Origin: a virus
Virus record (IMG/VR): IMGVR_UViG_3300016665_000619
Location: 1-64,000 of that record
Reading direction: 5' to 3' (one strand)
Length of the DNA stretch: 64,000 nucleotides
Shown here: in pieces, positions 1-64,000 of the stretch
Position numbering within the stretch: the stretch's first letter is position 1
How the letters are laid out: every line of letters starts with the position of its first letter
Notes under the pieces: model-generated
What the model saw: the letters and a program-made list of their open reading frames with translations, nothing else
The model's database searches: none
Told to the model about the DNA's origin: nothing
Translations under genes and position numbers: made by a program

Positions 1-102
1 TTTAACTGCGATCAGGCATATAAGGAACTTAACCAACAGTTTAAGGATTTTGACCAGCAGCTTAAGGAACTTGAGCGGCAGCGTGGTATTGCTCCTGCGT
101 GA
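1..102 (+). CDS. partial hypothetical protein (C-terminal end)
   Basis: Open frame FNCDQAYKELNQQFKDFDQQLKELERQRGIAPA* from the window edge, ending just before the next gene. Confidence 0.6.
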   Translation, partial: FNCDQAYKELNQQFKDFDQQLKELERQRGIAPA

Positions 103-110
103 GATTTGAT

Positions 111-353
111 ATGACTTGGGATTATAGAATTATTGAGCATAAGAACCTTGATGGTAGTTCATGGTTTGCTATCCACGAGGTTTATTACGACGCCGAGGGT
201 AATCCGGAATATTGTTCTGAGGGACCATGTTCTGCTCACGGTGAAGATACCGAGGCACTAATTACCGATATGCAGTATATGATGCAAGCCCTTAAGCACC
301 CGCCGCTGCTTTATAGCCACTTCACTAACAAGGAGCATCGTCCCGATGTCTGA
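111..353 (+). CDS. conserved phage hypothetical protein
   Basis: MTWDYRII...FAIHEVYYDAEGNP resembles a common small phage protein family; ATG 111 preferred over GTG 99. Confidence 0.7.
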   Translation: MTWDYRIIEHKNLDGSSWFAIHEVYYDAEGNPEYCSEGPCSAHGEDTEALITDMQYMMQALKHPPLLYSHFTNKEHRPDV

Positions 354-552
354 GGTTAGAAACGTCGCTAATGGACAGATATACGCCCTCTATTGGGCTG
401 TATATGCTAACGCTCGTCCAGAACTTGTCGCCGTTCCTAAAGACCTCTCTATAAACACCGTGCGTCATGCTAATCGCATGGATTACGTTTCTATTAGCTC
501 AGAAGCTATCCAGGCAGTTAAGGCTACTTCTTCCACAAGGATGGATCCATGA
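346..552 (+). CDS. hypothetical protein
   Basis: AAGGAG upstream; overlaps both neighbours as in an operon. Confidence 0.6.
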   Translation: MSEVRNVANGQIYALYWAVYANARPELVAVPKDLSINTVRHANRMDYVSISSEAIQAVKATSSTRMDP

Positions 553-821
553 ATAAGTTTATTTTATTTTTAATTCCCTTTTCTCTAATCTGTTGCGTTC
601 CTTCTAATATTCGTCCCGAAACGGTTGATCTGGATAGGGATGGAATGTGGAGAAGTTGTAATTTTTATGTTACAGATCATGAATGTGGGATTCTTTCAGA
701 ACCACGTTTGAGATATGAATGTTCTTTGGAAATGCAAGCACTCTATATTTCTCAATCACCTGGGCGTCAACGTCAATGGCTTCGTTCCCACGGCTGTCCT
801 TCACACGCCATTAACAATTGA
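549..821 (+). CDS. Cys-rich putative lipoprotein/secreted protein
   Basis: MNKFILFLIPFSLICC signal-like N-terminus; several Cys; ATGA coupling. Confidence 0.6.
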   Translation: MNKFILFLIPFSLICCVPSNIRPETVDLDRDGMWRSCNFYVTDHECGILSEPRLRYECSLEMQALYISQSPGRQRQWLRSHGCPSHAINN

Positions 822-1186
822 ATATGCGCCTTATATTAATACCTCTACTGTTAGTCACGGCTTGTGCTAATGAAGTAGCCTTACATAAGGAAAATCTGAT
901 CACACCAGATCAAGTTATCGCTCGTTGTGATCACGCTTGTTCTCTTCCAGTTGATCGTTGCACAAATTATAATCAGGAAAGCTGCGTTGAACAATGCTTA
1001 ACTGTCAATGAATCATTGGATGAATACACACGTCAAGATATTGAATATTTTGAAGCTTGTATTCAATGTCATATTCGTCAAGTGTGTGAACGCAAGTTTT
1101 CACCCGATTGTTTTCCGGATTGTCTTGCTCACATTGTATCGCCGCATAGTGGTTGTCCCTATGACGATCCTAATGCTGGTATTTAG
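818..1186 (+). CDS. Cys-rich putative lipoprotein
   Basis: MRLILIPLLLVTAC lipobox-like signal; Cys pattern shared with 1252..1530. Confidence 0.7.
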   Translation: MNMRLILIPLLLVTACANEVALHKENLITPDQVIARCDHACSLPVDRCTNYNQESCVEQCLTVNESLDEYTRQDIEYFEACIQCHIRQVCERKFSPDCFPDCLAHIVSPHSGCPYDDPNAGI

Positions 1187-1251
1187 TTTAAAAACCAATT
1201 TCAATACGATAATATTGAATATAAGCTAACAACAAGATACCGGATAAAGTT

Positions 1252-1530
1252 ATGAGAAACGTTATTATTACTTCTATTTTTCTTCTCGGGTGCAATAGCG
1301 GCTATAGTCAGCAACAGATTCAATGCAGAGATTTGTGCAGCACGCTGGAATATACCTGCCGCCCCACAAACGTCGGAACATATGAATATGATCTTTGCTA
1401 TGATTATTGCATCGGTCTTCCTAATCAACAAGAAGTAGATAACTTCCAGAGTTGTAGTGAGTGTTATATGGCTATTGAATGTAACGACGATCTATACGCT
1501 ACAGTCTGCTATCCGGATTGTGAGAGTTGA
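1252..1530 (+). CDS. Cys-rich putative lipoprotein (paralog of 818..1186)
   Basis: MRNVIITSIFLLGC lipobox; ends CYPDC, like CFPDC in the paralog. Confidence 0.7.
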   Translation: MRNVIITSIFLLGCNSGYSQQQIQCRDLCSTLEYTCRPTNVGTYEYDLCYDYCIGLPNQQEVDNFQSCSECYMAIECNDDLYATVCYPDCES

Positions 1531-1531
1531 T

Positions 1532-1822
1532 ATGAAGCTTCTACTGACCGCTGGTGGCGGAACCAAGACAATCTATGATGTTGGTGATCAGGTAACTTTT
1601 AGAAACATTTGGGCGCCAAAAGGCGCTGCTTATGGGACAGATAAGAAGTCCGGAGCAAATCTAATCGTTTCAGATTTTATTGAAGACGGCACCTCATATA
1701 CGATTAAGGAAGTAATCCCGGCTAACGTTCATAAGATGCATGACCTATATCGTTATGTGATTACTGCAACAAGAAACAACCAAGAACTAGATTTGATTCT
1801 ATCCGAGATTTACCTGCGTTGA
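1532..1822 (+). CDS. hypothetical protein
   Basis: ATG 1532 directly after the previous stop, with GAGAG upstream. Confidence 0.6.
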   Translation: MKLLLTAGGGTKTIYDVGDQVTFRNIWAPKGAAYGTDKKSGANLIVSDFIEDGTSYTIKEVIPANVHKMHDLYRYVITATRNNQELDLILSEIYLR

Positions 1823-1827
1823 TTAAC

Positions 1828-2079
1828 ATGGATACTGAAACTGTTGAACTTAATATTGGTGCTCTTGTTCGCTTTTGTGCTTCTGCAAGTATGTTTTGGG
1901 AAGATCAAAATGAGTTCTCACCAGATTTTGATAAGGAGCAGTATGCCAACGACATTTATCCAGAAAATGAAAATCCGCTCGCAATGATTATTGGAGCGGA
2001 CTTCACGGGGGTATATGTTAGGGTGTTGTGGGGAGAAAGGAGAGGCTGGGTTTTAAATACGGCTCTCTCGTCACTCTAA
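1828..2079 (+). CDS. hypothetical protein (SH3-like beta-rich C-terminus)
   Basis: ORF in the operon; VYVRVLWGERRGWV. Confidence 0.55.
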   Translation: MDTETVELNIGALVRFCASASMFWEDQNEFSPDFDKEQYANDIYPENENPLAMIIGADFTGVYVRVLWGERRGWVLNTALSSL

Positions 2080-2082
2080 ATA

Positions 2083-2799
2083 TCAGTCAAGCTTGCAAAC
2101 TTCCTTTAACGAAGGAAGTTTTTTTGCTTTTTTATTTTCTTCCATTGTTGGCTGGAATCCGCCTGTAACTCCACGAGTTAATCCGCCTCTGGCTCTAGCT
2201 GGCATATCAGCTCTTGGAGCATTTGAAGCTGCTGGAATGCCGGTTCGTGGTGTTGGAACGCTAACAGTGCTTTGTCCAAGTTCAGAACCTTTAATAGCTT
2301 GGCTAATTTTTGTATTAGCATCGGCTACAGCTTGTTGAAGCTGGCGTAATGTTCCACGTGCGGTTTTGAAAGTTGATTGTAATTTCTCAAATACTCCTGG
2401 CAAAGCCATTCTTTTTTCTTTATTATCAACAACGTCTTTAAACTCGCCGTATAGATCAACTAAAGAAGTTACATATTGGTCAAGAGCTCCATCGAGAGCA
2501 TCTACATCGCCAATTCTCATGCCTTTAAGCGCCTTCTCTTTTTGTGCTACTGTTTTAAGACCATTTTCCAATGCTTTCATTTCTGGAATGTCTTTTTCAA
2601 CATCGGAGGTAGTTGCACCACCATAACCCTTATAGCCTGGGACTAGTCCTCTGCCAACTGCCGAACCCATAGCAGATAATCCTTGCTTGATATTTTGAAA
2701 GAATTGCTCATTCAAAACTTCATTATTATAGCGTGAAAGTTTTCCCTCGAGAAGAGAATATTTTACTGATTCTGCTAACATGTTTTGTTGTTTTTTCAT
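2083..2799 (-). CDS. hypothetical helical protein, possible virion protein
   Basis: 238 aa; GAGGG RBS; ATATTTA motif upstream; LLE/LNE motifs near the N-terminus. Confidence 0.7.
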   Translation of the reverse strand: MKKQQNMLAESVKYSLLEGKLSRYNNEVLNEQFFQNIKQGLSAMGSAVGRGLVPGYKGYGGATTSDVEKDIPEMKALENGLKTVAQKEKALKGMRIGDVDALDGALDQYVTSLVDLYGEFKDVVDNKEKRMALPGVFEKLQSTFKTARGTLRQLQQAVADANTKISQAIKGSELGQSTVSVPTPRTGIPAASNAPRADMPARARGGLTRGVTGGFQPTMEENKKAKKLPSLKEVCKLD

Positions 2800-2846
2800 T
2801 TTCAGCCCTCTGTATAAACTTTAAATATCTTATATGACAACAAAAG

Positions 2847-2875
2847 TTTACAACTAAATCGCTTTTTGTTATTCT
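2847..2875 (+). promoter_or_regulatory. sigma70-like promoter (extended -10) for tdk
   Basis: TTTACA, 17-nt spacer ending TGt, then TATTCT; ATG 10 nt downstream. Confidence 0.6.
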
Positions 2876-2884
2876 ATTCTAGAT

Positions 2885-3469
2885 ATGAAAAACGCAATTT
2901 TAAAAGTCTATGCCGGACCTATGTATGCCGGTAAAACAACTTCTCTTCTAGGAGAACTAACCATCGCCATAGATAATGGTAAACGTCCTCTTGTAGTTAA
3001 ACCTCTAATAGATAATCGTTACTCAGATGATGATATCGTTTCACATGATGGTATATCAGTTAACCAAATAACAGGGGTTAAAGCTTTACGATTGCCAACA
3101 GATGAAATTCCAAGTCTTGATCAAATTAAAGATATTGATATTATCTTTGTTGATGAAGCTCAATTCTTTACAAATATTGGCAATGCTATAGATGCTTATC
3201 TGGAATTAGGAATAGATGTTGTTGCCGTAGGTCTAGATATGGATAGCAATGGCAAACCATTCGGTTCTATGCCAGCATTGCTAGCAAAAGCAAATAAGGT
3301 TCACAAGCTTACAGCTACTTGCTCTGTTTGCGGTGATACAGCCACAAGAACATATCGTAAGCCCGGTTCTTCAAAAGATCAGGTTCTAATCGGCGGCACA
3401 GAAACGTATGAACCTCGTTGTCTGGAACATTGGTCCCCTAGAAAAGCCTCTATCGCACCCGCAGCATGA
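2885..3469 (+). CDS. tdk: thymidine kinase
   Basis: GPMYAGKTT P-loop, DEAQF, GLDMD, CSVC...PRC zinc lasso, IGG.ETYEP. Confidence 0.95.
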   Translation: MKNAILKVYAGPMYAGKTTSLLGELTIAIDNGKRPLVVKPLIDNRYSDDDIVSHDGISVNQITGVKALRLPTDEIPSLDQIKDIDIIFVDEAQFFTNIGNAIDAYLELGIDVVAVGLDMDSNGKPFGSMPALLAKANKVHKLTATCSVCGDTATRTYRKPGSSKDQVLIGGTETYEPRCLEHWSPRKASIAPAA

Positions 3470-3470
3470 T

Positions 3471-3498
3471 AAAAGCCCTGTAAATCAGGGCTTTTTTA
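3471..3498 (+). terminator. intrinsic terminator
   Basis: AAAAGCCCTG-taaat-CAGGGCTTTT followed by T tract. Confidence 0.85.
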
Positions 3499-3502
3499 TT
3501 AC

Positions 3503-3531
3503 TTGAAAATATTCAATCCGATTGATACCAT
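3503..3531 (+). promoter_or_regulatory. sigma70-like early promoter (extended -10)
   Basis: TTGAAA, 17-nt spacer ending TGa, then TACCAT; ATG at 3538. Confidence 0.7.
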
Positions 3532-3537
3532 GTATAT

Positions 3538-3753
3538 ATGCGAATGAAGAACATCTACTCCATGCTCGGCTCGGTTGGACTTCTTAACCTTCTCGGGACG
3601 GAAGAGGTCTGTCAGGCTCTTAACCTCTGGCACTCGGGTATCCTCTCGCATGATGAAACTCTGGACCGTCTCGGCGGGCACTCGTCCTATGTGTTGACCC
3701 ATCAGGATTATCGGATGGTGCTCAGTTATCTACACAATACCCTCTGCCGCTGA
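3538..3753 (+). CDS. hypothetical early protein
   Basis: Directly downstream of the promoter; higher GC. Confidence 0.55.
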   Translation: MRMKNIYSMLGSVGLLNLLGTEEVCQALNLWHSGILSHDETLDRLGGHSSYVLTHQDYRMVLSYLHNTLCR

Positions 3754-3764
3754 ACGATAAAAAC

Positions 3765-3920
3765 ATGGAAAAGCGAAACTCATATAAGAAGGCAATCATC
3801 GGTCCCGGTGGTCTAAACTGCTCCTGCTGCCGTTGTGGCACCAAGGGATTTGCCAAGCGTCTTAACAATCGTGGTAAGCGCAGGATTGCAAAGATTGCTC
3901 TACATAACGACGTTATCTGA
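3765..3920 (+). CDS. small basic Cys-cluster protein (51 aa), absent from the ORF track
   Basis: MEKRNSYKKAIIGPGGLNCSCCRCGTKGFAKRLNNRGKRRIAKIALHNDVI*; fills the gap between 3753 and 3923. Confidence 0.7.
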   Translation: MEKRNSYKKAIIGPGGLNCSCCRCGTKGFAKRLNNRGKRRIAKIALHNDVI

Positions 3921-3922
3921 TT

Positions 3923-4330
3923 ATGAATTTCCGTAAGGGTGCAAAGGTTTACGCTGTCCGTCCTGGCAATAGTCAGGTGGGCGAATATAAGTTTGCTCTT
4001 GCAGGTATTGATCATGCCTTCCTGCATATGCCGAAGGATCTATGGGACGATGCTCCCGAAGGGGAGTTGTTCCCCATTCCTCTAACCCACGTTTTCCGCA
4101 CAAAGGCAGAAGCAAAGGCTTTTGCAAATACGCTTGGTGTGAAGGTTGGTGATATTGTTGCGGTAGCCTCGTGGAATACATATCGTCAGGGCTTGGTTGT
4201 TAAGACCACTGATACCATGTTTGAAATGCTGCTTGGCAATGATGCTGATATCCAGCATAACAATGGTAAGATGAAGTCCAGGCACCATAAGAAGAATGCT
4301 ATTGTGCTTGCCCGTGGAGTCCATGCATGA
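3923..4330 (+). CDS. hypothetical protein (tandem paralog A)
   Basis: Shares PL.HVF.TK..A.A, KVGD.VAV, GLVVK and NNGKMK with 4327..4728. Confidence 0.8.
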   Translation: MNFRKGAKVYAVRPGNSQVGEYKFALAGIDHAFLHMPKDLWDDAPEGELFPIPLTHVFRTKAEAKAFANTLGVKVGDIVAVASWNTYRQGLVVKTTDTMFEMLLGNDADIQHNNGKMKSRHHKKNAIVLARGVHA

Positions 4331-4728
4331 AACCCGGCGATAAGGTATATGTTGCCAAGATCGGATACCATGAAGGCGTCTATGAATATACCTTGGAGGA
4401 ACTGGGCATTAATCGGGCAATCATGCGAGTTAAGGTAGAAAGCCTATATTTTGAGAAACCAGACCAGTTCGTTTCTTTTCCGTTGAGCCACGTATTCCCG
4501 ACAAAGGAACAAGCAGAAGCTTGTATCGGAAATGTTAAGCCGAAGGTAGGAGACTATGTGGCGGTGCTTGAATCAACTGTAATCATTCGGGGATTGGTCG
4601 TAAAAGTAAATCCAAAAATGACAGAGATCCTATTGTGCAACGAAGAAGATATTAGGCGCAATAACGGCAAGATGAAGAAGCGGTATTACCATCATCAGAT
4701 CATTCCTCTAATCCAAAGTCAGCAGTAA
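4327..4728 (+). CDS. hypothetical protein (tandem paralog B)
   Basis: Paralog of 3923..4330; ATGA overlap. Confidence 0.8.
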   Translation: MKPGDKVYVAKIGYHEGVYEYTLEELGINRAIMRVKVESLYFEKPDQFVSFPLSHVFPTKEQAEACIGNVKPKVGDYVAVLESTVIIRGLVVKVNPKMTEILLCNEEDIRRNNGKMKKRYYHHQIIPLIQSQQ

Positions 4729-4749
4729 GCAAACCAAATATTAAACAAT

Positions 4750-4780
4750 AAAGCCCAGGTTTCCCTGGGCTTTTTGTTTT
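4750..4780. terminator. bidirectional intrinsic terminator
   Basis: AAAGCCCAGG-tttc-CCTGGGCTTTTT between convergent genes. Confidence 0.85.
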
Positions 4781-5920
4781 TCAGCTTTTCTTAAACAACT
4801 TTACAATCAGATCGTTATAACCTTTAACGTTTCTCTCATGCTCTGGTAAGAACTTAGAGATATATTCTCTTGAGTTCTTAAGATACTCTTCACGATATCC
4901 TGGCACCTTATCAAATACCTTTATCACTTCGTGAAGATGTTTAACTGCCATTTCATCATCAAATCTTGGATAATACCAGCCTAACCCTGGAACCATTGCT
5001 GCATTATGAACAACAGGAAAACCTAACCAAGCGGCATCAAAATAAAGATAGTTCAAGTCACAATCTTGTTGATGAGAAAGAACAATGTCGGTATGCTTTT
5101 GAAGCGCCCATGTAATAGGATAACGAGCCTCAAAGAACATTTTCTTTGCACGATTAACATGAAGGTCTAATGCAAATCTTAAGAATGACTTTTTATCCTT
5201 TATGTGGGCGGTGCCAAACATACTGAACTTCTTAACTTCATTAGGATACTTCTCATGGAACTTCTCAGCTATAATCATCGGAAAGATAGCTGTCTTGTTC
5301 ATACCAATATTTGGTTCAAAGGTAGATATTCTCTTTTGTGGCTCACCACTTGGCTGATATACTTCTGGATATCCCTTAAGCTTCAACTCTTCAACGTGAT
5401 GCATTAAGAAACGAGGCGACCATATATAAGGTCCAATTTCTGCCGGTGCATCATACATTACTTCAAACAAAGCTTTGTTGTTCTCATATAGATGCGGAGA
5501 TATCCATGAACCATCCAATCCTTTTACCTTACGAATAATGCTTGGATGATCAGTCTTGAATAGAACGTTCTCAAGGAATCCATAATATTCATTACCCATT
5601 GCGTGATTGATTACTTTTGCACCCTTCTCACGTGCTGCTTGTATCTCTCCATCGCCCATGAATATATTAACGTTTATGAACAATTGAACTTTCTCTAATG
5701 CCTCTTTAAAGTCATTAATGATCCACTTTTCATATTCCTTCCAAGGTGATTTGGAAACGTCTTTCTGTGGACCAAAGTTCATGTAGTAACATTCATTTAT
5801 AACGTCTGTCTTTATCAAACAATCTCTTAATATAATAGCATTTTGCTTAATACCATTCGTAAAAAAACTCTCCGTTGGTTCAGCAATGTTTATCGTTATA
5901 GCAGCGTTTATTTTATTCAT
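4781..5920 (-). CDS. DUF2827-like protein (putative GT-B glycosyltransferase)
   Basis: FTNGIKQN, W.SPH, FEPNI...K...P, TDIVLSHQ...LNYLYFD...G.PVVHN motifs; GAGGAG RBS. Confidence 0.7.
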   Translation of the reverse strand: MNKINAAITINIAEPTESFFTNGIKQNAIILRDCLIKTDVINECYYMNFGPQKDVSKSPWKEYEKWIINDFKEALEKVQLFINVNIFMGDGEIQAAREKGAKVINHAMGNEYYGFLENVLFKTDHPSIIRKVKGLDGSWISPHLYENNKALFEVMYDAPAEIGPYIWSPRFLMHHVEELKLKGYPEVYQPSGEPQKRISTFEPNIGMNKTAIFPMIIAEKFHEKYPNEVKKFSMFGTAHIKDKKSFLRFALDLHVNRAKKMFFEARYPITWALQKHTDIVLSHQQDCDLNYLYFDAAWLGFPVVHNAAMVPGLGWYYPRFDDEMAVKHLHEVIKVFDKVPGYREEYLKNSREYISKFLPEHERNVKGYNDLIVKLFKKS

Positions 5921-5993
5921 ACAACTTCTCCTCGCTCCCCATAAATATTCCCATATTCAATAAAACCCTTAAAAATAAGGCAAAAATAATACC

Positions 5994-6022
5994 TTTAAAT
6001 ATTCCAAAACCTCTGCTATCCT
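5994..6022 (+). promoter_or_regulatory. sigma70-like promoter (extended -10)
   Basis: TTTAAA, 17-nt spacer ending TGc, then TATCCT. Confidence 0.6.
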
Positions 6023-6053
6023 GTATAGACAAAGTTAAGGAATCAAGGAATCC

Positions 6054-6803
6054 ATGAAGCTCAATCTCGGTCAGCCCTCCGTCAATACCACCACCAACAT
6101 TCTTGATATTGACGTTCCCGCCCAGCTTGAGGAAAACGTTAATACCGGGTTCGCTCATATTGACGCCCTGTTCGCTGGCGACGGCATTACTCCGTCTACC
6201 GCCGCTATCGTTACTGGCATTCCCGGTGCTGGTAAGACTACCCTTATGCTCCAGCTTGCCGATGCTATCACGGGTGCGGGTCATATCGCTCTTTACAATA
6301 CCGGCGAGGAATCGCTTTATCAGGTTCGTAAGGTCGTGCGCCGTCTCGGGCTTGAGAATGGCTTTATCCCTTCCTATGAGTCCTCTGCACAGGATATCGT
6401 GAAGAAGGCAAAGGCTGTTCAGCGTGCCAATCCCGGTAAGCAGGTCTTCCTCTTCGTTGACTCGCTGCAATGCGTTGAGGTTGATCGTGAGAAGGGGCAG
6501 CGTGGTCGTGGTCCCTCGCAGGGTTCCAAGGAGGTCAACGCTACCGAGATCCTTACGCAATGGGCTAAGGAGACGTTCGGCGTTGCCATGATCATCGGTA
6601 TGGTTACGAAGGACGGAACCTTCGCTGGTAAGCAAGCTATCCGCCATATCGTTGATGCTCACCTTCACCTTTCGGTTGACACGGATCGTAAGAGCGATAC
6701 CTACGGGCAGCGCCTCGCCAGCATGGAGAAGAATCGCTTTGGTCAGTCGGGAATTGGCTATACGTATGAGATCAACTCCTCCGGCGTTCACTTTGAGGTT
6801 TGA
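6054..6803 (+). CDS. RadA/Sms-like RecA-family ATPase (ATPase core only)
   Basis: GIPGAGKTT Walker A, YNTGEES, FVDSLQ Walker B, VTKDG.FAG, HIVD, KNRFG motif; lacks the Zn finger and Lon-like domain. Confidence 0.85.
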   Translation: MKLNLGQPSVNTTTNILDIDVPAQLEENVNTGFAHIDALFAGDGITPSTAAIVTGIPGAGKTTLMLQLADAITGAGHIALYNTGEESLYQVRKVVRRLGLENGFIPSYESSAQDIVKKAKAVQRANPGKQVFLFVDSLQCVEVDREKGQRGRGPSQGSKEVNATEILTQWAKETFGVAMIIGMVTKDGTFAGKQAIRHIVDAHLHLSVDTDRKSDTYGQRLASMEKNRFGQSGIGYTYEINSSGVHFEV

Positions 6804-6830
6804 TCCTCTAAACTAAATAAATCTTCCCTT

Positions 6831-6860
6831 AAAGACCTGGCTTCGGCTGGGTCTTTTCTT
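6831..6860 (+). terminator. intrinsic terminator
   Basis: AAAGACCTGGC-TTCG-GCTGGGTCTTTT. Confidence 0.85.
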
Positions 6861-6881
6861 ATTTGCGGCGTATCTATTATT

Positions 6882-7082
6882 ATGAACCAATCTCAAAAAG
6901 ACCTACTCAAAGTATTCCTATGGAGACTTATCTCTATCCCTATCTCCATGTTTACCACTTACCTCTTTACAGGTAGAGCAGACCTATCTCTATCACTTAC
7001 TATCATACTAACTATAGTCCTTACTATAGGTCAATTCTTCTATGAAAAGCTCTGGCGCTATCTACTAAACAATCATATTTAA
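6882..7082 (+). CDS. DUF2061-like small membrane protein
   Basis: LLKVFLWRLIS...YLFTG...FFYEKLW; two TM helices. Confidence 0.65.
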   Translation: MNQSQKDLLKVFLWRLISIPISMFTTYLFTGRADLSLSLTIILTIVLTIGQFFYEKLWRYLLNNHI

Positions 7083-7087
7083 TGGAT

Positions 7088-7792
7088 ATGAAACTACAAT
7101 CCATCCTTTCTTATCTATTAACAGAAAATATCGGCGGCTTATACGAAGACGTTCTTGAAATAGCTAACTACCCAGAAGGCTTCGACATTAACCAATTCAA
7201 AGACCTCCCCTCCTATGCTGCTAAAGCTAGATACCTACGTTCACATGGTCTAGATAAACTAGGTGCTGGTTCCTCTAGAGCTGCCTTTATAGCTGATAAT
7301 GATACCGTCATTAAAGTAGCTAAGAATAAAAAAGGACTAGCTCAAAATAGAGTAGAAGCTAATATCTCCTCTGACGATTTCATGCCAGCTAATGCTCCTC
7401 TCGCTCTCGTTAAAGACCATGACCCAGATTACGTATGGATTGAATCTGAAAGAGCTAGAAGGGCTAAACCTACCGACTTCCAATCTATCGTAGGGTATCC
7501 TATGAAAGACGTTATCAAAACCGTAAGAGAACTAGTTGATAACTATAAAGATAAACGTCAACCAGTAGCCTCTTACTGGTATCTTAAAGATAGAGAACTT
7601 TTTGATCAACTCTCCGAAACACCATTCATTACCGATCTAGTAGATATCATCGTTAACCATGACCTCGAGATGGGTGACATTGATCGTATCTCCTCTTGGG
7701 GTGTAGTCAATCGTAATGGTTCCCAACAACTCGTCCTCATTGACTACGGACTAGACGATCAGGTCTGGAAACAACACTACGCAAGACGGTGA
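7088..7792 (+). CDS. protein-kinase-like fold protein with putative capsid-targeting leader
   Basis: LGAGSSR glycine loop, VIKVA Lys, QN..E helix C, GD, LVLIDYG; leader MKLQSILSYLLTE. Confidence 0.75.
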   Translation: MKLQSILSYLLTENIGGLYEDVLEIANYPEGFDINQFKDLPSYAAKARYLRSHGLDKLGAGSSRAAFIADNDTVIKVAKNKKGLAQNRVEANISSDDFMPANAPLALVKDHDPDYVWIESERARRAKPTDFQSIVGYPMKDVIKTVRELVDNYKDKRQPVASYWYLKDRELFDQLSETPFITDLVDIIVNHDLEMGDIDRISSWGVVNRNGSQQLVLIDYGLDDQVWKQHYARR

Positions 7793-7796
7793 TCAT

Positions 7797-8633
7797 ATGA
7801 CTAATCTATCCACGCTATTAGAATACCTTGATGAAGATATAGATGAAGCAGCTAAATCTGTTCCAGAAGCCATATCAGAAAAACTTGCGGCGTATACTTC
7901 TAATAACTTCATCATACTATATAACCCTCAAACCGCCGTTAACAATAATAAAAAAAATAAACAAAACTATGTTATCTCCTTTCAAAACGCTATAGTAGGA
8001 TATGTCAGATTTGAACCAAATGATGATTGCGACAATAATACCTATGAGGTTAAAAATAGCGCAGCTCTATCTGGTTACGGTCCTCTAATATATGATCTAG
8101 TACTATCTCAAATATATCCAAAATACCTTATTGCTGATAGAAACTCTATCTCTAATAAAGCTCTTAAAGTCTGGGACTTCTATCTCAATAATAGACCCGA
8201 CGTTAATAAACAACTTCTCTCCTCTATCATTGACTATAATCCAGATAACTCCTTTTGCTCTCTACCCGCTGAAGCCTGGAATAAAAGCCGCTCCTTCTCT
8301 AATATTATCTCTAAACTCTCTGTTATCAAAAGAGAACTACAAGATGCTATTGACTTCAATGATGATCCAAAGTCTATCGCTAAACTCCAATCACAACTAG
8401 ATAAAACTAAACAGAAAGCTGAACTCGCTCTTGCTAAAATACCAACAGCTTACAAATATCAAATCAAATCCCCTAAAGGGCTTACTGCACTAAAAAACAA
8501 TCACTTACGTTTCATTCAACTAGTTCCATCCATGTTCCCTAATGCTAATCTATATAAAAACTTCGATCCTAAACAATACGTTGAACAGGCTCTATTAGAC
8601 GAAGCTGAAACCTTCTTCGAAGATATGTATTGA
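7797..8633 (+). CDS. putative GNAT-fold acetyltransferase with putative capsid-targeting leader
   Basis: IVGYVRF...EVKNSAALSGYGPLIYDLVL...LIADRNSISNKALKVW; leader MTNLSTLLEYLDE. Confidence 0.55.
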   Translation: MTNLSTLLEYLDEDIDEAAKSVPEAISEKLAAYTSNNFIILYNPQTAVNNNKKNKQNYVISFQNAIVGYVRFEPNDDCDNNTYEVKNSAALSGYGPLIYDLVLSQIYPKYLIADRNSISNKALKVWDFYLNNRPDVNKQLLSSIIDYNPDNSFCSLPAEAWNKSRSFSNIISKLSVIKRELQDAIDFNDDPKSIAKLQSQLDKTKQKAELALAKIPTAYKYQIKSPKGLTALKNNHLRFIQLVPSMFPNANLYKNFDPKQYVEQALLDEAETFFEDMY

Positions 8634-9143
8634 TTATATCAAATATCCTTATATTTTACAAACGACACACCCACAAACCCTCATATTATCAAGGCTTTTT
8701 ACTGTTTTAAAATATCCCAATAAAATCAACAGTTTCCTCTAAAACCGCATTTATAACGTGTTTTTAAACCCTTGTGCAATAATGGGGCATATTTGATAGG
8801 GTCATATAAGGTAGTATATAGTAAGTTAGGGACAAGACCCCACTAAACAAACTCTTCGGACTATATCACCCCAATAGTTTATAGCTAGCCAGTAGTAGAG
8901 ATATCTCCTAACCCCCCTAAATAAGTTCTAAAGGGGGTGGGGTAGGGGGCTGTTATACCCCCCCTGTGTTTGATGGGGGGCTACCCCCCTACAAGATGTG
9001 TGGGGCTCTCGTTGTGCTGGACGAGGCCATACCCACACACAAAAATTTTTTTGGAATTTTTGGGAATTGACTTTTCCGGGTCAGGGACTGAATATTTATT
9101 GCAAAATTTTTTTGGGAAAAATTTTTTTGGAAATTTTCCGTTG
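8634..9143. other. structured non-coding region; candidate replication origin or genome end
   Basis: Largest intergenic gap; G/C-run inverted repeats at 8911-9040; three copies of AAAATTTTTTTGG; GC skew inverts across it. Confidence 0.6.
9042..9130 (+). repeat. 3 x AAAATTTTTTTGG direct repeats
   Basis: Copies at 9042-9054, 9103-9115 and 9118-9130, plus degenerate AATTTT(T)GG/CC copies. Confidence 0.85.
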
Positions 9144-9157
9144 CTATTTAAGTGGGT

Positions 9158-9760
9158 ATGAAACTAACGAATCTAATAAACTTTTTACTTGAAGAAGAAG
9201 ACTATCGTGGTGTTCACCGGGCGCCTGGAAAGACAAATGGGGCGCCGCTTTGGGACGTAACCAAGGACGTGTATCCGGACGATATATATACATTGCCAGT
9301 AGCTACGGCTGCAAGATACTATGGAGCGAGTGAACCTGGAGATATTACGGTAATGAGTATTATCCGGAGTTATCACAACAAGCCTAATAGTAAGATAAAG
9401 ATATATCGTTCTGTTCCAGATATGAAGACGATAGAGGAAGAGATAGCGGAGTTAGAGGGATATCTGAAACAGATGTTAAGAAGGGGCAGAGCACCGAAGG
9501 GCGTAAGTATGTCATTTGACGAGATATATGCCCGTAAGGAGAAGTTGAAGGCAGATTTAGAGCGGGGCGATGTTTCCCGGCCTAGCAAGATAAAGGATAT
9601 AAATCCTGGTGATTGGGTATCTATCTATCGTCCTTATGTAGTAGAGCATGGTGAGGGAGCATTAGGTGGAGAGTATAAAGTTTTAAGTAAGACGGTATAT
9701 GCGAGAGACTTATATACTGATGGTAATAGCATGTATGAATGGGGATGGGATCCAGCATGA
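9158..9760 (+). CDS. putative ADP-ribosyltransferase-like protein with capsid-targeting leader
   Basis: IKIYRSVP...INPGDWVS...YVVEHG...VLSKTV.ARDLY...YEWGW (R-S-E-like order); leader MKLTNLINFLLEE. Confidence 0.5.
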   Translation: MKLTNLINFLLEEEDYRGVHRAPGKTNGAPLWDVTKDVYPDDIYTLPVATAARYYGASEPGDITVMSIIRSYHNKPNSKIKIYRSVPDMKTIEEEIAELEGYLKQMLRRGRAPKGVSMSFDEIYARKEKLKADLERGDVSRPSKIKDINPGDWVSIYRPYVVEHGEGALGGEYKVLSKTVYARDLYTDGNSMYEWGWDPA

Positions 9761-10707
9761 GAAACAATCTGAAAACATTATTGGGATATTTATTGGAAGA
9801 GGAAACGGTTTCCCAGCGTCCGTTTATGTTATCTATAGATAACCTTGTAGCTCACCGTGATAGTCTATTTGATGCATATGAGCACTGTGTATATCGTAAT
9901 AGATGTTCGGAGAGTTCTGGACCTATAGTAGTAGCAGAGATAGAGGATGGGAAGTATCAGTTAATAGATGGCTATCATCGTTTGATAGAGCATTTATTAG
10001 ATCGTGGTGGATTGGTTCCTATTCATGCTATAGTTGGTGGCGAAGGAACTGGAGAGTATGCTATAGCTCGTGGAGTAGATCGTTGGTTAGGCGATGCATC
10101 TATGAGATATGGTAATCTTGAAGATTTAACGGATGAAGAAACGTTAGAAGGTCATGCCAATAAGCGCAAAAATGCAAAAAAGGGCGATTTATTTGAAAAT
10201 GGGGTTGGCGGGGGCGAAGATATCTGGTATCACACCACATCAAGAGAGAATGCGGAGAAGATCCTTCGTGAAGGATTGAGAATAAATCCAAGTGGTAAAG
10301 GAAAGAGCCGTGCTTCATTGCAATGGATGCCAGAAGCGTATGGAGGTATAACGCCGATCTTTATATCTCGTAAGCCTGGAAGATATGTAAATGGCGTTAT
10401 ATTGAAAGTAGACGTTAGTGGATTGGATTTAGTAGCGGACATACCTGGGTTAGTAGACTTTGATGGTCGTTTAACGGATCATAGTATATATTGGGATGAA
10501 GAAGAGACACCGGAGATAATCTGGGATTTGATGGATCCAGAAACTGGTGAGAGTGTTAATGGTGAGTTAGAGTTTGAATGGTTAAGAGAACCTGGGAATG
10601 ATATATCCAGGGCGGCTATAGAGTTAACTGGGACTGCTGCTGTAATGGAAGACATAGAACCATCCCGTATAGAGTTAACGGAGATGATTGTGGAGAAAAA
10701 CACATGA
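9757..10707 (+). CDS. ParB/Srx-like domain fused to ART/Tpt1-like domain, with capsid-targeting leader
   Basis: PIVV...YQLIDGYHRL (ParB-like); WYHTTSRENAEKILREGL...IFIS...VILKVD (NAD-dependent ART/KptA-like); leader MRNNLKTLLGYLLEE. Confidence 0.6.
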   Translation: MRNNLKTLLGYLLEEETVSQRPFMLSIDNLVAHRDSLFDAYEHCVYRNRCSESSGPIVVAEIEDGKYQLIDGYHRLIEHLLDRGGLVPIHAIVGGEGTGEYAIARGVDRWLGDASMRYGNLEDLTDEETLEGHANKRKNAKKGDLFENGVGGGEDIWYHTTSRENAEKILREGLRINPSGKGKSRASLQWMPEAYGGITPIFISRKPGRYVNGVILKVDVSGLDLVADIPGLVDFDGRLTDHSIYWDEEETPEIIWDLMDPETGESVNGELEFEWLREPGNDISRAAIELTGTAAVMEDIEPSRIELTEMIVEKNT

Positions 10708-11453
10708 AACTTAACAAACTTATAGATTATCTTTTTGAGAACATGGATGAATCTGCCTTACGTGGATTTTCTTTGGATATCTTGAAGAAGGAAACGAAGC
10801 GACTAAAAGCAGAAGATGGATATATAGAAGACATATCATATGGATTGTCTCAACTTGCCGAGAAGTATGATCTACCATATATGGGAAGAGGAAGTTCCCG
10901 AGTTGTATATGCTTTGTCTACTGGCAAGGTATTAAAGATATCCAGGGATGAAAGAGGTCTTGCTCAAACAGAGGCAGAAGTATCTGTATGGACCAATCCT
11001 TCTACGAAAGAAGTAGCGGCACAGGTATTTGATTTTGATCCGGATTTTAACTGGTCTGTCATGGAGATAGCAAAGACGTTTAAGGATCCATATAGTAACT
11101 ATAAGGCATCTCTGGAGCAAGAGCTTGGAATACCTACTGCATATGGAGTAACATTTACAATCGGAGATATTGTTAATGAGCTTTTATCTGATCGTTCTGA
11201 TGGTATAGCTACAGAATCAATACAAGATAAGTTGGCAGAGTTGCCCCGTGGACAAGAGATTGTATTACGTAAGCGTCTTGAGAAGTATTTAGAAAATCCG
11301 CATCCATTTGTTGATAAGATAGCGGATTTGGTTCATAATAATGATTTAGATACAGGCGACATAGTATCTGATCATTTTGGTAAGACTGCTGATGGACGTA
11401 TAGTTTTGATAGACTATGGTTTCACGGAAGCCGTGGCAGAAGAATTCTATTGA
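10704..11453 (+). CDS. protein-kinase-like fold protein with capsid-targeting leader
   Basis: MGRGSSRVVY, KVLKI, WSVME, GDIVSDHFG, VLIDYG; leader MKLNKLIDYLFE. Confidence 0.75.
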   Translation: MKLNKLIDYLFENMDESALRGFSLDILKKETKRLKAEDGYIEDISYGLSQLAEKYDLPYMGRGSSRVVYALSTGKVLKISRDERGLAQTEAEVSVWTNPSTKEVAAQVFDFDPDFNWSVMEIAKTFKDPYSNYKASLEQELGIPTAYGVTFTIGDIVNELLSDRSDGIATESIQDKLAELPRGQEIVLRKRLEKYLENPHPFVDKIADLVHNNDLDTGDIVSDHFGKTADGRIVLIDYGFTEAVAEEFY

Positions 11454-11467
11454 AAATATTTAAAGCT

Positions 11468-12316
11468 ATGAAACTCAAGAACTTATTAAACTATTTGTTA
11501 GAGAATGTAGATGAAGGTGCGCTTCGTGGTTTCTCATTGGATATTCTTAAGAAGAAGATGCCAGAGTTTGAGAAGTATGGATATCCGGAAAGCATTGGAC
11601 GCCAAATAAGAAACCTGGTTGATGGACAATACAAGCTTCCATATATGGGAGTTGGCAGTTCCCGCATTGTGTATGCATTATCTACCGGTAAAGTATTGAA
11701 GATAGCATTGAATGATAAGGGTGTTGCCCAGAATCAAGCCGAGCATGAGGTATCCAGAGATCCATCATTAAAATATATTGGCGCTCGAGTATATGAGACA
11801 GATCCAAACTATTATTGGTCTGTAATGGAAGTAGCAAAGATATATGAGAGTAGCACGGATCTCAAGTTAGATTTAGGAATACCAAAGAATTTATCTGAAC
11901 GTTGGAATTATGAAATACGTAAAGCAATAGAAGATTTAAGATCAATCTATAATCTGGGATATAATGTTGAAGACGTTATAGAAAGAAGATATGATAGTGA
12001 TGATCTTGGAGATGGTGATCCAGATTTTGATGAAGACAAGGAAGCTTTTAGAAAGTTTTTAGAGAATCCGCCAAAGGGATTGTTAGCTCTTGTAGATTTA
12101 ACAGATACGGGTCTTGGTGGACATTCATTAGAAATGGGCGATATAGTTACGGATCACTTTGGTAAGACAGCAGATGGTCGTCCTGTATTGATAGATTATG
12201 GATTTACTACAGGAGTAGCTGAAGGTTATTATCGTAGTGATAGTAACTCATATGGTTCCCCGCCGCCTTCATCTATAATGAGTCAAGATGAAGAAGAAGA
12301 TGTGCTTTTTGTGTGA
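11468..12316 (+). CDS. protein-kinase-like fold protein (close paralog of 10704..11453)
   Basis: MGVGSSRIVY, KVLKI, GDIVTDHFG, VLIDYG; leader MKLKNLLNYLLE. Confidence 0.75.
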   Translation: MKLKNLLNYLLENVDEGALRGFSLDILKKKMPEFEKYGYPESIGRQIRNLVDGQYKLPYMGVGSSRIVYALSTGKVLKIALNDKGVAQNQAEHEVSRDPSLKYIGARVYETDPNYYWSVMEVAKIYESSTDLKLDLGIPKNLSERWNYEIRKAIEDLRSIYNLGYNVEDVIERRYDSDDLGDGDPDFDEDKEAFRKFLENPPKGLLALVDLTDTGLGGHSLEMGDIVTDHFGKTADGRPVLIDYGFTTGVAEGYYRSDSNSYGSPPPSSIMSQDEEEDVLFV

Positions 12317-12405
12317 TGCCTATAGAGATAGCATTATATTATGCAGCGATTGGATTGAGTTTATTTGGTTGGTTATTTTTTTGGATTACAGACGAAACTA
12401 ACTGA
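12316..12405 (+). CDS. possible 29-aa membrane peptide
   Basis: TGATG coupling; MPIEIALYYAAIGLSLFGWLFFWITDETN*. Confidence 0.35.
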   Translation: MPIEIALYYAAIGLSLFGWLFFWITDETN

Positions 12406-12432
12406 ACTATAATAGTGTATAGAGGTAATAAC

Positions 12433-13020
12433 ATGAATAAAGGAACCATAGTTCAAATCGTATTGTTTTCGATATTGTTAGTTGGTGCTGTAGTAGGAAT
12501 AATATACGGAGCAACCAATCATTCAGAAGCTGGAATGATGAACATATGTTGGAGTAGAGGTGGCATAGCCGACTATTCTTGCACCGAGGGTGGTGAACCA
12601 GTTCGTTGGAATCATTCTCCTTTAATGGTTGGAGCAGACGGAGAAGAGTCTGCTGTTCGTTCAGCCGTAAGTTTGATTAATGGTCAAGTTGGTTGTGAGG
12701 TATTGGTATATGCTCCAACTGGCGGGATTGATATTAATATAAGAACCGAAGGTGCTCTTGGTGGTGGTAATGAGCGTGGTGGTTCAACAAGCCATATAAG
12801 AGACATTAATGGCAACATGAGAGCCAATATAGAGTTATATGCACCTGGTTCAATATTGAGAAGAGTATTGGTTCATGAGTTAGGTCATGCACTTGGATTA
12901 GCACATGATGATTACAGAAGTTCTATTATGTATCCGACTCAAGAAGGCGTAACAAATATGGATATGATACAATTCAGCGAGAGTGATCGTGCGTTATTGC
13001 GTGATAGTTATTGTCGCTGA
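12433..13020 (+). CDS. membrane-anchored matrixin-like (M10) zinc metalloprotease
   Basis: N-terminal TM helix; HELGHALGLAH zinc motif; SIMYP Met-turn; AGAGG RBS. Confidence 0.85.
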   Translation: MNKGTIVQIVLFSILLVGAVVGIIYGATNHSEAGMMNICWSRGGIADYSCTEGGEPVRWNHSPLMVGADGEESAVRSAVSLINGQVGCEVLVYAPTGGIDINIRTEGALGGGNERGGSTSHIRDINGNMRANIELYAPGSILRRVLVHELGHALGLAHDDYRSSIMYPTQEGVTNMDMIQFSESDRALLRDSYCR

Positions 13021-13031
13021 TATTTAAGTTC

Positions 13032-15896
13032 ATGGCATATCCATTAAAAAGACATACAAAAACAAGTTATAATGCATCTGGTTTCGTTTCTTATCAAAAT
13101 ATAGAAATGGATAAGATGTATTATATGCCAGTTATAACTGACGAGGCTAATAACTACTGGACAATTAACATATTCAATCCTGTCAATAATACTGTCGTAT
13201 TATCATTAAGTGACTGCGAGATAAGAGCAGGATATAGACTATTAATAACGGAATTAATTGTTGATAGTGTTAGCAAGTATCACATACACGTATTCAATCC
13301 TGAAAACGTCTTGATATTAGATTTAGACGTTGATTCCGATGAATACGCATTAGAAAGTTTGAAATTTGTTAATTCTGCTTATATCCGTCCAGTAGCAGCT
13401 CCAGCTAAACCAAGTGCTTTAACTGCTGTTGTTATTAGCAAGAATGAAATATTGTTAAGCTGGAATGATAATTCAAATAACGAAGCTTCTTTCGTTATTC
13501 AAAGAAGTTTGAATGGAACTTTGTGGTCAGAAGTAGCTAGCGTTAATGAAAATGTTACTAGTTATTCGGATACTGGTTTAAGTCCAGCGACCTCTTATCA
13601 GTATAGAGTTGTTGCCAGAAACTCATATGGAGATTCTTCTCCGACAACAAAATATATAGCAACCACATTACCAAAGATTCCTACTGGTCCATCTAATTTG
13701 ATTATCAAAAACGTATCTCAAACTGAAGTTGAATTCAATTGGCTTGATAATTCTGATAATGAAGATGGATATGTAGTTCAAAGAAGTTTGGATGCGACTA
13801 ACTGGACAACTGTTGCAACATTAGCAACTCCAAACGTCGAAACATATACTGATACAGGGTTAAGTGCTGGAACAAAATATTACTATAGAGTGTATGCATA
13901 TAATACAGGCGGCAATTCTGAATCAATTACTGAAAGCGTTACAACATTACGTAATGCGCCTGTTGCTCCAAGTGGATTGAACTCAATAGTTTCTGGTTTG
14001 GATATAACATTAAGTTGGTCAGACAATTCTGGAACTGAAAATGGATTTAAGATTGAACGTTCTCTGTATGGAAGTAAAGTATTCCAGCAGATAGCGACCG
14101 TAAATTCTGACGTTAGTTTATATACAGATACCAACTTGTCATCTGCAACTCAATATGAATATCGTATCAGAGCTTATAATGAAATAGGCAATTCTGCATA
14201 TTCAAATACGATATCTGCAACTACAATGGCTACTCCTAATGCTCCTACGAATTTGGTAGGCACAGCTATAACAGAATCACGCATTGATATAAATTGGGAC
14301 GACAATTCTCTAGACGAAACTATATTCAAAGTTGAGAGAAGTGATGATTCTGGAGCAACATGGACACAAATTGCTACAACGTTAGCAGATGAAGCTTCAT
14401 ATAAAGATTATAGCGTAACTACAGGAATAACATATTCTTATCGTGTTAGAGCTTATAATGCAGTTGGCAATTCTGCATATTCAAATATAATATCATTATC
14501 GCCACTTTCAGTTCCATTGGCGCCAAGTAACTTGGCAGCTAATACTGTTTCTGATACTTCTATTTCCATATCTTGGACAGATAATTCAGACAATGAAGTT
14601 GGATTCAAGTTACAGAGAAGTTTGGACGGTATTAGCTCTTGGAACAATGTATATACAGCTTTAGAAGGCGAGACAAATTATACAGATACTGGATTGACAC
14701 ATTCTACCACATATCACTATAGAATATTTGCGTATAATGACATTGGGGAATCAAGTTACAGCGATACAGCAGAAGCAACCACTAATCTACAAACTCCTAC
14801 CAATCTTGAAGGAACAGTTTCTGGTCTTAACATTGGATTGACTTGGAATTACGATTTAAGCAGTCAAAATGGATTTAAGATTGAAAGAAGCTTGTATGGT
14901 AGTAAAGTTTGGTCTGAAATTGCAACCGTTGCAGCACAAACCACATCATATGATGATGAAAACTTAGGTTCTGGCACAAGATACGAATATCGTATAAGGG
15001 CATATAATATAAACGGTCAATCAAGTTATAGTAACATTATAGATGTTACAACAATGGTTGCTCCTTCAGCACCATCTGAATTCATTGGTTTTGAGGATTC
15101 TCAAAACGGATACATTGAGTTTATGTGGTCCGACCTATTGGATGAAACCGGTTATATCTTGGAAAGAAGCGATAATGGTGGTAACACGTGGTCAGTATTA
15201 GCAAATATAGCTGCTGATGAAATTAACTACAAAGATTATACGGCAGCACCAGGAGTTTCTTATTCTTATAGAATTAAGGGATATAATGCAGTTGGAGATG
15301 GAGAATATTCATCGGTATTGAATTTGAGTTTGCCAGGAGTTCCAGATGCTCCAAGTAATCTAGTTGCTACAGTTGCAGGTTCAGCTCAGATTAATCTAAC
15401 ATGGACAGACAACTCTGACGATGAAGTTGGATTTAAACTTCAAAGAACTACAGATCCAAGCAATTCATCATCATGGGGAACAATATATACTGCTCAAGCA
15501 GGAGAGACAAGTTATAGTGACACCGGTCTTAATGGCTCTACATCATATTACTATAGAGTATTTGCATATAATAACATTGGAAATTCAAGTTATAGTAATG
15601 AATCAGATGCTAAAACATATCTAAGTGCTCCAATTAACGTTGCGGCTACAAGTCCAAATAATACGTATATTTTAGTTACATGGGAAAATGCGGCAGCATC
15701 AACAACAGGATTCAAAGTTGAGAGATATGCTTCCAATACAAAGGTTTGGGTAGAAGTTGCAAATTTTGGAGCAAACAAATTTGAATATGAAGATAGTGAT
15801 GTTGTCTTGGGAAGAACTTATTCTTATCGTGTAAGAGCATACGATGCTGATAGCACATCTGACTATTCTGCGACAGTTATACAGTCTATCACTTAA
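13032..15896 (+). CDS. fibronectin type III repeat protein (~9 FN3 domains), likely virion surface
   Basis: Repeated P.APS.L...I.L.W.DNS.NE.GF.I.RS...W...Y.DTGL...Y.YRV.AYN..G.S.YS units. Confidence 0.9.
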   Translation: MAYPLKRHTKTSYNASGFVSYQNIEMDKMYYMPVITDEANNYWTINIFNPVNNTVVLSLSDCEIRAGYRLLITELIVDSVSKYHIHVFNPENVLILDLDVDSDEYALESLKFVNSAYIRPVAAPAKPSALTAVVISKNEILLSWNDNSNNEASFVIQRSLNGTLWSEVASVNENVTSYSDTGLSPATSYQYRVVARNSYGDSSPTTKYIATTLPKIPTGPSNLIIKNVSQTEVEFNWLDNSDNEDGYVVQRSLDATNWTTVATLATPNVETYTDTGLSAGTKYYYRVYAYNTGGNSESITESVTTLRNAPVAPSGLNSIVSGLDITLSWSDNSGTENGFKIERSLYGSKVFQQIATVNSDVSLYTDTNLSSATQYEYRIRAYNEIGNSAYSNTISATTMATPNAPTNLVGTAITESRIDINWDDNSLDETIFKVERSDDSGATWTQIATTLADEASYKDYSVTTGITYSYRVRAYNAVGNSAYSNIISLSPLSVPLAPSNLAANTVSDTSISISWTDNSDNEVGFKLQRSLDGISSWNNVYTALEGETNYTDTGLTHSTTYHYRIFAYNDIGESSYSDTAEATTNLQTPTNLEGTVSGLNIGLTWNYDLSSQNGFKIERSLYGSKVWSEIATVAAQTTSYDDENLGSGTRYEYRIRAYNINGQSSYSNIIDVTTMVAPSAPSEFIGFEDSQNGYIEFMWSDLLDETGYILERSDNGGNTWSVLANIAADEINYKDYTAAPGVSYSYRIKGYNAVGDGEYSSVLNLSLPGVPDAPSNLVATVAGSAQINLTWTDNSDDEVGFKLQRTTDPSNSSSWGTIYTAQAGETSYSDTGLNGSTSYYYRVFAYNNIGNSSYSNESDAKTYLSAPINVAATSPNNTYILVTWENAAASTTGFKVERYASNTKVWVEVANFGANKFEYEDSDVVLGRTYSYRVRAYDADSTSDYSATVIQSIT

Positions 15897-15929
15897 TCTT
15901 TATCTTAATGGAATAGATTAGGAGAGTTT

Positions 15930-16235
15930 ATGTTAACTGGAAAAATGGCATCTGGTGTTGAAAGGGTGTTTCGTCCTGTGCGTGTAAATGGATATGTTGG
16001 CAATCAACTATATCAAGAAGTGTTCATGCATTATTTGCATTTTTTGAATGAAGATGGGACGGTTCGCAAAAGCAAGCTTGATAGAATGGAGAATGGTAAA
16101 ATCTGGATGGAAAGCACCGGTCAGAGGTCTTTATATGGAGAATGTGAATATACATTTCCTGATGGAACAAAAAAGCGCCTGATCCTTTTGGGAACAGACG
16201 CTCGTGGTAATCCAATGATTCCAGGTGTTATGTGA
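15930..16235 (+). CDS. hypothetical protein
   Basis: AGGAGAG RBS before the ATG. Confidence 0.6.
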   Translation: MLTGKMASGVERVFRPVRVNGYVGNQLYQEVFMHYLHFLNEDGTVRKSKLDRMENGKIWMESTGQRSLYGECEYTFPDGTKKRLILLGTDARGNPMIPGVM

Positions 16236-16237
16236 TA

Positions 16238-16567
16238 TCAATCTTTACCTGGTAGAATAAGCGAAGGAGTGTTAGAACGTTCTAGTGTTGGAGATACTGG
16301 GACGTTTTTTCTATTTTCTCCAATGGCTTTAACAATTGATTTCATTGCTTTGTTATCTTCCAGTTCAAGAGATAGGAGATAGATGATATAAAGCATTTGA
16401 CGTTGGGATACGCCAAACTTACGTATTTCCATAACGATATCTCTACAGTCTTTACGTTTACTAACTGGTAGTTCAAGTTCGATATTAGGCTGAATATATT
16501 CTTCGCCTTCTTGTGCTTCTTCTGTTAGGAGACTATCCCATTCACCAGTTTTATTTTCCTCTGTCAT
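16238..16567 (-). CDS. hypothetical protein
   Basis: ATGA-coupled to the upstream gene. Confidence 0.75.
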   Translation of the reverse strand: MTEENKTGEWDSLLTEEAQEGEEYIQPNIELELPVSKRKDCRDIVMEIRKFGVSQRQMLYIIYLLSLELEDNKAMKSIVKAIGENRKNVPVSPTLERSNTPSLILPGKD

Positions 16568-17034
16568 ATCATTCCTTCTTCTCTTTCAAATGATTTAATA
16601 TCATAAATGGTTTCACCAAGAATGACAATATATTTTCCTATAATGGTTGTTCCTTCTCGTTCTTGAGAAAGATTGAATCCCCTGCCCCATAGACCATTAG
16701 CTATAATGAACTGAGCTTCCTGCCAGTATGGCAGGTCACATTGATTTTGTTCTAATATAGAGGCTAATCTGGGAGGTAAGGATGATTTAATATCATCTAT
16801 GGTTAATAGAGCATTCATATTCTCTTTACGGAGAACGATGCTTTTGCTTATTTCATTTATCTTATGAATAACGCCGCAGTTATTGCATTGAGCATATGAT
16901 GGAACGACTGAACCATCTGCCGTATTAATTTCTGAGAATACTAAGAACTTATGAAAGACAGGTGGTTCTACGTTCTTATATTGAGGAAGAACGCATTTAC
17001 ATTCAAGGAGATGTTTTACATAATCTTTGGTCAT
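16564..17034 (-). CDS. hypothetical zinc-ribbon protein
   Basis: ECKC...QCNNCG pairs. Confidence 0.75.
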   Translation of the reverse strand: MTKDYVKHLLECKCVLPQYKNVEPPVFHKFLVFSEINTADGSVVPSYAQCNNCGVIHKINEISKSIVLRKENMNALLTIDDIKSSLPPRLASILEQNQCDLPYWQEAQFIIANGLWGRGFNLSQEREGTTIIGKYIVILGETIYDIKSFEREEGMI

Positions 17035-17476
17035 AGGAAGAATTGGATTATATAAAAGGCTATGGAAGAAATGGTAGTAGTAGCGCCAAAATATTTAGCG
17101 GCACGTTTCCATTTCTCCCGTTTTTTTTGCTGTTGATATTCCTCGAGTTCGGTCAGCCTACCGTCCGAGCTCTCTTGGATTTTCCCGGCGTTCTGTCTTT
17201 CCCTGTAGAGAGCCCAGCATCCAAAGGGTTTTCTTGATCCGTAAGTTCTGTAAGATCCTTATCAAGTTTACCCATGTATCGATCTATAGAAGTCATAAAT
17301 CCATTATCGATTGCAGTTCGGAATATATCAAGAACCACAGTAAGTTGCTCTCTATCAATTTCCGGATGCTTCTTGCGAACCGTAAGAACCGTAAAATCTA
17401 CGGCTGATTCTTTAATTTCATTAAGAAGTCCGTGAATATTTTTTTCAATAGCTGTTTCTAAACGTTTGCGATCCAT
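17031..17476 (-). CDS. putative -1 frameshift product (~148 aa) with C-terminal membrane anchor
   Basis: In-phase slippery A_AAC_CCU / C_CCU_UUG at 17231-17222, 11-bp downstream stem, start-less -1 frame open to a TGA overlapping the next ATG. Confidence 0.65.
17153..17476 (-). CDS. hypothetical protein (0-frame product of a candidate -1 frameshift gene)
   Basis: GAGGAG RBS; 107 aa. Confidence 0.8.
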   Translation of the reverse strand: MDRKRLETAIEKNIHGLLNEIKESAVDFTVLTVRKKHPEIDREQLTVVLDIFRTAIDNGFMTSIDRYMGKLDKDLTELTDQENPLDAGLSTGKDRTPGKSKRARTVG

Positions 17477-17485
17477 ATTGTCTCC

Positions 17486-18058
17486 TCAAATTGTTTCTTT
17501 AACCCTAAGTTTTCTTTTTGTATGTCTATCTGCAATACAGTTAGCAGCATACGATTCGGGTTTTAAAACACAATCATAACCAGAGGATATTACATAACCT
17601 TTAAGTTGTTCGGAAAATGAGGAAGTATATTCTTTTTTAATAGGCGCAGAGGCATCAACATGACAGACTGGTTTTATTCCAGTTTGTTCCATGATCATAT
17701 TGGCAACTTCTATAGTTCTACTTACTTCTTCAAACATTCTCATTTTTTGGTTTGAATCGCCGTAAGAATGGCGTCGAACATATTCTGATTTATAGTAATA
17801 TGTTCCGCCCTTACCACGCTCCCAAAGGGCTACTACAGTAATATAGAAGAGATATTTACCACGATGTTGACTATCTGTGCCTACAGCTATTTCGCATTCT
17901 TTGTTATAGCGTAGCCTCGCAATATGTTCTAAGACCTGAGAGGTTTCAAAACGATGCTTGGCACCGGGGCATTTCCAGAGAGAACTGTAGGTATTGTTTA
18001 TGTCTACTTCTTCTTCAAGATCGTTAACTGTTTCTTTTAATGCTGGAGACATAATCAC
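17486..18058 (-). CDS. RNase H-like YkuK (DUF458) family protein
   Basis: IAVGTDSQ, RMFEEV..T, HVD, KP.SYAA..IADRH. Confidence 0.85.
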   Translation of the reverse strand: MIMSPALKETVNDLEEEVDINNTYSSLWKCPGAKHRFETSQVLEHIARLRYNKECEIAVGTDSQHRGKYLFYITVVALWERGKGGTYYYKSEYVRRHSYGDSNQKMRMFEEVSRTIEVANMIMEQTGIKPVCHVDASAPIKKEYTSSFSEQLKGYVISSGYDCVLKPESYAANCIADRHTKRKLRVKETI

Positions 18059-18759
18059 CTTTCCTCGTCCTCGGGATCATCGGGACGCACATCGATTTTT
18101 GACCATGTATTTGGTCTTTCTTTTGATTTCACAAAGAAATTTGATTTTACATAACCGCATAGATAACCACGACACATATCAGGTCTTTCCTGATAAATAT
18201 TGCACATACCATTTAGGTTATTTAAGAATTTACAAGCAAAATGCGGACCTTCAATTTGCATTCTCATAATTGGATAGGATTCTTTTTTTTCAAAAATTTC
18301 ATGACCTTTAAAGAAATTTCTTCCAATCAATACACCTTCTTCATAGTCAATCACTATATCTTGGCGTGTCACATTGATTCCACGCTTTTTAAACCATTCA
18401 ACAATTTTCTTAATCCACTTTTCATCTAATGGTCCAAGAACGTGCTCTAGCTGATCTGGATTTAATCTACAACACATAGCTTTAGTTCCAGGTATGCCAC
18501 AACAATTGGAAAGACAAGTTTCCATAGCCTTTTTATCTGTCCAATGTTCTCTTTGGGAATTTGGCTTTGGAGGATGCATATCCATGTGATTAAGATATAC
18601 TACAGGAAGATAAAATCGATTTTCTTTCTTGAGTTCTCTTAATTCTTCTTTTGAAACGTTTTGTTTCTTATGGTCAGAATCCAAAACAATATCTTTTTCT
18701 GCATCTTGTTCATACAAGTCTTCAATTGATATTGTTCTTACTGTTTTAGTTGTAGTCAT
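18055..18759 (-). CDS. YkgJ/CxxCxxCC-family Zn/Fe-cluster protein
   Basis: C...CC...CC and CKFL....GMCNIYQERPDMCRGYLC. Confidence 0.8.
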   Translation of the reverse strand: MTTTKTVRTISIEDLYEQDAEKDIVLDSDHKKQNVSKEELRELKKENRFYLPVVYLNHMDMHPPKPNSQREHWTDKKAMETCLSNCCGIPGTKAMCCRLNPDQLEHVLGPLDEKWIKKIVEWFKKRGINVTRQDIVIDYEEGVLIGRNFFKGHEIFEKKESYPIMRMQIEGPHFACKFLNNLNGMCNIYQERPDMCRGYLCGYVKSNFFVKSKERPNTWSKIDVRPDDPEDEER

Positions 18760-18813
18760 AATGTCGATTACTATTTATAAAAGCATATACTATCATTAAA
18801 GAAAGATATACCC

Positions 18814-21135
18814 ATGTCCAATATTCGCAAAGAGTATTCAGAATATAAACACTTTAAAGAGCAAATTTTTATAGAAGCCGCAGAGACGTGGACTGAAGAA
18901 AACGTTATATTGATTAATGAAAGACTTAATCGTAATGCTATCTACCGTTTGAACTCTTCAATTCAAAGATTTGATAACAAGTTTGGACCATATCGTGATA
19001 AGTTGCCAGCTATAGCAAAAATCCTTAATGATGCAGAAAATGGTCTTCATCTTGTTATAACAGGCAAAATTGGTTCACGTTCGGCAGCTCATATGCTTCA
19101 GCGTATGAGTATCATGTATAATATATTATCTAACTTTTTCAGTAATGATATTAAAGCACTTTTAAGAACTCCAGCTTTTCGCATAGCGTTAGCACAAGGA
19201 GATACAAAGATTAATGAAATATCTGACGAGAAGCATGATATTAAAGCAATTAAAAGATCGATGGCAGCCGCTTTAAAACCAAACGATCAAGAAAGAACCT
19301 TGTTTAGACGTGCATATAAAAGCTTTGATATGCCAAATCTAGATTGGAATGAAGCTGCAAAACAATTATGTTGTTTGTCTTGCAATGAGTTGCAAGAATT
19401 GGCTGGGATTGAAACTGTTCCAATGGTTGTTAACGATACCGAAGAATCAGGAATGAGTGAAGCAGGAGCGGCAAGAACTGCTGCTGCTGTTGGTGGGACT
19501 GTTTTGGGTTCTGCTGTTGCTGGGGCTGTTACAGCAGGTATTGCCGCCGGTAAAGGTTTAACAGGGCGCTTTTCCGGTCCAACTCCTCAAGACATTGCGG
19601 AAATGAATAAATATCTAAAAAAAATTGAAAATGTAATTCCGAATGTTCCGGAAACTGCTAATCTAATCAAAGGATTAAAAGCTTTAGAAGCAAATATTAA
19701 AAAAGCAGAATCAGGCGCTAAATTTGCTGGATGGAACCCTTTAAGAAACCCTACTCAACGTGCCATATCTCAAGGAAAACAATTGATAGATATATTTGAG
19801 AAATTGGGTCAAACATGGAATGCCGCTAAAGGTAAGTATAAAGAACCTTTAACAGATGAAGATATTAACAATATTCAGAAGTTATTAACAACACAGGTTA
19901 ATAGTGTAGGACAAAAACTTGGGCGTCTTTTTAAAACCAATTTACCACCAGGTTTAACCGCTAAAGATATAATAAATGGACTAGTAGCTTTGGCAAAAAA
20001 ATCATCTGAAGAAACCCCACAAACACAAGAACCGGTTAAAGAAAATGCATTAACTAAACTTTTTGCAGAAATGCCAAATAAAACCATGTTGTCTGAAAGT
20101 TTAAAATATCAATTTAACTTATTGCATGAGTTTGAAACATACGTTGAAAAAATTGCATTAACTGAGGGTTTTGAAGATTTAGATAACATATTAAGCAATT
20201 TTGCTTCGATTAAAACAAATATAGATGATAAGTTAGAAAAACAAGAAATAAATGCACCTTCTGAAACAACGGCAGATGTTCAACCTGTTCGTTCTAGTCC
20301 TACTAAAAAAGCAGTAGATGATCCATCTAAAGCAGCCGAAACAGAAGCAGCTAAAGAAAATGATATTGCATCCGAAGATATTGATACAGCTATAGGTGCC
20401 GTTACAAGAGCAACCGAACAAGAAATTGGAAAAGATAGATTAGATGCATTAAATAAAGCGATTGCAGATTTGCAAATTCCAAATGTCAATGATGCTGCTA
20501 GTGCTAGTAAGTTTTTAACAACCTATAAATCTTTATTGACTAAAGATATTGAGATTGGAAATCTTATAAACATTCTTGCAAGCAATGTTCAACAATCAGG
20601 AAACATTCAAGAACAAAGAAGCATTGCAATAAACATTATAAAAAGAATAATATTGGAACAGCCAATATCTTTAAGAACGGCGGAGGCAGAAATTCAACAA
20701 AAGCGAGCACCAGAAAGGGAACTTGAAAAAAGAATTAATAGAAATCCAATGTCTAAAGCCACAATTGCAACAAATAAACCGAAAACATTAACAACGAAAC
20801 CGGTTGAAGTAACAGCGAATTCATTGAAACAAGCAGCAACAAATGCTAATACGGTAGAAAAAAATCCGCAAGCTGTTTCGGCTGTAGATTCTCAAATAAA
20901 AGCTCTAGAAATACCAGGAATAAATGATGTTGCTTCAGTTGTTAAGTTTGTAAACGATTATATTTCCGTTGTAGGAAAAATGAAAGAAATCAAAGAGTTG
21001 TTGGCAATGCTTAAAAATGTGTCTGACGTAAAGAAGTATCCTAAAGTTGCAGAGCAGACGCAAGCAACAACAACTACAAGTTCTGCACCAGCATCAACTC
21101 AAACGTCGGTTGGTACTGCTGGGACTACAACCTGA
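18814..21135 (+). CDS. large hypothetical protein, possible internal virion protein
   Basis: 773 aa; Gly/Ala hydrophobic segment; internal repeat (LQIPNVNDAASASKF / LEIPGINDVASVVKF); CTATTTA upstream. Confidence 0.75.
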   Translation: MSNIRKEYSEYKHFKEQIFIEAAETWTEENVILINERLNRNAIYRLNSSIQRFDNKFGPYRDKLPAIAKILNDAENGLHLVITGKIGSRSAAHMLQRMSIMYNILSNFFSNDIKALLRTPAFRIALAQGDTKINEISDEKHDIKAIKRSMAAALKPNDQERTLFRRAYKSFDMPNLDWNEAAKQLCCLSCNELQELAGIETVPMVVNDTEESGMSEAGAARTAAAVGGTVLGSAVAGAVTAGIAAGKGLTGRFSGPTPQDIAEMNKYLKKIENVIPNVPETANLIKGLKALEANIKKAESGAKFAGWNPLRNPTQRAISQGKQLIDIFEKLGQTWNAAKGKYKEPLTDEDINNIQKLLTTQVNSVGQKLGRLFKTNLPPGLTAKDIINGLVALAKKSSEETPQTQEPVKENALTKLFAEMPNKTMLSESLKYQFNLLHEFETYVEKIALTEGFEDLDNILSNFASIKTNIDDKLEKQEINAPSETTADVQPVRSSPTKKAVDDPSKAAETEAAKENDIASEDIDTAIGAVTRATEQEIGKDRLDALNKAIADLQIPNVNDAASASKFLTTYKSLLTKDIEIGNLINILASNVQQSGNIQEQRSIAINIIKRIILEQPISLRTAEAEIQQKRAPERELEKRINRNPMSKATIATNKPKTLTTKPVEVTANSLKQAATNANTVEKNPQAVSAVDSQIKALEIPGINDVASVVKFVNDYISVVGKMKEIKELLAMLKNVSDVKKYPKVAEQTQATTTTSSAPASTQTSVGTAGTTT

Positions 21136-22530
21136 TTAGTTAGAGAAATGAACCATGCCGTTGCTTGATAGCAATAACAACATGGTTTTACCAACAATAT
21201 GAAGAGTTGCTAACAAGCTTAAAGTTGGCAACTCTTTCTTTTCTTCTGATAGTCTCTTAATGCCATCATAAATGGCTCTAGAAACGTCTGTAGAGCCTCT
21301 ATCCATCTGAGCTAAGAGAAGGTCTAGGTTTATCATGCCATGGTTTAAAACGGTTTTAACAGCTCTTAATCCATTGTCTAGTTTAACTCTAATGTCATCC
21401 AAGTTATTTGCAGGCATATTAGGAAGATGAATGACGACAGAGTTAGAAACAAGACTTCGTAATCTCTTATCTAATAGATTAACAATATCTTCAACCGGCT
21501 CATTCTGTCTTTTTTCTACAAGATATCTTAGCTGCGATGCTACTGCTGCACCGGAAGCCTTATTTTCAACAACAAGTTCAGCACGATTGCAACGAATCTT
21601 ATCTACGATTGGTATTTCATCATAGTTTAGGAAACATAACCTATCGCCCTTGAGACTTGTTACCGGCATTGTATTACAGCACTTAGCTATGTCAGATATA
21701 ACGTTAATGCTTTCAAGGTCTGGCATTACACGAATAGCAATACAATCAAAGTTGCCTCGTTCTTCATTGGCTTTAAGAGTAGCTACAATCTCTTCAGAAA
21801 ACCCTTGAGCCAATATCATGAGTGGGATTTTGGTTTCACATGATTTGATGAGGATATGTTCTATCTCGGAAGCATCTTCTATAACGCCGTCTATTAAGAT
21901 AACCTTACAGTTAGTGGCTTCCCATTTATCATTAGACTTTAGGAAAAAACGATAAGGATTTACTTTGAAAGAGTGTCCAAGTTTTTGTTCTATGAGGTAG
22001 CTATCTTGCTTTCCATTTTCTATGTAAACTTTACCTTCAAGTCCAGCTAGATTAACTGCTTCCAAAATAACATTAGACAGTATGGAATCATATCCGACAG
22101 ATGCCAATATAGAAGTTTTTATACTTTCTGTGGTAGCAGGGGTTGTAATTCTTTGAATGATATCAGAGAGCTTATCCCTTTCTAATTGGTAGGCTTCCAC
22201 AATGTTAGTTGAGTTTCCTTTTATGTCTTCACCAGCCAATAGGGACTTGCTAAAAGAATTTGCAAATACGAATGAGTTTGGTCCTGCTCCCTGGCTTATC
22301 ACTTCTGTCTGATAAGCTATATTGAATATATGGGAACAGTAAGCACGTTCTAATCTGTCTTTCGGCTGAAGGAGATTGATTATGAAGTGATACGTATCTT
22401 TATTAAGAGAATATAGCTGTTGAGATAGCGATTTCTCTACCTTTTTGTAGATATTTTCAAGGTTTTCGGCGGTATCAAGAAAACTTCTATTGATTATGTT
22501 TTTATTAGCCCATGTAGTTTTGTGTAGCAT
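21136..22530 (-). CDS. divergent GroEL-like chaperonin
   Basis: AVNLAGLEGKVYIENGK, PLMILAQGFSEEIVATLKAN, VISDIA, LDKRLRSL, LDNGLRAVK all follow the GroEL order; GDGTT motif missing. Confidence 0.75.
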   Translation of the reverse strand: MLHKTTWANKNIINRSFLDTAENLENIYKKVEKSLSQQLYSLNKDTYHFIINLLQPKDRLERAYCSHIFNIAYQTEVISQGAGPNSFVFANSFSKSLLAGEDIKGNSTNIVEAYQLERDKLSDIIQRITTPATTESIKTSILASVGYDSILSNVILEAVNLAGLEGKVYIENGKQDSYLIEQKLGHSFKVNPYRFFLKSNDKWEATNCKVILIDGVIEDASEIEHILIKSCETKIPLMILAQGFSEEIVATLKANEERGNFDCIAIRVMPDLESINVISDIAKCCNTMPVTSLKGDRLCFLNYDEIPIVDKIRCNRAELVVENKASGAAVASQLRYLVEKRQNEPVEDIVNLLDKRLRSLVSNSVVIHLPNMPANNLDDIRVKLDNGLRAVKTVLNHGMINLDLLLAQMDRGSTDVSRAIYDGIKRLSEEKKELPTLSLLATLHIVGKTMLLLLSSNGMVHFSN

Positions 22531-22580
22531 ATTTATATGAGGTGGTTTGTAAGTTAAAAGCTTAAGGGGAAGGTGTCTTT

Positions 22581-23135
22581 ATGTCTGATAACGAAAATAC
22601 GTCAGTTGAAAGAGTCAAATTAGAGATGCTTGAAACTCTTCTCAAAGGCATCAGTGAGAAGCTTCATAAGGCAGAAGTTTTGAATGGTGGCTTTGATCGT
22701 TTACAGGGAGATATGGCATCTCTCCGTGAACACGTTGGAGAAATTCGCACAGAAGTTCTTAAAGTTAACGTAGAGCTTTCCCATGTAAGAGAACAAAGTG
22801 GTGAATTCAAGAAAGATTTAGCTCGTATTGATGAAGCCATCTATCATCCAGACAATGGGATCTATAAGAGAATTCATCGTTCAAGTGATATTGAAGAATT
22901 ACGTGATCGTAAAATAGATAAAGCACTTGAAAAGATAGACACAGTTCAAAACGCTATTGCGCCTATCCAAGTTACAGAACAGAACTTAAAGAAGATAGCT
23001 GGAGATGATCTTAAAGAGCTAACCACAATTGTTAAGACTCGTCAGAATATTGATCGCATATTTTGGATTTTGCTTACAGCAGTTCTTGGTGGAGCAGGTA
23101 AATTCATATGGGATGCCTTGGTTTCTAATGGTTGA
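22581..23135 (+). CDS. coiled-coil protein with C-terminal TM helix
   Basis: Heptad-rich; IFWILLTAVLGGAGKFIW at the C-terminus. Confidence 0.75.
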   Translation: MSDNENTSVERVKLEMLETLLKGISEKLHKAEVLNGGFDRLQGDMASLREHVGEIRTEVLKVNVELSHVREQSGEFKKDLARIDEAIYHPDNGIYKRIHRSSDIEELRDRKIDKALEKIDTVQNAIAPIQVTEQNLKKIAGDDLKELTTIVKTRQNIDRIFWILLTAVLGGAGKFIWDALVSNG

Positions 23136-23211
23136 TTTTTAGACAAACATAATTTGCCCCAATAAATTACGAAAATAAAACAGCAACATATATATTGTTG
23201 AGGAGTAATTT

Positions 23212-23442
23212 ATGAGCGAAACACCAAAAACCGCAGAAGAAATCCTTGCAGCTTGGGCTGACCTTCGTGTAAGCCTTGAAGAATTGGACAAGGATCTAAC
23301 AAAGAATTTGACTAAAGGAAACGTTGCAGCCGGTCGCAGAGCACGTGCAGGATTCCGTGCCCTTAAGAAAGCAGCAACCGAGATCATGAAAGATATGGTT
23401 GCACTTGAGAAAGTAGCTGCCACTTCAGAAGAAAAAGGCTGA
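23212..23442 (+). CDS. histone H1-like (Hc1-family) DNA-binding protein
   Basis: KGNVAAGRRARAGFRALKKAA matches the GNxAAGxRARK signature; GAGGAG RBS. Confidence 0.75.
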   Translation: MSETPKTAEEILAAWADLRVSLEELDKDLTKNLTKGNVAAGRRARAGFRALKKAATEIMKDMVALEKVAATSEEKG

Positions 23443-23447
23443 TAATA

Positions 23448-23810
23448 ATGGGACTATTTAAAGGTCTTGATGAAAAGCCATATACAAAGGCTGACTACTA
23501 TCGTGAAATGGAAGAAAGAGCGGCTGCAAAAAGAGCAGCTTTAGCCACTCCAGTTGTAGTTGCGCCAGTAAAAGATCCTGAATGGCTAGAACCTGAAAAT
23601 GTTACTATAACAGAATTAACAACAAACATAACAGAAGAAGTTGTTATTCCTTTTATGGAACCTTCAGTTGCTCAAATAAAAATGGATTCAGAAAAAGAAG
23701 TTGAAACTGTAGCAAAAGCAATTGATGTTGAACCATCAGATTTTACTTCTGCTGCGCCAAAAGAAGACGTTAAAAAGGTTACGAAAAATAAAAGAAAGAA
23801 GTCTGGATGA
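23448..23810 (+). CDS. hypothetical low-complexity protein
   Basis: In the operon; ATGA-coupled to phoH. Confidence 0.7.
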   Translation: MGLFKGLDEKPYTKADYYREMEERAAAKRAALATPVVVAPVKDPEWLEPENVTITELTTNITEEVVIPFMEPSVAQIKMDSEKEVETVAKAIDVEPSDFTSAAPKEDVKKVTKNKRKKSG

Positions 23811-25192
23811 AAACACTTATATTGGACACCAACGTCCTACTAACCGATCCCGATAGTTTATACGCTTTTGAAGAAAACGAGATTATTCTTCCGTTCACAA
23901 CAATAGAAGAACTTGATAAAATTAAAAGCCGCACAAACGAAGTTGGTGCCAATGCCCGTGAGGTAGCCAGACGCCTTTCGGAAATGATTACAGATAATGA
24001 GCAGGGTGCCCTTAAACGTGGCGTTCCATTACCTTCTGGTGGCACCCTCCGCCTTGTAGCCATAAGCGATTTCGTCTTTGATGAAGATGAAAAGTTTGGA
24101 AGAGATTGGGATGCTTCCAATAAGGATAACCACATTCTTGATGTATGCCGTGGTTTAACCAAACAACATCGTGAAGAAGGTAAACCAGATCCTATTCTTG
24201 TAAGCCGTGACATTCTATTGCGTGTTAAGTGTGATTTCCTTGGTATTCCATGTGAAGATTATAAGAATGCTCACATAACAGAAAATGTAAATAGTCTTTA
24301 TACCGGTTCCACTCTTATCGATGTTGGAGAAGAAGATATACAAGAATACTGGGAATGCTCTGAAGATCCAAATAAGGAATATCATCTTGAGTTTGATCCA
24401 GAGTTGGCTGAAGAATTGGTTCCAAATCAGTTTTTAGTCTTACAAGATCCAAACAGCGATGATGAACCAGCAGTTCGTTATATTGGCAAAGATGAGCCTC
24501 TTAAGATTGTTCATGATGTAAAGGCACCAGTTTATGGTCTTTTGCCAAGAAATAAAGAACAAAATTTGGCTATTGATTTGCTAACTGATCCAGATGTTAA
24601 ACTTGTAACATTGCTCGGCTTTGCTGGAACAGGTAAGACTTTGATTTCTCTAGCTGCTGGTCTTAATCAGGTAATTGAGAAGAAGCGTTATAAGAAACTA
24701 TTCATTTGTCGTCCGGTTGTTCCTGTCGGCAATGATATTGGTTTCCTTCCAGGCACCAAGGAAGAGAAGTTAGAGCCATGGATTGCGCCTATCAAGGACA
24801 ATCTTCGTTATCTACTATTCTCCAGCACAGGCGGAAGAAAGTCAAAGAACAATGAAATGACCTTCAATCAGTTCTTTGAAGATGGATTTATTGAAATAGA
24901 AGCTATTACATATCTTCGTGGTCGTTCTATTTCAGATGCTTATATCATTATCGATGAAGCACAGAATTTAACTGCTCACGAACTTAAGACCATTATTACT
25001 CGTGTAGGCGAAAACACAAAGATTGTTCTTACTGGCGACATTGATCAGATTGATAATATGTATATTGATGCCAAGAGCAATGGTTTAACCATAGCTATTG
25101 AGAAGTTCAAGAAGTATAAGATTGCTGGTCATATGAGATTAATGAAGGGTGAGCGTTCAGAGTTGGCAACCCTTGCAAGTTCCGTATTGTGA
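23807..25192 (+). CDS. phoH: PIN-PhoH (PhoH2-type) protein
   Basis: ILDTNVLL PIN; GFAGTGKT; IGFLPG.KEEKL.PW; YLRGRS; IDEAQN; GDIDQID. Confidence 0.93.
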   Translation: MKTLILDTNVLLTDPDSLYAFEENEIILPFTTIEELDKIKSRTNEVGANAREVARRLSEMITDNEQGALKRGVPLPSGGTLRLVAISDFVFDEDEKFGRDWDASNKDNHILDVCRGLTKQHREEGKPDPILVSRDILLRVKCDFLGIPCEDYKNAHITENVNSLYTGSTLIDVGEEDIQEYWECSEDPNKEYHLEFDPELAEELVPNQFLVLQDPNSDDEPAVRYIGKDEPLKIVHDVKAPVYGLLPRNKEQNLAIDLLTDPDVKLVTLLGFAGTGKTLISLAAGLNQVIEKKRYKKLFICRPVVPVGNDIGFLPGTKEEKLEPWIAPIKDNLRYLLFSSTGGRKSKNNEMTFNQFFEDGFIEIEAITYLRGRSISDAYIIIDEAQNLTAHELKTIITRVGENTKIVLTGDIDQIDNMYIDAKSNGLTIAIEKFKKYKIAGHMRLMKGERSELATLASSVL

Positions 25193-25220
25193 TTTAGAAT
25201 TTAACTGATAATTACAGAAT

Positions 25221-25958
25221 GTGGCAAACGATAAATACATTAAAAATCGTAATCAATGGAGAAAGTCCTATCCAGTAGGAATTCCTCGTAGACCACCTGT
25301 AATCATTACTGAGACTAAACTTGGCTCTGACGGCAATACGTATACAACCACTCTTGACTTGAATCAAACGATTCGTCATAGAGATGTATATAAGCTGCTT
25401 GGCGATACTAACGATATTGCTAATTTACTTGGGGAATATGATGAAGATTTGATTCATTTCAATAACGAATCTTACAAGTCATTTTCATTTAATTTTACAT
25501 TCAGTTCAAATCCAACTGTTGTTTTCTCGCAAGGAACTGCTGATATAGCACAACCTAATACAGAAAACGTTAACATATTTGGGATAAGCAGAACCACTTC
25601 GGGTGGCGTTGTAGCCCTTTCTGCTCCATACTCTGGAACAATCCGTTATAGGGCGGCATATGCATCATCATATCCAAGTTATTTTACTGGTTCTATTGCC
25701 TCTATCGCTCCAACGGCAGGAGTATTTATTGGTAGCGTAGACAGAGAAGTTCCAGATAATGAAAGTTATGTAACCGCAAGCTGGGCGCCGCTCGCTTCGG
25801 CTGGTCCAGCCATATTCCAATCTCCTTATGATGATAACTCAAACTTTGATGGTAACGTTGCATTGGAAACAAAGTATGGAACATTAAATGGTTCTGGAGA
25901 AATTATAGAAATTTCTGCTCCAATGAGCAGTTCAATTTATATCTTGGCAGTTCAGTAA
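25221..25958 (+). CDS. putative virion structural protein
   Basis: Ser/Thr/Gly- and beta-rich; heads the fibre gene block. Confidence 0.65.
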   Translation: MANDKYIKNRNQWRKSYPVGIPRRPPVIITETKLGSDGNTYTTTLDLNQTIRHRDVYKLLGDTNDIANLLGEYDEDLIHFNNESYKSFSFNFTFSSNPTVVFSQGTADIAQPNTENVNIFGISRTTSGGVVALSAPYSGTIRYRAAYASSYPSYFTGSIASIAPTAGVFIGSVDREVPDNESYVTASWAPLASAGPAIFQSPYDDNSNFDGNVALETKYGTLNGSGEIIEISAPMSSSIYILAVQ

Positions 25959-25998
25959 TGCATCAGAGAGATATTTAATGAAGAAATAGAGATTAACC

Positions 25999-28800
25999 AT
26001 GCCAATTGACTTTAGAGCATCCCAAATACAAACTAATAAGATAATAGCTTCTGGTTCCACGGGAACCGAAACAGGAGCTCAAATAGTAGTCTATTCTCAT
26101 TTGGCAGATGATGGAACTGCTCCAAATCAAGGTTTTATTAATCAGTCTACATTTATAACCAGTAGTATTGGCACAGATATTTTCCTATATGTTTCTGGTG
26201 GAATTGGGCAAAGAAATGTTGGTAATGCCAAGTCTATTTCTTGTTTCGGTGGCGATGTACATATTTCTGGAAATCTTACTGTAGATGGAACTTATCCATC
26301 AGGTGGTGGAACTGGAACTAATTTTTTCTGGTCCCCATCTAATGCAGTCATAGAGGCTTCTGGTTCACTTACAATAACCGGTTCTGGTTATTTTAAAAAT
26401 GGACTTTCTGGTTCGTTGCAAGCTGTAGCGCCGGGTGTTCCTTATTTGTTAGCTGGTCCAAATATAACAATAGCTACAAATTCTCTTGGACAAGTTTCAA
26501 TAACTGGCAGCGCAAGCGGCGGAGGTGGTTCTTCGTTCTATCGCCTTGAAGTACTTGATTATTATTCTACAAATGCCACTGCCGATACTGTCGCTGGTCA
26601 AGTAATATTTCCGGCACATCAATTTACTGGTTCTATTGTTCTTTACGGGATCATAGCAAATACCAGTCCAACTGCTACGGGTAGCGTAAGACTATATAAC
26701 GTCACAAGCGGTTCATATGTTGAAATCGGTGGCGTTGGCAACGAATACCTTTTTGTTAGTGGCACAACTCCAACAATAGTAACTTCAGTAAATCTTATAT
26801 CTGCAAGTAACTTCAACAGTTCTTCGCAAGCAATATATGAGCTTCAAGTTTCTTCGAGTAACGGTGCTTCTTATGGTATGTTTGGCGGATTTGAGCTAAG
26901 ACCATCTGGAAGTTTTACAGGAGTTACTTATTCAACATCTTCTACATATTACACTTACGTATCAGGAACGTGGGAAGACGGCGGTGATAAGTTAGCTACA
27001 ACATCTTCTGTTGCTATAGCAGGAAATTTAGGAACCGGATATTTTGCAGATGCTATAGGGACAGATGCATATTTCTTTGTATCTGGCGTGCAGGGTGGCA
27101 AAGATGGTGCGGTTCCAGGAGTAGCCGTATTTGGCGGCGATGTTGTAATATCAGGCACACTTCACGGTGGCTCACCTCTTAAGGTCGGTTCTCCGGCACA
27201 GTTCTTTGATGATGTTACCGCTTATTTGAAATTCCAGCAAGGTAATGACGTTTCGGCAACAGGAGATTATTCTCATGCACAAGGACAATATTCTTCGGCA
27301 GAGGGACTTGGTTCACATGCTGAAGGCGGCACTACTACGGCAAGTGGAATGTTTGCTCACGCCGAGGGAAGTCAGAATACAGCATCAGGAGAAGCCTCAC
27401 ATGCAGAAGGCATGAGCACAACATCTTCTGCCAGCGGCTCTCATGCAGAAGGTCAAACAACTGTTGCATCCGGAGACTACTCTCACGCAGAAGGAATGTT
27501 CACTTTTGCACTTGGAGAAGGATCGCACTCAGAAGGCATAGGAACAATTGCTTCTGGTTCAAATCAGCACGTTCAAGGAAAATACAATAAGAGAGATAAT
27601 GATTTCTCCTTATTTGTGATTGGTGATGGAACTGGAGATGATGATTCTGACAGAGGAGATATCGTAAGAGTTAATTCTGGTTCTTCAATTGGAACAGGAA
27701 GAGTTGAAGTAACTGGTTCTCTTGTTGCTACTCTTGGATTAAGTGGATCACTTACAAAACTAAGCGACGGAACATCTTATCTAATTGCTGGAAGCGGAAC
27801 CAACATTGTCACCGGCTCTAATGGCTCTGTTACCATAAGTGCAACTGTTCAAGCAGCACCAACCTTACAACAAGCATATGACGCTGGAATTGCAACAATT
27901 GCTGTTAATAATTTAACTGGATCACTTGTTTTAAGTGGTGGTTTGACACCTATTGGTTTGAATTTCCCTCCTCTTATAAGATTGGAGCCTGGTAAAAATG
28001 GACCATACGCAACTAATTTTAGCGCAATTGACATATACGGTTATTCTGGTGGTTCAAGTGCTTCATTAGTTAATATAGGAACAGCAAACTCCGTTGCTGG
28101 AGGTGCCCAACTTACATTAAGATCAACTGGCGGTTCCGTAAGCAAAATATCTTGGTTCTCTGGCGCAGGCGAACTTTATAACAGCACAGGAAAATCTGAA
28201 ATATATTATCAACCAGATCAAAGTTCATTAAAATTTTATGTTCAAGGCTCTGGAGAAAAAAATGTATTTGTAGATGGCAGTGGCGCTTCAGGAACTGCAA
28301 ATGTAGCAGAATTTATAAACGCTACAGGAACTGGTGGCGGCACAGTTAGATTCTTCACAGGAGCCAATACTTTAAATGCAATAGTATTGAACTCTGGCTC
28401 ATTTGAACAATCTGGTTCATCCGTATTTAAAAATAAAGTTGAAGTAACTGGCTCATTATCTGTAAGTGGTTCCGGAGGAAGTAATGGAACTCTCACTCAA
28501 TATAATGGACTTCGTTATTACCCGAAAATAGTAACATCTCTTCCATATACAGCATCTCTTAATGATTATATTATTGCTATAAGTGCATCTGCTGGACCTG
28601 GCATAGAACTTCCAGCTTCAGAATTTGGCAGAACATTTATAGTTAAAGACGTATCTGGTTCTGCCGCCTTTGATTCAATTGTAGTAACCGCTGCTGGAGG
28701 AGAACAAATAGACGGTTCTCCAAGCGCAACAATAGCTATTGATTATGGTTCTGCTAAATTTGTATATTTTGGTTCTGGAATAGGATGGGGTATAGTCTGA
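25999..28800 (+). CDS. tail fibre/appendage protein with YadA-like (Hep/Hag-type) SHAEG repeats
   Basis: ~8 tandem 14-aa 'ASG.ASHAEG..T.' repeats; many SGS/TGS motifs. Confidence 0.8.
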   Translation: MPIDFRASQIQTNKIIASGSTGTETGAQIVVYSHLADDGTAPNQGFINQSTFITSSIGTDIFLYVSGGIGQRNVGNAKSISCFGGDVHISGNLTVDGTYPSGGGTGTNFFWSPSNAVIEASGSLTITGSGYFKNGLSGSLQAVAPGVPYLLAGPNITIATNSLGQVSITGSASGGGGSSFYRLEVLDYYSTNATADTVAGQVIFPAHQFTGSIVLYGIIANTSPTATGSVRLYNVTSGSYVEIGGVGNEYLFVSGTTPTIVTSVNLISASNFNSSSQAIYELQVSSSNGASYGMFGGFELRPSGSFTGVTYSTSSTYYTYVSGTWEDGGDKLATTSSVAIAGNLGTGYFADAIGTDAYFFVSGVQGGKDGAVPGVAVFGGDVVISGTLHGGSPLKVGSPAQFFDDVTAYLKFQQGNDVSATGDYSHAQGQYSSAEGLGSHAEGGTTTASGMFAHAEGSQNTASGEASHAEGMSTTSSASGSHAEGQTTVASGDYSHAEGMFTFALGEGSHSEGIGTIASGSNQHVQGKYNKRDNDFSLFVIGDGTGDDDSDRGDIVRVNSGSSIGTGRVEVTGSLVATLGLSGSLTKLSDGTSYLIAGSGTNIVTGSNGSVTISATVQAAPTLQQAYDAGIATIAVNNLTGSLVLSGGLTPIGLNFPPLIRLEPGKNGPYATNFSAIDIYGYSGGSSASLVNIGTANSVAGGAQLTLRSTGGSVSKISWFSGAGELYNSTGKSEIYYQPDQSSLKFYVQGSGEKNVFVDGSGASGTANVAEFINATGTGGGTVRFFTGANTLNAIVLNSGSFEQSGSSVFKNKVEVTGSLSVSGSGGSNGTLTQYNGLRYYPKIVTSLPYTASLNDYIIAISASAGPGIELPASEFGRTFIVKDVSGSAAFDSIVVTAAGGEQIDGSPSATIAIDYGSAKFVYFGSGIGWGIV

Positions 28801-29801
28801 TGCAAATATTTTCTTATTTATCAAAGATTGCATCAAGTGGTTCTATCCTTGCTTGGGATGGAACCAAGATTGTTGCCTCCAAGGGTATTGTTCATAACTC
28901 AGAAAAGGATGAGACGACCATTGGTGGCTCTTTATCCGTAGGCAATATTGTAAAAGCTTCTGGAGGCTTCCAAGGCTCATTAACAAAATTAACTGACGGT
29001 TCTCCTTATATAGTAGCAGGAGACAATGTAACAGTTACTACAAGTTCAGCAGGTAGTTTGCATATATCTGCCGAAACCTCAAGCCCTGTTATTTGGAAAT
29101 GGAACGAAAAAGACACGTCCCAATTTAATATAAGTTGCGATACAATCGGAACCGGCTCTATTGGAGTCGTCAATTCTTCTTGGGGCAAAATCTTAAGAGT
29201 TGATTTTAAACAAAAAACAAATTCTGGAGTTTTTATAATCAATATCAATGATATTGGCATTCCATTGGATGATCAAAACAGATTCAGATATTTGTTAAGA
29301 TTTAGACTTTGCAACTTCTCTGGAATAGCAAGAGAATGGAACGGCATAGGAGCTTCATTCCTTTCTAATGACGAATCCGATGAAGACTATTATGGATTGG
29401 GAAATGTTTGTTTCTTTGGAAATCAAAACGTAAAGGCAATCAAGGTTGAGGCTGGTCAAGTAAAATATGGTAGTAATAATCCTCCAGGTCCAAAAGTTCC
29501 TCTTATTTCTCAATACGGAAGACCAATAACAAATTTTGAATTTGAAGTTTGTTCTTTGTTAACACGCAAATCAATTGGTTTCCAAAACTCTTGGACCGTA
29601 AGAAATTCTCTAAATACAAATGCTGGTTCTTGTGGAGTTGATGATACGTATTATACTTCAGAATTTGGTCCATTTAGAGGAGAGTGGGCACAGCAAGATT
29701 TAGGTTCATGTGGTATTGTTATCTTCGCTGGAGAAGGAACAAGTCAAGCACATTTTGATATTGATAATATTGAAGTTATTAAGCATCCGATGGATTGGTG
29801 A
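28800..29801 (+). CDS. putative fibre-associated structural protein
   Basis: TGATG coupling; shares the GSLTKL.DG..Y..AG module with the upstream gene. Confidence 0.7.
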   Translation: MQIFSYLSKIASSGSILAWDGTKIVASKGIVHNSEKDETTIGGSLSVGNIVKASGGFQGSLTKLTDGSPYIVAGDNVTVTTSSAGSLHISAETSSPVIWKWNEKDTSQFNISCDTIGTGSIGVVNSSWGKILRVDFKQKTNSGVFIININDIGIPLDDQNRFRYLLRFRLCNFSGIAREWNGIGASFLSNDESDEDYYGLGNVCFFGNQNVKAIKVEAGQVKYGSNNPPGPKVPLISQYGRPITNFEFEVCSLLTRKSIGFQNSWTVRNSLNTNAGSCGVDDTYYTSEFGPFRGEWAQQDLGSCGIVIFAGEGTSQAHFDIDNIEVIKHPMDW

Positions 29802-29805
29802 TTAA

Positions 29806-30804
29806 ATGTCTTTCGTTGGTAAACCACATATTAGCGGCGCCGTCTTTGTTTGGGACGGCGATAAGCTTTTAGCCGATAGAAAGGTTATTAACCTACAAAA
29901 TGCCTATGACAATGAGAGATTTGTTCAGTTGGCTGACACCATTTGCTTCATTGGCGACCCTCTCATTTCAGAGCCTAAACTTGATTTAGTTCATACTTCT
30001 CCATTTGAAGATGACGAAGGTTTAAGATTAACAACAAGTGAAACGGCTGGTGCAACTTGCTGGAAGCCAATCGTTGCTTACGATAAAAATGGCAACAAAG
30101 TTTTTGAAGTTGAAACCGATACAAATTCTTCAATTGTTGCAGTTAAATCAACAGATGTTGATGGTTATAGCGGTTATCAGTTCTTAAATGAAATAGGAAC
30201 ATTTTTAGCGTTAGATACCACTTCATCGCCTACCAGTTTAAGAATACAGAAAGCTGGTGAAGGCTATATAGATTTTGGTGGAAGTGCATATTCATCTCCA
30301 ATATTGAGAATAGATACAAATAATACAGAACCGGCAGTCAACATAGGCAATTCAAATTCCAACAATATGTTAATTGTAAATGGCATTGATATAACGCCAT
30401 ACAGTTCAAAAATCATTATACCTATTGCTTCTGTTCAAAATCATGCTCTTTTTGATATTGCATCATTTCTTGACAATGATCAATATGCAACAGTTAATAT
30501 TGACGTTCTTGCAAGCACAAATGATTTACAGCAGAATGACAAAAGAGCATTTAGTGCATGGAAGTTTTTCATTTCTTTATTTAAACAATCTGATGCCATA
30601 ACAGTTGTTAGTATTACTGAGTTAGACCAAAAAACTTTCTCTGGAGAAACTGCTACTGATGATCCTACTTCTTGGGACGTTAATATAACTTCTGACGGTA
30701 TTTTGTTTGCATATGGCAATGGTTCACAGCATAAAATTGCGTTTGCTGCCACAATTATAAAGATTTCTGTCATTGATATTCTTACCGGAAATATTATCAA
30801 ATAA
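29806..30804 (+). CDS. putative fibre-associated structural protein
   Basis: Shares WDG.K..A and LQ.AYD modules and a C-terminal domain with its neighbours. Confidence 0.7.
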   Translation: MSFVGKPHISGAVFVWDGDKLLADRKVINLQNAYDNERFVQLADTICFIGDPLISEPKLDLVHTSPFEDDEGLRLTTSETAGATCWKPIVAYDKNGNKVFEVETDTNSSIVAVKSTDVDGYSGYQFLNEIGTFLALDTTSSPTSLRIQKAGEGYIDFGGSAYSSPILRIDTNNTEPAVNIGNSNSNNMLIVNGIDITPYSSKIIIPIASVQNHALFDIASFLDNDQYATVNIDVLASTNDLQQNDKRAFSAWKFFISLFKQSDAITVVSITELDQKTFSGETATDDPTSWDVNITSDGILFAYGNGSQHKIAFAATIIKISVIDILTGNIIK

Positions 30805-30841
30805 TATACATAGAATATCTGGATATTCCTGTTTAGGAAAT

Positions 30842-30931
30842 ATAATTATAATCGGGGTTCTCCTTACTTGGACTGAGATGGTTTCTTTCCAGTAAGGCAC
30901 AGAACTATCCAAAACAGGAGAATAATAATAT
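30842..30931 (+). promoter_or_regulatory. structured 5' leader of the long fibre gene
   Basis: GTTCT/CCTTAC(T)TGGA ... TCCAGTAAGG/AGAAC hairpin at 30857-30905, then CAGGAG RBS. Confidence 0.45.
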
Positions 30932-33900
30932 ATGTCAGTAATTAACACATCCGATATTTGGGGCTTTACGTCTCTAAATTACGGCTCAAACGGCTACAAT
31001 GCAACTACACCTAACTCTGCAACTAATGCAGGTTACGTAAATCAAACACAATTAGTTGTTGTTTTGAATAGTGGCGTAACTGCGGCTGGAGTTGGTGTCG
31101 CTATCGGCGATTCTTTAGATATCGTCAGCGGCGCAAATAACCTAGTAGCGCAAATTATCGATATCGGTGTAACCGGTAGCGGTCTTGTTGTTCTTTGGTT
31201 AGAATTAACACCTGCTGATGCTTCATCATTAAACGTTCCTTTGAGCACAAATAATACTTTCAACATTGTCCCAGCAGGACAAGGCGGCGGAGCCTCCGTT
31301 GTAACCAAGAAGTTCGTTCAACAAAATGACGGAAATCTCGGCGGCAGCTTAACAGACCTCGTTGCAGATTCTATTCTTGTCAATGCTTCTGGCAGCATTG
31401 ACATGGGTGGAAATCAAATCCACAACGTTGCAGAAGGTGTTGCACCTTCCGACGTAGTAGTCGTTTCTCAATTGGAAGCTTACGTTGCTGCTGAAATTTC
31501 GGCCGCAGACTCCGTAAACGACGCTGAAGTATCTGCTCTCGGAAGCAGAATGGATGACGCCGAAGCTGCTATTGACAATGAAGCATCTATTCGTCTTGCC
31601 GCTGATCAATCTCTTGAATCTGCTCTCTCTACAGAAGTAGCAGCTCGTGAAGCAGCAGTCTCCTCCGAGGCTTCCCTTCGTGAAGTAGCAGTCGCTTCTG
31701 TTGTAACAGTAATGGATGCAGCAGACGCTTCTCTCGCTGCTCTCATTTCTACAGAGGTTGTTGATCGTGCAGCAGCAGTTTCCACAGAAGCTTCCCTCCG
31801 TGTATCAGCAGTTGAATCTCTTGCATCAGTAGTTTCTACAGCAGATGCTTCCCTTGCTTCCGATCTCTCAACAGAGGTTGCAGCACGTGAAGCAGCAGTT
31901 TCTACAGAAGCTTCTCTTCGTGTAGCAGGCGATGCATCCGTTCTCGCAGCAGCAGAAGGATACACCGACCAAAAAATTGCTGACCTTGTTGATCAAGCCC
32001 CAGAACTCCTTGATACTCTCAATGAACTTGCTGCGGCTCTTGGCGACGATCCAAACTTCGCCACAACAGTTCTAAATGCAATCGCTTCCGAAGCCTCTCT
32101 TCGTGAAGCTGGCGATGCTTCTGTTATCGCTGTAATGGAAGCGGCAGACTCTGCTGAAGCTTCTCTCCGTGCGGCTGGTGATGCTTCCCTTGCATCAGCA
32201 TACTCTACAGCAGACGCATCTCTTGCAGCACTTATTTCTACAGAAGTAGCAGCTCGTGAAACCGCAGTTTCCAATGAAGCGTCACTTCGTGCCGCAGCAG
32301 ATGCTTCTATCGTAACTGTAATGGAGGCAGCAGACTCTGCCGAAGCTTCTCTTCGTGCAGCAGCAGACGAGTCCCTTACATCAGTTATTTCCTCTGAAGC
32401 TTCCAGAGCACTTGCTGCTGAAACCTCTCTTAACTCTGCACTTACTTCCGAAATCTCCAGAGCACAATCTGCTGAAATTTCTTACTATAATGCTGCTACT
32501 GATTATGCAGCATTGCTTTTCTCTGGAGAAGCTTCCTCTCGTGTAGCTGGTGATGAATCTCTTACAACACGTCTTGAAACAGAAGAATCAAATCGTCTTG
32601 CAAATGATCAATCTCTTGCAGCACTTATCTCTGCTGAAGTTTCTAATCGTGCAGCAGACGTAGACGCAGAACAATCAAGAGCAGAATCTGCTGAACTTTC
32701 TCTTACAACAAGACTCGCAGCAGAAGAATCTGCTCGTGCATCAGCAGTAACCGCTGAAGAATCAGCTCGTGTTGCAGGCGACTCCACTCTTCAAGTAGCT
32801 ATCGATGGAGAAGCTTCAACCCGTCTTGCAGCAGATCAATCCCTTGCTTCTGACCTTTCCTCTGAGACTTCTGCACGTGTTGCAGCAGTAGCAGCAGAAG
32901 AATCAGCTCGCATTGCAGGAGACGATTCTCTTACAACAAGACTTTCAACAGAAGAATCTGTTCGTGGTTCTGCAATCACAGCAGAAGCTTCTACACGTCT
33001 TGCTGCTGATCAATCTCTCAATACAGCACTTGAAGCTGAAATATCAGCACGTGCTTCAGAAATACTCGCTCTTGGCGACGTATATGTCAACGTTTCCGGC
33101 GATACAATGACCGGACAACTTACCCTTGACATCGTAGATGATCCAGACCTTGGTAAGACATACATCAACGCAGGCTACATCCGTATTGAAGATCCAAACG
33201 GTGGCGCAGCAATGCCAACAGCTCTTGCACACGTTGCAACAAAGGCATATGTTGATCAAGAAGTAGCATCAGAAGCTTCTCTTCGTCTTGTCGGCGACGA
33301 GTCTCTTGAAACTGAGCTTTCTACACAAATGTCTACAGAAGTATCTAACCGTATTGCCGGTGATGAATCTGTAGCTTCTGATCTCTCTGCATACATGACT
33401 TCTGAAACTTCAGAACGTATTGCAGGTGATTCTTCTCTTACAGTAGCACTTGCAGGCGTATACTCAATGCAAGTTGTCGCAGACAACTCTCTTGCTTCCT
33501 CCATTGCAGCCGAACAATCTTCTCGTGAAGTTGCAGTTGATTCACTCTGGTCCGGACTTAGCACCGAAACCGGAGCACGTGAAACCGCTGACGCTTCTCT
33601 TGCAGCAGTAATCAGCTTCATCACATCAAACGTAGATCCAGCATCTATTGACTCTCTTACAGAGATCGTTGCTGCATTTGAAGCTGCCGATAGCACCATC
33701 AATGGCGCTATTACAGCTCTTGCATCATCAAATGCTGCTGCAATCTCCTCTGAAGCATCCCGTGCAACCGCAGCGGAAGAGTCTCTTAATACAGCTCTCT
33801 CTGCTGAAATCGTTGCTCGTGCTTCTGATGTAGATGCAGAAGAGTCCCGTGCTACAGCAGCCGAAGGTTCTCTTGCAACACTTATCTCTTCTGAAGAATC

Positions 33901-35311
33901 AGCACGCATTGCTGGAGACTCTTCTCTAACAGTTCGTCTTGCAGCAGAAGAATCTACCCGCCTTGCTGGTGACAACTCTCTTGCAGCAGAACTTTCTACA
34001 CAAATGTCTTCCGAGACATCTTCACGTGTAGCTGGTGATGCATCCGTAGCTGCTGCACTTTCTGCTGAAGTTTCCAGAGCAGAAGCTGCTGAAGATTATC
34101 TTGATGGTCTAATCGCTGCTGAAACACAAAATCGCATTGACGGAGACAACTCTCTCGAGACAGCAATCTCTACAGAGCAAAACCGTGCAGAAACAGCAGA
34201 AATGTCTCTTGCAACAGCAATCTCCGCAGAAGCATCCGCACGCATTGTTGATGTAGACGCAGAAGAATCTCGTGCAATGGCAGCAGAAGCTTCTATCGCA
34301 GCAAATCTCTCCACAGAGATTGTTGATCGTGTAGCAGCAGTATCTGGCGAAGCATCCCTTCGCACAGCCGCTGACGCTTCCCTTGCAGCTCTTATCTCTA
34401 CCGAAACATCTGCACGTATTGCAGACGTTGACGCAGAAGAATCCAGAGCAATGGTTGCAGAGGCTTCTCTTGGAACAGCAATCTCTGCTGAAGCTTCCAC
34501 ACGCCTTGCAGCAGATGATTCTCTTGCAGTTCGTGCAACCGATCTTGAAAACAACAAGTATGACAAGACCGGCGGTCTAATCTCCGGAAACGTTTGGGTT
34601 TCTAATGACGTAAACGTCTCTGGTTCTGTTAACGTTGCAGGTGGACTTGGTGTAGCTGATTACACAGCACTTCCAGGTGCTACATTTGATCCAGCAGGCG
34701 ATATCGTCTTCTCACCAGTCAACGAATCAATGACAATCAACGTTGCACAAGGCGGATTGACAGTCAATGGTCCAATGAGTGCTGGAGATGTTAGCTTTGG
34801 TAACATTATTGGCAGTGGCGATGTTACTGTTGTCGGAACCGGTTCATTCGGTCAAGGCGTATTCTCAAATGCTTCTATTGGCGATAATCTTGATGTTGGA
34901 GCAAGCCTCAAGGTTGGTCCAAATCAACTTGAACTAGTTCCAGTAGCTACAGTTGTTGAAACTGCTGGTGCTAATGACAGCTTTGATTTTGATGGAATGT
35001 TCGGTGATCTCTCTGGCTTCACCGGCATGGTCATGGCTAACTTCCAAGTTGTTGCAATGGACAGCGAAGATGTTGGTGCAGGTATGACTGGTGAATACCG
35101 TGTATCAGCATTCTGCAATGGCGGTCTTATGACTGTCCTCTCCGTAGTAGAACTTGCACAAGACCTACTCGGTGGCGCAGACCTCGATGTTAACTTCCTT
35201 ACTGACGGTAAGGTAAGAGTAGCAAATGGCGCAAACGAAGCTGGCACATACAAGTGGCACCTTCAACGTGTCAAGATGGTCGCTGTCAACGCCCAAGGCG
35301 CTGTTAAGTGA
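30932..35311 (+). CDS. long coiled-coil fibre protein (1459 aa)
   Basis: ~1000 aa of E.S.R.A.D.SL 11/18-residue repeats; APELLDTLNELAAALGDDPNFATT phage fibre motif; ATKAYVD. Confidence 0.85.
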   Translation: MSVINTSDIWGFTSLNYGSNGYNATTPNSATNAGYVNQTQLVVVLNSGVTAAGVGVAIGDSLDIVSGANNLVAQIIDIGVTGSGLVVLWLELTPADASSLNVPLSTNNTFNIVPAGQGGGASVVTKKFVQQNDGNLGGSLTDLVADSILVNASGSIDMGGNQIHNVAEGVAPSDVVVVSQLEAYVAAEISAADSVNDAEVSALGSRMDDAEAAIDNEASIRLAADQSLESALSTEVAAREAAVSSEASLREVAVASVVTVMDAADASLAALISTEVVDRAAAVSTEASLRVSAVESLASVVSTADASLASDLSTEVAAREAAVSTEASLRVAGDASVLAAAEGYTDQKIADLVDQAPELLDTLNELAAALGDDPNFATTVLNAIASEASLREAGDASVIAVMEAADSAEASLRAAGDASLASAYSTADASLAALISTEVAARETAVSNEASLRAAADASIVTVMEAADSAEASLRAAADESLTSVISSEASRALAAETSLNSALTSEISRAQSAEISYYNAATDYAALLFSGEASSRVAGDESLTTRLETEESNRLANDQSLAALISAEVSNRAADVDAEQSRAESAELSLTTRLAAEESARASAVTAEESARVAGDSTLQVAIDGEASTRLAADQSLASDLSSETSARVAAVAAEESARIAGDDSLTTRLSTEESVRGSAITAEASTRLAADQSLNTALEAEISARASEILALGDVYVNVSGDTMTGQLTLDIVDDPDLGKTYINAGYIRIEDPNGGAAMPTALAHVATKAYVDQEVASEASLRLVGDESLETELSTQMSTEVSNRIAGDESVASDLSAYMTSETSERIAGDSSLTVALAGVYSMQVVADNSLASSIAAEQSSREVAVDSLWSGLSTETGARETADASLAAVISFITSNVDPASIDSLTEIVAAFEAADSTINGAITALASSNAAAISSEASRATAAEESLNTALSAEIVARASDVDAEESRATAAEGSLATLISSEESARIAGDSSLTVRLAAEESTRLAGDNSLAAELSTQMSSETSSRVAGDASVAAALSAEVSRAEAAEDYLDGLIAAETQNRIDGDNSLETAISTEQNRAETAEMSLATAISAEASARIVDVDAEESRAMAAEASIAANLSTEIVDRVAAVSGEASLRTAADASLAALISTETSARIADVDAEESRAMVAEASLGTAISAEASTRLAADDSLAVRATDLENNKYDKTGGLISGNVWVSNDVNVSGSVNVAGGLGVADYTALPGATFDPAGDIVFSPVNESMTINVAQGGLTVNGPMSAGDVSFGNIIGSGDVTVVGTGSFGQGVFSNASIGDNLDVGASLKVGPNQLELVPVATVVETAGANDSFDFDGMFGDLSGFTGMVMANFQVVAMDSEDVGAGMTGEYRVSAFCNGGLMTVLSVVELAQDLLGGADLDVNFLTDGKVRVANGANEAGTYKWHLQRVKMVAVNAQGAVK

Positions 35312-35355
35312 TAATCCCGGCTATTAAGGTTAATCCTTAATAACTGAATAATCAG

Positions 35356-35390
35356 TATCGGGGGGTAGAAATACCCCCCGATATTTTTTT
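35356..35390 (+). terminator. intrinsic terminator
   Basis: TATCGGGGGGTA-GAAA-TACCCCCCGATA followed by T7. Confidence 0.9.
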
Positions 35391-35503
35391 GCTTACAATA
35401 TATTGTGTATAATGTTATAAAGTTAATCTATATGTGGTGGTGTGGAACCCTACCAATTAGAAGAGGGTATATAACCTAACTCCTATCCCGTATACCATAT
35501 GTC

Positions 35504-36682
35504 ATGGACAGACAAACGGTTAAAAACTTTATCCTCTCTAATGAGTTATTCCTTCTACCCCTACAATCCGTAAAGGACGGTCGTTGCACATGTAATAATC
35601 CCGCATGTAGTTCTCCAGGCAAGCATCCACTCTTAAAGTATTCATGGAAGCACGTAGCCACTAATGACCCACAAAAGATTGAAAAGTGGTTAGGTATGGA
35701 GAATATAAACTATGGTGTAGCTACTGGAAGAAAGACCAGTAATGGGAACCGATTGTTTGTTATTGATATAGACGCCGAAGATCATCCCCTATTACGTTTA
35801 ATGCCTTTAGAAACCTTCCATTATCGGACGGGTAGTGGTGGGTGGCATTTCTGGTTTCAGACGCCTTACAGCGTATCTAATAGCGCCAGTAAAGTAGCTC
35901 CACAGGTAGACGTGAGAGGATATGGAGGATATGTTGTTATCCCTCCCAGTCGTCATATCTCTGGCGGCGTATATACTGCTGACTTCGCAAATAACATACA
36001 GATTGCAAGCAAATATATTTTGGACTTGGTATTTTCTAAAGAGAAACGCACCAAGGAAGATAAAAAAATAAGGGAAGTTCAAAATTTAAATTTGGGCAAC
36101 CTTATTTCTTCCGAAGAAAATAAAAATCTACAAGAATGGACCAAGGGATCCATTACTCAGATACGTAAGTGGTTAGTTGAAGGTAAATATATTCCTAATG
36201 GCGCTCGTAACATAGTATTACACAGATTATTGTCATCAGATAGAGCCAAAGGTTTTAATCTTACAGAACTTAAAAAATCTGCTGCAATATATCGTTCTCA
36301 ATGTGTTAATGCAGATAACATTTCAGATAGAGAATTGACGGTATTAATTGGTCAAGTTATCAAATATCCAACTTATAACACTTCACATGAGAAAGTTAAT
36401 GAAGCTTTCTTTGATGCAATGAAGAGAGCAAAAAAACCTGTATCAGAAGACAAACAAGAACTTATAAAAGATTTGGATAGAAAGTTCTTTGATAGTCTTA
36501 AGAGAACCGACGAAGGAATGTCATTAACTTTGCTTATGGGAGAAAGAGACAAGCTGTTATCTACAAATCTGGATAAGTTCAGCAAATATCCAGCGCATTT
36601 GTTTGCAGCCAAGTTAAAGTCTCTTGGGTTTGAAAGATATAGAACAGCAAAAGGAAACTTTTGGAACTGTGTTATAATCTGA
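35504..36682 (+). CDS. bifunctional DNA primase/polymerase (Prim-Pol) with PriCT-like region
   Basis: CTC...C.SPGKHP, NYGVATG, VIDID, TGSGGWH, DVRGYGGYVVIPPSRH.SG..Y, G.RN..L. Confidence 0.9.
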   Translation: MDRQTVKNFILSNELFLLPLQSVKDGRCTCNNPACSSPGKHPLLKYSWKHVATNDPQKIEKWLGMENINYGVATGRKTSNGNRLFVIDIDAEDHPLLRLMPLETFHYRTGSGGWHFWFQTPYSVSNSASKVAPQVDVRGYGGYVVIPPSRHISGGVYTADFANNIQIASKYILDLVFSKEKRTKEDKKIREVQNLNLGNLISSEENKNLQEWTKGSITQIRKWLVEGKYIPNGARNIVLHRLLSSDRAKGFNLTELKKSAAIYRSQCVNADNISDRELTVLIGQVIKYPTYNTSHEKVNEAFFDAMKRAKKPVSEDKQELIKDLDRKFFDSLKRTDEGMSLTLLMGERDKLLSTNLDKFSKYPAHLFAAKLKSLGFERYRTAKGNFWNCVII

Positions 36683-36699
36683 ACCATATTTAAAAGGGT

Positions 36700-37491
36700 A
36701 TGTTTCATATTGACAAATACAGAAACTTTGTTTCCATGTTTAGTAGAAATTCTACTGGATTTTGGTTAGAGCCTGTTAATCCTGGTATAGTTGATGCAGG
36801 TTTAATATTGCATTATGATATTTCTGTATCTGCGTCATATGGCGGCTCTGGAGTTAATCTATTTGATCTTGAAGGTAGTAGCAATGCAACTCTTGTTAAT
36901 GCTCCAACGTATAGCGCCGACAATGGCGGTATATTAACTCTTAATGGTGTAGATGAAGGTATATATACAAACGCCTCATTAAACTCAAAGTTTCCAGGGG
37001 TTTCTCCTACTAAATCTGAAGCACAATCTACGTTTGTTTGGGTTAATCCAGTAACACAAGGAAATATAATTGTAGAGCGTGGTAATTCTGGTTTGAATGA
37101 TGTTGCATGGTTTAACAGCGATATTGACGTTGTTAATGTTGGAGGCGCCGCAGAATTTCGTTTATCTGCTTGGCAAGGTAATCTTGTTACAAGAGTTACT
37201 TCTTCACAAACTTTTAATAACTGGTATTATGTTGGATGGACTTATGATGGTTCGACATTAGTTGGATATGTTAATGGAGTTTCAGTTGGATCGGTTGCTA
37301 TTAATAGAATTGCGCCATACAACGTTGGTGAAAATTTATTTTTCTCAATAGGCTCTTCAACTGCAACAAATATGGGAGTTGGTTCATATTGTAATATGAA
37401 GTTTGGCGCTTTCCATGTTTATAGCGTAGCTTTATCTGGGTCGCAGGTATTACAAAATTATAATGCAGCCCGCACACGTTTTGGTTTATAA
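36700..37491 (+). CDS. LamG/concanavalin A-like domain protein
   Basis: GLILHYD, NATLVN, WYYVGWTYDG...YVNG, Y..ALS..QVLQNYNA. Confidence 0.85.
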   Translation: MFHIDKYRNFVSMFSRNSTGFWLEPVNPGIVDAGLILHYDISVSASYGGSGVNLFDLEGSSNATLVNAPTYSADNGGILTLNGVDEGIYTNASLNSKFPGVSPTKSEAQSTFVWVNPVTQGNIIVERGNSGLNDVAWFNSDIDVVNVGGAAEFRLSAWQGNLVTRVTSSQTFNNWYYVGWTYDGSTLVGYVNGVSVGSVAINRIAPYNVGENLFFSIGSSTATNMGVGSYCNMKFGAFHVYSVALSGSQVLQNYNAARTRFGL

Positions 37492-37508
37492 ATCAACAAA
37501 ATAAATAG

Positions 37509-37537
37509 TTTAAAATGGGTTAATAACTTGATATAGT
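37509..37537 (+). promoter_or_regulatory. sigma70-like promoter (extended -10)
   Basis: TTTAAA, 17-nt spacer ending TGa, then TATAGT. Confidence 0.6.
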
Positions 37538-37562
37538 AGTTGTAAAGGAAAAGGTATCAGTT

Positions 37563-38186
37563 ATGACGATGAAGATGGACCGTGAGATTACTATCAAGCG
37601 TAGAAAGCATCCTTCTGCCCCACGTTATCCCGGTCGTGCAAATCAGGAACTTGGTTCTGCTATAACAAAGCTTCTATCTCTACTTGATATGGTAGAGCGA
37701 GAGCAGTTTGCAGATCGTTGCCTTGTTCTTGATGAAGAGGGCACCGCAGCAGATTTTGATGCAGTCTTGGAGGGCGATACTATTGGTATTGCTTTGGAGT
37801 TTGAAGATGGATATCTTTCTACCCAGCTAAAGGTAGACAGGGTTCTTGATGATGTTATCTACGGTAAGGATATCTTTACCGAGGATGATCTTGAAGTAAG
37901 TTTTGAAGAAGCTTCTGCTGCCCGTGCAATGGGTTATTTTGAGATTCTTTATCGTCCTGATGCAGAGGGTAAGGATGAACCTTATGGAGTTGAAACGGAA
38001 ATGAAGGTAAAGATTATGGTTGAGGAACAGGATCCTGGCGACGAACACAAGGAAGAGGTGTCTACAACGCCCGAGGGCTTGCCGGATAATATTGAGTCGG
38101 TCATTGGTGCATCTACAGATCCGGAGGCTCTAAAGGCGCTTCTGGAGGCACAGAACAACGAATCAGACAATGATGATGGAGCATAA
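37563..38186 (+). CDS. acidic hypothetical protein
   Basis: 207 aa ORF after a promoter and RBS. Confidence 0.75.
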   Translation: MTMKMDREITIKRRKHPSAPRYPGRANQELGSAITKLLSLLDMVEREQFADRCLVLDEEGTAADFDAVLEGDTIGIALEFEDGYLSTQLKVDRVLDDVIYGKDIFTEDDLEVSFEEASAARAMGYFEILYRPDAEGKDEPYGVETEMKVKIMVEEQDPGDEHKEEVSTTPEGLPDNIESVIGASTDPEALKALLEAQNNESDNDDGA

Positions 38187-38208
38187 TTAATCTCTTTACG
38201 AGGTTAAT

Positions 38209-38403
38209 ATGACACCAATAGAAAGATTCAGAGAGTCCGCAAAAAAATTTATTCGTTCTAACAAAGATAAAGAAGCAATCTATCAATATTCGGTTGCTGT
38301 TTGGACCGCTACTATTCCCGGTAGTGGTCTTTCTTTTATGGACATTTTTGATGTTTTAGACGAAGAATTTGATAAGCATCTTAAAGAAGGAAAAGAAAGT
38401 TGA
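38209..38403 (+). CDS. hypothetical protein
   Basis: GAGG RBS; overlaps the next gene. Confidence 0.65.
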   Translation: MTPIERFRESAKKFIRSNKDKEAIYQYSVAVWTATIPGSGLSFMDIFDVLDEEFDKHLKEGKES

Positions 38404-39323
38404 CATTAAACGGCATACCAAAAGAATATTTCATCCCACCGGCTACAGAAGTTATATTTGTAGCTGATTTCTTTGCAGAAGAATTGATTGGCGGAGCAGA
38501 GCTTACAAGCGAAGCAATTATCAAGGCTTCACCTTATAAGCTTTTCAAGCTTCATAGCCATTCTCTTACTGAACAAATGCTCAAACAGCATCGTGATAAG
38601 TTGTGGGTTTTTGGAAACTATACAATGGTTCCTCCACATATCCTTAATCAAGTAATGCAGCTTGGTGTTAAATACTATTTCTTTGAATATGACTTTAAAC
38701 CTTGCGTATTGCGCTCAACATTAAAGCACGAAATGCAATCTGGGAAACCATGCGATTGTCATACTCAAATGTATGGTAAGTTTCATGCAACTTTTATGAC
38801 CGGAGCAAAAGTCCTTTATTGGTGTTCTGATAAGCAACGAGATAAGTTTTATTCGTTATATCCAGAGTTAAAAGGTCGCACAAAAGATTTTACACAGGGC
38901 AGCACCTATTATCCAGAAACTATTCTTAACATTCGTAAGATTAGACAGCGTAAAGAAGCTGGTGAGTTAGTTCCAGAAAATCGCTGGGCTATTCTTGGCA
39001 GCGATAGCTGGATCAAAGGAACCGAAGACGCTATCAAATATTGTAAAGAAAACAATATGCCTTATGTGATTCTAAAAGGGCTTAGTAATGAAAAGTTCCT
39101 CGAGGAATTGGCAAAGAGTAAGGGATTAGTTTTCTTTCCAAGAGATATTGATGTAGGATCACGCATTACTACAGAATGTAAATTGCTTGGTGGCGAACCT
39201 CTTGTTAATCATTTTGTATTGCACGTATCAGAGGAATGGTTTAATAAGAGTATTCCCGAGATTGAAGAATATTTGATTGACGGTCCTGCGAGATTTTGGC
39301 GTGTTTTACAGGAAAATAAATGA
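38400..39323 (+). CDS. GT-B glycosyltransferase-like protein
   Basis: GGAELTS N-terminal motif; SWIKG; GLVFFP..D...R...ECKLLG. Confidence 0.7.
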   Translation: MTLNGIPKEYFIPPATEVIFVADFFAEELIGGAELTSEAIIKASPYKLFKLHSHSLTEQMLKQHRDKLWVFGNYTMVPPHILNQVMQLGVKYYFFEYDFKPCVLRSTLKHEMQSGKPCDCHTQMYGKFHATFMTGAKVLYWCSDKQRDKFYSLYPELKGRTKDFTQGSTYYPETILNIRKIRQRKEAGELVPENRWAILGSDSWIKGTEDAIKYCKENNMPYVILKGLSNEKFLEELAKSKGLVFFPRDIDVGSRITTECKLLGGEPLVNHFVLHVSEEWFNKSIPEIEEYLIDGPARFWRVLQENK

Positions 39324-39352
39324 TTTAAATCCATTAATGGATATGATATTCT
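39324..39352 (+). promoter_or_regulatory. sigma70-like promoter (extended -10)
   Basis: TTTAAA, 17-nt spacer ending TGa, then TATTCT. Confidence 0.6.
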
Positions 39353-39371
39353 AATAAATGGAGTTGAAGTA

Positions 39372-39512
39372 ATGACTATTGAACCAAAGCACAGAACAGA
39401 ATTTACACCTGACACAGACGAAGTTTTCTTTATTCCCGAACGAGAGCCAAATGATCGGGAACATTATGAGCAGGATACAGAGTGGCCAGACGAGGATGAA
39501 TACCGTGAGTGA
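39372..39512 (+). CDS. small acidic protein (46 aa), absent from the ORF track
   Basis: GGAG RBS; MTIEPKHRTEFTPDTDEVFFIPEREPNDREHYEQDTEWPDEDEYRE*; overlaps the IMPDH/GMPR start. Confidence 0.55.
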   Translation: MTIEPKHRTEFTPDTDEVFFIPEREPNDREHYEQDTEWPDEDEYRE

Positions 39513-40518
39513 TCATTTTTACAAGCCATACGTTGATATTGGTTCCTTGGATTACAAGGACGTTTTCCTCGTTCCTCAATACAGCGAAGTAACCTCACGT
39601 TCGCAGGTGTCTACTTCTGTCCATATTGGAGATATGACAATTAACGTTCCTGTTATTTCTGCGAACATGGATACCGTCACCGCTGGTGAAATGGCTCAGG
39701 CTATGTCTGTTGGTGGTGGGATTGGTGCTATCCATCGTTTCATGGATGTAAATCAGAACGTTCGTGAGTTTGAGATCGCTCATGGCAACCTTCATCCCTG
39801 TTTTGTTTCTATCGGTGTTAACGAAGAGAGCAGGGATCGAGCCGTAGCACTTTATAATGCTGGTGCTCGTAACTTTGTTATTGATATTGCTCACGGTCAT
39901 TCCCGCATGATGCGAGATATGACTACTTGGCTTCGTGGCAAGTATTCAGACGTTTATATTATGGCTGGAAATGTGGCTACTGGTCAGGCTGTTAGGGATC
40001 TTGTTTCTTGGGGCGCTAATGCTGTTAAAGTTGGTATTGGTCCCGGCAACGTTTGCACCACAAAGAATGTTACTGGTGTTACCGTTCCACAGTTTAGTGC
40101 TGTTAAGGAATGTGCTAGTGTTGTTCGTGGTATGCATAACAAGCCTCTAATTGTTGCTGATGGTGGTATTACCGAGATTGGTGATATTGCTAAGGCTCTT
40201 GGTGCTGGTGCCGATCTTGTCATGTGTGGCAGATTGTTTGCAAGTTGCCGTGAGGCTCCCGGTGAGCGTGTAGGTGGTAAGAAGGTTTATCGTGGTATGG
40301 CAAGCCGTGATGCTATGTCAACAATTCGTAATCCTAACTCTCTTCCTACAGCAGAAGGCATTTCAACCCTTATTGATGCAAGCGAGCATAGCGTCATTGA
40401 TGTAGTTAATCAGATTAAGGGAGGTTTGCAGAGCGCCTTTTCTTATTCTAATGCTCGTAATCTCAGCGAATTCCATATGAATGCAAACTTTGGAATTCGC
40501 CATACACAAATGAAGTGA
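39505..40518 (+). CDS. IMP dehydrogenase / GMP reductase family (no CBS domain)
   Basis: SANMDTV, IDIAHGH, GNVAT, KVGIGPGNVCTT, ADGGI, YRGMAS; GTG 39505 follows GAGGA. Confidence 0.9.
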   Translation: MSDHFYKPYVDIGSLDYKDVFLVPQYSEVTSRSQVSTSVHIGDMTINVPVISANMDTVTAGEMAQAMSVGGGIGAIHRFMDVNQNVREFEIAHGNLHPCFVSIGVNEESRDRAVALYNAGARNFVIDIAHGHSRMMRDMTTWLRGKYSDVYIMAGNVATGQAVRDLVSWGANAVKVGIGPGNVCTTKNVTGVTVPQFSAVKECASVVRGMHNKPLIVADGGITEIGDIAKALGAGADLVMCGRLFASCREAPGERVGGKKVYRGMASRDAMSTIRNPNSLPTAEGISTLIDASEHSVIDVVNQIKGGLQSAFSYSNARNLSEFHMNANFGIRHTQMK

Positions 40519-40521
40519 AAT

Positions 40522-41487
40522 ATGACAAAGTTCCAGCTACCTCTATTTGAAGATCCTACAACCCTTCCAACCGGAAAGCATCACGTTTCTTATTCGGAAA
40601 TCTCTGATTGGATGGATTGTTCTTATCGTCACCGTCTTAAGCACGTTGAAAAGATTATTCTTGGAAAGCCAAGCATCCATACAGAATATGGTCAGGTAAT
40701 CCACGATGTTCTTGAGAATTATATTCTTGGTAAGCATGAGCTTAATGACGAAACGATTACTGCTGCAACAAAGCAGTTTCGTGAACATTGCGATAAGCTA
40801 AAGGAGGAGCATGGCGTTGAAGTGTCTGATAAGGACTTTAATGATTTTGCAGCTTCAATTCCTCAGATTGTAAATGCAGTTCCAACCTTTATGGATGAAA
40901 CGTTTCCAGGCTGGACAGGATTTGCAGCAGAGCACGCTCTATATGAGAGTGTAGCTGGACAAACAAACAAGTGGTTCAAGGGCTATATTGATACCATCAT
41001 TCGTATGCCCAAGAATGCCCGCAAGAAGCGTGGAAGTTCCTTGCCAGATAAGGACACCGATAAGCCAGTTGTAATGCGCCTATCGGAGCTTGTAGGGCAA
41101 GTAGAGGGTGGAGAGAAGCCAGAGTTTGGTGATGGATATGAGTTCTGGATTCTGGATTGGAAGACTACTTCATGGGGCTGGGATGCTATGAAGAAGAGGG
41201 ATTTCCAGAAGCAGTTGCAGCTTGTATTCTACAAGCATTATTTCTGTCGCCTATTCAATCTACGTCTTGATCAGGTTAAGTGTGGATTTGTCTTGCTTAA
41301 GAGAACCCCACGTAAGACGGATAATAGCCGTTGTGAGCTTGTTCCAGTAAGTGTTGGACCAAAGACCGAGGCAAAGGCTCTTGAGGTTCTAAACAATATG
41401 ATTAATCAGGTGGCAAGTGGTCGTGCAATCAAGAACAGGGCTTCTTGTAGGTTCTGCGATTATAATGGCACAGAGCATTGCACCTGA
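40522..41487 (+). CDS. PD-(D/E)XK Cas4/RecB-like exonuclease
   Basis: HVSYS...C, GQVIH, AAEH, KGYID, LDWKT, QL.FY, CRFC...C Fe-S ligands. Confidence 0.85.
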   Translation: MTKFQLPLFEDPTTLPTGKHHVSYSEISDWMDCSYRHRLKHVEKIILGKPSIHTEYGQVIHDVLENYILGKHELNDETITAATKQFREHCDKLKEEHGVEVSDKDFNDFAASIPQIVNAVPTFMDETFPGWTGFAAEHALYESVAGQTNKWFKGYIDTIIRMPKNARKKRGSSLPDKDTDKPVVMRLSELVGQVEGGEKPEFGDGYEFWILDWKTTSWGWDAMKKRDFQKQLQLVFYKHYFCRLFNLRLDQVKCGFVLLKRTPRKTDNSRCELVPVSVGPKTEAKALEVLNNMINQVASGRAIKNRASCRFCDYNGTEHCT

Positions 41488-41516
41488 TAACCAAAAAAAC
41501 CGGCGTGAGATAAACT

Positions 41517-41548
41517 ATCCTGTGAGCTGTAAAGCCACAGGATTTTTT
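41517..41548 (+). terminator. probable intrinsic terminator
   Basis: ATCCTGTG...CACAGGAT followed by T tract. Confidence 0.55.
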
Positions 41549-41638
41549 ATGTTTATGATTTGGATGAATGCTGCCGTATTAGGAATAGCAGTTTTAATTT
41601 TTATTGGAACAATAAGTTTAGGTAAGGGTAAAAAATGA
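41549..41638 (+). CDS. possible 29-aa membrane peptide
   Basis: MFMIWMNAAVLGIAVLIFIGTISLGKGKK; ATGA-coupled to the next gene. Confidence 0.4.
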   Translation: MFMIWMNAAVLGIAVLIFIGTISLGKGKK

Positions 41639-42150
41639 ATATAACATTTCGCACTATGTTAAAAGAATTGGGGCGTCCAGTTGCCGGGATTATTCATGTT
41701 GGAACAAATCTCGGAGAACAGGGCAGAGTATACTCAGACAACCATGTTCATCATGTTCTCTGGTTAGATCGTAATCGTGAAAATTTGTCTGGTTTATATA
41801 ATAAAACAAAACAGTATCCTCTTATCCAGCAATATATTACTGAAGTGTTTTTAGATCGTGATATTCATAACGTTTCAAAAACATTTGATAGTTTTCAAAG
41901 AGAAAATGTTGCAAAGCTTCCTATTGAAAAATATGATACTGTCATAGTAGACGTAGATGATGGTAGTGAGATGAAAGTGCTTCAAGGATTTGAAAAGAAT
42001 CTGAGCCGCTCCCCATCTTTTATTAGAAATATTCATACCAAGGTAAGAGGGGTTGGAGATATGGATCAGTATCTTTCCCAGTTTGGTTTTAAACAAGTTT
42101 GCAAAAGCTTAAATGAAATAGGATGGGGCGACGTGCTCTATACAAGGTGA
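41635..42150 (+). CDS. degenerate FkbM-family methyltransferase
   Basis: GIIHVGTN.GE, VDVD.G.EM.VLQG, WGDVLY. Confidence 0.65.
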   Translation: MNITFRTMLKELGRPVAGIIHVGTNLGEQGRVYSDNHVHHVLWLDRNRENLSGLYNKTKQYPLIQQYITEVFLDRDIHNVSKTFDSFQRENVAKLPIEKYDTVIVDVDDGSEMKVLQGFEKNLSRSPSFIRNIHTKVRGVGDMDQYLSQFGFKQVCKSLNEIGWGDVLYTR

Positions 42151-42154
42151 CAAG

Positions 42155-43159
42155 ATGAAGATAAGTGCATATTGTACTGTAAGAAATGCATTAGAAATGG
42201 AATATCCATATTTGGAGTCTATTCGTAGTCATTTGGCATTTGCTGATGAAGTAGTTGTTTTTGATACAAGTAATGGCAAGGATAAAACATTAGAAACTTT
42301 AAATGCATTAGCTACAACAGAACCAAAACTTAAAGTTGTTCACAGCGATAAGGTTCCATGGGATGCTCCAAATCACGGAATGTATGATGGTTATACCAAA
42401 ACTCTATCAAGAAAACAATGCACAGGAGATATTCTTTGGCAGTTTGATATCGATGAAGTTGTTCATGAAAAGCACATTCCACTAATCAAGCCGCTTGCTG
42501 AAACATTCATGAAACAAAATATATATCATTTATTAGCACTTCCTGTGGTTGATTATTGGGGACGTGATGGTAAAGCAAGATTAGATGTAACTGTATGGAA
42601 ATGGCGTTTATCTAAAAATCATTCAGATATATTGCACGGCATTCCATTGCATTTACGAAAGTATGAAAACGGTTTGTTGTATGCACAACATGGAACAGAT
42701 GGTTGCGACTACATATCCGCTGATAGTGGTCATATTATTCCATGTGCTGGATATTTGCCACCAGGATTTGAACATATAAAACAATCAGCAATTCGTGATG
42801 AAAGATTGGTTCCAAAAGTAGAAAAGTTTCTTAACGATACTTTAAAAGAACTACCAGGCGTTCATCATTATTCTTGGTTTAACATTGAGCGGAAGATTAG
42901 AAACTTCAGAACATTCTGGAATGCTTCATGGAAGAGTCTCTATAACGAAGACAGAGACGAAAAAACAAATCCATTCTTTCCTGGTCTTACTTGGGCAGAG
43001 ATAACGGATGATATGATTAAGCAAAAATCTTTAGAGCTCGAACAAGGAACTGGTGGGCATGTATTCCATCGTCCTTGGGATGGAAGTAAAAATAATTCAT
43101 ATAGAGTTGAAATGGGTCATCCAGATATAGTAAAAGATTGGATTGAGAGAAACAAATGA
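42155..43159 (+). CDS. glycosyltransferase family 2-like
   Basis: MKISAYCTVRN, DEVVV.D, CTGD..WQFDIDE (DxD). Confidence 0.8.
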   Translation: MKISAYCTVRNALEMEYPYLESIRSHLAFADEVVVFDTSNGKDKTLETLNALATTEPKLKVVHSDKVPWDAPNHGMYDGYTKTLSRKQCTGDILWQFDIDEVVHEKHIPLIKPLAETFMKQNIYHLLALPVVDYWGRDGKARLDVTVWKWRLSKNHSDILHGIPLHLRKYENGLLYAQHGTDGCDYISADSGHIIPCAGYLPPGFEHIKQSAIRDERLVPKVEKFLNDTLKELPGVHHYSWFNIERKIRNFRTFWNASWKSLYNEDRDEKTNPFFPGLTWAEITDDMIKQKSLELEQGTGGHVFHRPWDGSKNNSYRVEMGHPDIVKDWIERNK

Positions 43160-43995
43160 AAATATCTGTTATAGGTAATGGTTTTGTTGGAGGCGCAGTT
43201 GCAAATGGATTTAAGCACAGAAATCCTTTAGTGTATGATGTAGTGCCTTCTCGTTCTAATTGTTCACTAAACGAAGCTTTAAAAGCCGAATATATATTCG
43301 TTTGCCTTCCTACTCCAATGACTCATGTAGAAGGAGGCAGAGCAAATCTTTCAATATTGTATAGTTTTTTTGAGAGCATAAAAGAACTGCCATTGAAAGG
43401 AACATTCATTATTAAATCGACTGTTCCAGTAGGCACAACAAGAGCTTTATCCGAAAAATACTCACAGTTTAGATTTGTTCACAATCCAGAGTTTTTAACT
43501 GCTGCTAATGCGAATCATGATTTCATTAATGCTGATAGAACTGTATTAGGTGGCTCAGTTCAAGATGTTGATAAAGTGGCAACATTATATGAAACAGATT
43601 TTCCAAACATTCCTATTGTTCGTATGGATTCAAACGAATCTGAATTGGTAAAATATGCCGCAAATTGTTTCTTGGCTTTAAAGGTTATGTTTTTTAACGA
43701 AATAAAGCTTCTTACTGAAGATATCAATGTAAATTATCAAAAAGTCATTGATGGTGTTTCTGCCGATGTAAGAATAGGTCGATCCCATACTAGAGTTCCT
43801 GGTCCAGATGGAGATTATGGCTTCGGCGGCACGTGTTTTCCCAAAGATATTAATGCTTTTATAAATGTTATAAAAGATTTAAATGGCAATGCAAAATCTG
43901 ATATCTTCGAAGCTGTTTGGAAAAGAAATAAAGAAATTAGAAAAGATTGGGACTGGGCTAACAGTAAATCTGCTGTTTTAAAGGAAGAAAAATGA
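43156..43995 (+). CDS. UDP-glucose/GDP-mannose dehydrogenase family (short form)
   Basis: GNGFVG, CLPTP, KSTVPVG, NPEFL, E..KY..N, GFGGTCFPKD. Confidence 0.9.
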   Translation: MKISVIGNGFVGGAVANGFKHRNPLVYDVVPSRSNCSLNEALKAEYIFVCLPTPMTHVEGGRANLSILYSFFESIKELPLKGTFIIKSTVPVGTTRALSEKYSQFRFVHNPEFLTAANANHDFINADRTVLGGSVQDVDKVATLYETDFPNIPIVRMDSNESELVKYAANCFLALKVMFFNEIKLLTEDINVNYQKVIDGVSADVRIGRSHTRVPGPDGDYGFGGTCFPKDINAFINVIKDLNGNAKSDIFEAVWKRNKEIRKDWDWANSKSAVLKEEK

Positions 43996-44858
43996 AAATA
44001 GTTACCAATGATTATGGCTGCGGAACATCGAGTTCTATATTAGATTACAATACAGATAATGTGATTATAGTTTCTGAACAAAATCACAAGCATCTTTTTG
44101 ATGTTCGTGGTGAAGACTTATTGTTTATTGGTCATGACTTTTTAATGTATCTTTGGGATAGTCCAATATATCGATCACATTGGAAAAACTATAAAGGTAA
44201 TAAGCACATTTATTGTTTTGAAAAGATCGATTGCATAGTTCCTCAATGGCAGCAAAAAAGTCATTATAGTCTTTCTCTCTGTCAGCAATTTACAAATAGC
44301 TTCTATGCTAGTGATGAACAAGATTGCCGTAAGTATGGAATCAATTGGTTGCCTCAATGGGCTTCTAGAAGATTCTATGATCAGCGTTCTCAGGCACCAC
44401 AAGAAAATCGTATAACCTTTAGTGGACAAGCTGGGACTATCGGATATGAAAAAAGAGATCAGCTTATGGCGCTTATAGCTAATGATTCAGATATTAAGGA
44501 TAAGTTCTACGTAAGCAACAAAGGTAGAACAAAGTCTTGGGATGATTACATATCAAACTTTCTTAATCATAAAATCATATTGGCACCTTTTGGAAATTTT
44601 AAAGGTTTTAATACAAGAACATATGAAGCATTGACCTCTGGAAGAATTTTACTTCAACAAGTTGATAGTGAATATAAATGGCATATTGATTCTATATCGA
44701 AGTTTAAAAACGTGATATTTTTCGAAACGTTTGAAGAACTAAAAAATATTTTATTAAATGCTTCGGCTGATGAAATGCAGAACCGATTTGATCAAGAGCC
44801 GCTTAATCAATATGAAGAAAACAATTTAATTAGTCGATTAAAACTGGTTGAAAAATGA
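43992..44858 (+). CDS. putative glycosyltransferase (CgeB-like C-terminus)
   Basis: ITFSGQ, FNTRTYEALTSGRILL. Confidence 0.6.
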   Translation: MKIVTNDYGCGTSSSILDYNTDNVIIVSEQNHKHLFDVRGEDLLFIGHDFLMYLWDSPIYRSHWKNYKGNKHIYCFEKIDCIVPQWQQKSHYSLSLCQQFTNSFYASDEQDCRKYGINWLPQWASRRFYDQRSQAPQENRITFSGQAGTIGYEKRDQLMALIANDSDIKDKFYVSNKGRTKSWDDYISNFLNHKIILAPFGNFKGFNTRTYEALTSGRILLQQVDSEYKWHIDSISKFKNVIFFETFEELKNILLNASADEMQNRFDQEPLNQYEENNLISRLKLVEK

Positions 44859-44877
44859 TTAGTATAAAGGATTTAAA

Positions 44878-45582
44878 ATGAGAGAAAATATTAATATCGA
44901 AGAAGTTACTGTGGAAAGATGGATGGAAGCTCAAAAGGCAGAATTAGCGTGTTGGGTTAATGAGCCTAATGATAATGAAGATTGGAATTCATGGTGGGCT
45001 TCCAAATTCATGAATTATGAATTTCTTAAAAGAGAAAAAAAGATTGAATCGATATATGAAGTCGGCTGCGGTCCTTATGCTAAAAACATTGAGCTAGTAT
45101 GTCATTCATTAGGATATACTCCAAAACGTATCCTATTAGAAGATCCATTGTTAGAACAATATATTTCTTTAAACAAGTCTGTTAAACGTTTTTCTGGATA
45201 TTCAAACATAAAAATGTTTAGTAAGCCAATGGAACAGTTTTCATTAGCAGAACATAATGTCGAACCAGTTGATGTATTGATCTGCAACAATGTTTTAGAT
45301 CACGTTCAATCTGTTGAAGCTTGTTTTCAGCATATGTTCTCATCACTAAAAGATGATGGTATATTAATTTTTGGTCAAGATTTAACTTCCAATGAGGACA
45401 TTTTAAAACATGGTGACTTAAATGATCCTTGTCATCCTATAAGACTTGATGAATCAGTTATAAGAAAACATGTTGAATCGTATACGACAATATATGAAAA
45501 TATATTGCCAAGAGAAGAAGGCAGAAACCCAGAGTATCATTACGCAACATTTATATTTGCAGGTCGAAAGAAAAAGATATGA
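44878..45582 (+). CDS. class I SAM-dependent methyltransferase
   Basis: YEVGCGP, NVLDHV, LK.DG.L. Confidence 0.85.
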   Translation: MRENINIEEVTVERWMEAQKAELACWVNEPNDNEDWNSWWASKFMNYEFLKREKKIESIYEVGCGPYAKNIELVCHSLGYTPKRILLEDPLLEQYISLNKSVKRFSGYSNIKMFSKPMEQFSLAEHNVEPVDVLICNNVLDHVQSVEACFQHMFSSLKDDGILIFGQDLTSNEDILKHGDLNDPCHPIRLDESVIRKHVESYTTIYENILPREEGRNPEYHYATFIFAGRKKKI

Positions 45583-46226
45583 AAAAAGTTATTTCATTTT
45601 CTCTCTGGGGAGATAATCCGAAATATACTATTGGTGCATTGTATAATGCAGAATTAGTTTCAGATGTATATCCTGGTTGGATTGCAAGATTTTATATTGG
45701 CTCAAGCACTCCATCTAATGTTTCTAGAAAACTTGAAAAACTTGGTTCAGAGATTGTATTGATGAATGAACCTGGAGATTGGAAAGGAATGTTTTGGAGA
45801 TTCTATCCTGCTGGAGAGTCTGATGTGGAAGTAATGTTATCTCGAGATGCTGATAGTCGCTTATCATTAAGAGAAAAAGCAGCAGTTGATCAATGGTTAG
45901 CATCTGATAAAGACTTTCATATTATGAGAGATCATCCCGCTCATAGCGTTCCTATAATGGGAGGAATGTGGGGAGCCCGTGGTGCTTTTCTAAAAGATAT
46001 TAAGAAAATGATTGACGAATATCAAAAGGGTGACTTTTGGCAAGTTGATCAAAACTTCTTACGTGAGAAAGTGTATCCTTTAGTAAAAGATAAGTCATTC
46101 GTTCATGATGAATTCTTTGAAAAGAAACCATTTCCAACAGCCAGAAAGAATTATGAATTTGTTGGAGATGTGTTTGACGAAAATAACGTACGTCACCCAG
46201 AGCATTGGAAGGCTTTAGCAAAATGA
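45579..46226 (+). CDS. putative GT-A glycosyltransferase-like protein
   Basis: KKVISFSLWG, WRF, SRDADSR (DxD), MRDHP.H, GGMWG, DQ.FL. Confidence 0.7.
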   Translation: MKKVISFSLWGDNPKYTIGALYNAELVSDVYPGWIARFYIGSSTPSNVSRKLEKLGSEIVLMNEPGDWKGMFWRFYPAGESDVEVMLSRDADSRLSLREKAAVDQWLASDKDFHIMRDHPAHSVPIMGGMWGARGAFLKDIKKMIDEYQKGDFWQVDQNFLREKVYPLVKDKSFVHDEFFEKKPFPTARKNYEFVGDVFDENNVRHPEHWKALAK

Positions 46227-47104
46227 ATCCAAGTATATTGATAATACAAGAACGTGGTCGTCACGAAAAAAACAGAGAATTTAGAGAGTGTGAAAACTTT
46301 CGAAGAGCTTTCAATAAACTTGGAATTAAATGTGATGTATGGGGACTTGGATATGACAATTTCAATACTCCATTTTCAGAAATAGCCAAAAATTATGATG
46401 TTCTTTTTGTTTTGGAAAACTATGATGAAACTGGTTGGGTTCCAGACTTATCAACATATAAACAACTTAAATTACACTGGACAATTGATTGTCATTGCGG
46501 AGGTATCCCAAGATATCTTGCCTTTTCAAAAAGGTCTAAAATTAATATTCACCTAAATTCTTCGCAGCAGTATATTCAATACTTTGCTGGTGCCTGCGAC
46601 AAAGCATATTGGTTTCCAAATGCATATCCAGATGACTTAATCGATTTTAAACCCGAAATACAAAAATCAAATGATATCGGATTTTGTGGTTCGATGATTG
46701 CAGATCGTCCATATTGGACAGAACTACTGGAAAAACGCTATGGAAAACGTTTTAAGAAAGATATTTTTGTAATTGGCAACGATATGGTTGATGCAATTAA
46801 TTCATATAAAATTGCAGTTAACAAATCTATAGCAGATGATTTAAATTATCGTGTATTTGAAACATTAGGAACAAAAACATTTTTGCTTACAAATAATGTT
46901 CCTAACATTAACCATATCATTAAGAATAATGAACATTGTGTTATATACGATTCATTTGAAGATATGATTAATAAAATTGATTACTACATTGAGCACCCTG
47001 ACGAGGCAAGTAATATTGCCCTCAAAGGATATCAGCACATTCAAAAAAATCATACGTATTTCAAAAGAGCACAGTTATTACTTGATATAATCAAGCTCAA
47101 ATGA
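46223..47104 (+). CDS. CgeB-like GT-B glycosyltransferase
   Basis: DIGFCGS, YKIAVN, LNYRVFETLG, IA..GY..I...HTY..RA. Confidence 0.8.
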   Translation: MNPSILIIQERGRHEKNREFRECENFRRAFNKLGIKCDVWGLGYDNFNTPFSEIAKNYDVLFVLENYDETGWVPDLSTYKQLKLHWTIDCHCGGIPRYLAFSKRSKINIHLNSSQQYIQYFAGACDKAYWFPNAYPDDLIDFKPEIQKSNDIGFCGSMIADRPYWTELLEKRYGKRFKKDIFVIGNDMVDAINSYKIAVNKSIADDLNYRVFETLGTKTFLLTNNVPNINHIIKNNEHCVIYDSFEDMINKIDYYIEHPDEASNIALKGYQHIQKNHTYFKRAQLLLDIIKLK

Positions 47105-47119
47105 TAAGCAGGCTATAAT

Positions 47120-47851
47120 ATGATTCATTATCGATATAATAAAGAAATTTTGTTTAACAAAAATATTTTAATCCATCATCATTTAGGAATGGGTGATCAT
47201 ATATCTTTGTGTGGCATGGTAAACTATATATCTGAAAATCAAGAACCAAACAAGCTGATATATGTTTTAGCCAAAGAACAGTATTATAAAAATGTTAAGC
47301 CCTTATATGAACATAACGAAAGAATTATTGTTCACAATATTGGCAAAGAAAACGAATACATCGCCGCCGAAAAACTTGCTTATGAAAAAGGATTAGAGTA
47401 TCTTAAAATAGGGCACGACCATTATAATTCTAGTTATGAAGTTCGAAACAACTGGAACTGTAATCAGGTTTTTTATCACCTTGCTAATATACCATATGAA
47501 AACCGGTTTACAAAATTTACAGTAAATTATGACAAGGAAAAAGCAAAAAACGTTTTGCATGAATTGAATCCCGAGGGTAAGCCATTTATATTTTTACATG
47601 ACGATCCTAGCCGGGGGTTTAACATAAACTACAACAAAAACACTTATCACGTTATTAAAAATGATATCAGATATTCCCTGTATGATTTTATTGAAGTTTT
47701 AAATAAAGCCGAAGAAATACACTTGATGCCCAGCTCTTTTTATTGCTTAGTAGAATCATTACCAAATATTACTTCGAAGTTGTATTACTACAACATTAGA
47801 GGTGCCCGTTATGGCTGCGGTCAAAAATATAATTGGAATATTATAGAATGA
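47120..47851 (+). CDS. putative glycosyltransferase (GT-B, fucosyl/heptosyl-transferase-like)
   Basis: HHHLGMGDH, FIFLHDD..RG, AEEIH...SSF. Confidence 0.6.
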   Translation: MIHYRYNKEILFNKNILIHHHLGMGDHISLCGMVNYISENQEPNKLIYVLAKEQYYKNVKPLYEHNERIIVHNIGKENEYIAAEKLAYEKGLEYLKIGHDHYNSSYEVRNNWNCNQVFYHLANIPYENRFTKFTVNYDKEKAKNVLHELNPEGKPFIFLHDDPSRGFNINYNKNTYHVIKNDIRYSLYDFIEVLNKAEEIHLMPSSFYCLVESLPNITSKLYYYNIRGARYGCGQKYNWNIIE

Positions 47852-48444
47852 AGAAGAAAGCCATAATTGGTAATGGGAATCATGCAAAAGAATTATATGC
47901 AATATTTGATTTTGAATATGACATATTTGATTTTGATATAGATGTGTTAGATACATCATCAAATGCAAACGTATTCCCAATATCTAAATTCTCTCCAGAG
48001 ACATATGACGCTTTAATATGTGTTGGTTCATCTGATGTAAGAGAGAAAATAGTTAATATTCTTCCTAAAGAAACAACGTATTTTACATACATACACCCTA
48101 CTGCTTTAATTTTTGACAAAAATATTGAAATAGGTTGCGGCTCCTATGTTGGTCCTTATTCTATTATTACAAAAAATGTAAATATTGGAAAACATGCTTT
48201 GATTAATAGAGGCAATCAGATTGGACACGACTGTAAAATTGGAGATTTTTTCAGTATGATGCCAGGTTCTATCGTCTCCGGTACATGTTCTATTGGAGAT
48301 AAAGTTTATCTTGGAACAAATAGTTCAATTAAAGAAAAAACAAATATTTGTAATAACGTTATCATAGGTTTAAATTCGGGAGTTGTCAAGAATATAACAA
48401 TTCCTGGGGTATATGCCGGAGTTCCGGTTAGAAAAATTAAATAG
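47848..48444 (+). CDS. NeuD/PglD-like hexapeptide-repeat acyltransferase
   Basis: IIGNGNHAK, IHPTA, IGHDC, GVP. Confidence 0.88.
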   Translation: MKKKAIIGNGNHAKELYAIFDFEYDIFDFDIDVLDTSSNANVFPISKFSPETYDALICVGSSDVREKIVNILPKETTYFTYIHPTALIFDKNIEIGCGSYVGPYSIITKNVNIGKHALINRGNQIGHDCKIGDFFSMMPGSIVSGTCSIGDKVYLGTNSSIKEKTNICNNVIIGLNSGVVKNITIPGVYAGVPVRKIK

Positions 48445-48453
48445 GAGTTGTGT

Positions 48454-48762
48454 ATGGCAGACACGCTAGGTTCTATAATTGATAAGTTAATAACTGTTGA
48501 TATGAAAATGTGGAATAATCAAGAAATTTTATATGACATTCGAAGAATGACATTTGAAGAATACAAACAAAAATATTTTCACGATGAAAATGGTGCCGAT
48601 CTTTTGTGGCAAACATTAAAAAAAGCTTGTGATTTAAATGTGCAAAGAAATCAATTGATCAATGAGGTTGATGCAAAAATAATTGAAATGATCAAAACCG
48701 CAGTTAACAATGAAGATTTAGACAACGGAAAATATTTGCAAAGAGCTCACAAAACTTACTAA
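48454..48762 (+). CDS. DUF4254-like hypothetical protein
   Basis: TLGSIIDKL...K.W, LNVQRNQLINEVD; AGGAG RBS. Confidence 0.65.
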   Translation: MADTLGSIIDKLITVDMKMWNNQEILYDIRRMTFEEYKQKYFHDENGADLLWQTLKKACDLNVQRNQLINEVDAKIIEMIKTAVNNEDLDNGKYLQRAHKTY

Positions 48763-48770
48763 TATACTTT

Positions 48771-49520
48771 ATGATAATTGAACAAATTAATGCTGCTAAT
48801 CATGGACGTTTCTTTAAAGAAGGTTTAAAGAAAAGATGGGGATTTAAAGATTATACTGATCCTAATAAACCTTGTTTTTTTTGGGGAATTATAGGAGAAG
48901 AACATGTTATCAATTCTCACAAAGGATTAAAGATAGTTGCGCCAATAACCAGCTTAGACTGCGAACACGCATCCAATTTAACACCATCAGAAAATCTTTT
49001 TCTTTGGGATGATATATATCTTAAAGTTGGCTCTGAATATAAACGAAAGGCTGTAAGACCAGAAATAAAAGACTATTCATTGTTTCAGCCAAACGTATTG
49101 GGCGATAAAATTTATGCGTATATGAGAGATCCGCATGAGTTTAAACTTTCGACCATAAAAAGAATTCAAAAAAATATCAATTTCGAAATAGTAACTACAA
49201 ACCTTGTAAGTTATGAAATTGAAAATTATCTTCCTATTGAAACGTTGAAAGAGAAGTATTATGATAAATGCTTCTTGAGCATTAATCTATCTGGCAGAGT
49301 TGGTTTTACAACAATAACAGAACTGGCGTGGATGGGAAGAAAGACAATATGTAATGCCGAATATCCTCATTTCATTTCTACCATAAAATATAAAGACGAA
49401 GATGATATTATAAGAATTATCAATGAAGAAGCGAAAAAAATAGGCACAGTTCAGCCTTCTATCAGTTGTCATACAACTGGTGAAGAGTGGATTGAAGTTG
49501 ATTTTTGGTTAAATAAATGA
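48771..49520 (+). CDS. hypothetical, possibly GT-B-like
   Basis: YDKCFLSINL...GFTTITELAWMGRKTICN. Confidence 0.55.
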   Translation: MIIEQINAANHGRFFKEGLKKRWGFKDYTDPNKPCFFWGIIGEEHVINSHKGLKIVAPITSLDCEHASNLTPSENLFLWDDIYLKVGSEYKRKAVRPEIKDYSLFQPNVLGDKIYAYMRDPHEFKLSTIKRIQKNINFEIVTTNLVSYEIENYLPIETLKEKYYDKCFLSINLSGRVGFTTITELAWMGRKTICNAEYPHFISTIKYKDEDDIIRIINEEAKKIGTVQPSISCHTTGEEWIEVDFWLNK

Positions 49521-50269
49521 ACTATTACAGTAAAAAAGAATTTGATGACAAAGGCTATGTTGTAATAAACGACGTTTTGTCAAAAGAGGAAATTTCTTTA
49601 TATAAGAAAAAATTAGCATCGATTTTAGATACTCAGATAGCGGAATTTGGATCTGAAAAACTCAGTTTGATTAATGAAGAGTCTTCTGTTCGTTGTCCAC
49701 TCTTATATGACAATGAATTTTTATCATTGTTTTATAACACAACTATAGATAATATCGTAAATGACATATTAGGCAAGTATTATATAATGAGCTTGCAGAA
49801 TGCCATTATAATACCTCCAAAAAAATCACATCATCAGTCATTTTATCACAGAGATATTATTCATCAAGACTTTACTTCCTCAAAACCTTTGGCGGTTAAT
49901 ATATATTTTTGTTTAGACGAGTATTCTGAAGAGACAGGTGGTACCACCTTTATACCAGGTTCTCACAATATGGATGTTTTTCCTTCTGTATACAAAGAAG
50001 AAACTCCAGTAGTTGATTCTGGTTCTGTTATACTTTTCAACTCAATGATATATCACAAAGCAGGATCGAATAATGCAAACACGTATCGTTTCGGCATTAA
50101 TCATATGTTTACTTTACCATTTATAAAACAGCAAATTAATTTGCCATTGGCTTTAAAAGGAAAGTATAAAGATGTGCCGAATCTCAATAGAATATTAGGA
50201 TATATGACACGTGAATATGATGATGTATTAGACTTCAGAAATGAAAGATTGAGAAAGTTGGCAAAGTGA
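49517..50269 (+). CDS. phytanoyl-CoA dioxygenase family 2OG-Fe(II) oxygenase
   Basis: F...GYVVI, HRD, GGT.FIPGSH, GSV.LFN...YH.AG.N....R. Confidence 0.88.
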   Translation: MNYYSKKEFDDKGYVVINDVLSKEEISLYKKKLASILDTQIAEFGSEKLSLINEESSVRCPLLYDNEFLSLFYNTTIDNIVNDILGKYYIMSLQNAIIIPPKKSHHQSFYHRDIIHQDFTSSKPLAVNIYFCLDEYSEETGGTTFIPGSHNMDVFPSVYKEETPVVDSGSVILFNSMIYHKAGSNNANTYRFGINHMFTLPFIKQQINLPLALKGKYKDVPNLNRILGYMTREYDDVLDFRNERLRKLAK

Positions 50270-50955
50270 GTAAGGTAATAATAACTCAATCAAATTATAT
50301 TCCATGGAAAGGTTATTTTTCATACATGAGGAAAGCTACTCATTTTGTCGTGTATGATGACATGCAATATACAAAAAGAGATTGGAGAAATCGTAATAAG
50401 TTGATTACTCCACAAGGTATAAAATGGCTTAGTATTCCAATCGACGTTAAAGGGAAATTTAATCAAAAAATTAACGAGGCAAAGGTTGCTGATATCAATT
50501 GGGGAAGTGACCATTGGAATTTTATAGAAACAAATTATCGTAATGCTCCTTACTTTGAAAAGTATGTTGAAACATTCAAGCCTTTATATTTGAATCCTCC
50601 ATCTGAATATCTGTCAGATATCAATTTGGCATTTATAAAAGAAATATTGAAGCTTCTATCTATTGACATAAAAATCATTAAATCTTCCGAATTCAGATTG
50701 GTTGGCGACAAGACAGAAAAACTTGTTAACATATGTAAAGAACTTGGCGCTGTTGAATATTACACAGGTCCAGCCGCAAAAGAATATATGGATGAAGCTA
50801 AATTTATAGAAAACAATATTAAAGTTGAATATTATTCCTTAGAAGGGTATCCTATATACAAACAAACATATGGAGAATTTGATCACTACGTGAGCATATT
50901 AGATATGTTTTTTAATTTAGGCGATGAAACAAACAAGTATTTTAACAAGATATGA
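50266..50955 (+). CDS. wbqC: WbqC family protein
   Basis: QSNYIPWKGYF, YDDMQYTKRDWRNRN, Y.TGPAAK.Y, SILD..FN.G. Confidence 0.9.
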   Translation: MSKVIITQSNYIPWKGYFSYMRKATHFVVYDDMQYTKRDWRNRNKLITPQGIKWLSIPIDVKGKFNQKINEAKVADINWGSDHWNFIETNYRNAPYFEKYVETFKPLYLNPPSEYLSDINLAFIKEILKLLSIDIKIIKSSEFRLVGDKTEKLVNICKELGAVEYYTGPAAKEYMDEAKFIENNIKVEYYSLEGYPIYKQTYGEFDHYVSILDMFFNLGDETNKYFNKI

Positions 50956-51575
50956 ACAACATTCACAAAAAAGTGTCAGATTATTATACTGACAAAATTA
51001 ATAAACATGGTTCTGTGCCTTCTGGTGTTGATTGGAATGGAGTAGAGTCACAGCATCTAAGATTTAAGATGCTCTCGAACATTATAGATTATTCTGTAGA
51101 TTTTTCCATATTGGACTTTGGCTGTGGATACGGAGCATACCTGGACTATCTTAATAAAAATGCAAAAGCCCAGTTTCAATACTATGGTCTAGATATATCA
51201 GATGATATGTTGATACAAGCCAAAAAAAACTATGAAGGTTTGCAGTCAAATGCAACATGGATAAAAGAAATACCACTAGATTTTGCTGTAGATTATACCA
51301 TATCTTCTGGAATATTCAACGTCAAGTTGGATGAACCGATTGAAACTTGGGAAGCTTATTGCTTGGAAACCTTGAATAAAATTAATGCGGTCAGCAAAAA
51401 GGGTTTTTCATTCAATATGTTAACTTCTTATTCAGATGCAGAATATATGAAAAAGTATTTGTATTATGCAATACCTGAAAAAATATTTGGACATTGCATG
51501 AATACGTATTCTAAAAAAGTATGTTTGGATCACAGTTATCCATTGTATGAATTCAGCATTATGGTCAAAAAATGA
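50952..51575 (+). CDS. class I SAM-dependent methyltransferase
   Basis: GVDWN...Q..RF, ILDFGCGYG, SGIFN, FNMLT. Confidence 0.88.
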   Translation: MNNIHKKVSDYYTDKINKHGSVPSGVDWNGVESQHLRFKMLSNIIDYSVDFSILDFGCGYGAYLDYLNKNAKAQFQYYGLDISDDMLIQAKKNYEGLQSNATWIKEIPLDFAVDYTISSGIFNVKLDEPIETWEAYCLETLNKINAVSKKGFSFNMLTSYSDAEYMKKYLYYAIPEKIFGHCMNTYSKKVCLDHSYPLYEFSIMVKK

Positions 51576-52234
51576 AAAAGCTATTGATATTTGGAAAAGG
51601 TCTTTTTGCCGAGATAGTTCATCAATATTTTACAGATGCAGGAGAATATGATATTGCTGCATATGTGTTAGATGATGAGTTTGTGGGAAATGAAAATACG
51701 TATTTGGACCGTCCTTTAATTAAGTTTTCAGACGTTACAACTTTATATCCTCCAAATCAATACAACATGTTTATAGCTATCAGCTATACAAATATGAACA
51801 AATTAAGAGAGAGAATATATACGGCTGCAAAAGCTAAAGGATACAAGTTAATATCATACATTAGTCCAGAAGCTACAATTAAAACAAAGATTCCAATTGG
51901 AGACAATTGTTTTATTTTTGAAGACAACACTATACAACCATTTGTATCAATCGGAAATAACGTGATATTGTGGAGTGGAAACCATATTGGTCATCATTCA
52001 ACTATAAAAGATCATAATTTTATTAGCTCGCACGTGGTAGTTTCTGGTCAATGCACCATAGAATCAAATTGTTTTTTAGGAGTTAATTCAACTTTAGCGC
52101 ATGGAGTTAAAGTCGCAAAAGAAACTTTAATAGGCGCTGGATGCTCAATAACAAAAGATACAGATGAACGAGGAGTATACGTTCCTGCCAAAAGTGTTAA
52201 AATAGAAAAAACTAGCGACCAAATAAAACTATGA
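51572..52234 (+). CDS. hexapeptide-repeat sugar acyltransferase
   Basis: IGDNCFIFEDNTIQPF, WSGNHIGHH. Confidence 0.9.
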   Translation: MKKLLIFGKGLFAEIVHQYFTDAGEYDIAAYVLDDEFVGNENTYLDRPLIKFSDVTTLYPPNQYNMFIAISYTNMNKLRERIYTAAKAKGYKLISYISPEATIKTKIPIGDNCFIFEDNTIQPFVSIGNNVILWSGNHIGHHSTIKDHNFISSHVVVSGQCTIESNCFLGVNSTLAHGVKVAKETLIGAGCSITKDTDERGVYVPAKSVKIEKTSDQIKL

Positions 52235-53112
52235 AGTGGATAAAGTTGGGTCGTTTATATCAAGTTGAAAATGATAATCCACATCTGGTTACTCATGCAG
52301 CTAATCCATTGCCTAAACACTTACATGACGATACATATAGAGTCTATTACAATGGTAGAGACGTTAACAACAGATCATCTGTGTCTTATGTTGATATCGA
52401 TATCGTAAAACGTACGCTTGTATTGGACTATAAAAAACCTATACTAATACCAAAACCAAATAGTTTTTATTCGCATGGCATAAGCATTGGAAACATTTGG
52501 AATATTAAACAATGCACCTACATGAATTTTATGGGGTGGAATTGTCCGGACAATAAGCATTGGTATGGTGAAATTGGATATTGTCAGTTACATTCTGAAC
52601 ACGTAAAATATCCTAAACTTTTATTAGGATTAAATACGGAAGATAGTATTAGTTTGTCATATCCACATATCATGTTCGATGATGGTATATATAAAATGTG
52701 GTATGGTTCAACGATTAGTTGGACATCTGAAAACAATGAAATGATTCACGTTATCAAATATGCATCATCTGTTGATGGAATTAATTGGATATCTCATGGC
52801 GTTTCAATACCATATGAACTAGGTAAAGCGCAGGCTTTTTCTAGACCAACAGTTATAAAAATCGATGGCATATATCATATGTGGTATTCGTATCGCAAAG
52901 GGGATGGTTCTTTATATGATATAGGCTATTCTAAGAGCACGGATGGTATTACATGGTCTTTCCCAGAAAGCAATATTGAATATTCGTCAGATGACTGGGA
53001 TTCAGAGATGATGTGTTATCCTCATGTTTTTAAACATGAGGATAAAATCTATATGTTATACAATGGAAATGGTTTTGGAAAGACTGGATTTGGAATAGCC
53101 ATTTTAAGGTGA
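52231..53112 (+). CDS. five-bladed beta-propeller glycosidase-like protein
   Basis: THAANP, YKMWY, YA.S.DGI.W, YHMWYS, YNGNGFGKTGFG. Confidence 0.8.
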   Translation: MKWIKLGRLYQVENDNPHLVTHAANPLPKHLHDDTYRVYYNGRDVNNRSSVSYVDIDIVKRTLVLDYKKPILIPKPNSFYSHGISIGNIWNIKQCTYMNFMGWNCPDNKHWYGEIGYCQLHSEHVKYPKLLLGLNTEDSISLSYPHIMFDDGIYKMWYGSTISWTSENNEMIHVIKYASSVDGINWISHGVSIPYELGKAQAFSRPTVIKIDGIYHMWYSYRKGDGSLYDIGYSKSTDGITWSFPESNIEYSSDDWDSEMMCYPHVFKHEDKIYMLYNGNGFGKTGFGIAILR

Positions 53113-53810
53113 ACATGCATAGAAAAGATATTATTGGGGACATTATTAAAAAGTATAACTACCAATCTTACTTGGAATTGGGGCTACTTGATCCTTCATA
53201 TGTTTTTAACCATATACCTTGCAAGTTGAAACATTCAGTTGATATTAATGTTCAATTTGCAACTTTCAATATGTCCACTGACAAATTTTTCTATGATTTG
53301 AAATCTGGCACACTAAGTTTGCCTAAAGATAATAAGTGGGATGCAATCTTCATCGATGCAAATCATTTAGCAAATTTTGTAAAAAGAGATTTGTTAAACG
53401 CTTTAGAATGTTTGTCGGATCATGGCACTATATTTCTTCACGACACATTACCGCCAGATTACAATTCTCAACTTGAAGATAGAATATGTCAAACTGCTTG
53501 GAAGATAATACCATATGCTTTAAAGCATTTGCCACAAATTCATGTATGTTCTGTTTCTGAAGATGGTGGTGGACTAGGAATCGTTAGGAAGAATAAAGAA
53601 AATGACAGAAACGTTTTGCCACATTCCTATAACGAATTTTATGAATATTATCTTATGAACAGCAATAGACAGATATCTCAAAACTTCATAGAACATTCGC
53701 AATTAAATTCATGGTTAGAAAATCCATTTTATAACTTTGAAAAACTAAATTGTCAAACTGATTTTGATATTTTTAACGATCCTTCAAAAGTCCAATTTGT
53801 TTGGAAGTGA
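53109..53810 (+). CDS. class I SAM-dependent methyltransferase (Methyltransf_24-like)
   Basis: YLELG, D.IFIDANH, G.I.LHD..P. Confidence 0.8.
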   Translation: MNMHRKDIIGDIIKKYNYQSYLELGLLDPSYVFNHIPCKLKHSVDINVQFATFNMSTDKFFYDLKSGTLSLPKDNKWDAIFIDANHLANFVKRDLLNALECLSDHGTIFLHDTLPPDYNSQLEDRICQTAWKIIPYALKHLPQIHVCSVSEDGGGLGIVRKNKENDRNVLPHSYNEFYEYYLMNSNRQISQNFIEHSQLNSWLENPFYNFEKLNCQTDFDIFNDPSKVQFVWK

Positions 53811-53813
53811 CAT

Positions 53814-54449
53814 ATGCCTATAAAAAAACATAATCCATATAAAATTGTTCAAATGTTTGAGGAAGAGATAGCAGAGTATACAGGAGCTCCATATGCAGTT
53901 TCTGTAGACAGTTGCACAAATGCACTATTTCTTTGTTGCACCTATCTTAAGGTTAAAGAAGTTACCATTCCTTCAAAAACGTATTTATCTGTTCCAATGA
54001 GCATTATTCATTCTGGCGCCCAGGTTATTTTTGATAAAAGAACAGAAACTAACAATTGGTGTGGAACATATCAGCTTAAGCCTTATCCAATATATGATGC
54101 CGCAAAAAGACTAACAACAAACATGTATATTCCAAATAGCTATATGTGTCTTTCTTTTCATATTAAGAAACATTTAGGCATTGGAAAAGGAGGCATGATT
54201 TTGACCGACAACAAAGAAGCTGTAGAATGGTTTAAGAAAGCCAGATATGAAGGTCGAAGCGAAAAGTATTATCGTGAAGACAATATATCTTCACTAGGCT
54301 GGAACATGTACATGACGCCACAAGAAGCAGCTCAAGGTCTATGTTTATTACAAAACTATCCTTTGCATAACAAAGATTTGGATGAAACAAATGGCTATAG
54401 AGATTTGACAGAATTTGAGATTTTTAAAACTAATAAAATTATAGAATGA
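53814..54449 (+). CDS. short DegT/DnrJ/EryC1/StrS aminotransferase
   Basis: FEEEIAEYTG, DSCTNAL, YDAA, SFH.KKHL..GKGG, GWNMYM. Confidence 0.85.
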   Translation: MPIKKHNPYKIVQMFEEEIAEYTGAPYAVSVDSCTNALFLCCTYLKVKEVTIPSKTYLSVPMSIIHSGAQVIFDKRTETNNWCGTYQLKPYPIYDAAKRLTTNMYIPNSYMCLSFHIKKHLGIGKGGMILTDNKEAVEWFKKARYEGRSEKYYREDNISSLGWNMYMTPQEAAQGLCLLQNYPLHNKDLDETNGYRDLTEFEIFKTNKIIE

Positions 54450-55558
54450 ATATGATACCGGTATATAAACCTTATGTGGCGCCAAATACAAAGTCGTATT
54501 TGTCATCTGTTGTTGATGCCAATTGGTATTCTTCTGGCGGATACTATTATGAAGCAGCAAAAAATAAATTGCAGGAACTGCTAAATGTTAAACATATACT
54601 TTTGACAAACAATGGAACTTCCGCCACTCATTTACTAGCAAAAATTTTAACATATAAAAAGCCTATAAAAAAAATAATATGTCAAAATGGGGCATATGTA
54701 GCAGCTTGGAATTCTTTCTTGTTTGACAACAAGTATTCTTTAGAAGTATGTGATTTAAATTTAGAAACCTGGAATTACGACCGTGAAGAATTGAATAAAG
54801 TTCTTGCGAATGAAAATCCTGAAAATGTTGCATTGCTAGTTGTTCACAATATTGGAAATCCTTTTGAGTATAATGATAAAAGATTTTTAGTTGTTGAGGA
54901 TAACTGTGAAGGGTTTTTAGGAACATATAATGTAAACAAAAAAACCGGCACTAATTGTTTGGCATCTTCAGTTTCTTTTTTTGCAAACAAAAACATAACT
55001 TGTGGCGAGGGCGGAGCAGTAGTAACAAATGATGATGACTCCTACGAGTTTATAAACACAGTTCATGGACAAGGACAATCGGCGAAACGTTTCATTCATT
55101 CCCATCTTGGATACAACTATCGTATGACAAATGTTGCTGCTGCAATTTTGTTAAGTCAACTAGAAGTAGTTGATGAAATATTGGATAAAAAGCAACAACT
55201 ATTTAATTTCTACAGAAAAGAACTGAACGATATCGAAAGTGTTTCTGTTCAACGTGTTGAAAATACATGTGAACATTCAAATTGGATGTTTGGAATAAGA
55301 ATTCAAAACTCTGAATATGATAAAGCACAACATTATTTTAATCAAAATGGAATTGAGATAAGACCAATGTTTTATCCTATGTCTGATCAGCCATATATTA
55401 AATCTTTTATTGAATCAAATGTTGTAAACATTCGTAGTGAAAAAAATGCAAAGCTTCTTAACAAAGAAGCAATTGTAATACCTAGTTTCCCAGACATAAC
55501 AACGTCTGAACGTAATCACGTTATTAATGTTATTAAAAACTATGTGAGTTTATTATGA
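54446..55558 (+). CDS. DegT-family aminotransferase, GDP-perosamine synthase-like
   Basis: NNGTSA.H, EDNCE, SFFANKNITCGEGG, GYNYRMTN; next to gmd/fcl. Confidence 0.85.
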   Translation: MNMIPVYKPYVAPNTKSYLSSVVDANWYSSGGYYYEAAKNKLQELLNVKHILLTNNGTSATHLLAKILTYKKPIKKIICQNGAYVAAWNSFLFDNKYSLEVCDLNLETWNYDREELNKVLANENPENVALLVVHNIGNPFEYNDKRFLVVEDNCEGFLGTYNVNKKTGTNCLASSVSFFANKNITCGEGGAVVTNDDDSYEFINTVHGQGQSAKRFIHSHLGYNYRMTNVAAAILLSQLEVVDEILDKKQQLFNFYRKELNDIESVSVQRVENTCEHSNWMFGIRIQNSEYDKAQHYFNQNGIEIRPMFYPMSDQPYIKSFIESNVVNIRSEKNAKLLNKEAIVIPSFPDITTSERNHVINVIKNYVSLL

Positions 55559-56529
55559 CTTATCTTGTTACAGGAGCACACGGTCTATTAGGAAAAGCTC
55601 TAACAGAACAAATCCATTTGGCAAACAAGAAATGTGTAGCGCCAAAAATAGACGAACTAAATTTATTTAATCAACGAGAAGTTGAAAACTATATAAGCAA
55701 ATTTGAATGCGCAGATGGTCAAGGATTATATAGCAAGATATCTTGTGCTTTTCATCTTGCTGCAAAAGTAGGGGGAGTTAAATCAAATTCTAGTTATCTT
55801 GGTGCGTTTTATCATGATAACATTATAATAAACACAAATTTCCTAGAGCAATGTGTGAAGTATAGTATACCCAAAGTAGTCTCTGTTCTTTCTACTTGCG
55901 TATATCCTGATGCCCCATATGTTCATTATCCTCTTACTGAAGAACAATTGCACATGGGACCACCACATGATAGCAACTTTGGATATGCATATGCCAAAAG
56001 AATGTTAGACGTTCAAACACGTGCATATCGTAAACAATATGGCGTCAATTACATAACAGTTATTCCTAATAATTTATTTGGAGAACATGATAACTTTCAT
56101 TTAGAAGATAGTCACGTAATTCCAGCTCTTATGAGAAAAATATGGGAAGCAAAACTTAGTAATAGTCCCACAGTTGAAATATGGGGCGACGGCAGTCCAC
56201 TAAGAGAGTTTACTTACTCTGGTGACATTGCTCGCATATTGCTAAAAGTATCTGAAGAATATAATGAAGAAATGCCACTCAATGTTGGTAATACAGAAGA
56301 ACATTCCATATCTTCAGTAGCAAATAAGCTCGTTGAATATCTAGAATATGATGGTAAGTTAGTTTTCAATATCAATAAACCATCAGGGCAATTTAGAAAA
56401 CCATCTTCAAACAAAAGATTGTTAGAAAAAACAAGTTGGAAGGTAGAAGACTATACTCCATTTGATGTTGCTTTGAAAAAAACCTGTGAATGGTTTAAAG
56501 TAACATATCCAAATGTAAGAGGAGTATAA
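55555..56529 (+). CDS. fcl: GDP-L-fucose synthase (epimerase/reductase)
   Basis: [45 protein letters not shown]. Confidence 0.9.
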
Positions 56530-57512
56530 TGTCAAAACAAAAGACTGCGTTCATTACTGGCGTTACTGGTCAGGATGGTTCTTATTTAGCTAAATTTCTT
56601 TTAGATAAAGGTTATCGTGTTATAGGTATGAAGCGCAGGACTTCTCTTATAACCACAGATAGATTAGACGATATAGAAATCTTTAATCATCCAAACTTCA
56701 AACTTGAATATGGGAATATGACGGATTCAAGTTCTGTCTATCATCTTCTTACAAAATATAAGCCCGACGAGATATATAATCTTGCAGCACAGAGCCATGT
56801 TAGGGTTTCTTTTGAGGTTCCAGAAGAAACCTTGGACGTAGTAGGTGGTGGCACTTTGAAGCTTTTAGAGGCTTATAGGCTAATCTGTCCTCATGCTCGT
56901 TTCTATCAAGCATCATCTTCAGAGATGTATGGAGATAATGTTAATGTGCCGCAGAACGAAGAGACACGTATGACGCCAGCTTCGCCGTATGCTGCTGCAA
57001 AGTTATATGCACATAATCTTTGCCGTAACTATCGTGAAGGTTATGGACTTCATATATCATCTGGTATATTGTTTAATCATGAAAGTCCAGTAAGAGGCGA
57101 AACGTTTGTTACACGTAAGATTACTCTTGCGGCAGCAAATATAAAACTTGGAAAACAGGATACTTTATATCTTGGTAATCTAGAAGCAAAGAGAGACTGG
57201 GGATTTGCCGGAGATTACGTAGAAGCTATGTGGATGATGCTTCAGCAACCAAAGGGCGATGATTATGTTATTGCAACTGGCGAGACTCATACCGTAGAAG
57301 AATTCTTACATGTTGTATTTGAGCACGCCGGATTAGATGTTAACAAACATGTGAAGATTGATTCAAGATTGTTTAGACCACATGAAGTTCCTATATTGCT
57401 TGGAGACAGTTCTAAAGCTCAAAGAGTTTTAGGCTGGAAACCAAAGACAACATTTCGTGGTTTAGCTGAAATGATGTATGAGGCAGATTATCATAGAGCT
57501 CTTAATCTTTGA
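56529..57512 (+). CDS. gmd: GDP-mannose 4,6-dehydratase
   Basis: [50 protein letters not shown]. Confidence 0.97.
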
Positions 57513-57575
57513 TATTCTAGTTCTAAACATATCTCAACATATTAGCGAAAATATCAACATCACTAGGAGATAGTA

Positions 57576-58907
57576 ATGTCAGAAGAGAACACATTTCTCA
57601 CAGCTTTTAATTTTAAAAAGAAGTATAAGGTAATCACGCTTTCAGATCATCCACTTGCACCATCAGGTGTTGGAGTTCAAGCACGCTTTCTTATTGATGG
57701 TCTAATCAAGACCGGACAATGGTCATTCCGCTGCTTAGGCGGCGCAATGAAGCACGCAAAGTATGATACGATAGCTGTTAACCCTGACTTCATTGTAAAG
57801 CCTGTAGACGGCTTTGGAAGCAAGGAACTAATACGTCAACTTCTTATCGCAGAACAGCCAGATGCTATCTTCTTGTTTACAGATCCACGTCAGTTTACCT
57901 GGCTTTGGGAAATGGAAGATGAGATTCATCAAGTATGTCCAATAGTCTATTGGCACGTTTGGGATAATGATCCATATCCAGCATTCAACTTCCCATGGTA
58001 TGAAAGCACTGATCTTATTAACTGTCTTTCGTATAAGACTTTTGAGTTGGTGAAGCCACATTTCCCAGAGAAGACAAATTATATTCCTCACACATTCCCA
58101 AAGCAGGTATACAACCAGCTTCCAGACGAACAAATAAAGCAGCTCAAACAACAAAACTTTGGTCCAAAGGCTGATTGGTTTAAAGCTCTTTGGGTTAATC
58201 GCAACGCTACACGTAAGATGCCAAACGATGTTCTCTTCTCTTGGAAGACATTCCTTGATGATCTTGAAAAGAAGGAAGGACACCGTAATGCAGTTCTAAT
58301 CATGCATACAGATCCAAATGACATGGAAGGACCAAACCTTCTTGCTGTATCTGATATGCTTGGATTAAATGAAAACGTTTGGTTCTCAAATGATCGTCTT
58401 CAGTTTGAGCAAATGAATGTCATGCATAATCTTGCTGATGTAACTGTGAATATTTCAAAGAACGAAGGATTTGGTCTTTCAACTCTTATTTCATTACAAG
58501 TTGGTAAGCCAATCATCGCTCTTAAGACCGGCGGCGAAACACGTCAGGTAGAAGATTATCGTAATGGCTATCAGTATGGCGTAGCTATTGAACCAGTAAA
58601 ACGTTCTCTTGTCGGGTCACAAATGGTTCCATATATCTTTGAGGATTATTGCACAGAACGTCAGTTAGCAGATGCTTTCATGGAGATTTACAGTTGGAGT
58701 CCAGAGAAGAAAGCAGAGTTCCGTGAAAAGGCAGCCGAATACCTTGAGCATGAATTCAAATATGAAAATATGATTCAACAATGGCATGAAACCATGTTAA
58801 AGTGTGTAGAAGACTTCAAGGCAAAGAAAGAATCAGGACAGCTTAAGAGATGGAAGTTACAAGGTGTCAATCCTGCTCCTGCCAATAAGTTAATCAATAT
58901 TAAGTGA
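57576..58907 (+). CDS. GT4-like glycosyltransferase
   Basis: SGVG, NRN..RK, NEGFGLS.L.S...GKPII. Confidence 0.85.
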   Translation: MSEENTFLTAFNFKKKYKVITLSDHPLAPSGVGVQARFLIDGLIKTGQWSFRCLGGAMKHAKYDTIAVNPDFIVKPVDGFGSKELIRQLLIAEQPDAIFLFTDPRQFTWLWEMEDEIHQVCPIVYWHVWDNDPYPAFNFPWYESTDLINCLSYKTFELVKPHFPEKTNYIPHTFPKQVYNQLPDEQIKQLKQQNFGPKADWFKALWVNRNATRKMPNDVLFSWKTFLDDLEKKEGHRNAVLIMHTDPNDMEGPNLLAVSDMLGLNENVWFSNDRLQFEQMNVMHNLADVTVNISKNEGFGLSTLISLQVGKPIIALKTGGETRQVEDYRNGYQYGVAIEPVKRSLVGSQMVPYIFEDYCTERQLADAFMEIYSWSPEKKAEFREKAAEYLEHEFKYENMIQQWHETMLKCVEDFKAKKESGQLKRWKLQGVNPAPANKLINIK

Positions 58908-58921
58908 TAAGGGAAATAGTA

Positions 58922-60103
58922 ATGACAAAGAAAACAGTTATTCTTCGTGGTCCAGTATTAACCGAAAGTGGTTATGGTGTTCATGCTCGTCAAGTAGCTC
59001 GTTGGCTGTTTGATTTAGCGGATAGAACTGGTAATATTGATGTTGTAACAGAACCTCTTCCTTGGGGTGCTACTCCTTGGCTTGTTGATGCATATGCTCA
59101 TGATGGTCTTGTAGGTCGTCTTATTCAAGCTGCTGGCAAGAGAGATAAATACGATGTATCCCTCCAGCTTCAACTTCCAAACGAATGGAATCCATTTCTT
59201 GCAGATTTTAATATTGGTTTAACTGCTGGTGTTGAAAGCGATGTTTGTAATCCTGCATGGATATCTGCCATTAATCGAATGGACTTATTAATTGTTCCTT
59301 CAGAATTTGTTAAAAACGTTTTTGCAAATACTGGCGAAATCAAGACAAAGATTGCCGTTATTCCAGAAGCATTTATTGACTCTGTTGCAAAGCCAGAACT
59401 TCCACAGCTTGATTTGGAAGAAATAAAAACAGATACAAATTTCTTGGTATTTGGACAGATTACCGGCAATAATCCAGAAAATGACCGTAAGAATATGTTT
59501 TATACGGTTAAGTGGTTGTGTGAACAGTTTGCAGATAACTCAAACGTTGGAGTCGTTATTAAAACAAATACCGGTCGCCAAACAGTTGTAGACCGTATCA
59601 GAACAACCAATTTATTATCTCAACTCACATTAGAAGTCAAGAAGGGTGCAGAGTTTCCGAAGATTTATCTTCTTCATGGAGATATGTCAGACGATGAAGT
59701 GGCTGCTCTATATCGCCACCCAAAGATCAAGGCTCTTGTTGCTCCAACTCGTGGTGAAGGATTTGGTCTTCCTATTCTTGAAGCAGCAGCTTCTGGTCTT
59801 CCAGTTATTGCTACTGGTTGGAGTGCTCATACTGAGTTCCTTGGCAAAGGAAAGTATGTTAAGCTTGATTATCGTCTTGAGCAAATTCATCCAACCCGTG
59901 TAGATAATCAGATTTGGATGCCAAATGCCAAGTGGGCAAACGTTAAGGAAGATGATTTCAAGCATCGTGTAAAGAAGTTTGTAGAAAGTCCACAGATGCC
60001 CCAACAATGGGCTAAGGAACTATCCGAAACTCTTAAGCGTGAATATTCTTTTGAAGCAGTAGCGGCTCAATATACTGAACTTCTTAAGGACGTGTTAGGA
60101 TGA
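58922..60103 (+). CDS. GT4-like glycosyltransferase
   Basis: SGYGVHAR, DRKN, TRGEGFGLPILEAAASGLPVIATGWSAH. Confidence 0.88.
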   Translation: MTKKTVILRGPVLTESGYGVHARQVARWLFDLADRTGNIDVVTEPLPWGATPWLVDAYAHDGLVGRLIQAAGKRDKYDVSLQLQLPNEWNPFLADFNIGLTAGVESDVCNPAWISAINRMDLLIVPSEFVKNVFANTGEIKTKIAVIPEAFIDSVAKPELPQLDLEEIKTDTNFLVFGQITGNNPENDRKNMFYTVKWLCEQFADNSNVGVVIKTNTGRQTVVDRIRTTNLLSQLTLEVKKGAEFPKIYLLHGDMSDDEVAALYRHPKIKALVAPTRGEGFGLPILEAAASGLPVIATGWSAHTEFLGKGKYVKLDYRLEQIHPTRVDNQIWMPNAKWANVKEDDFKHRVKKFVESPQMPQQWAKELSETLKREYSFEAVAAQYTELLKDVLG

Positions 60104-60510
60104 TAATATTTTTAGGAATATTTAGTTTGGTGCTACTAATTTCATTAGCAGTATCAATATTTTATCTAATTCGTTTCGCACGTATTATTATGATTATCGA
60201 GGATGATTTTTCTGATGCGATTGAAGCATTAGAAGACACTGAGAAAACATTAGAAAAAATACTTGGCATGAGATTGTTCTTTGATAGCAAAGAAGTTCAA
60301 TTGGTCGTGCAAGAGGCAATGTCAGAAGTTAAGAAGAGTAAAATGTCTGTAAATCGTGTTGCTCTTAAGTTTGTTGATCGTAGTAAACAAAAATACACAG
60401 TAGTGGTTGAAGAAGAACCAGATATACGTGAACTTCAAGAGAGAATCATGAGAGAGCGTCTACTCCGAGGAGATATGGTAGATGAAATTACGCAAGAAAA
60501 CTTCCGTTGA
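60100..60510 (+). CDS. hypothetical protein with N-terminal TM helix
   Basis: MIIFLGIFSLVLLISLAVSIFYLI followed by coiled coil. Confidence 0.75.
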   Translation: MIIFLGIFSLVLLISLAVSIFYLIRFARIIMIIEDDFSDAIEALEDTEKTLEKILGMRLFFDSKEVQLVVQEAMSEVKKSKMSVNRVALKFVDRSKQKYTVVVEEEPDIRELQERIMRERLLRGDMVDEITQENFR

Positions 60511-61324
60511 TATTTCAGCAGATATACAAGAGATAAGTGAATTATTAACGGTAGAAGTCCGATCTGATTCTATTCCTCCTGTAATATATCCTGAAAAGAA
60601 AAAAGGTAGAAAAAAGATTAAGCGCAAAGGTGATCAACCTACTTTAATCAATTATTTTACAGATAAAACTCAAGAACAAATCATAGTGTATCAGCAAGAA
60701 GCCGATACAGAAAAAAAGAAAAAGATTTACGTCAAGGAGATACTTCCTGCCTTTGATAGTCTTGTAGAAAATCTCATAAACGTTTATGGGTTTTCAGTAA
60801 TGTATGAGAGCAAGCAAGACCTCAAGCATGAATGCCTTCAGTTCTTGTATACCGCTGTTGATAAGTTCAATGCCGAGAAGGGCAGCAAAGCTTTCTCTTA
60901 TTTCAACGTAGTAGCAAAGAACTGGCTTACTATTAAAAGTAAGCAAAATATGAAAAGGGCACAGAGTTATATTTCGATTGATGATCGTGAAAATCTTTCA
61001 AAAGAAGATTTAGAGCAAATTGAAACACATCAGTTTCATCCGGGATTTGAAGATATATATACAACCGTCAATACTCATGAATATTTGACAAAACTAGTTG
61101 TTGCTATTGAAGATAAGACAAAGACCGAAAATGAAAAAATGGTAGTTAACGCTATTAAAGTTTTAATATCTAATCTTGAAGATGTTGATCTTTTAAGTAA
61201 AAGAGCGATACTACTCTATGTAAGGGAACTCACAACTTTAAGTTCAAAACAGCTTTCAATTGTATTGAGTTCTCTTAAGAGACATTATCGTGACGTAAAA
61301 AATGGTGATGACTTTAGTATTTGA
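60482..61324 (+). CDS. phage sigma-factor-like protein (T4 gp55-like region 2)
   Basis: NYFT...Q..I, LVENLI, DLKHEC...KFNAEKGSKAFSYFNVVAKNWL. Confidence 0.7.
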   Translation: MKLRKKTSVDISADIQEISELLTVEVRSDSIPPVIYPEKKKGRKKIKRKGDQPTLINYFTDKTQEQIIVYQQEADTEKKKKIYVKEILPAFDSLVENLINVYGFSVMYESKQDLKHECLQFLYTAVDKFNAEKGSKAFSYFNVVAKNWLTIKSKQNMKRAQSYISIDDRENLSKEDLEQIETHQFHPGFEDIYTTVNTHEYLTKLVVAIEDKTKTENEKMVVNAIKVLISNLEDVDLLSKRAILLYVRELTTLSSKQLSIVLSSLKRHYRDVKNGDDFSI

Positions 61325-61378
61325 TTAACATTATATTTGTTATACAAATAAGTTGAAAACATCGATATATTTAGGGGT

Positions 61379-61861
61379 ATGGCAAAGAAAAAAATCCCAG
61401 TATATCAACCAGCAGCACCTTCATTTCAAGCACAGACTCCTCCAGACGAACCAGATATAACAGGAATGGAAGTTGGTTTCCGTCGTCCAAATATAGATGA
61501 TCTGGACGAGAAGATCAATAAACAGCTTCATGACTTTTCTGCGCTTTTAAACCAGATATCCTCTGTAGAAGATAAACAGAAGGCACTCTGGAAACAGATT
61601 TACGAGAATGCAGTTCAAGACCGTAAGAACGCTTATATCATGTGGATAGACCTTTATGGATATGTCCACGCTAATCCTAATGAGCACGCCATACATGGTC
61701 AGAACTTGTCTCGCTACATGGAAAGAATGAGCAAGGCAAATGATCAAATTCTCAAGCTTACAGAACTAGTTTCTAAAGCCAGTGAAGAGGATTTGGACGA
61801 AATGATGAGTGAAGAAGATATTTATGATAAAATCCAACAAACAACCGGTTTGAAACAATGA
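61379..61861 (+). CDS. conserved helical hypothetical protein
   Basis: 160 aa; ATATTTA 5 nt upstream of the ATG. Confidence 0.75.
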   Translation: MAKKKIPVYQPAAPSFQAQTPPDEPDITGMEVGFRRPNIDDLDEKINKQLHDFSALLNQISSVEDKQKALWKQIYENAVQDRKNAYIMWIDLYGYVHANPNEHAIHGQNLSRYMERMSKANDQILKLTELVSKASEEDLDEMMSEEDIYDKIQQTTGLKQ

Positions 61862-63150
61862 TTTTATCAAAACATCAACAAATCTTAGAAAAAATAAAAA
61901 AAGTAATTCGTCCATTGGTTTTAGAACAGATGGATGAAGGTGGTCTTGGTGGTCACATGGCACATTTGCATGAAGATCAAGATTTAACTTTTGGCGAACT
62001 TAAAGCAATATTCGTCCAAGCCAGCAAAGGTAAACTGGAGAGTGTTACTGAAAAACTTGATGGACAAAATACTTTCTTCACTTTCAGCCCAACAGAAGGC
62101 TTAAGATTTGCTCGTAATACCGCTCACATAAAAACTGGTGGTATGGGCTCAGATGAAATAGAAACAAAATGGGCAGACAAACCTGCCGTTGCTGCCGCTT
62201 TTGGAAAAGCCTATAAAGTGTTATCTGCTGCTATAGCTGCCCTATCTCCAAAAGATAGACAAACCATATTTAATGATGGAAATATTTGGTATTCAGCAGA
62301 AATCGTTGGAACATTAAATCCAAACGTAATCAATTATGACCAAGATGCTGTCATATTCCATGAGAGTGGAACTGTATATGATGAAAATGGTGAGCCACTA
62401 AACGTTGATACAAGTGCAAACTTTGCTAAACTTGTTTCTTCTGTTAATAGAATGCAGGCAGCAATAAAAGATAGTGGCTGGAAAGTTATGGGACCGGTCA
62501 TGGTTCCATTACAAAAGCTTTCTAATAATGAGCCATTAGAAATTGCTATAGCTTCTCTTGACCAAATAATGAATCGTCATGGTATGACCAATGACAATAG
62601 TCTTGGTGATATGTTTGAAGAGTATGTTGCCTCAGACGTTCTTAAAGATATTGTAGCAGATGATGATACCAAACAATATATTGCTGAACTAGTATCAGAT
62701 TTTGATAACAATATTACAAGTAAAAAGCCAATATTGGCAGACTTAGTAAGTGAAGGTTTGATTCAAAAGGAAGATTTAAAAGCTATTAGTTTTGTTATTA
62801 AGGACGGTCCAAGACTTTATACTGCCCTTGTGGAACCGGTTAGAGAAATAGTTAGAGAGTTTGCTGTTGAAGTTCTAAAAGCCGTTCAAAGCTATCTTAT
62901 CATAAATCCAAATAAGGAAATTCAACGACTACGTGGAGAAGTTGAAAAGGCTATTTCCGCAATAGAAAAAACCGGAACAGAACGTTCAAATGAAGTTTTG
63001 CAAAAAGAGCTTGGTCGTTTACGTAACATGGATAACATTACAAGCTCAATGGAAGGAGTAGCTTTCAAATATAATGGAAAGCTATATAAACTTACAGGCG
63101 CTTTTGCTCCAGTTAATCAAATACTTGGAATAGCAAAGTATGGTAGATAA
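61858..63150 (+). CDS. ligase-like nucleotidyltransferase-fold protein (DUF6267-like)
   Basis: EGGLGGHMAH, TEKLDGQN (motif I KxDG), EGVAFK (motif IV-like), YKLTG. Confidence 0.65.
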   Translation: MILSKHQQILEKIKKVIRPLVLEQMDEGGLGGHMAHLHEDQDLTFGELKAIFVQASKGKLESVTEKLDGQNTFFTFSPTEGLRFARNTAHIKTGGMGSDEIETKWADKPAVAAAFGKAYKVLSAAIAALSPKDRQTIFNDGNIWYSAEIVGTLNPNVINYDQDAVIFHESGTVYDENGEPLNVDTSANFAKLVSSVNRMQAAIKDSGWKVMGPVMVPLQKLSNNEPLEIAIASLDQIMNRHGMTNDNSLGDMFEEYVASDVLKDIVADDDTKQYIAELVSDFDNNITSKKPILADLVSEGLIQKEDLKAISFVIKDGPRLYTALVEPVREIVREFAVEVLKAVQSYLIINPNKEIQRLRGEVEKAISAIEKTGTERSNEVLQKELGRLRNMDNITSSMEGVAFKYNGKLYKLTGAFAPVNQILGIAKYGR

Positions 63151-63198
63151 TAAAGAAGCCATATATTAAAATTTGTTTTAGGTTATATCTATTAGAGT

Positions 63199-64000
63199 AT
63201 GCCTAGAGCCGGAACAAACATAATACGTAGTTTAACTGGTGGTGTTGGTGCAAACACGTCTTTAATGACGCAAGTTTTTACAACAACACAAACTCCAACG
63301 TTGCAAAGAGCAGTTGTTGTTGATGTTATAACCGATCTTTCTTTGCTCACCGAAGAATATAAAGAAGCATTAACTCAAACAGTTAATAATGCTGAACTTT
63401 TAGATGTTTTATCTGTCAACTGTGTTATTGCTAGAATAATATCCTCCAACGAAGGAAATGGTGCTAATTCTAATACCATTCTATTTCCTTTTTATTCTTC
63501 GCATTTCATGTTGCCTGTTATGCCTGGTGAACAGGTGTATGTAATATATGAAGATTTCGTTGGCACAGGAACAAAAGTTGGCTATTGGATGTCTAGAGTC
63601 GCCGGATATGGAACTTACGAAGATCCAAACTATACACATGACGATAGAAGATTTGATCCTACAATCAATCAAGGAACATATACCACTAGAGAAATAGCTG
63701 AAAGAAATGCTGGATTGGGTCCGGAAACATTTCAAAACGGTGGAAATACAGTAGAAACTTCAACGTTGGCAGTAAACGAAAGAAACGTTACTGAGAATCC
63801 TTACGATACAATATTCAATGAAGCTCGAGCGAGTGCTTACTTTACTCCGGAGCCAGTTCCAAGATGGAAGAAACGTCCACAAGAATTAATATTGCAAGGC
63901 GCCAATAACGCTTTGATAATGTTAGGCGAAGATAGAAATGGACCTATCGACGGTGCTATCAATGATAATCCGGTTGATATTATTAAGTTAGGAGGAGCAC
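63199..64000 (+). CDS. partial ORF, probable baseplate hub/gp5-like OB-fold protein
   Basis: MPRAGTNII...RAVVVDV...LFPFYSSHFMLPVMPGEQVYVIYE...GYWMSRV...LILQGANNALIMLG; open to the window end. Confidence 0.55.
   Translation, partial: MPRAGTNIIRSLTGGVGANTSLMTQVFTTTQTPTLQRAVVVDVITDLSLLTEEYKEALTQTVNNAELLDVLSVNCVIARIISSNEGNGANSNTILFPFYSSHFMLPVMPGEQVYVIYEDFVGTGTKVGYWMSRVAGYGTYEDPNYTHDDRRFDPTINQGTYTTREIAERNAGLGPETFQNGGNTVETSTLAVNERNVTENPYDTIFNEARASAYFTPEPVPRWKKRPQELILQGANNALIMLGEDRNGPIDGAINDNPVDIIKLGGA

Follow-up and report, generated by a model that had tools for sequence, protein, structure and literature searches.

A candidate T4-type capsid-targeting leader on six consecutive genes of an uncultured giant phage

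Introduction

Why would six consecutive genes of a phage, with cores of four unrelated types, all open with nearly the same short peptide? The question is raised by a cassette of genes, g1 to g6 (7088–12316, forward strand), in the window analyzed here, a stretch of 64,000 nucleotides from the genome of an uncultured giant phage whose source record comprises 91,087 bp (CheckV completeness 24%). On the combined weight of sequence, structure models and analogy, we lean toward reading the N-terminal peptide common to the six as a T4-type capsid-targeting sequence (CTS) and propeptide, borne by a toolkit that resembles a polyvalent protein split into its parts. As unrelated predicted enzymes bear a common tag that ends in a T4-type head-protease cut site, the tagged proteins are probably loaded into the phage head and reach the host together with the DNA. 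The earlier note on this DNA had proposed a portable T4-like leader on a kit of modifying enzymes; the form of the leader, its portability and the domain repertoire have stood, while the assignment of g3 to the R-S-E type of ADP-ribosyltransferase (ART) has not.

[quoted passage not shown] In T4, the CTSs of IPI, IPII and IPIII and the propeptide of Alt are removed by the prohead protease gp21 (PMC9026906, PMC3012670), which cuts after L/I-X-E (PMC9026906). The CTS consists of residues 1–10 of IPIII, of which 4 and 7 act in targeting and 8 and 10 in processing, and has already been proposed as a route by which T4-like phages could take varied proteins on board (PMC9026906). Polyvalent proteins, defined as DNA-delivered polypeptides that each carry 2–15 conflict-related domains (Iyer, Burroughs, Anand, de Souza, & Aravind, 2017, PMC5512222), are predicted to enter with the DNA and hold protein-modifying and nuclease domains, among them ART, truncated kinase, GNAT and ParB domains; smaller open reading frames near their kinase loci resemble recombining cassettes (PMC5512222).

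The cassette and its leader

The six genes likely start at the ATG codons at 7088, 7797, 9158, 9757, 10704 and 11468, and a check of reading frames and starts agreed with the six open reading frames and N-termini described earlier. The first two genes, g1 (7088–7792) and g2 (7797–8633), are separated by a non-coding gap (8634–9157) from g3 (9158–9760), whose stop codon is overlapped by the ATG of g4 (ATGA); the stop codon of g4 is in turn overlapped by the ATG of g5 (10704–11453), and g6 (11468–12316) completes the series. The stretch 8982–9201, which spans part of the gap and the start of g3, is 81% identical to L008, a related locus. Just downstream lies a conserved gene for a membrane-anchored, matrixin-like Zn-metalloprotease (12433–13020), which occupies this position in a close relative too. 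With the leaders removed, BLAST finds the cores other than those of g1, g5 and g6 mutually unrelated, so that four unrelated core types bear the common leader.

The leader is an amphipathic peptide of 12–14 residues that begins 0–3 residues past Met in all six genes and follows the consensus L-x-x-L-[LI]-x-[YF]-L-x-E. It reads MKLQSILSYLLTE in g1 (7088–7126), MTNLSTLLEYLDE in g2 (7797–7835), MKLTNLINFLLE in g3 (9158–9193), MRNNLKTLLGYLLE in g4 (9757–9798), MKLNKLIDYLFE in g5 (10704–10739) and MKLKNLLNYLLE in g6 (11468–11503), all on the forward strand, and the L008 ortholog of g1 has the N-terminus MKLSNLLHHLNE. Every one of the six ends in L-x-E; counted from the Glu, position −6 is always L, and position −3 is Y or F in five and L in g1. 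When the expression L..[LIVM][LIVM].[YFW]L.{1,2}E was run against all six translated frames of the 91,087-bp record, it returned the six cassette N-termini and one match that crosses a stop codon, and the leader was not found on the remaining ~75 genes of the record; the near-identical openings that had been noticed by eye are thus borne out by the scan. Because the aligned 5′ regions have a mean column identity of just 54% and their codons vary synonymously, the leader appears to be kept as peptide and not as DNA. The AF2 models of g2 and g3 place it apart from the core, the cores exceeding a pLDDT of 90 where the leader stays below 55. As for [LI]-x-E itself, it is a low-information motif, with about three chance occurrences per 300 residues.

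A second shared element, the motif [AC]TATTTA, precedes three of the genes, as had been pointed out before and as a motif count confirms: it lies 6 nt before the g1 ATG (7075–7081, forward strand), within the gap before g3 (9144–9150) and 5 nt before the g6 ATG (11456–11462, forward strand). The record holds 35 copies, eight of which are followed within 0–9 nt by a gene start, where ~0.33 would be expected. Outside the cassette, the five start-proximal copies precede an FN3-repeat gene, a gene directly 5′ of the baseplate genes, two genes that have no annotation and a late-region gene of 1471 aa. We regard [AC]TATTTA as a candidate late promoter element, common to late-region genes of virion type.

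Predicted activities of the cores

The cores of g1, g5 and g6 are paralogous, with identities of 43–47% between g5 and g6 (47% for g6 against g5) and 26–28% for g1, and the g6 core is followed by an acidic, Ser/Pro-rich tail. The core of g1, which matches phrog_4301 (E 1.4e-12), carries the invariant motifs GxGSSR, VxK, E, DLxxG[DN] and DYG; across 40 diverse members G63, R66, K78, E92 and D237/G239 (of DYG) show no variation, and D219 hardly any. These supply the hallmarks of a protein kinase, namely the Gly-rich loop, the beta3 Lys, the alphaC Glu, the catalytic-loop Asp and the DFG-type Asp. A profile search of the PDB ranks kinases at the top and aligns them in register, at weak scores (SteC, E 0.012–0.026; PAK4/5/7, E 0.1–1), and g5 is 28% identical to K64-1 gp473, annotated as “protein kinase”. 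The three kinase-like cores proposed in the earlier note hold at the level of motifs, and kinase activity is predicted at that of motif and fold. The family is large, with at least 3188 clusters at 50% identity, and the literature searched yielded no characterized member. An N-terminal helix is common across this widespread family and could partly belong to the fold.

In g2, a GNAT-like core (~aa 20–150) is followed by a helical C-terminal part. Its AF2 model has a mean pLDDT of 85.8, with residues 1–16 below 50, and nearly all Foldseek matches listed from the PDB are GNAT acetyltransferases, at a best E of 0.045 and probabilities up to 0.96 with TM values of only 0.2–0.24; VIA-align is dominated by a helical hairpin. 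The family signature GYGPLxYD is conserved and provides the G-x-G of acetyl-CoA motif A (Q/R-x-x-G-x-G/A), with no Q or R three residues before it. The GNAT-like label given to g2 before is consistent with these fold matches, and g2 is a candidate GNAT-like acyltransferase.

The product of g3 joins the leader to a domain that matches phrog_2579, “ParB C-terminal domain” (E 4.5e-31). AF2 gives a confident model (pLDDT 91) in which residues 1–18 have low pLDDT and a helix at 3–11 is detached. Matches in BFVD (E 3.5e-21 to 4e-8) are domains inside phage proteins of 276–1475 aa, and the fold is present inside proteins annotated as “large polyvalent protein associated domain”. Judged from these models, g3 is a domain that is otherwise found within large polyvalent phage proteins. 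Its proposed identity as an R-S-E ART was considered and is unsupported: the search of the PDB gave no significant match (cholera toxin A1, E 0.85 and probability 0.10, is at noise level), and the Q/E-x-E motif is absent from the family, whose invariant Glu (E194, in G-N-S-[ILM]-x-E-W-G) has I, L, M or V and never Q or E at −2 in 27 homologs.

The fusion proposed for g4, of a ParB-like with an ART/Tpt1-like part, is supported on both sides. The N-terminal domain (9805–10131, forward strand), with its invariant motif LIDGYHRL, drew ParB_N in 20 of 30 feature matches from the ESM Atlas and ParB_N (PF02195) families in 8 of 10 structure rows, with an alignment TM of ~0.5 over residues 1–106; since Pfam and PDB sequence searches of this domain returned nothing, we take the support for ParB_N as moderate. 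The C-terminal domain (10222–10707, forward strand) contains YHTT...GL.IN and ends in I-V-E-K-N-T. A profile built from 13 homologs found RNA 2′-phosphotransferases (Tpt1) as all of its top five PDB matches (E 0.0028), aligned on YHxT...IL.eGLk; homologs also have weak Pfam matches to PTS_2-RNA and DarT, and one reaches the gathering score of ART-PolyVal (PF18760, E 1.3e-8). We infer a Tpt1-like member of the ADP-ribosyltransferase superfamily. Between the two domains lies an L-F-E (10189–10197, forward strand), which was compared with P0007 and P0025, whose starts read M[RK]LNKLI.YLFENGDGDGKNIWYHTT; it resembles the remnant of a leader end and may be an internal protease site.

Homologs, fusions and relatives

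The leader is present on 71 of 133 metagenomic homolog clusters, all 71 of which have [LIVM]-x-E within 6 residues, and is kept on homologs with cores only 35–60% identical; for g2 it is retained in 27 of 30 clusters. Related phages combine it with other sets of domains, as leader+ART, leader+ParB+kinase, leader+ART+kinase, leader+ART+GNAT and leader+ParB+ART-PolyVal (PF18760), and relatives of g4, itself of two domains, have two or three. Each such fusion has one N-terminal leader and retains [LI]-x-E at its junctions. In L008, g3 is reduced to the leader and ~8 codons before a stop, and an ART–kinase fusion has arisen with the leader stretch of g5 deleted in frame; a comparison of the window with its close relative places the deletion, stub and fusion breakpoints at leader or linker boundaries. 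The loss of the leader at internal positions of natural fusions is modular behavior consistent with packaging.

Other lineages use other leaders. Homologs of g3 begin with leaders of the MKTFQAFSE-, MKNFKAFFE- or MYSFSEFINLAE-type, the last in a Schizotequatrovirus encoding an S77 protease, and the g3 homolog of a true T4-like vibriophage bears a T4-style leader. The GNAT-like and kinase families are each seen with both LLREYI..LL.E and MK.LR.YIR leaders. A comparable cassette, under another leader, is found in a complete, S77-encoding phage of 293 kb: five genes clustered at the two ends of its record have unrelated cores and products that all open M[NK][LI]LREYIR, followed in four by ELL[SA]E or ELISE. 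In the sequences compared, leader type follows lineage and not protein family. Taken together, the detachment in the g2 and g3 models, the homolog clusters, the modular fusions, the vibriophage homolog and the 293-kb phage cassette are consistent with the leader being a portable module.

S77 (PF03420) was found in the nearest complete relatives (chosen by baseplate wedge protein), in the vibriophage, in K64-1 and in four of five jumbo contigs with g2-family genes. Neither the S77 protease nor scaffold and capsid genes were found in the 91-kb record or in a 49-kb relative, so that the head protease of this phage is predicted only from distant relatives (~30% identity).

Comparison with known systems

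The closest parallel is the T4 CTS, likewise a short N-terminal peptide on unrelated cargo that ends in L/I-x-E and is hydrophobic at −6, −3 and −2 from the Glu (IPII and IPIII; both ipII and ipIII start MKTYQEFIAE, as checked in the sequence). The cargo genes are adjacent, as are ipII and ipIII, and the cargo includes an ADP-ribosyltransferase, Alt in T4 and the putative one of g4 here. Against packaging, the cassette leader is longer than the T4 CTS (12–14 residues vs. 10) and differs in sequence. Unlike in T4, all six tandem proteins have cores of catalytic type and are mostly predicted enzymes, and fusions of the modules, with [LI]-x-E junctions, are found as well.

With the polyvalent proteins the cassette shares its repertoire of ART, minimal-core kinase, GNAT and ParB/Srx domains and a predicted delivery with the DNA. 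It differs in consisting of separate proteins of 200–320 aa with a leader each, or of fusions of two or three domains, and in having no MuF or portal-associated anchor domain, delivery being ascribed to the CTS-like tag. By this analogy the cassette works like a polyvalent protein without being a strict member, since most of its genes are single-domain. Jumbo phages offer another parallel, as the proteases phiKZ gp175 and SPN3US gp245 process inner-body cargo (PMC5694885, PMC9026906). There too, head cargo is cut after Glu by a diverged gp21 homolog and includes paralogs with conserved N-termini; the phiKZ-like cut motif, however, is S/A-x-E, most propeptides exceed 100 residues, and the cargo is mostly structural or vRNAP and not small enzyme modules. 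The Dar anti-restriction proteins of phage P1 (DarA, DarB and DdrB) are also packaged in the head and injected, with a ParB-like domain in DdrB, but are incorporated by ordered assembly with Hdf and DarA as carriers and without a common short N-terminal tag.

The packaging reading and its alternatives

How would such a system operate? The six genes would be expressed late, in two translationally coupled blocks, g1–g2 and g3–g6. The amphipathic leader helix would dock the proteins onto the scaffolding core of the assembling prohead, where a prohead protease of gp21/S77 type would cut past [LI]-x-E and, within g4, perhaps at the L-F-E linker too. The released enzymes would remain in the head and then enter the host alongside the DNA, as an injected set of three minimal kinases, a GNAT-like acyltransferase, a ParB_N-like domain, a Tpt1-like ADP-ribosyltransferase and the polyvalent-protein domain of g3. 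All computational tests run are consistent with targeting.

Would the same peptide be expected if the enzymes were never packaged? An amphipathic helix detached from its core suits any protein–protein docking, and the leader might be a docking, oligomerization or stability helix, or a degron, acting in the infected cytoplasm, possibly by contact with a chaperone, a regulator or a common partner of phage or host origin. The many kinase-family members with an N-terminal helix and the lack of a protease in the 91-kb fragment speak for this, which we nevertheless hold to be unlikely: a docking helix does not account for why the leaders invariably close in an acidic [LI]-x-E or why g3 homologs of a true T4-like phage bear leaders of T4 style, and it leaves unexplained that the leaders co-occur with genomes encoding S77, that the domains match the repertoire of injected polyvalent proteins and that the cassette has a motif in common with late-region genes.

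The breakpoints at leader and linker boundaries and the widely shuffled architectures would also be expected if the conserved 5′ ends were mainly recombination sites for cassette shuffling, comparable to the hyperplastic loci of T-even phages, and the peptide had little function. That is quite improbable, as the six leaders have little identity at the DNA level, codons vary synonymously and the peptide is kept, even where homolog cores have diverged widely; leader shuffling is, moreover, expected under targeting as well, and the two are not exclusive. We give still less credence to the leader being a signal for a nearby enzyme, either the Zn-metalloprotease, which is encoded next after the cassette in window and relative alike, or a RiPP-type maturase such as a radical-SAM enzyme. 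No radical-SAM gene was found in the 91 kb (the control was positive in 14 of 14 genomes) or among neighbors. The metalloprotease has an N-terminal anchor preceded by positive charges, which suggests that its catalytic domain is extracytoplasmic, and the leaders are without the hydrophobic core of an export signal. Cleavage after Glu is not usual for zincins.

Beyond head targeting of the individual proteins, the cassette may be a polyvalent protein taken apart, with a capsid address on each module and with fusions recut at their junctions by the prohead protease inside the capsid, an extension that we regard as possible while leaning somewhat against it. The junction sites of the fusions read MIVE/N, IIE/E, MIAE/N and DLFE/N (slash at the site). 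Leader and linker would then be packaging signal, protease site and recombination joint in one.

Implications

If the cassette is indeed a dismantled polyvalent protein, kinases, acyltransferases, ARTs and ParB domains would be swappable as plug-in injected cargo, and the CTS and internal proteins of T4 would be joined with the polyvalent proteins, so far described apart from them. If head targeting by the shared leader is true, T4-style head loading and tag clipping would not be confined to three small internal proteins and Alt, and would offer uncultured giant phages a general route to inject sets of host-modifying enzymes. The lineage-specific tags would be natural means of loading cargo into capsids, and phage genomes from metagenomes could be searched for injected effectors by a simple sequence rule. 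Enzymes made beforehand would then phosphorylate, acylate and ADP-ribosylate their targets in the first minutes of infection.

A shared N-terminal leader and its locus

Six consecutive genes on the + strand (g1 to g6; 7082-12316) begin, as the earlier note had claimed, with nearly the same peptide. With protein starts set at the ATG that agrees with orthologs, the N-termini read MKLQSILSYLLTE (g1), MTNLSTLLEYLDE (g2), MKLTNLINFLLEE (g3), MRNNLKTLLGYLLEE (g4), MKLNKLIDYLFE (g5) and MKLKNLLNYLLE (g6), and all six match the leader pattern L..[LIVM][LIVM].[YFW]L.{1,2}E. Run on all six frames of the 91-kb record, this pattern returns exactly these N-termini plus one match that spans a stop codon, and a leader-type start occurs in none of the other ~75 genes of the record. 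Across the 5′ regions of the six genes DNA column identity is only 54%, and the codons for the shared Leu, Tyr and Glu residues differ, which argues for selection on the peptide rather than on an RNA or DNA element. A DNA-level element (an RNA structure or a promoter within the leader) was rejected on this synonymous variation, and a Sec/Tat signal peptide was likewise discarded, since the leader sequence has an acidic end and lacks a hydrophobic core.

The leader acts as a separable module. In the AlphaFold models of g2 and g3 it is a short low-confidence helix detached from the high-confidence core, and among database homologs it is present in 27 of 39 for g4, 27 of 30 for g2 and 17 of 64 for g3. 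The structure of the tag among these homologs follows the consensus L-[KSN]-[TN]-L-[LI]-[ENG]-Y-L-[LD]-E-[ED], with [LIVM]-x-E within six residues in all 71 leader-bearing homologs, [LI]-x-E by itself being a weak motif. A 430-aa protein elsewhere in the window (61858-63150) that matches no family carries L-V-L-E (residues 20-23) and lacks the cassette leader.

The record is a 91,087-bp IMG/VR virus entry, the window being its first 64 kb; its CheckV completeness of 24% marks it as a jumbo phage fragment whose full genome would be very roughly 380 kb. The closest relative to the window is IMGVR_UViG_3300032280_000731 (L008, 49 kb), close homologs also lie on 183-kb and 212-kb metagenome contigs, and no cultured phage matched the region by megablast. 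Within the cassette, g1 and g2 are spaced by 4 nt and followed by a 524-nt non-coding gap (8634-9157); g3 to g6 form the second block, with ATGA overlaps at g3/g4 and g4/g5 and 14 nt between g5 and g6. The right part of the gap (8982-9201) is 81% identical to L008, and T/G-rich runs (TTTTGGGAAAAATTTTTTTGGAAATTTTCC) lie inside the gap. Upstream are genes for a thymidine kinase (2885-3469, +; E 3e-42) and a DUF2827 protein (4781-5920, -; E 5e-81). Just 5′ of the cassette lies a gene for a KaiC/RadA-like P-loop ATPase (6054-6803; PF06745, E 9.5e-8) without the leader; SMS/RadA domains are also among the listed polyvalent-protein domains (PMC5512222). Directly 3′ is a gene for a matrixin-like Zn-metalloprotease with an N-terminal membrane anchor (12433-13020; PF00413, E 6e-10, HELGHALGLAHD), kept at the equivalent place in the relative (L008:8863-9450).

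The motif [AC]TATTTA, which the earlier note had seen just upstream of three cassette genes, does stand ahead of g1, g3 and g6, 5-7 nt from each ATG. The record holds 35 copies, of which eight fall 0-9 nt before gene starts, against ~0.33 expected (window 7075, 9144, 11456, 13020, 36686 and 61367; record 65187 and 82627), and the five of these outside the cassette precede an FN3-repeat gene, two unannotated genes, a gene immediately 5′ of the baseplate wedge gene, and a late-region gene of 1471 aa. Such placement would fit late co-expression; if the motif is a promoter -10 element, near-leaderless mRNAs would result.

Predicted cores

Searched whole or domain by domain, none of the six proteins matched Pfam. 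g1, g5 and g6 are paralogs of family phrog_4301, a very large family (3188 or more clusters at 50% identity, E<=0.001) whose conserved features are GxGSSR, the beta3 Lys, the alphaC Glu, the loop D-L-x-x-G-[DN] and D-Y-G. Family profiles searched against PDB place kinases at the top and in register, with weak scores (SteC, E 0.012-0.026; PAK4/5/7), and K64-1 gp473, annotated "protein kinase", is 28% identical to a cassette kinase-like protein. We regard g1, g5 and g6 as kinase-like with moderate confidence. Some members of the family, P0136 and P0137 among them, carry 3-5 tandem kinase-like stretches in one protein of 690-920 aa. For g2, whose AlphaFold model has a pLDDT of 85.8, nearly all matches listed by Foldseek against PDB are GNAT acetyltransferases, at weak E values (0.045 or worse). 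The kinase and GNAT assignments rest on matches that are weak but consistent.

The C-terminal domain of g4 (YHTT...GL.IN) has Tpt1/KptA RNA 2′-phosphotransferase structures as its top five PDB matches (E 0.0028), and its homologs give faint PTS_2-RNA and DarT matches, which together assign it to the nucleic-acid-modifying side of the ART superfamily; this ART domain was found on only two IMG/VR contigs. The N-terminal domain (LIDGYHRL) appears ParB_N-like in the ESM Atlas, where ParB_N families make up 8 of 10 structural neighbours and ParB_N clusters 20 of 30 feature neighbours; Pfam and PDB sequence searches with this part gave no match, and a single-sequence PDB search with g4 returned noise only. 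The "R-S-E ART" label that the earlier note gave g3 is not supported, since g3 (AlphaFold pLDDT 91) matches no solved structure, its PDB sequence search is also empty, and its invariant Glu lies outside any Q/E-x-E motif. In BFVD, g3 matches domains within phage proteins of 276-1475 aa (E 3.5e-21 to 4e-8), one of them named large polyvalent protein associated domain protein. In wide VIA-align searches with the g2 and g3 models, helical hairpins dominated the matches and gave no information on the cores.

Shuffling of leader and modules

The tag is portable. Relatives carry leader+ART alone, leader+ParB+kinase, leader+ART+kinase, leader+ART+short GNAT, leader+ART+HExxH domain, leader+large unknown domain+ART, and leader+ParB+ART-PolyVal (PF18760, E 1.3e-8), with one leader per polypeptide, always N-terminal. 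In fusions the second module has no leader, and the junction retains [LI]-x-E (MIVE|NVNE, IIE|ENVDE, MIAE|NMDE). In g4 the linker between the two domains, DLFE|NGVGGGEDIWYHTT, likewise looks like a leader remnant; the homolog P0007 has the comparable start MRLNKLINYLFENGDGDGKNIWYHTT. Compared with the window, L008 has g2 reduced to a 38-codon stub, lacks g6, has g3 and g4 cut directly after their leaders, gains a leader-tagged 177-aa GNAT-like gene, and has an ART domain fused in frame to g5 with precisely the g5 leader removed; the breakpoints fall at leader or linker boundaries. L008 also holds, between its KaiC/RadA-like ATPase and DUF2061 genes, a 272-aa GIY-YIG-type homing-endonuclease-like gene (L008:4491-5309), absent from the equivalent window position (between 6804 and 6881).

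Leader type tracks phage lineage, not protein family. In front of the g3 core, which always begins (E)DYRGxHxAP, the peptide varies by lineage: MKTFQAFSESAE, MKNFKAFFESSEE, MQGFKIFIESFEE, MKFKTWLENED, MINLLKEYISLLIENE and, in Vibrio phage 1.081.O (Schizotequatrovirus), MYSFSEFINLAE. These leaders resemble the T4 capsid targeting sequence (CTS) MKTYQEFIAE, which we confirmed at the starts of T4 ipII and ipIII. Vibrio phage 1.081.O has a strong match to S77, the gp21-type prohead protease family (E 7e-95), and three genes from the S77 gene on, probably protease, scaffold and capsid as judged by position, start MADLQLLIED, MQIKEQLLEA and MNLTEKWKDLLEA. In IMG/VR the GNAT-like g2 core is present at 54 loci, in many cases as tandem paralogs, and its leaders include MNLLREYIRELLTEA and MKQLRQYIRKTLLTEA; the kinase family is found with both of these types.

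Prohead protease and a second cassette

No S77 gene was found in the 91-kb record (24% complete) or in the 49-kb relative. Judged by the baseplate wedge protein (~30% identity), a 484-kb huge phage (LR756508.1), Microcystis phage Mel-JY01 and Flavobacterium phage immuto stand closest among cultured or complete relatives; both of the two tested encode S77, and LR756508.1 and immuto have no g2-family or kinase-family homologs. The S77 match in LR756508.1 (156507-158102) lies in two stretches within one 576-aa open frame, which points to either an extended protease or a large insertion. S77 is encoded on four of the five jumbo contigs bearing g2-family genes, among them each of the three with a completeness of 90% or more; none of the five has a g3 homolog.

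An independent second example of the same design, with another tag and with the protease present in the genome, is the complete 293-kb phage IMGVR_UViG_3300007513_000001, which has terminal repeats and encodes S77. Five genes clustered at its two ends (1951-4310, 292823-293409) share the start M[NK][LI]LREYIR, which in four is followed by ELL[SA]E or ELISE; the cores of the five are mutually unrelated by BLAST. The same phage encodes a 931-aa protein with a g2-type domain at 286552.

A putative capsid-targeting propeptide

In T4, gp21 cleaves after L/I-X-E; the N-terminal 10 residues of IPIII are enough for packaging, positions 4 and 7 acting in targeting and 8 and 10 in processing, and the CTS has been suggested in review as a means for T4-like phages to load varied proteins (PMC9026906, PMC3012670, PMC5694885). 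ARTs, C-terminally truncated Ser/Thr/Tyr-type kinases, GNATs and DdrB-like ParB domains are typical parts of injected polyvalent proteins (Iyer et al., 2017, PMC5512222), and the predicted cargo of the cassette corresponds to this enzyme set; our literature search found no description of a CTS-like tag on such modules. A propeptide of the T4 capsid-targeting type is the best-supported mechanism for the leader and, in our judgement, a reasonably probable one. It would load the cassette modules into the prohead and be removed there by a Glu-specific S77 protease, after which the enzymes would enter the host along with the DNA. Of this, the analysis shows how the tag is built, that it is portable and how it is distributed; scaffold docking, cleavage, packaging, injection and all of the enzyme activities are inferred.

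That the leader is a cytoplasmic docking helix seems unlikely to us. Its retention mainly as a recombination joint is more doubtful still, and would be compatible with targeting. Least credible is a signal for another enzyme: a radical-SAM partner is rejected, the record having no radical-SAM gene, and the neighbouring matrixin-like protease is apparently outward-facing.

Follow-up and report, generated by a model that had tools for sequence, protein, structure and literature searches.

Organisation of the locus

The 64,000-nt stretch of DNA analysed here (the window) originates from an uncultured giant freshwater phage, and is part of a 91,087-nt contig representing a fragment of a larger genome. 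Contig-wide skew figures refer to the 91,087-nt contig, i.e. to part of the genome only, and uniqueness of motifs is given for the 64-kb window or the 91-kb contig, as stated. The following features were identified in and around a long gene-free spacer:

4750-4773 (no strand assigned): strong two-way terminator hairpin at a convergent junction, with a ten-pair stem and T-rich tails on both strands
6882-8633 (plus strand): left block of genes for a DUF2061 membrane protein, a kinase-like protein and a 278-aa leader-bearing protein; third positions G-poor and C-rich
8634-9151 (no strand assigned): whole gene-free spacer, 518 nt, the longest non-coding gap of the 91-kb contig, with the sign change of the bias inside
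8654-8690 (plus strand): conserved left-edge block, TTTTACAAACGACACAC ... TCATATT, with invariant columns in a three-way alignment
8905-8992 (no strand assigned): alternating cluster of C-runs and G-runs, the skew pivot by its run positions and the cumulative minimum at 8917
8988-9040 (no strand assigned): core with the highest conservation, TACAAGATGTGTGGGG ... CCCACACAC, forming an inverted repeat with arms of ~9 bp and a loop of ~26 nt
9040-9135 (plus strand): A/T-tract repeat zone, ~70% A+T, with repeats and units conserved in relatives
9144-9160 (plus strand): CTATTTAAGTGGGTATG, ending close to the first right-hand gene and carrying, a few bases upstream of its start, a TATTTAAG box that resembles a late promoter
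9152-12316 (plus strand): right block of genes for a 202-aa protein, a 322-aa protein and two kinase-like paralogs; third positions G-rich and C-poor
16274-16308 (plus strand): strong rightward terminator, with a counterpart in the related locus L007 at 16673-16708

The spacer was several times longer than any other spacer of the genome. Another long gap, at 79194-80125, turned out to be coding, with an ORF starting at 79195.

The relatives compared were the loci L007 (the closest relative, covered by the first 20.6 kb of the 183-kb contig VFQT010000061.1), L016, L020, L017, L013, L030 and L024, together with X3 and X4. Relatives of 90-97% identity are present in many sequencing runs. Comparison of 6800-12400 with INPHARED phages gave zero DNA matches. 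In IMG/VR, zero matches were obtained for the 278-aa gene product, the 202-aa product matched only distant, non-syntenic loci, and an exact-pattern scan for the TTGAC core returned chance matches within unrelated genes only.

The earlier note had considered that the site might be an assembly chimera. This was rejected, as contigs of four studies run across the site: the contig of the source run covers 6000-10217 with zero differences, and contigs of three further studies cross the spacer (8167-9077, 8705-9210 and 8976-9616). These independent assemblies join both sides, which excludes a chimera as the source of the compositional flip.

Position and size of the skew flip

The plus strand had previously been described as C-rich on the left (8221-8280, with 19 C and 8 G) and G-rich on the right (9421-9480, with 20 G and 4 C), and these counts are exact. 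The cumulative GC skew across the 91,087-nt contig had its minimum at 8917, as the earlier note had predicted for a site near 8.9 kb. The right-minus-left jump in GC skew at the spacer was +0.55 (1.5-kb windows, z = 5.3), when the runner-up in the contig reached +0.21. The fading of the skew, likewise noticed earlier, was confirmed, the bias being lost or broken within ~4 kb leftward and 4-8 kb rightward.

The flip was present in the non-coding DNA itself. The left half of the spacer (8634-8917) had a GC skew of -0.28 and an AT skew of +0.07, and the right half (8918-9151) values of +0.22 and -0.18, respectively. A C-to-G flip was found inside the homologous spacer of two relatives, with the minimum at 9741 in L007 (spacer halves -0.51 and +0.44) and at 3294 in L016 (-0.44 and +0.45). 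Thus, a cumulative minimum at which the top strand turns from C-rich to G-rich, as in skew-defined bidirectional origins, was observed in three lineages (window, L007 and L016), with the non-coding halves mirroring each other in both GC and AT skew.

Flanking genes and codon usage

All flanking genes were on the plus strand, as the earlier note stated, and the kinase paralogs that it placed on either side are real (kinase-like, 25% identity, E = 8e-15, same PHROG). The s3 values were -0.58, -0.62 and -0.67 in the left block, and +0.47, +0.42, +0.41 and +0.33 in the right block. At 4-fold sites, the frequencies of G and C were 0.025 and 0.238 in the left block (C/(C+T) 0.45, G/(G+A) 0.08), 0.157 and 0.102 in the right block (C/(C+T) 0.18, G/(G+A) 0.47), and 0.069 and 0.129 in the rest of the genome (C/(C+T) 0.28, G/(G+A) 0.29). 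The two ratios shift oppositely on the two sides, i.e. the changes are transitions at synonymous sites.

The left block uses C-ending pyrimidine codons and A-ending purine codons, with T exceeding A at 4-fold sites, and its codon usage matches that of the tail-fibre, PhoH and other genes of the genome. The C-richness of the left genes also fits an ordinary, optimised codon usage of this genome. Among the window genes, A/T at the left block was not the mirror of the right block. Due to this unmirrored A/T and the usage shared with other genes, such as that of the tail fibre, selection possibly accounts for some of the flip on its left side.

The 202-aa protein of the right block belongs to a 'ParB C-terminal' PHROG, and a profile search of the PDB with its family returned no relative. 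In the 322-aa protein, the motif LIDGYHRL recalls the ParB N-terminal domain when judged by eye, and Pfam gives no family. The neighbours comprise a RadA-like ATPase, a membrane protein, kinase-like proteins and ParB-like proteins with leaders. Rep, O, DnaA and helicase-loader families were not found among them, and neither an initiator nor a polymerase gene was adjacent to the spacer; the prim-pol gene (35504-36682) is 26 kb distant.

Anatomy of the spacer

Scans of the spacer with Rfam and for tRNAs gave no family and no tRNA. A known structured RNA gene was rejected on the basis of the Rfam result, a consensus fold of -8.5 kcal/mol to which covariation contributes -0.5, and a main stem that is mostly unchanged. 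A small ORF of 24 codons (8998-9072) was likewise discarded, as its substitutions are mostly non-synonymous and its frame is broken in the alignment with L020, L017 and L013. No DnaA boxes were found near the site.

The conserved block at the left edge resembles a putative rightward promoter of sigma-70 type, with TTTACA and, in the relatives, the -10-like TATCAT or TATTCA. The promoter scan gave ACGACA-16-TATTAT for the window and TTTACA-18-TATCAT for the corresponding position of L007.

The pivot cluster consists of runs of C6 (8912), G5 (8933), G4 (8939), G5 (8945), C7 (8958), G6 (8975) and C6 (8984), which could form three or four G:C hairpins, or alternatively a G-quadruplex on the plus strand. 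The inverted repeats listed in the earlier note are exact (ACCCCC 8911 / GGGGGT 8933; GTAGGGGG 8942 / CCCCCTAC 8985; TGTGTGGG 8997 / CCCACACA 9032), and its four G-tracts were located at 8933, 8939, 8945 and 8975, constituting the sole three-tract G-quadruplex-like motif in 91 kb. Across the 91-kb contig, runs of at least six G or C occur only in the spacer and in one terminator, at 35360-35379. When the region was folded, as the earlier note proposed, 8820-9045 folded better than shuffled sequences on the minus strand (z = -2.67), but no better on the plus strand (z = -0.64). In the relatives, G/C runs are retained at this position, with varying sequence and indels, and 8867-8904 is missing in X3 and X4.

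Rightward of the core, the three repeats of the 13-mer AAAATTTTTTTGG were found at 9042, 9103 and 9118, as described earlier; the 13-mer is absent elsewhere in the window, and the 91-kb contig otherwise has 2-mismatch variants only. Four units of TTTTTGG(G)AA are present in 9040-9135, and TTGACT at 9067 follows an A5T7 tract resembling an UP element. Of the promoter-like sites, the conserved TTTACA block is upstream of the G-tracts and the TTGAC box with its UP-like tract is downstream. The zone is a candidate for an unwinding or protein-binding site, or for a strong promoter. The term 'iteron-like', as used in the earlier note, fits in part only, each unit being a brief A/T tract that terminates in GG(G)AA.

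The CTATTTAAGTGGGTATG block before the first right-hand gene is identical in L007 and nearly so in L016. The 9-mer TATTTAAG occurs again at 13021.

Conservation in related loci

As the earlier note suggested checking, the spacer element was sought in relatives and is present in six loci. Sixteen bases of the core 8988-9040 are identical in the window, L007 and L016, although identity of the flanking protein in L016 is, according to the aligner used, only ~50-70%, and the nhmmer profile recovered the core in L020, L017 and L013 as well. Conservation of the 3' 180 nt of the spacer exceeds that of the neighbouring proteins. The three exact 13-mers and the four TTTTTGG(G)AA units, which themselves make up the A/T-rich zone, are conserved in six loci, and 6/6 homologous elements, including that of L013 with 52% GC, contain repeated GG(G)AAA(A)TTTT units. 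The -10 part of the promoter-like box in this zone was not conserved in the relatives. In the hairpin 8995-9040 the stem is mostly kept with almost zero double changes, and thus conservation of the core is at the level of sequence; the near lack of compensatory changes lends little weight to the large hairpin as an RNA structure.

Divergence at 4-fold sites is near saturation (identity of 0.46-0.50 between the window and L016, ~0.33 being random), and skew is of opposite sign in orthologs with 75-80% amino-acid identity where they differ in the position of the domain boundary. Consequently, polarity is set by position and actively maintained. Likewise, the same place of the flip in three nearly saturated lineages, together with the mirrored non-coding halves, means that the flip is maintained and not a relic.

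These observations bear on the possibility that no local process operates, i.e. that a regulatory gap of the ordinary kind separates two gene modules differing in history or expression class. The left module would have optimised codons, and the right one would have been imported from, or recombined with, phages of extreme strand bias; alternatively, the flip would mark an old inversion breakpoint. The usage shared by the left block and the tail-fibre, PhoH and other genes is compatible with this, and so is the hyperplastic nature of the region, in which 7086-7794 (the left kinase-like gene) is absent, and 10218-10736 absent or replaced, in the relatives. Furthermore, the FN3-repeat gene (13011-15896) forms an unskewed island, and adjacent co-oriented paralogs in L024 differ in skew amplitude (-0.76 vs -0.15). 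Against it stand the homologous flip point in lineages near synonymous saturation, the bias in non-coding DNA on both sides, the skew of orthologs following the side of the boundary, strand-level bias within single gene families, and the combination of G-ending purine with T-ending pyrimidine codons, which is no known selected usage. The L007 domain is not flanked by inverted repeats, and with polarity kept across saturated lineages, a recent inversion was rejected as the main cause. Altogether, an explanation with no local process appears improbable.

Bias of the DNA strand

In the relatives, the bias belongs to the DNA strand and not to the gene. To the right of the element, genes of both orientations have a common plus-strand composition, with 4-fold C of ~0.05 and G of ~0.27. 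In L030, the plus-strand 4-fold frequencies of ten minus-strand and two plus-strand genes were, respectively,.24 and.25 for A,.05 and.05 for C,.28 and.26 for G, and.44 and.44 for T. Plus-strand composition right of the element was equal irrespective of orientation also in L020 and L017, where leader-bearing paralogs of one family have opposite usage by strand. A Pfam-confirmed phosphoesterase gene on the minus strand, inside the G-rich domain of L007, had plus-strand 4-fold C of 0.00 and G of 0.34. Across the loci, the coding skews of neighbouring genes were correlated negatively in opposite orientation (r = -0.61, n = 85) and positively in the same orientation (r = +0.57, n = 283). Orientation-independent bias, another property of skew-defined bidirectional origins, was accordingly found in L007, L020, L017 and L030. 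With the bias residing at synonymous and non-coding sites, and being strand-level in relatives, the view of the earlier note that neither gene orientation nor protein composition explains the flip was upheld.

The element is not always accompanied by skew, as L013, which is syntenic, carries the element and shows none.

Limits of the skewed domains and a possible role of transcription

The C-rich domain has its outer left limit at the terminator at 4750-4773; the skew takes its largest step down on that side at ~4700, and the L007 counterpart of this boundary is at 4.48 kb. On the right, the L007 counterpart of the rightward terminator (16673-16708) is a perfect 17+17 palindrome, and the G-rich domain ends precisely there, with the cumulative-skew maximum at 16676. 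Polarity in L007 flips again there, at 16.7 kb, which is ~7 kb right of the element. Replichore-long polarity was not observed: the strong bias lasts 4-8 kb, as seen on a contig that is a fragment of the genome.

Since the skewed domains end at strong terminators and polarity reverses 7 kb off in a relative, transcription is the main rival to replication as the process behind the flip. According to such an explanation, the spacer would hold strong outward promoters, mainly rightward and early, and intense transcription of the infecting genome, its R-loops promoted by the G-tracts, would expose the non-template strand with no replication role, so that the G/T-rich strand would extend over one transcription unit per side, embedded antisense genes included. 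T4 'anti-late' RNA is a precedent for genes lying antisense within a transcription unit. Besides the domain limits at terminators and convergent junctions in both the window and L007, this is consistent with the strongly skewed genes of L007, most of which, in either orientation, have a G/T-rich coding strand, with the conserved TTTACA block and the conserved TTGAC box after its A5T7 tract, and with 9152-16274, in which no significant plus-strand terminator was found. In addition, a tie between R-loops and positive GC skew downstream of promoters is reported (PMC3787257).

Transcription alone fits several other observations poorly. The spacer has no conserved leftward promoter-like site, yet its left non-coding half is C/A-rich in three lineages, and rightward firing of the promoter-like block at the left edge predicts a G/T-rich left half, which is not seen. 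In L030, the supposed transcript would run antisense to 10/12 genes across 10 kb, and the leader-bearing paralogs of L020 and L017 differ in usage according to strand within one family. Conservation does not extend to the -10 regions. The magnitude of the bias (4-fold C of 0-0.05 vs G of 0.2-0.34) is far above known transcription effects, and is of the order known for single-strand exposure in the replication of mitochondrial DNA. On balance, transcription as the only process is considered less likely than a replication start, though strong outward transcription would be able to produce the same pattern.

Compared with transcription-associated asymmetry at R-loop-prone promoters (PMC3787257), the locus is alike in the positive skew past a promoter-like region with a G-cluster and in its terminator-bounded domains, whereas its amplitude is many times larger, antisense genes are fully complementary, and the left half is mirrored with no conserved leftward promoter. 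The spacer also recalls one that combines a Rho-independent terminator and a promoter, having G:C hairpins as in the terminator of this phage at 35355-35392, followed by promoter-like boxes and the TATTTAAG box. In contrast to such spacers, the hairpins have no proper T tails (a single weak match at 8945-8962), conservation exceeds that of the flanking genes, and the bias pivots.

A possible replication-start zone

The compositional flip is genuine, resides in the DNA strand, is maintained, and has a conserved non-coding element at its centre. The best single explanation, held tentatively and short of an even chance, is that the spacer is a replication-start zone, perhaps transcript-primed. 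The origin proposed in the earlier note is favoured by the skew pivot within a conserved non-coding element in three lineages, but neither an initiator gene nor a DnaA box accompanies it and the domains extend for a few kb. The anatomy suits an origin as far as can be read from the DNA, i.e. the sole G-quadruplex-like motif, almost the only G6/C6 runs, and adjoining A/T-rich repeats. A syntenic gene for a RadA-like recombination ATPase on the left is likewise in keeping with an origin. For huge phages, inferring origins from GC skew is an accepted approach (Al-Shayeb et al. 2020, PMC7162821). Counting against an origin are the short plateaus, which are not replichores, the second flip in L007, which a single origin does not predict, and the presence of the element in L013 with no skew. 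Outward transcription accounts about equally well for these points, and for the C-rich codon usage of the left genes.

As a replication-start zone, the spacer would be a conserved cis-acting element where phage DNA repeatedly opens, leaving one strand single-stranded on each side. Synthesis would start at or beside the G/C-run hairpin cluster (8905-9040), perhaps primed by a transcript forming an R-loop over the G-tracts, and the flanking A/T-tract repeats would serve as an easily melted or protein-bound zone. Rightward synthesis would displace the plus strand and leftward synthesis the minus strand, and deamination (C to T, A to G) may deplete the displaced strand of C and A. The plus strand would gradually become G/T-rich rightward and C/A-rich leftward, regardless of gene direction. 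Replication as the process, transcript priming, and deamination of displaced DNA as the mutational cause are each inferred.

Similarity to skew-defined origins, such as bacterial oriC and those of huge phages (PMC7162821), is seen in the C-to-G switch at the minimum, in the synonymous, non-coding and orientation-independent nature of the bias, and in a pivot within a non-coding region with A/T-rich repeats. The locus differs from these in that the bias extends for a few kb per side instead of whole replichores, is locally far stronger, and flips back 7 kb off in a relative; DnaA boxes and an adjacent initiator gene were not found on this incomplete genome.

Transcript-primed (R-loop) origins include T4 oriF and oriG, ColE1, and the heavy-strand origin of vertebrate mtDNA with its G-rich conserved sequence block. 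Judged from sequence alone, the spacer is like these in having promoter-like boxes near a G-tract cluster capable of holding a quadruplex or an RNA-DNA hybrid, a meltable A/T zone, a strand that would be exposed downstream, and a 4-fold asymmetry of mitochondrial magnitude, whereas its best conserved promoter-like box is downstream of the G-tracts and no sequence similarity was seen. Iteron origins, which have iterons of 17-22 nt, are found in lambda (ori), SPP1 (oriL) and many plasmids. The likeness to these consists of direct repeats adjoining an A/T-rich stretch of a conserved non-coding element, but here the repeats are 13-nt A/T tracts ending in GG(G)AA in three to five copies, and there is no recognisable initiator gene within or beside the element.

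Two further processes could produce a local polarity of this kind. A site-specific double-strand cut, made by a terminase at a pac site or by an endonuclease, would repeatedly start recombination-dependent outward synthesis of break-induced type, and its nascent or displaced single strands would give a local, origin-like polarity. The domain is indeed local, covering a few kb, a RadA-like recombination (branch-migration) ATPase gene is syntenic on the left side, and the genome is T4-like in its baseplate and leader-bearing proteins; T4 replicates mostly by recombination. By reasoning, strand invasion and extension directed outward should leave the polarity that is observed, but simple 5'-3' resection predicts the opposite polarity near the cut. 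The 91-kb contig lacks a terminase gene, a homing endonuclease does not adjoin the spacer, and the contigs of four studies cross the site with no joint or loose end centred there, although contigs cannot show molecule ends. For the same reasons, the packaging site or genome end offered as an alternative in the earlier note is unsupported, assemblies running through and a terminase gene being absent nearby. A break site is regarded as very doubtful.

Equally doubtful is that the G-quadruplex and hairpin zone starts a short, strand-specific hypermutation domain and not a genome-scale origin. Exposure would then extend a few kb to each side via R-loops, abortive 'onion-skin' initiation or break-induced synthesis, and the exposed stretch would coincide exactly with arrays of rapidly evolving effector genes, which bear leaders and whose products are probably packaged in the virion. 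The cassettes would be diversified in a manner comparable to the switch and hypermutation regions of vertebrate immunoglobulins.

Implications for giant phages

To our knowledge, next to nothing is established about where replication starts in uncultured giant phages, whose origins tend to be guessed from skew plots of whole genomes. For the present phage, one particular conserved non-coding element can now be pointed out and put to the test. The bias surrounding this element stands out by its mitochondrial strength, its independence of gene direction, and its kb-scale domains bounded by terminators, with orthologs switching codon usage by side. If transcription or local hypermutation is the cause, local single-strand exposure can dominate phage codon usage, with consequences for gene calling, codon-based host prediction, and estimates of evolutionary rate in effector cassettes. 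If, instead, replication starts at the spacer, the element would provide a handle on the initiation of DNA synthesis in these phages, and a cis element for vectors or host-free replication assays.

Source contig and the skew switch

The window forms the initial 64 kb of one contig of 91,087 nt, which was filed as a virus record and originates from freshwater metagenomes, with near-identical or 90–97% similar DNA in runs of at least 11 studies. Nearly all genes are on the plus strand, and the gene content includes a prim-pol, PhoH, a chaperonin-like gene, tail-fibre and baseplate-wedge genes, and a large glycan gene cluster. With this content, and with no terminase, portal or capsid genes found on the 91-kb contig, the sequence is therefore taken to be part of a longer, T4-like “giant” phage genome. 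No relative was found in INPHARED.

The cumulative GC-skew minimum of the whole contig was at 8917, within the interval 8634–9150 for which an earlier note had proposed a replication origin or genome end, and all numbers in that note were correct on re-check. In 1.5-kb windows the right-minus-left skew reached +0.55 at about 9050, the next-biggest upward step on the contig being +0.21. No other non-coding stretch on the contig is as long as the 518-nt gap 8634–9151 (other gaps ≤240 nt), which contains the single three-tract G-quadruplex-like motif in 91 kb, three copies of the 13-mer AAAATTTTTTTGG present nowhere else, and five of the contig's seven sites with at least six consecutive G or C, the other two forming a terminator after the tail-fibre gene. 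An assembly artefact was ruled out, as the contig of the source run spans 6000–10217 without difference and contigs of three other studies bridge the spacer. Neither an initiator gene nor a DnaA box was found near the spacer, no Rfam family matched within it, and it held no ORF conserved across relatives.

The terminator at 35355–35392 is of textbook form (G6/C6 stem, T7 tail), is located between the 1459-aa tail-fibre gene and the prim-pol gene, and is the sole site outside the spacer with G6 or C6 runs. A second candidate long spacer, 79195–80160 (1195–2160 in L002), was rejected as coding; its 321-codon ORF had been overlooked by a simple longest-ORF caller because its earliest potential start codon overlaps the gene before it.

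Conservation of the spacer element

Eighty metagenome loci were retrieved with a profile built on the 202-aa protein whose gene (9152–9760) adjoins the spacer on its right. This protein matches the PHROG “ParB C-terminal domain”, carries invariant YRGxH, YPDD and HG motifs, and belongs to a family of over 100 homolog clusters in freshwater metagenomes; no Pfam family or solved relative was found for it. The gene order of the window recurs in the loci L007/L008 (89% protein identity, 183-kb contig) and L016 (about 50%), where the C-to-G flip is also present and the local cumulative minimum falls within the homologous spacer. The spacer is alignable among these three lineages, its last 180 nt outdoing the neighbouring proteins in conservation, and its large hairpin is kept mainly at the sequence level. 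A profile of the last 180 nt also matched ahead of the homologous gene in loci L020 and L017 and in syntenic L013, of 52% GC, which shares the spacer element and the genes downstream of it at much higher G+C and is devoid of strand bias.

Conserved pieces of the spacer, from left to right
Piece 1: left-edge block TTTTACAA.CGACACAC ... TCAT
Piece 2: G-run/C-run cluster, variable
Piece 3: core TACAAGATGTGTGGGG ... CCCACACAC
Piece 4: series of A/T tracts ending GG(G)AA, including TTGAC
Piece 5: TATTTAAG, immediately ahead of the start codon

Codon-position composition of the flanking genes

In the window the strand bias is a third-codon-position effect, and in the 4-fold and two-fold figures the left and right blocks differ from the genome elsewhere by transitions in opposite directions.

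Composition of left genes (6882–8633), right genes (9152–12316) and the rest of the genome
Third-position GC skew: left −0.58 to −0.67; right +0.33 to +0.47
4-fold G: left 0.025; right 0.157; rest 0.069
4-fold C: left 0.238; right 0.102; rest 0.129
C/(C+T), two-fold pyrimidine codons: left 0.45; right 0.18; rest 0.28
G/(G+A), two-fold purine codons: left 0.08; right 0.47; rest 0.29

Kinase-like paralogs left and right of the spacer (25% identity, E = 8e-15) have the same opposed third-position usage as their blocks, which excludes protein composition as the cause of the skew, as the earlier note had held. The left-gene codon usage is common to the tail-fibre, PhoH and several other genes in either orientation, and part of the coding C-richness left of the spacer may be ordinary translational selection. 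Since T exceeds A at the 4-fold sites of the left genes, the left block does not mirror the G-rich right one, which stands out more clearly as anomalous. Within the G-rich domain, a gene for a 961-aa protein with tandem FN3-like repeats (13011–15896) has a third-position skew of only −0.06, its short L007 counterpart having +0.63, and may be a recent arrival or have undergone recent repeat expansion.

Leader-bearing genes

Six genes sharing an N-terminal leader (7082–12316) are gained and lost as whole cassettes. The kinase-like gene 7086–7794 is exactly missing in L007 and in relatives from metagenome runs X3 and X4 (joint 7085>7795, where the gene starts have 6 nt in common), and 10218–10736 is replaced in relatives by 10 other letters (joint 10217>10737); recombination in or beside the shared leader codons may drive these changes. 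In related freshwater phage contigs (L020, L023, L024, L030, L059, L061, L065), arrays in which up to twelve genes share a lineage-specific leader, including MKLxxILFE, MIKLKDLLxE, MKNFKNWLLTEE and MSWYK, are common on both strands, often with ART-, GNAT- or FHA-like domains, and are the most strongly strand-biased genes of each locus.

Bias follows the strand

The strand bias is a property of the DNA strand and not of the gene. In L030, plus-strand 4-fold composition was nearly the same in ten minus-strand and two plus-strand genes (A.24/.25, C.05/.05, G.28/.26, T.44/.44), several of the former having Pfam domains or the N-terminal leader of the family. Right of the element in L020 and L017, leader-bearing paralogs in both orientations all have a G-rich plus strand, and a minus-strand calcineurin-like phosphoesterase gene in the G-rich domain of L007 (Pfam E = 2.6e-17) has plus-strand C at 0 of 93 4-fold sites. 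Across all loci, coding-strand skew was anticorrelated between opposite-orientation neighbours (r = −0.61, n = 85) and positively correlated between same-orientation neighbours (r = +0.57, n = 283). The non-coding spacer halves were mirrored in three lineages, with GC skews left and right of −0.28 and +0.22 (window), −0.51 and +0.44 (L007), and −0.44 and +0.45 (L016), values somewhat inflated by placing the split points at minima; the left halves have a slight excess of A over T, and the right halves an excess of T over A.

The polarity is also upheld over time. Identity at 4-fold sites was 37–77% between the window and L007 and 46–50% between the window and L016, about 33% being expected for unrelated sequence of like composition. 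Minus-strand orthologs at 16238–17034 in the window and 16639–17426 in L007 share 75–80% protein identity and have opposite third-position GC skews (−0.20 and −0.33 against +0.50 and +0.67), the L007 genes lying past a domain boundary and those of the window not; this is a natural experiment in which codon usage follows genomic position. With 4-fold sites near saturation, orthologs of opposed skew, and no inverted repeats found flanking the L007 domain, polarity is set by position and actively maintained, and neither an old inversion nor a simple mosaic junction fits this well. A passive module boundary is a minor and improbable alternative.

Domain limits and transcription

Strong bias is confined to plateaus of a few kb. 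The L007 plus strand is C-rich at 4.48–9.46 kb, G-rich from 10.0 to about 15.5–16.6 kb, and then strongly C-rich again, and the outer edges fall at convergent junctions and strong terminators.

Boundary sites
L007 16673–16708: perfect 17+17 palindrome (34 nt, EcoRI site at centre) with a T-rich tail, within the 3′-terminal part of a minus-strand gene, precisely where the G-rich domain stops (cumulative maximum 16676)
Window 16274–16308: homologue, degenerate palindrome copy
Window 4750–4773: homologue of an L007 boundary terminator

In both genomes the palindrome site is a rightward terminator situated within a convergent gene. Domains bounded in this manner are the expected look of two divergent transcription units, and strong outward transcription with no replication role ranks second among the readings, somewhat less likely than a replication start. 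Against it, no leftward promoter-like site is conserved in the spacer, the polarity of the left non-coding half is the reverse of that expected from the conserved rightward promoter-like block, and L030 would require a transcript antisense to 10 of 12 genes. The amplitude of the bias, far above known transcription effects, also counts against transcription alone.

Interpretation

GC skew has previously served to propose origins for huge phages (PMC7162821). Of the origin or genome-end proposal, the flip itself stands, as a real, strand-level switch at a conserved non-coding element, and a replication start is retained as the most likely reading only. The element is tentatively viewed as a replication-initiation zone, possibly transcript-primed. 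The few-kb plateaus, the left-block usage shared with other genes, the unbiased L013, and the lack of a nearby initiator gene or DnaA box argue against a plain origin. A recombination or packaging break site is a minor alternative of low probability.

This kind of feature is already known; new here are the element, the bounded kb-scale domains and the strength of the bias, and the finding is real and of more interest than a skew plot would indicate. In at least three long-diverged giant freshwater phage lineages, one or other DNA strand has been preferentially exposed starting from a conserved, structured non-coding element, and comparison of L013 with the A/T-rich lineages could reveal the cause of the bias.

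Follow-up and report, generated by a model that had tools for sequence, protein, structure and literature searches.

A gene of 107 codons in the window (the whole 64,000-nucleotide stretch of viral DNA analysed here) very probably carries an unannotated programmed -1 frameshift outside the tail-chaperone context, and its sequence predicts two products, a soluble protein of 107 amino acids and a C-terminally anchored form of about 148 amino acids. The anatomy of the site can be read directly from the sequence and is deeply conserved. Recoding of this kind is a known mechanism; what is new is the gene family, the predicted addition of an anchor in a phage, and the way slippery sites have replaced one another. 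Members of the family occur widely in uncultured giant phages and form 84 clusters at 50% identity.

Two overlapping reading frames in the window

The IMG/VR virus record that holds the window is 91 kb long and was judged to be only 24% complete, which indicates that the window is a piece of the genome of a very large phage. The gene lies in a minus-strand block of five genes (window positions 16238-18759) situated amid plus-strand, structural-looking genes. Successive genes of the block overlap by 4 nt, and their order is a CxxCxxCC protein (PF03692), an RNaseH-like DUF458 protein (PF04308), the frameshifted gene, a zinc-ribbon-like gene, and a gene encoding an acidic 109-amino acid protein. 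A first-pass annotation of this DNA had placed the candidate frameshift outside the setting of tail-assembly chaperone genes, and the neighbours bear this out, as they are the PF03692, PF04308 and zinc-ribbon-like genes and none of them has a PHROG tail match.

The 0-frame open reading frame (ORF) occupies positions 17476-17153 on the minus strand, as do all of the features that follow, and is preceded by a GAGGAG Shine-Dalgarno (SD) sequence at 17487-17482. The proposed slip site, AAACCCUUUG, is a slippery decamer, A_AAC_CCU_UUG, at 17231-17222 that encodes Asn83-Pro84-Leu85. It comprises two X_XXY_YYZ heptamers, A_AAC_CCU (17231-17225) and C_CCU_UUG (17228-17222), which overlap and have C_CCU in common; a third heptamer, G_GGA_AAA, is found at 17186-17180. 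The -1 frame is closed upstream by a TAA at 17261-17259 and is then open from 17258 to 17031, a run of 75 codons that contains no ATG, GTG or TTG. The -1 extension itself (17228-17031) consists of 65 codons and a TGA. It encodes a linker followed by a basic Lys/Arg cluster (17126-17094) and a hydrophobic C-terminal segment of 20 residues (17093-17034), and its TGA stop codon (17033-17031) shares bases with the following gene's ATG (17034-17032), in the sequence ATGA. This downstream gene (17034-16564) encodes the zinc-ribbon-like protein, of 156 amino acids. The 0-frame stop, a TGA at 17155-17153, overlaps the CTG Leu codon of a conserved -1-frame motif, L-T-E-L-E, and occupies the identical alignment column in 12 of 12 sequences of the close clade. 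The transframe product of the 107-codon gene, if made, would be 148 amino acids long by translation. The coordinates first assigned to the 107-codon ORF, the heptamers, the TAA, the open -1 frame and the ATGA overlap all proved correct when checked against the sequence and its translation. We note that a run of eight A residues at 17121-17128, within the Lys codons of the basic cluster in the -1 ORF, is likely an indel-prone spot; at this run the window is one codon shorter than its closest relatives.

Conservation of the -1 frame and of the slippery site

Relatives of the 107-amino acid protein were collected with a word-index search, which returned 40 proteins of 90-122 amino acids, and with a profile search, which returned the 84 clusters at 50% identity (60-147 amino acids); four longer, multi-stretch matches of 323-716 amino acids were left out of the length range of this set. 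From viral, metagenome and genome collections we fetched 43 loci, a set that covers the most distant relatives only sparsely; one of the 43 is the window's own region, and 33 non-redundant loci among them carry a relative of the 107-amino acid protein. Neither this protein, nor the -1 peptide, nor the 156-amino acid neighbour belongs to a family in Pfam, PHROGs or NCBIfam; DNA and protein searches of 50,697 deposited phage records returned no relative, and the ESM Atlas gave no usable match.

A -1 ORF of 29-80 codons that spans the 0-frame stop and encodes a hydrophobic C-terminal end is present in 32 of the 33 non-redundant loci, at identities down to ~35%, and in the one remaining locus (L042) an equivalent anchor ORF lies in the +1 frame. 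Further upstream in these genes, stops make up 11.6% of the -1-frame codons, and an open -1 run of the median length, 64 codons, has a probability of ~4e-4 per locus. No ATG, GTG or TTG precedes the anchor in 22 of the 33 ORFs. The first-pass annotation had described a -1 frame that lacks a start of its own and stays open across an apparent intergenic gap, a description that is upheld in the window and extended by the -1 ORFs of 32 of 33 loci; a promoter and terminator scan of the apparent gap found nothing, and one RNA sequencing run gave no coverage. Past the 0-frame stop, pairwise differences between loci fall on the three -1-frame codon positions at frequencies of 0.20, 0.19 and 0.375, a periodicity which indicates that the "gap" is translated, as part of the -1 frame. 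Variation across codon positions is nearly flat inside the overlap, and -1-frame selection is therefore not separately demonstrable there.

All 32 of the -1 products have a hydrophobic tail preceded by a Lys/Arg cluster. The maximum Kyte-Doolittle (KD) score over 17 residues within the last 30 residues ranges from 1.45 to 3.3 across these products; in the window's clade the tail is only moderately hydrophobic (KD 1.49 in the window, which ranks at the weak end). None of the homologs of 60-147 amino acids in the profile-search clusters has an anchor in frame. In addition, the -1 peptide, alone or fused, is absent from a protein database of 5.8 billion clusters, which indicates that it has never been annotated.

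Alignment of homologs had been suggested as a check on the frameshift; where the -1 ORF is retained, that is in 32 of 33 loci, each overlap between the two frames contains at least one in-frame X_XXY_YYZ heptamer, compared with 20 of 2442 codon positions upstream. Even very short overlaps hold a heptamer, including those of L018 (16 nt), L041 (25 nt), L024 (28 nt), and L020 and L038 (37 nt each). The sequence C CCT TTG is nucleotide-invariant in 28 of the 30 loci of the window's clade, the exceptions being L028, which has C CCT TTT, and L021, which is without the motif. At least 17 lineages that are less than 85% identical in nucleotide sequence keep C CCT TTG (one as C CCT TTT), and the codon ahead of CCT TTG always ends in C. 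Flanking synonymous sites vary freely, with a third-position difference of 0.35 upstream. The site is conserved beyond what the protein sequence requires, as CCT and TTG are fixed though they are minority codons in this phage (29% of Pro codons and 17% of Leu codons, respectively).

The A_AAC part of the decamer is not universal, and CCT TTG is preceded by CTC in L015, by GAC in L019 and by AGC in L020. A distant clade (ENPT: L035, L036, L037 and L040) reads GAA AAC CCT ACN, keeping A_AAC_CCU and not UUG. Lineages without CCCU have other heptamers: A_AAA_AAA in L021, C_CCA_AAA_AAG in L038, right where its -1 ORF begins, and U_UUU_UUA within the 25-nt overlap of L041. In several loci stop codons bracket the site: L020 has a -1 stop immediately ahead of CCC, L011, L012, L036 and L040 have one immediately ahead of AAA CCC, and in L018 the 0 frame ends two codons past TTG. 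Stops of these two kinds, in the -1 frame upstream and early in the 0 frame, confine the shift to the stretch around CCCU. Directly after the slippery site the -1 frame encodes a conserved motif, P-F-G-x-W. The core common to the CCCU-containing sites is C_CCU, on which tRNA-Pro would re-pair from CCU to CCC. Two of the three heptamers initially proposed, A_AAC_CCU and C_CCU_UUG, are conserved, one or the other according to clade, through their C_CCU core, whereas G_GGA_AAA is confined to near relatives. In Escherichia coli, which may not be the host, C_CCU_UUG and A_AAC_CCU both induce shifting to a moderate degree only. When assayed in E. coli, C_CC.U_UU.G shifts at a frequency of more than 0.1% without a stimulator and is under-represented in genes, and C_CC.U is one of six shift-prone tetramers in this organism (Sharma et al., PMC4066793).

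RNA structure and competing explanations

A stem of 11 bp with a 31-nt loop (17217-17207 paired with 17175-17165) had been read, together with the heptamers, as a canonical frameshift signal. The stem does exist in the minimum-energy fold; it is not conserved, and there is no covariation in 11 relatives. Its stability is no better than that of shuffled sequence (z = -0.33), and across the 11 close relatives 76.1% of cells pair, compared with 75.7% in column shuffles; relatives pair the 5' arm of the stem with a nearer or another partner, or not at all. Folding of the related loci revealed no conserved stimulatory structure at the canonical spacing of 5-9 nt, no conserved SD-like stimulator was found upstream of the slippery site in these loci, and no frameshift element in Rfam was matched. 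On average the 50 nt that follow C_CCU fold more stably than shuffles (mean z -1.4, n = 27 loci), compared with values of ~0 for two upstream control windows. Strong hairpins lie 5-10 nt past the heptamer in L005, L009, L015, L036, L037 and L039, and the clade of L003, L004, L022 and L026 has no nearby structure after the heptamer. These results point to possible structures downstream of the site that differ from lineage to lineage, and not to one conserved element.

In L003 (2817-2860), as well as in L004, L022 and L026, a hairpin of ~11 + 7 bp, CAAAAAGAGCG...CGCUCUUUUUG, encloses the 0-frame stop. All four sequences keep it, and a few substitutions at its tip are compensatory; it lies ~38 nt past the heptamer, too distant for a canonical stimulator of CCCUUUG. 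In the close clade, a hairpin that surrounds the 0-frame stop is weakly supported.

The main rival to a frameshift is separate initiation, in which the anchor would be a small protein of its own, made by initiation or reinitiation at a non-canonical start such as the CTG in CTGA at 17156-17153. We regard this as quite unlikely. The 0-frame TGA of the close clade does always overlap the -1-frame CTG Leu codon, L021 has TTGA at that place, and in L042 an AAGGAG is followed 4 nt later by a TTG ahead of the anchor ORF. CTG is, however, a very poor bacterial start codon and no SD stands in front of it; there is no YTG at the stop in L003, L016-L018, L022, L024 or L029; and in L036-L038 and L040 only 13-16 codons are left after the 0-frame stop, not enough to encode an anchor protein. 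Separate initiation would also leave unexplained why, at every locus, the open -1 frame reaches back as far as the slippery motif and why that motif is fixed at synonymous sites. A genuine frameshift that occurs elsewhere, at G_GGA_AAA (17186-17180) in the window's clade or at several sites, and not at AAACCCUUUG, strikes us as improbable. Heptamers of the type G_GGA_AAA/G are efficient in bacteria, this one is kept in the nearest relatives, and the overlaps of many loci contain extra A-rich heptamers, but neither L009 and L015 nor any other clade has G_GGA_AAA, whereas CCCU is present almost everywhere, bracketing stops put the shift at CCCU in L018, L020 and L024, and P-F-G-x-W is conserved in the -1 frame straight after AAACCCUUUG.

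We give hardly any credence to the idea that the two frames reflect transcriptional slippage, an indel introduced during sequencing or assembly, or decay of the gene. Runs of seven or eight A residues in the overlaps of L021, L032 and L035-L038 could support slippage by the polymerase, but the homopolymers of CCCTTTG are too short for this to be plausible. As for an indel or decay, the same two-frame layout recurs in more than 30 independent, deeply diverged assemblies, and purifying selection acts on both parts of the sequence, which argues against a gene in decay. The possibility that an indel error had separated the frames, raised with the original proposal, is specifically excluded by the agreement of those assemblies, by contigs from a second sample that are identical to the window with no indel, and by the indels of a relative, which keep both frames. 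Stop-codon reassignment was likewise rejected, as readthrough of the 0-frame TGA would yield a short, non-hydrophobic peptide that ends at a TAG.

Predicted products, probable coupling and relation to known recoding

An AlphaFold2 model of the 107-amino acid protein, built from a 77-sequence alignment, is a two-helix hairpin (helices at residues 3-36 and 42-82) with an overall pLDDT of 87, the helices exceeding 90 and the tail scoring ~60. The helical-hairpin domain thus spans residues 3-82, the basic tail formed by residues 83-107 is disordered, and in this model the shift site coincides exactly with the boundary of the structural domain. Searches with the hairpin fold gave weak, non-specific matches only. 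In several distant clades the C-terminus of the short isoform consists of basic residues and, after them, a motif of alternating hydrophobic residues such as K-K-V-S-F-S-L or V-S-F-S-L (for example L032:1570-1599 and L035:1520-1545, and proteins P0056, P0067, P0086, P0095 and P0104). Judged by their sequence, such ends of the 0-frame products suggest a C-terminal docking motif or degron proper to the short form. These motifs suggest that each isoform has its own C-terminal function, which agrees with the flat variation in the overlap.

From these features we infer the slip and its efficiency, insertion of the longer product into the membrane and coupling to the next gene. Ribosomes translating the 107-codon ORF would meet A_AAC_CCU_UUG at the end of the helical-hairpin domain, where most of them presumably stay in frame, add a basic tail of 22 residues and stop at 17153. 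A fraction would slip back by one base, with tRNA-Pro moving from CCU to CCC and, with it, either tRNA-Asn moving from AAC to AAA or tRNA-Leu from UUG to UUU. Shifted ribosomes would then read 63 more codons in the -1 frame, to give a product of 148 amino acids in which the common N-terminal domain is followed by a linker, the Lys/Arg cluster and, at the C-terminus, a hydrophobic helix. Such a form is predicted to be tail-anchored with its N-terminal domain in the cytoplasm. Only shifted ribosomes would terminate at the ATGA, and they would probably drive translation of the next gene, the amount of which would be tied to that of the anchored isoform.

The 156-amino acid gene follows the anchor ORF in the window and in all 26 related loci examined, and has invariant residues C12, C14, C50, C53, H28 and H57 (CxC ... 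CxxC). It is better conserved than the frameshifted gene. Its AlphaFold2 model is confident (pLDDT 91.6), and a fold search with this model found no significant relative, the best match being PAS-like, with a Z of 3.8, over residues 84-156. An SD of at least 4 nt precedes the 156-amino acid gene in 4 of 24 loci, compared with 23 of 24 for the upstream gene, and in the window it has none. Across loci the ATG of the gene overlaps or abuts the -1 stop. This arrangement, and the lack of an SD in 20 of 24 loci, suggest that translation of the 156-amino acid gene is probably coupled to frameshifted ribosomes. More tentatively, the frameshift might serve giant phages as a dosage device that both sets the anchored share of the protein and meters the SD-less zinc-ribbon gene. 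The slip, centred on tRNA-Pro at CCCU, would then be usable both ways, with L042 shifting by +1 and nearly all other lineages by -1; we think this extended reading possible and somewhat doubtful. Were it true, one recoding event would fix the stoichiometry of a membrane-bound two-protein module.

Two loci depart from the common layout. L042 (positions 1439-1633; IMGVR_UViG_3300013121_000045) reads AAA CCC TTT in its 0 frame, whereas its anchor ORF is in the +1 frame. This layout is compatible with tRNA-Pro slipping by +1, from CCC to CCU, and equally with an independent TTG start behind AAGGAG. L043 (positions 900-1940; PBIO01000025.1) is a 101-kb contig from a metagenome-assembled genome labelled Halobacteriovorax sp., a predatory bacterium, in which the gene order is the RNaseH-like gene, a gene for a shorter small helical protein of ~73 amino acids, and the zinc-ribbon-like gene; an anchor ORF is missing. 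Either a phage has been mis-binned here or the contig hints at the host.

Canonical -1 frameshift signals include A_AAA_AAG of dnaX, those of IS911 and the IS3 family, and G_GGA_AAG of the phage lambda G/GT genes. As in these systems, the site described here is a 0-frame X_XXY_YYZ heptamer within an overlap whose -1 ORF has no start of its own, it is conserved at synonymous positions, and two products with a common N-terminus are predicted. It differs in that the heptamer is C_CCU_UUG or A_AAC_CCU and not of the A_AAG type, that no downstream hairpin or pseudoknot and no upstream SD stimulator is conserved, and that the gene does not encode a polymerase subunit, a transposase or a tail chaperone. 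Unlike the G/GT tail chaperone genes of phages, it does not lie between the genes for the major tail protein and the tape measure, and its -1 extension ends in a predicted hydrophobic anchor.

The flavivirus NS1' frameshift (West Nile and Japanese encephalitis group) uses Y_CCU_UUU followed by a pseudoknot. C_CCU_UUG is almost identical to this heptamer, pairing tRNA-Pro with a UUN codon in the same way, and L028 has exactly C_CCU_UUU; CCCUUUG itself has been discussed for West Nile virus (PMC3574045). The flavivirus signal differs in operating on the eukaryotic ribosome, in an RNA virus, and with an essential, conserved pseudoknot, where none is conserved here. A change in membrane association by recoding is exemplified by E. 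coli copA, in which a -1 frameshift truncates a membrane protein to give a soluble chaperone. Switches between soluble and membrane forms are also made by a -2 frameshift in arterivirus nsp2TF and by transcriptional slippage in Ebola virus GP (PMC5009743). Our gene resembles all three in that a change of frame at a fixed site is predicted to give isoforms that differ in membrane association, and is the opposite of copA in that the shift is predicted to add a C-terminal anchor to a soluble domain. A literature search found no phage example of a soluble/membrane switch made by recoding. The Listeria phages PSA and A118 use +1 frameshifts at CCC_UGA and ACA_CCC (PMC5009743). There tRNA-Pro slips on a run of C in a phage gene to give a C-terminally extended product, as is predicted here, but the products are capsid and tail proteins and the shift is +1, whereas -1 is the rule here and the putative +1 layout is restricted to one locus.

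Most of the frameshifts documented in phages affect genes for tail-assembly chaperones and capsid proteins, and the present case, if real, is an instance of conserved phage recoding in another functional setting. It would mean that every gene caller has missed ~40 codons of coding sequence per genome and, with them, a predicted membrane-anchored isoform. The family also provides a natural series of interchangeable slippery sites that could be used to learn which heptamers work without a conserved stimulatory structure. The case also suggests that a frameshift can govern how translation of a downstream gene is coupled to that of the gene before it.
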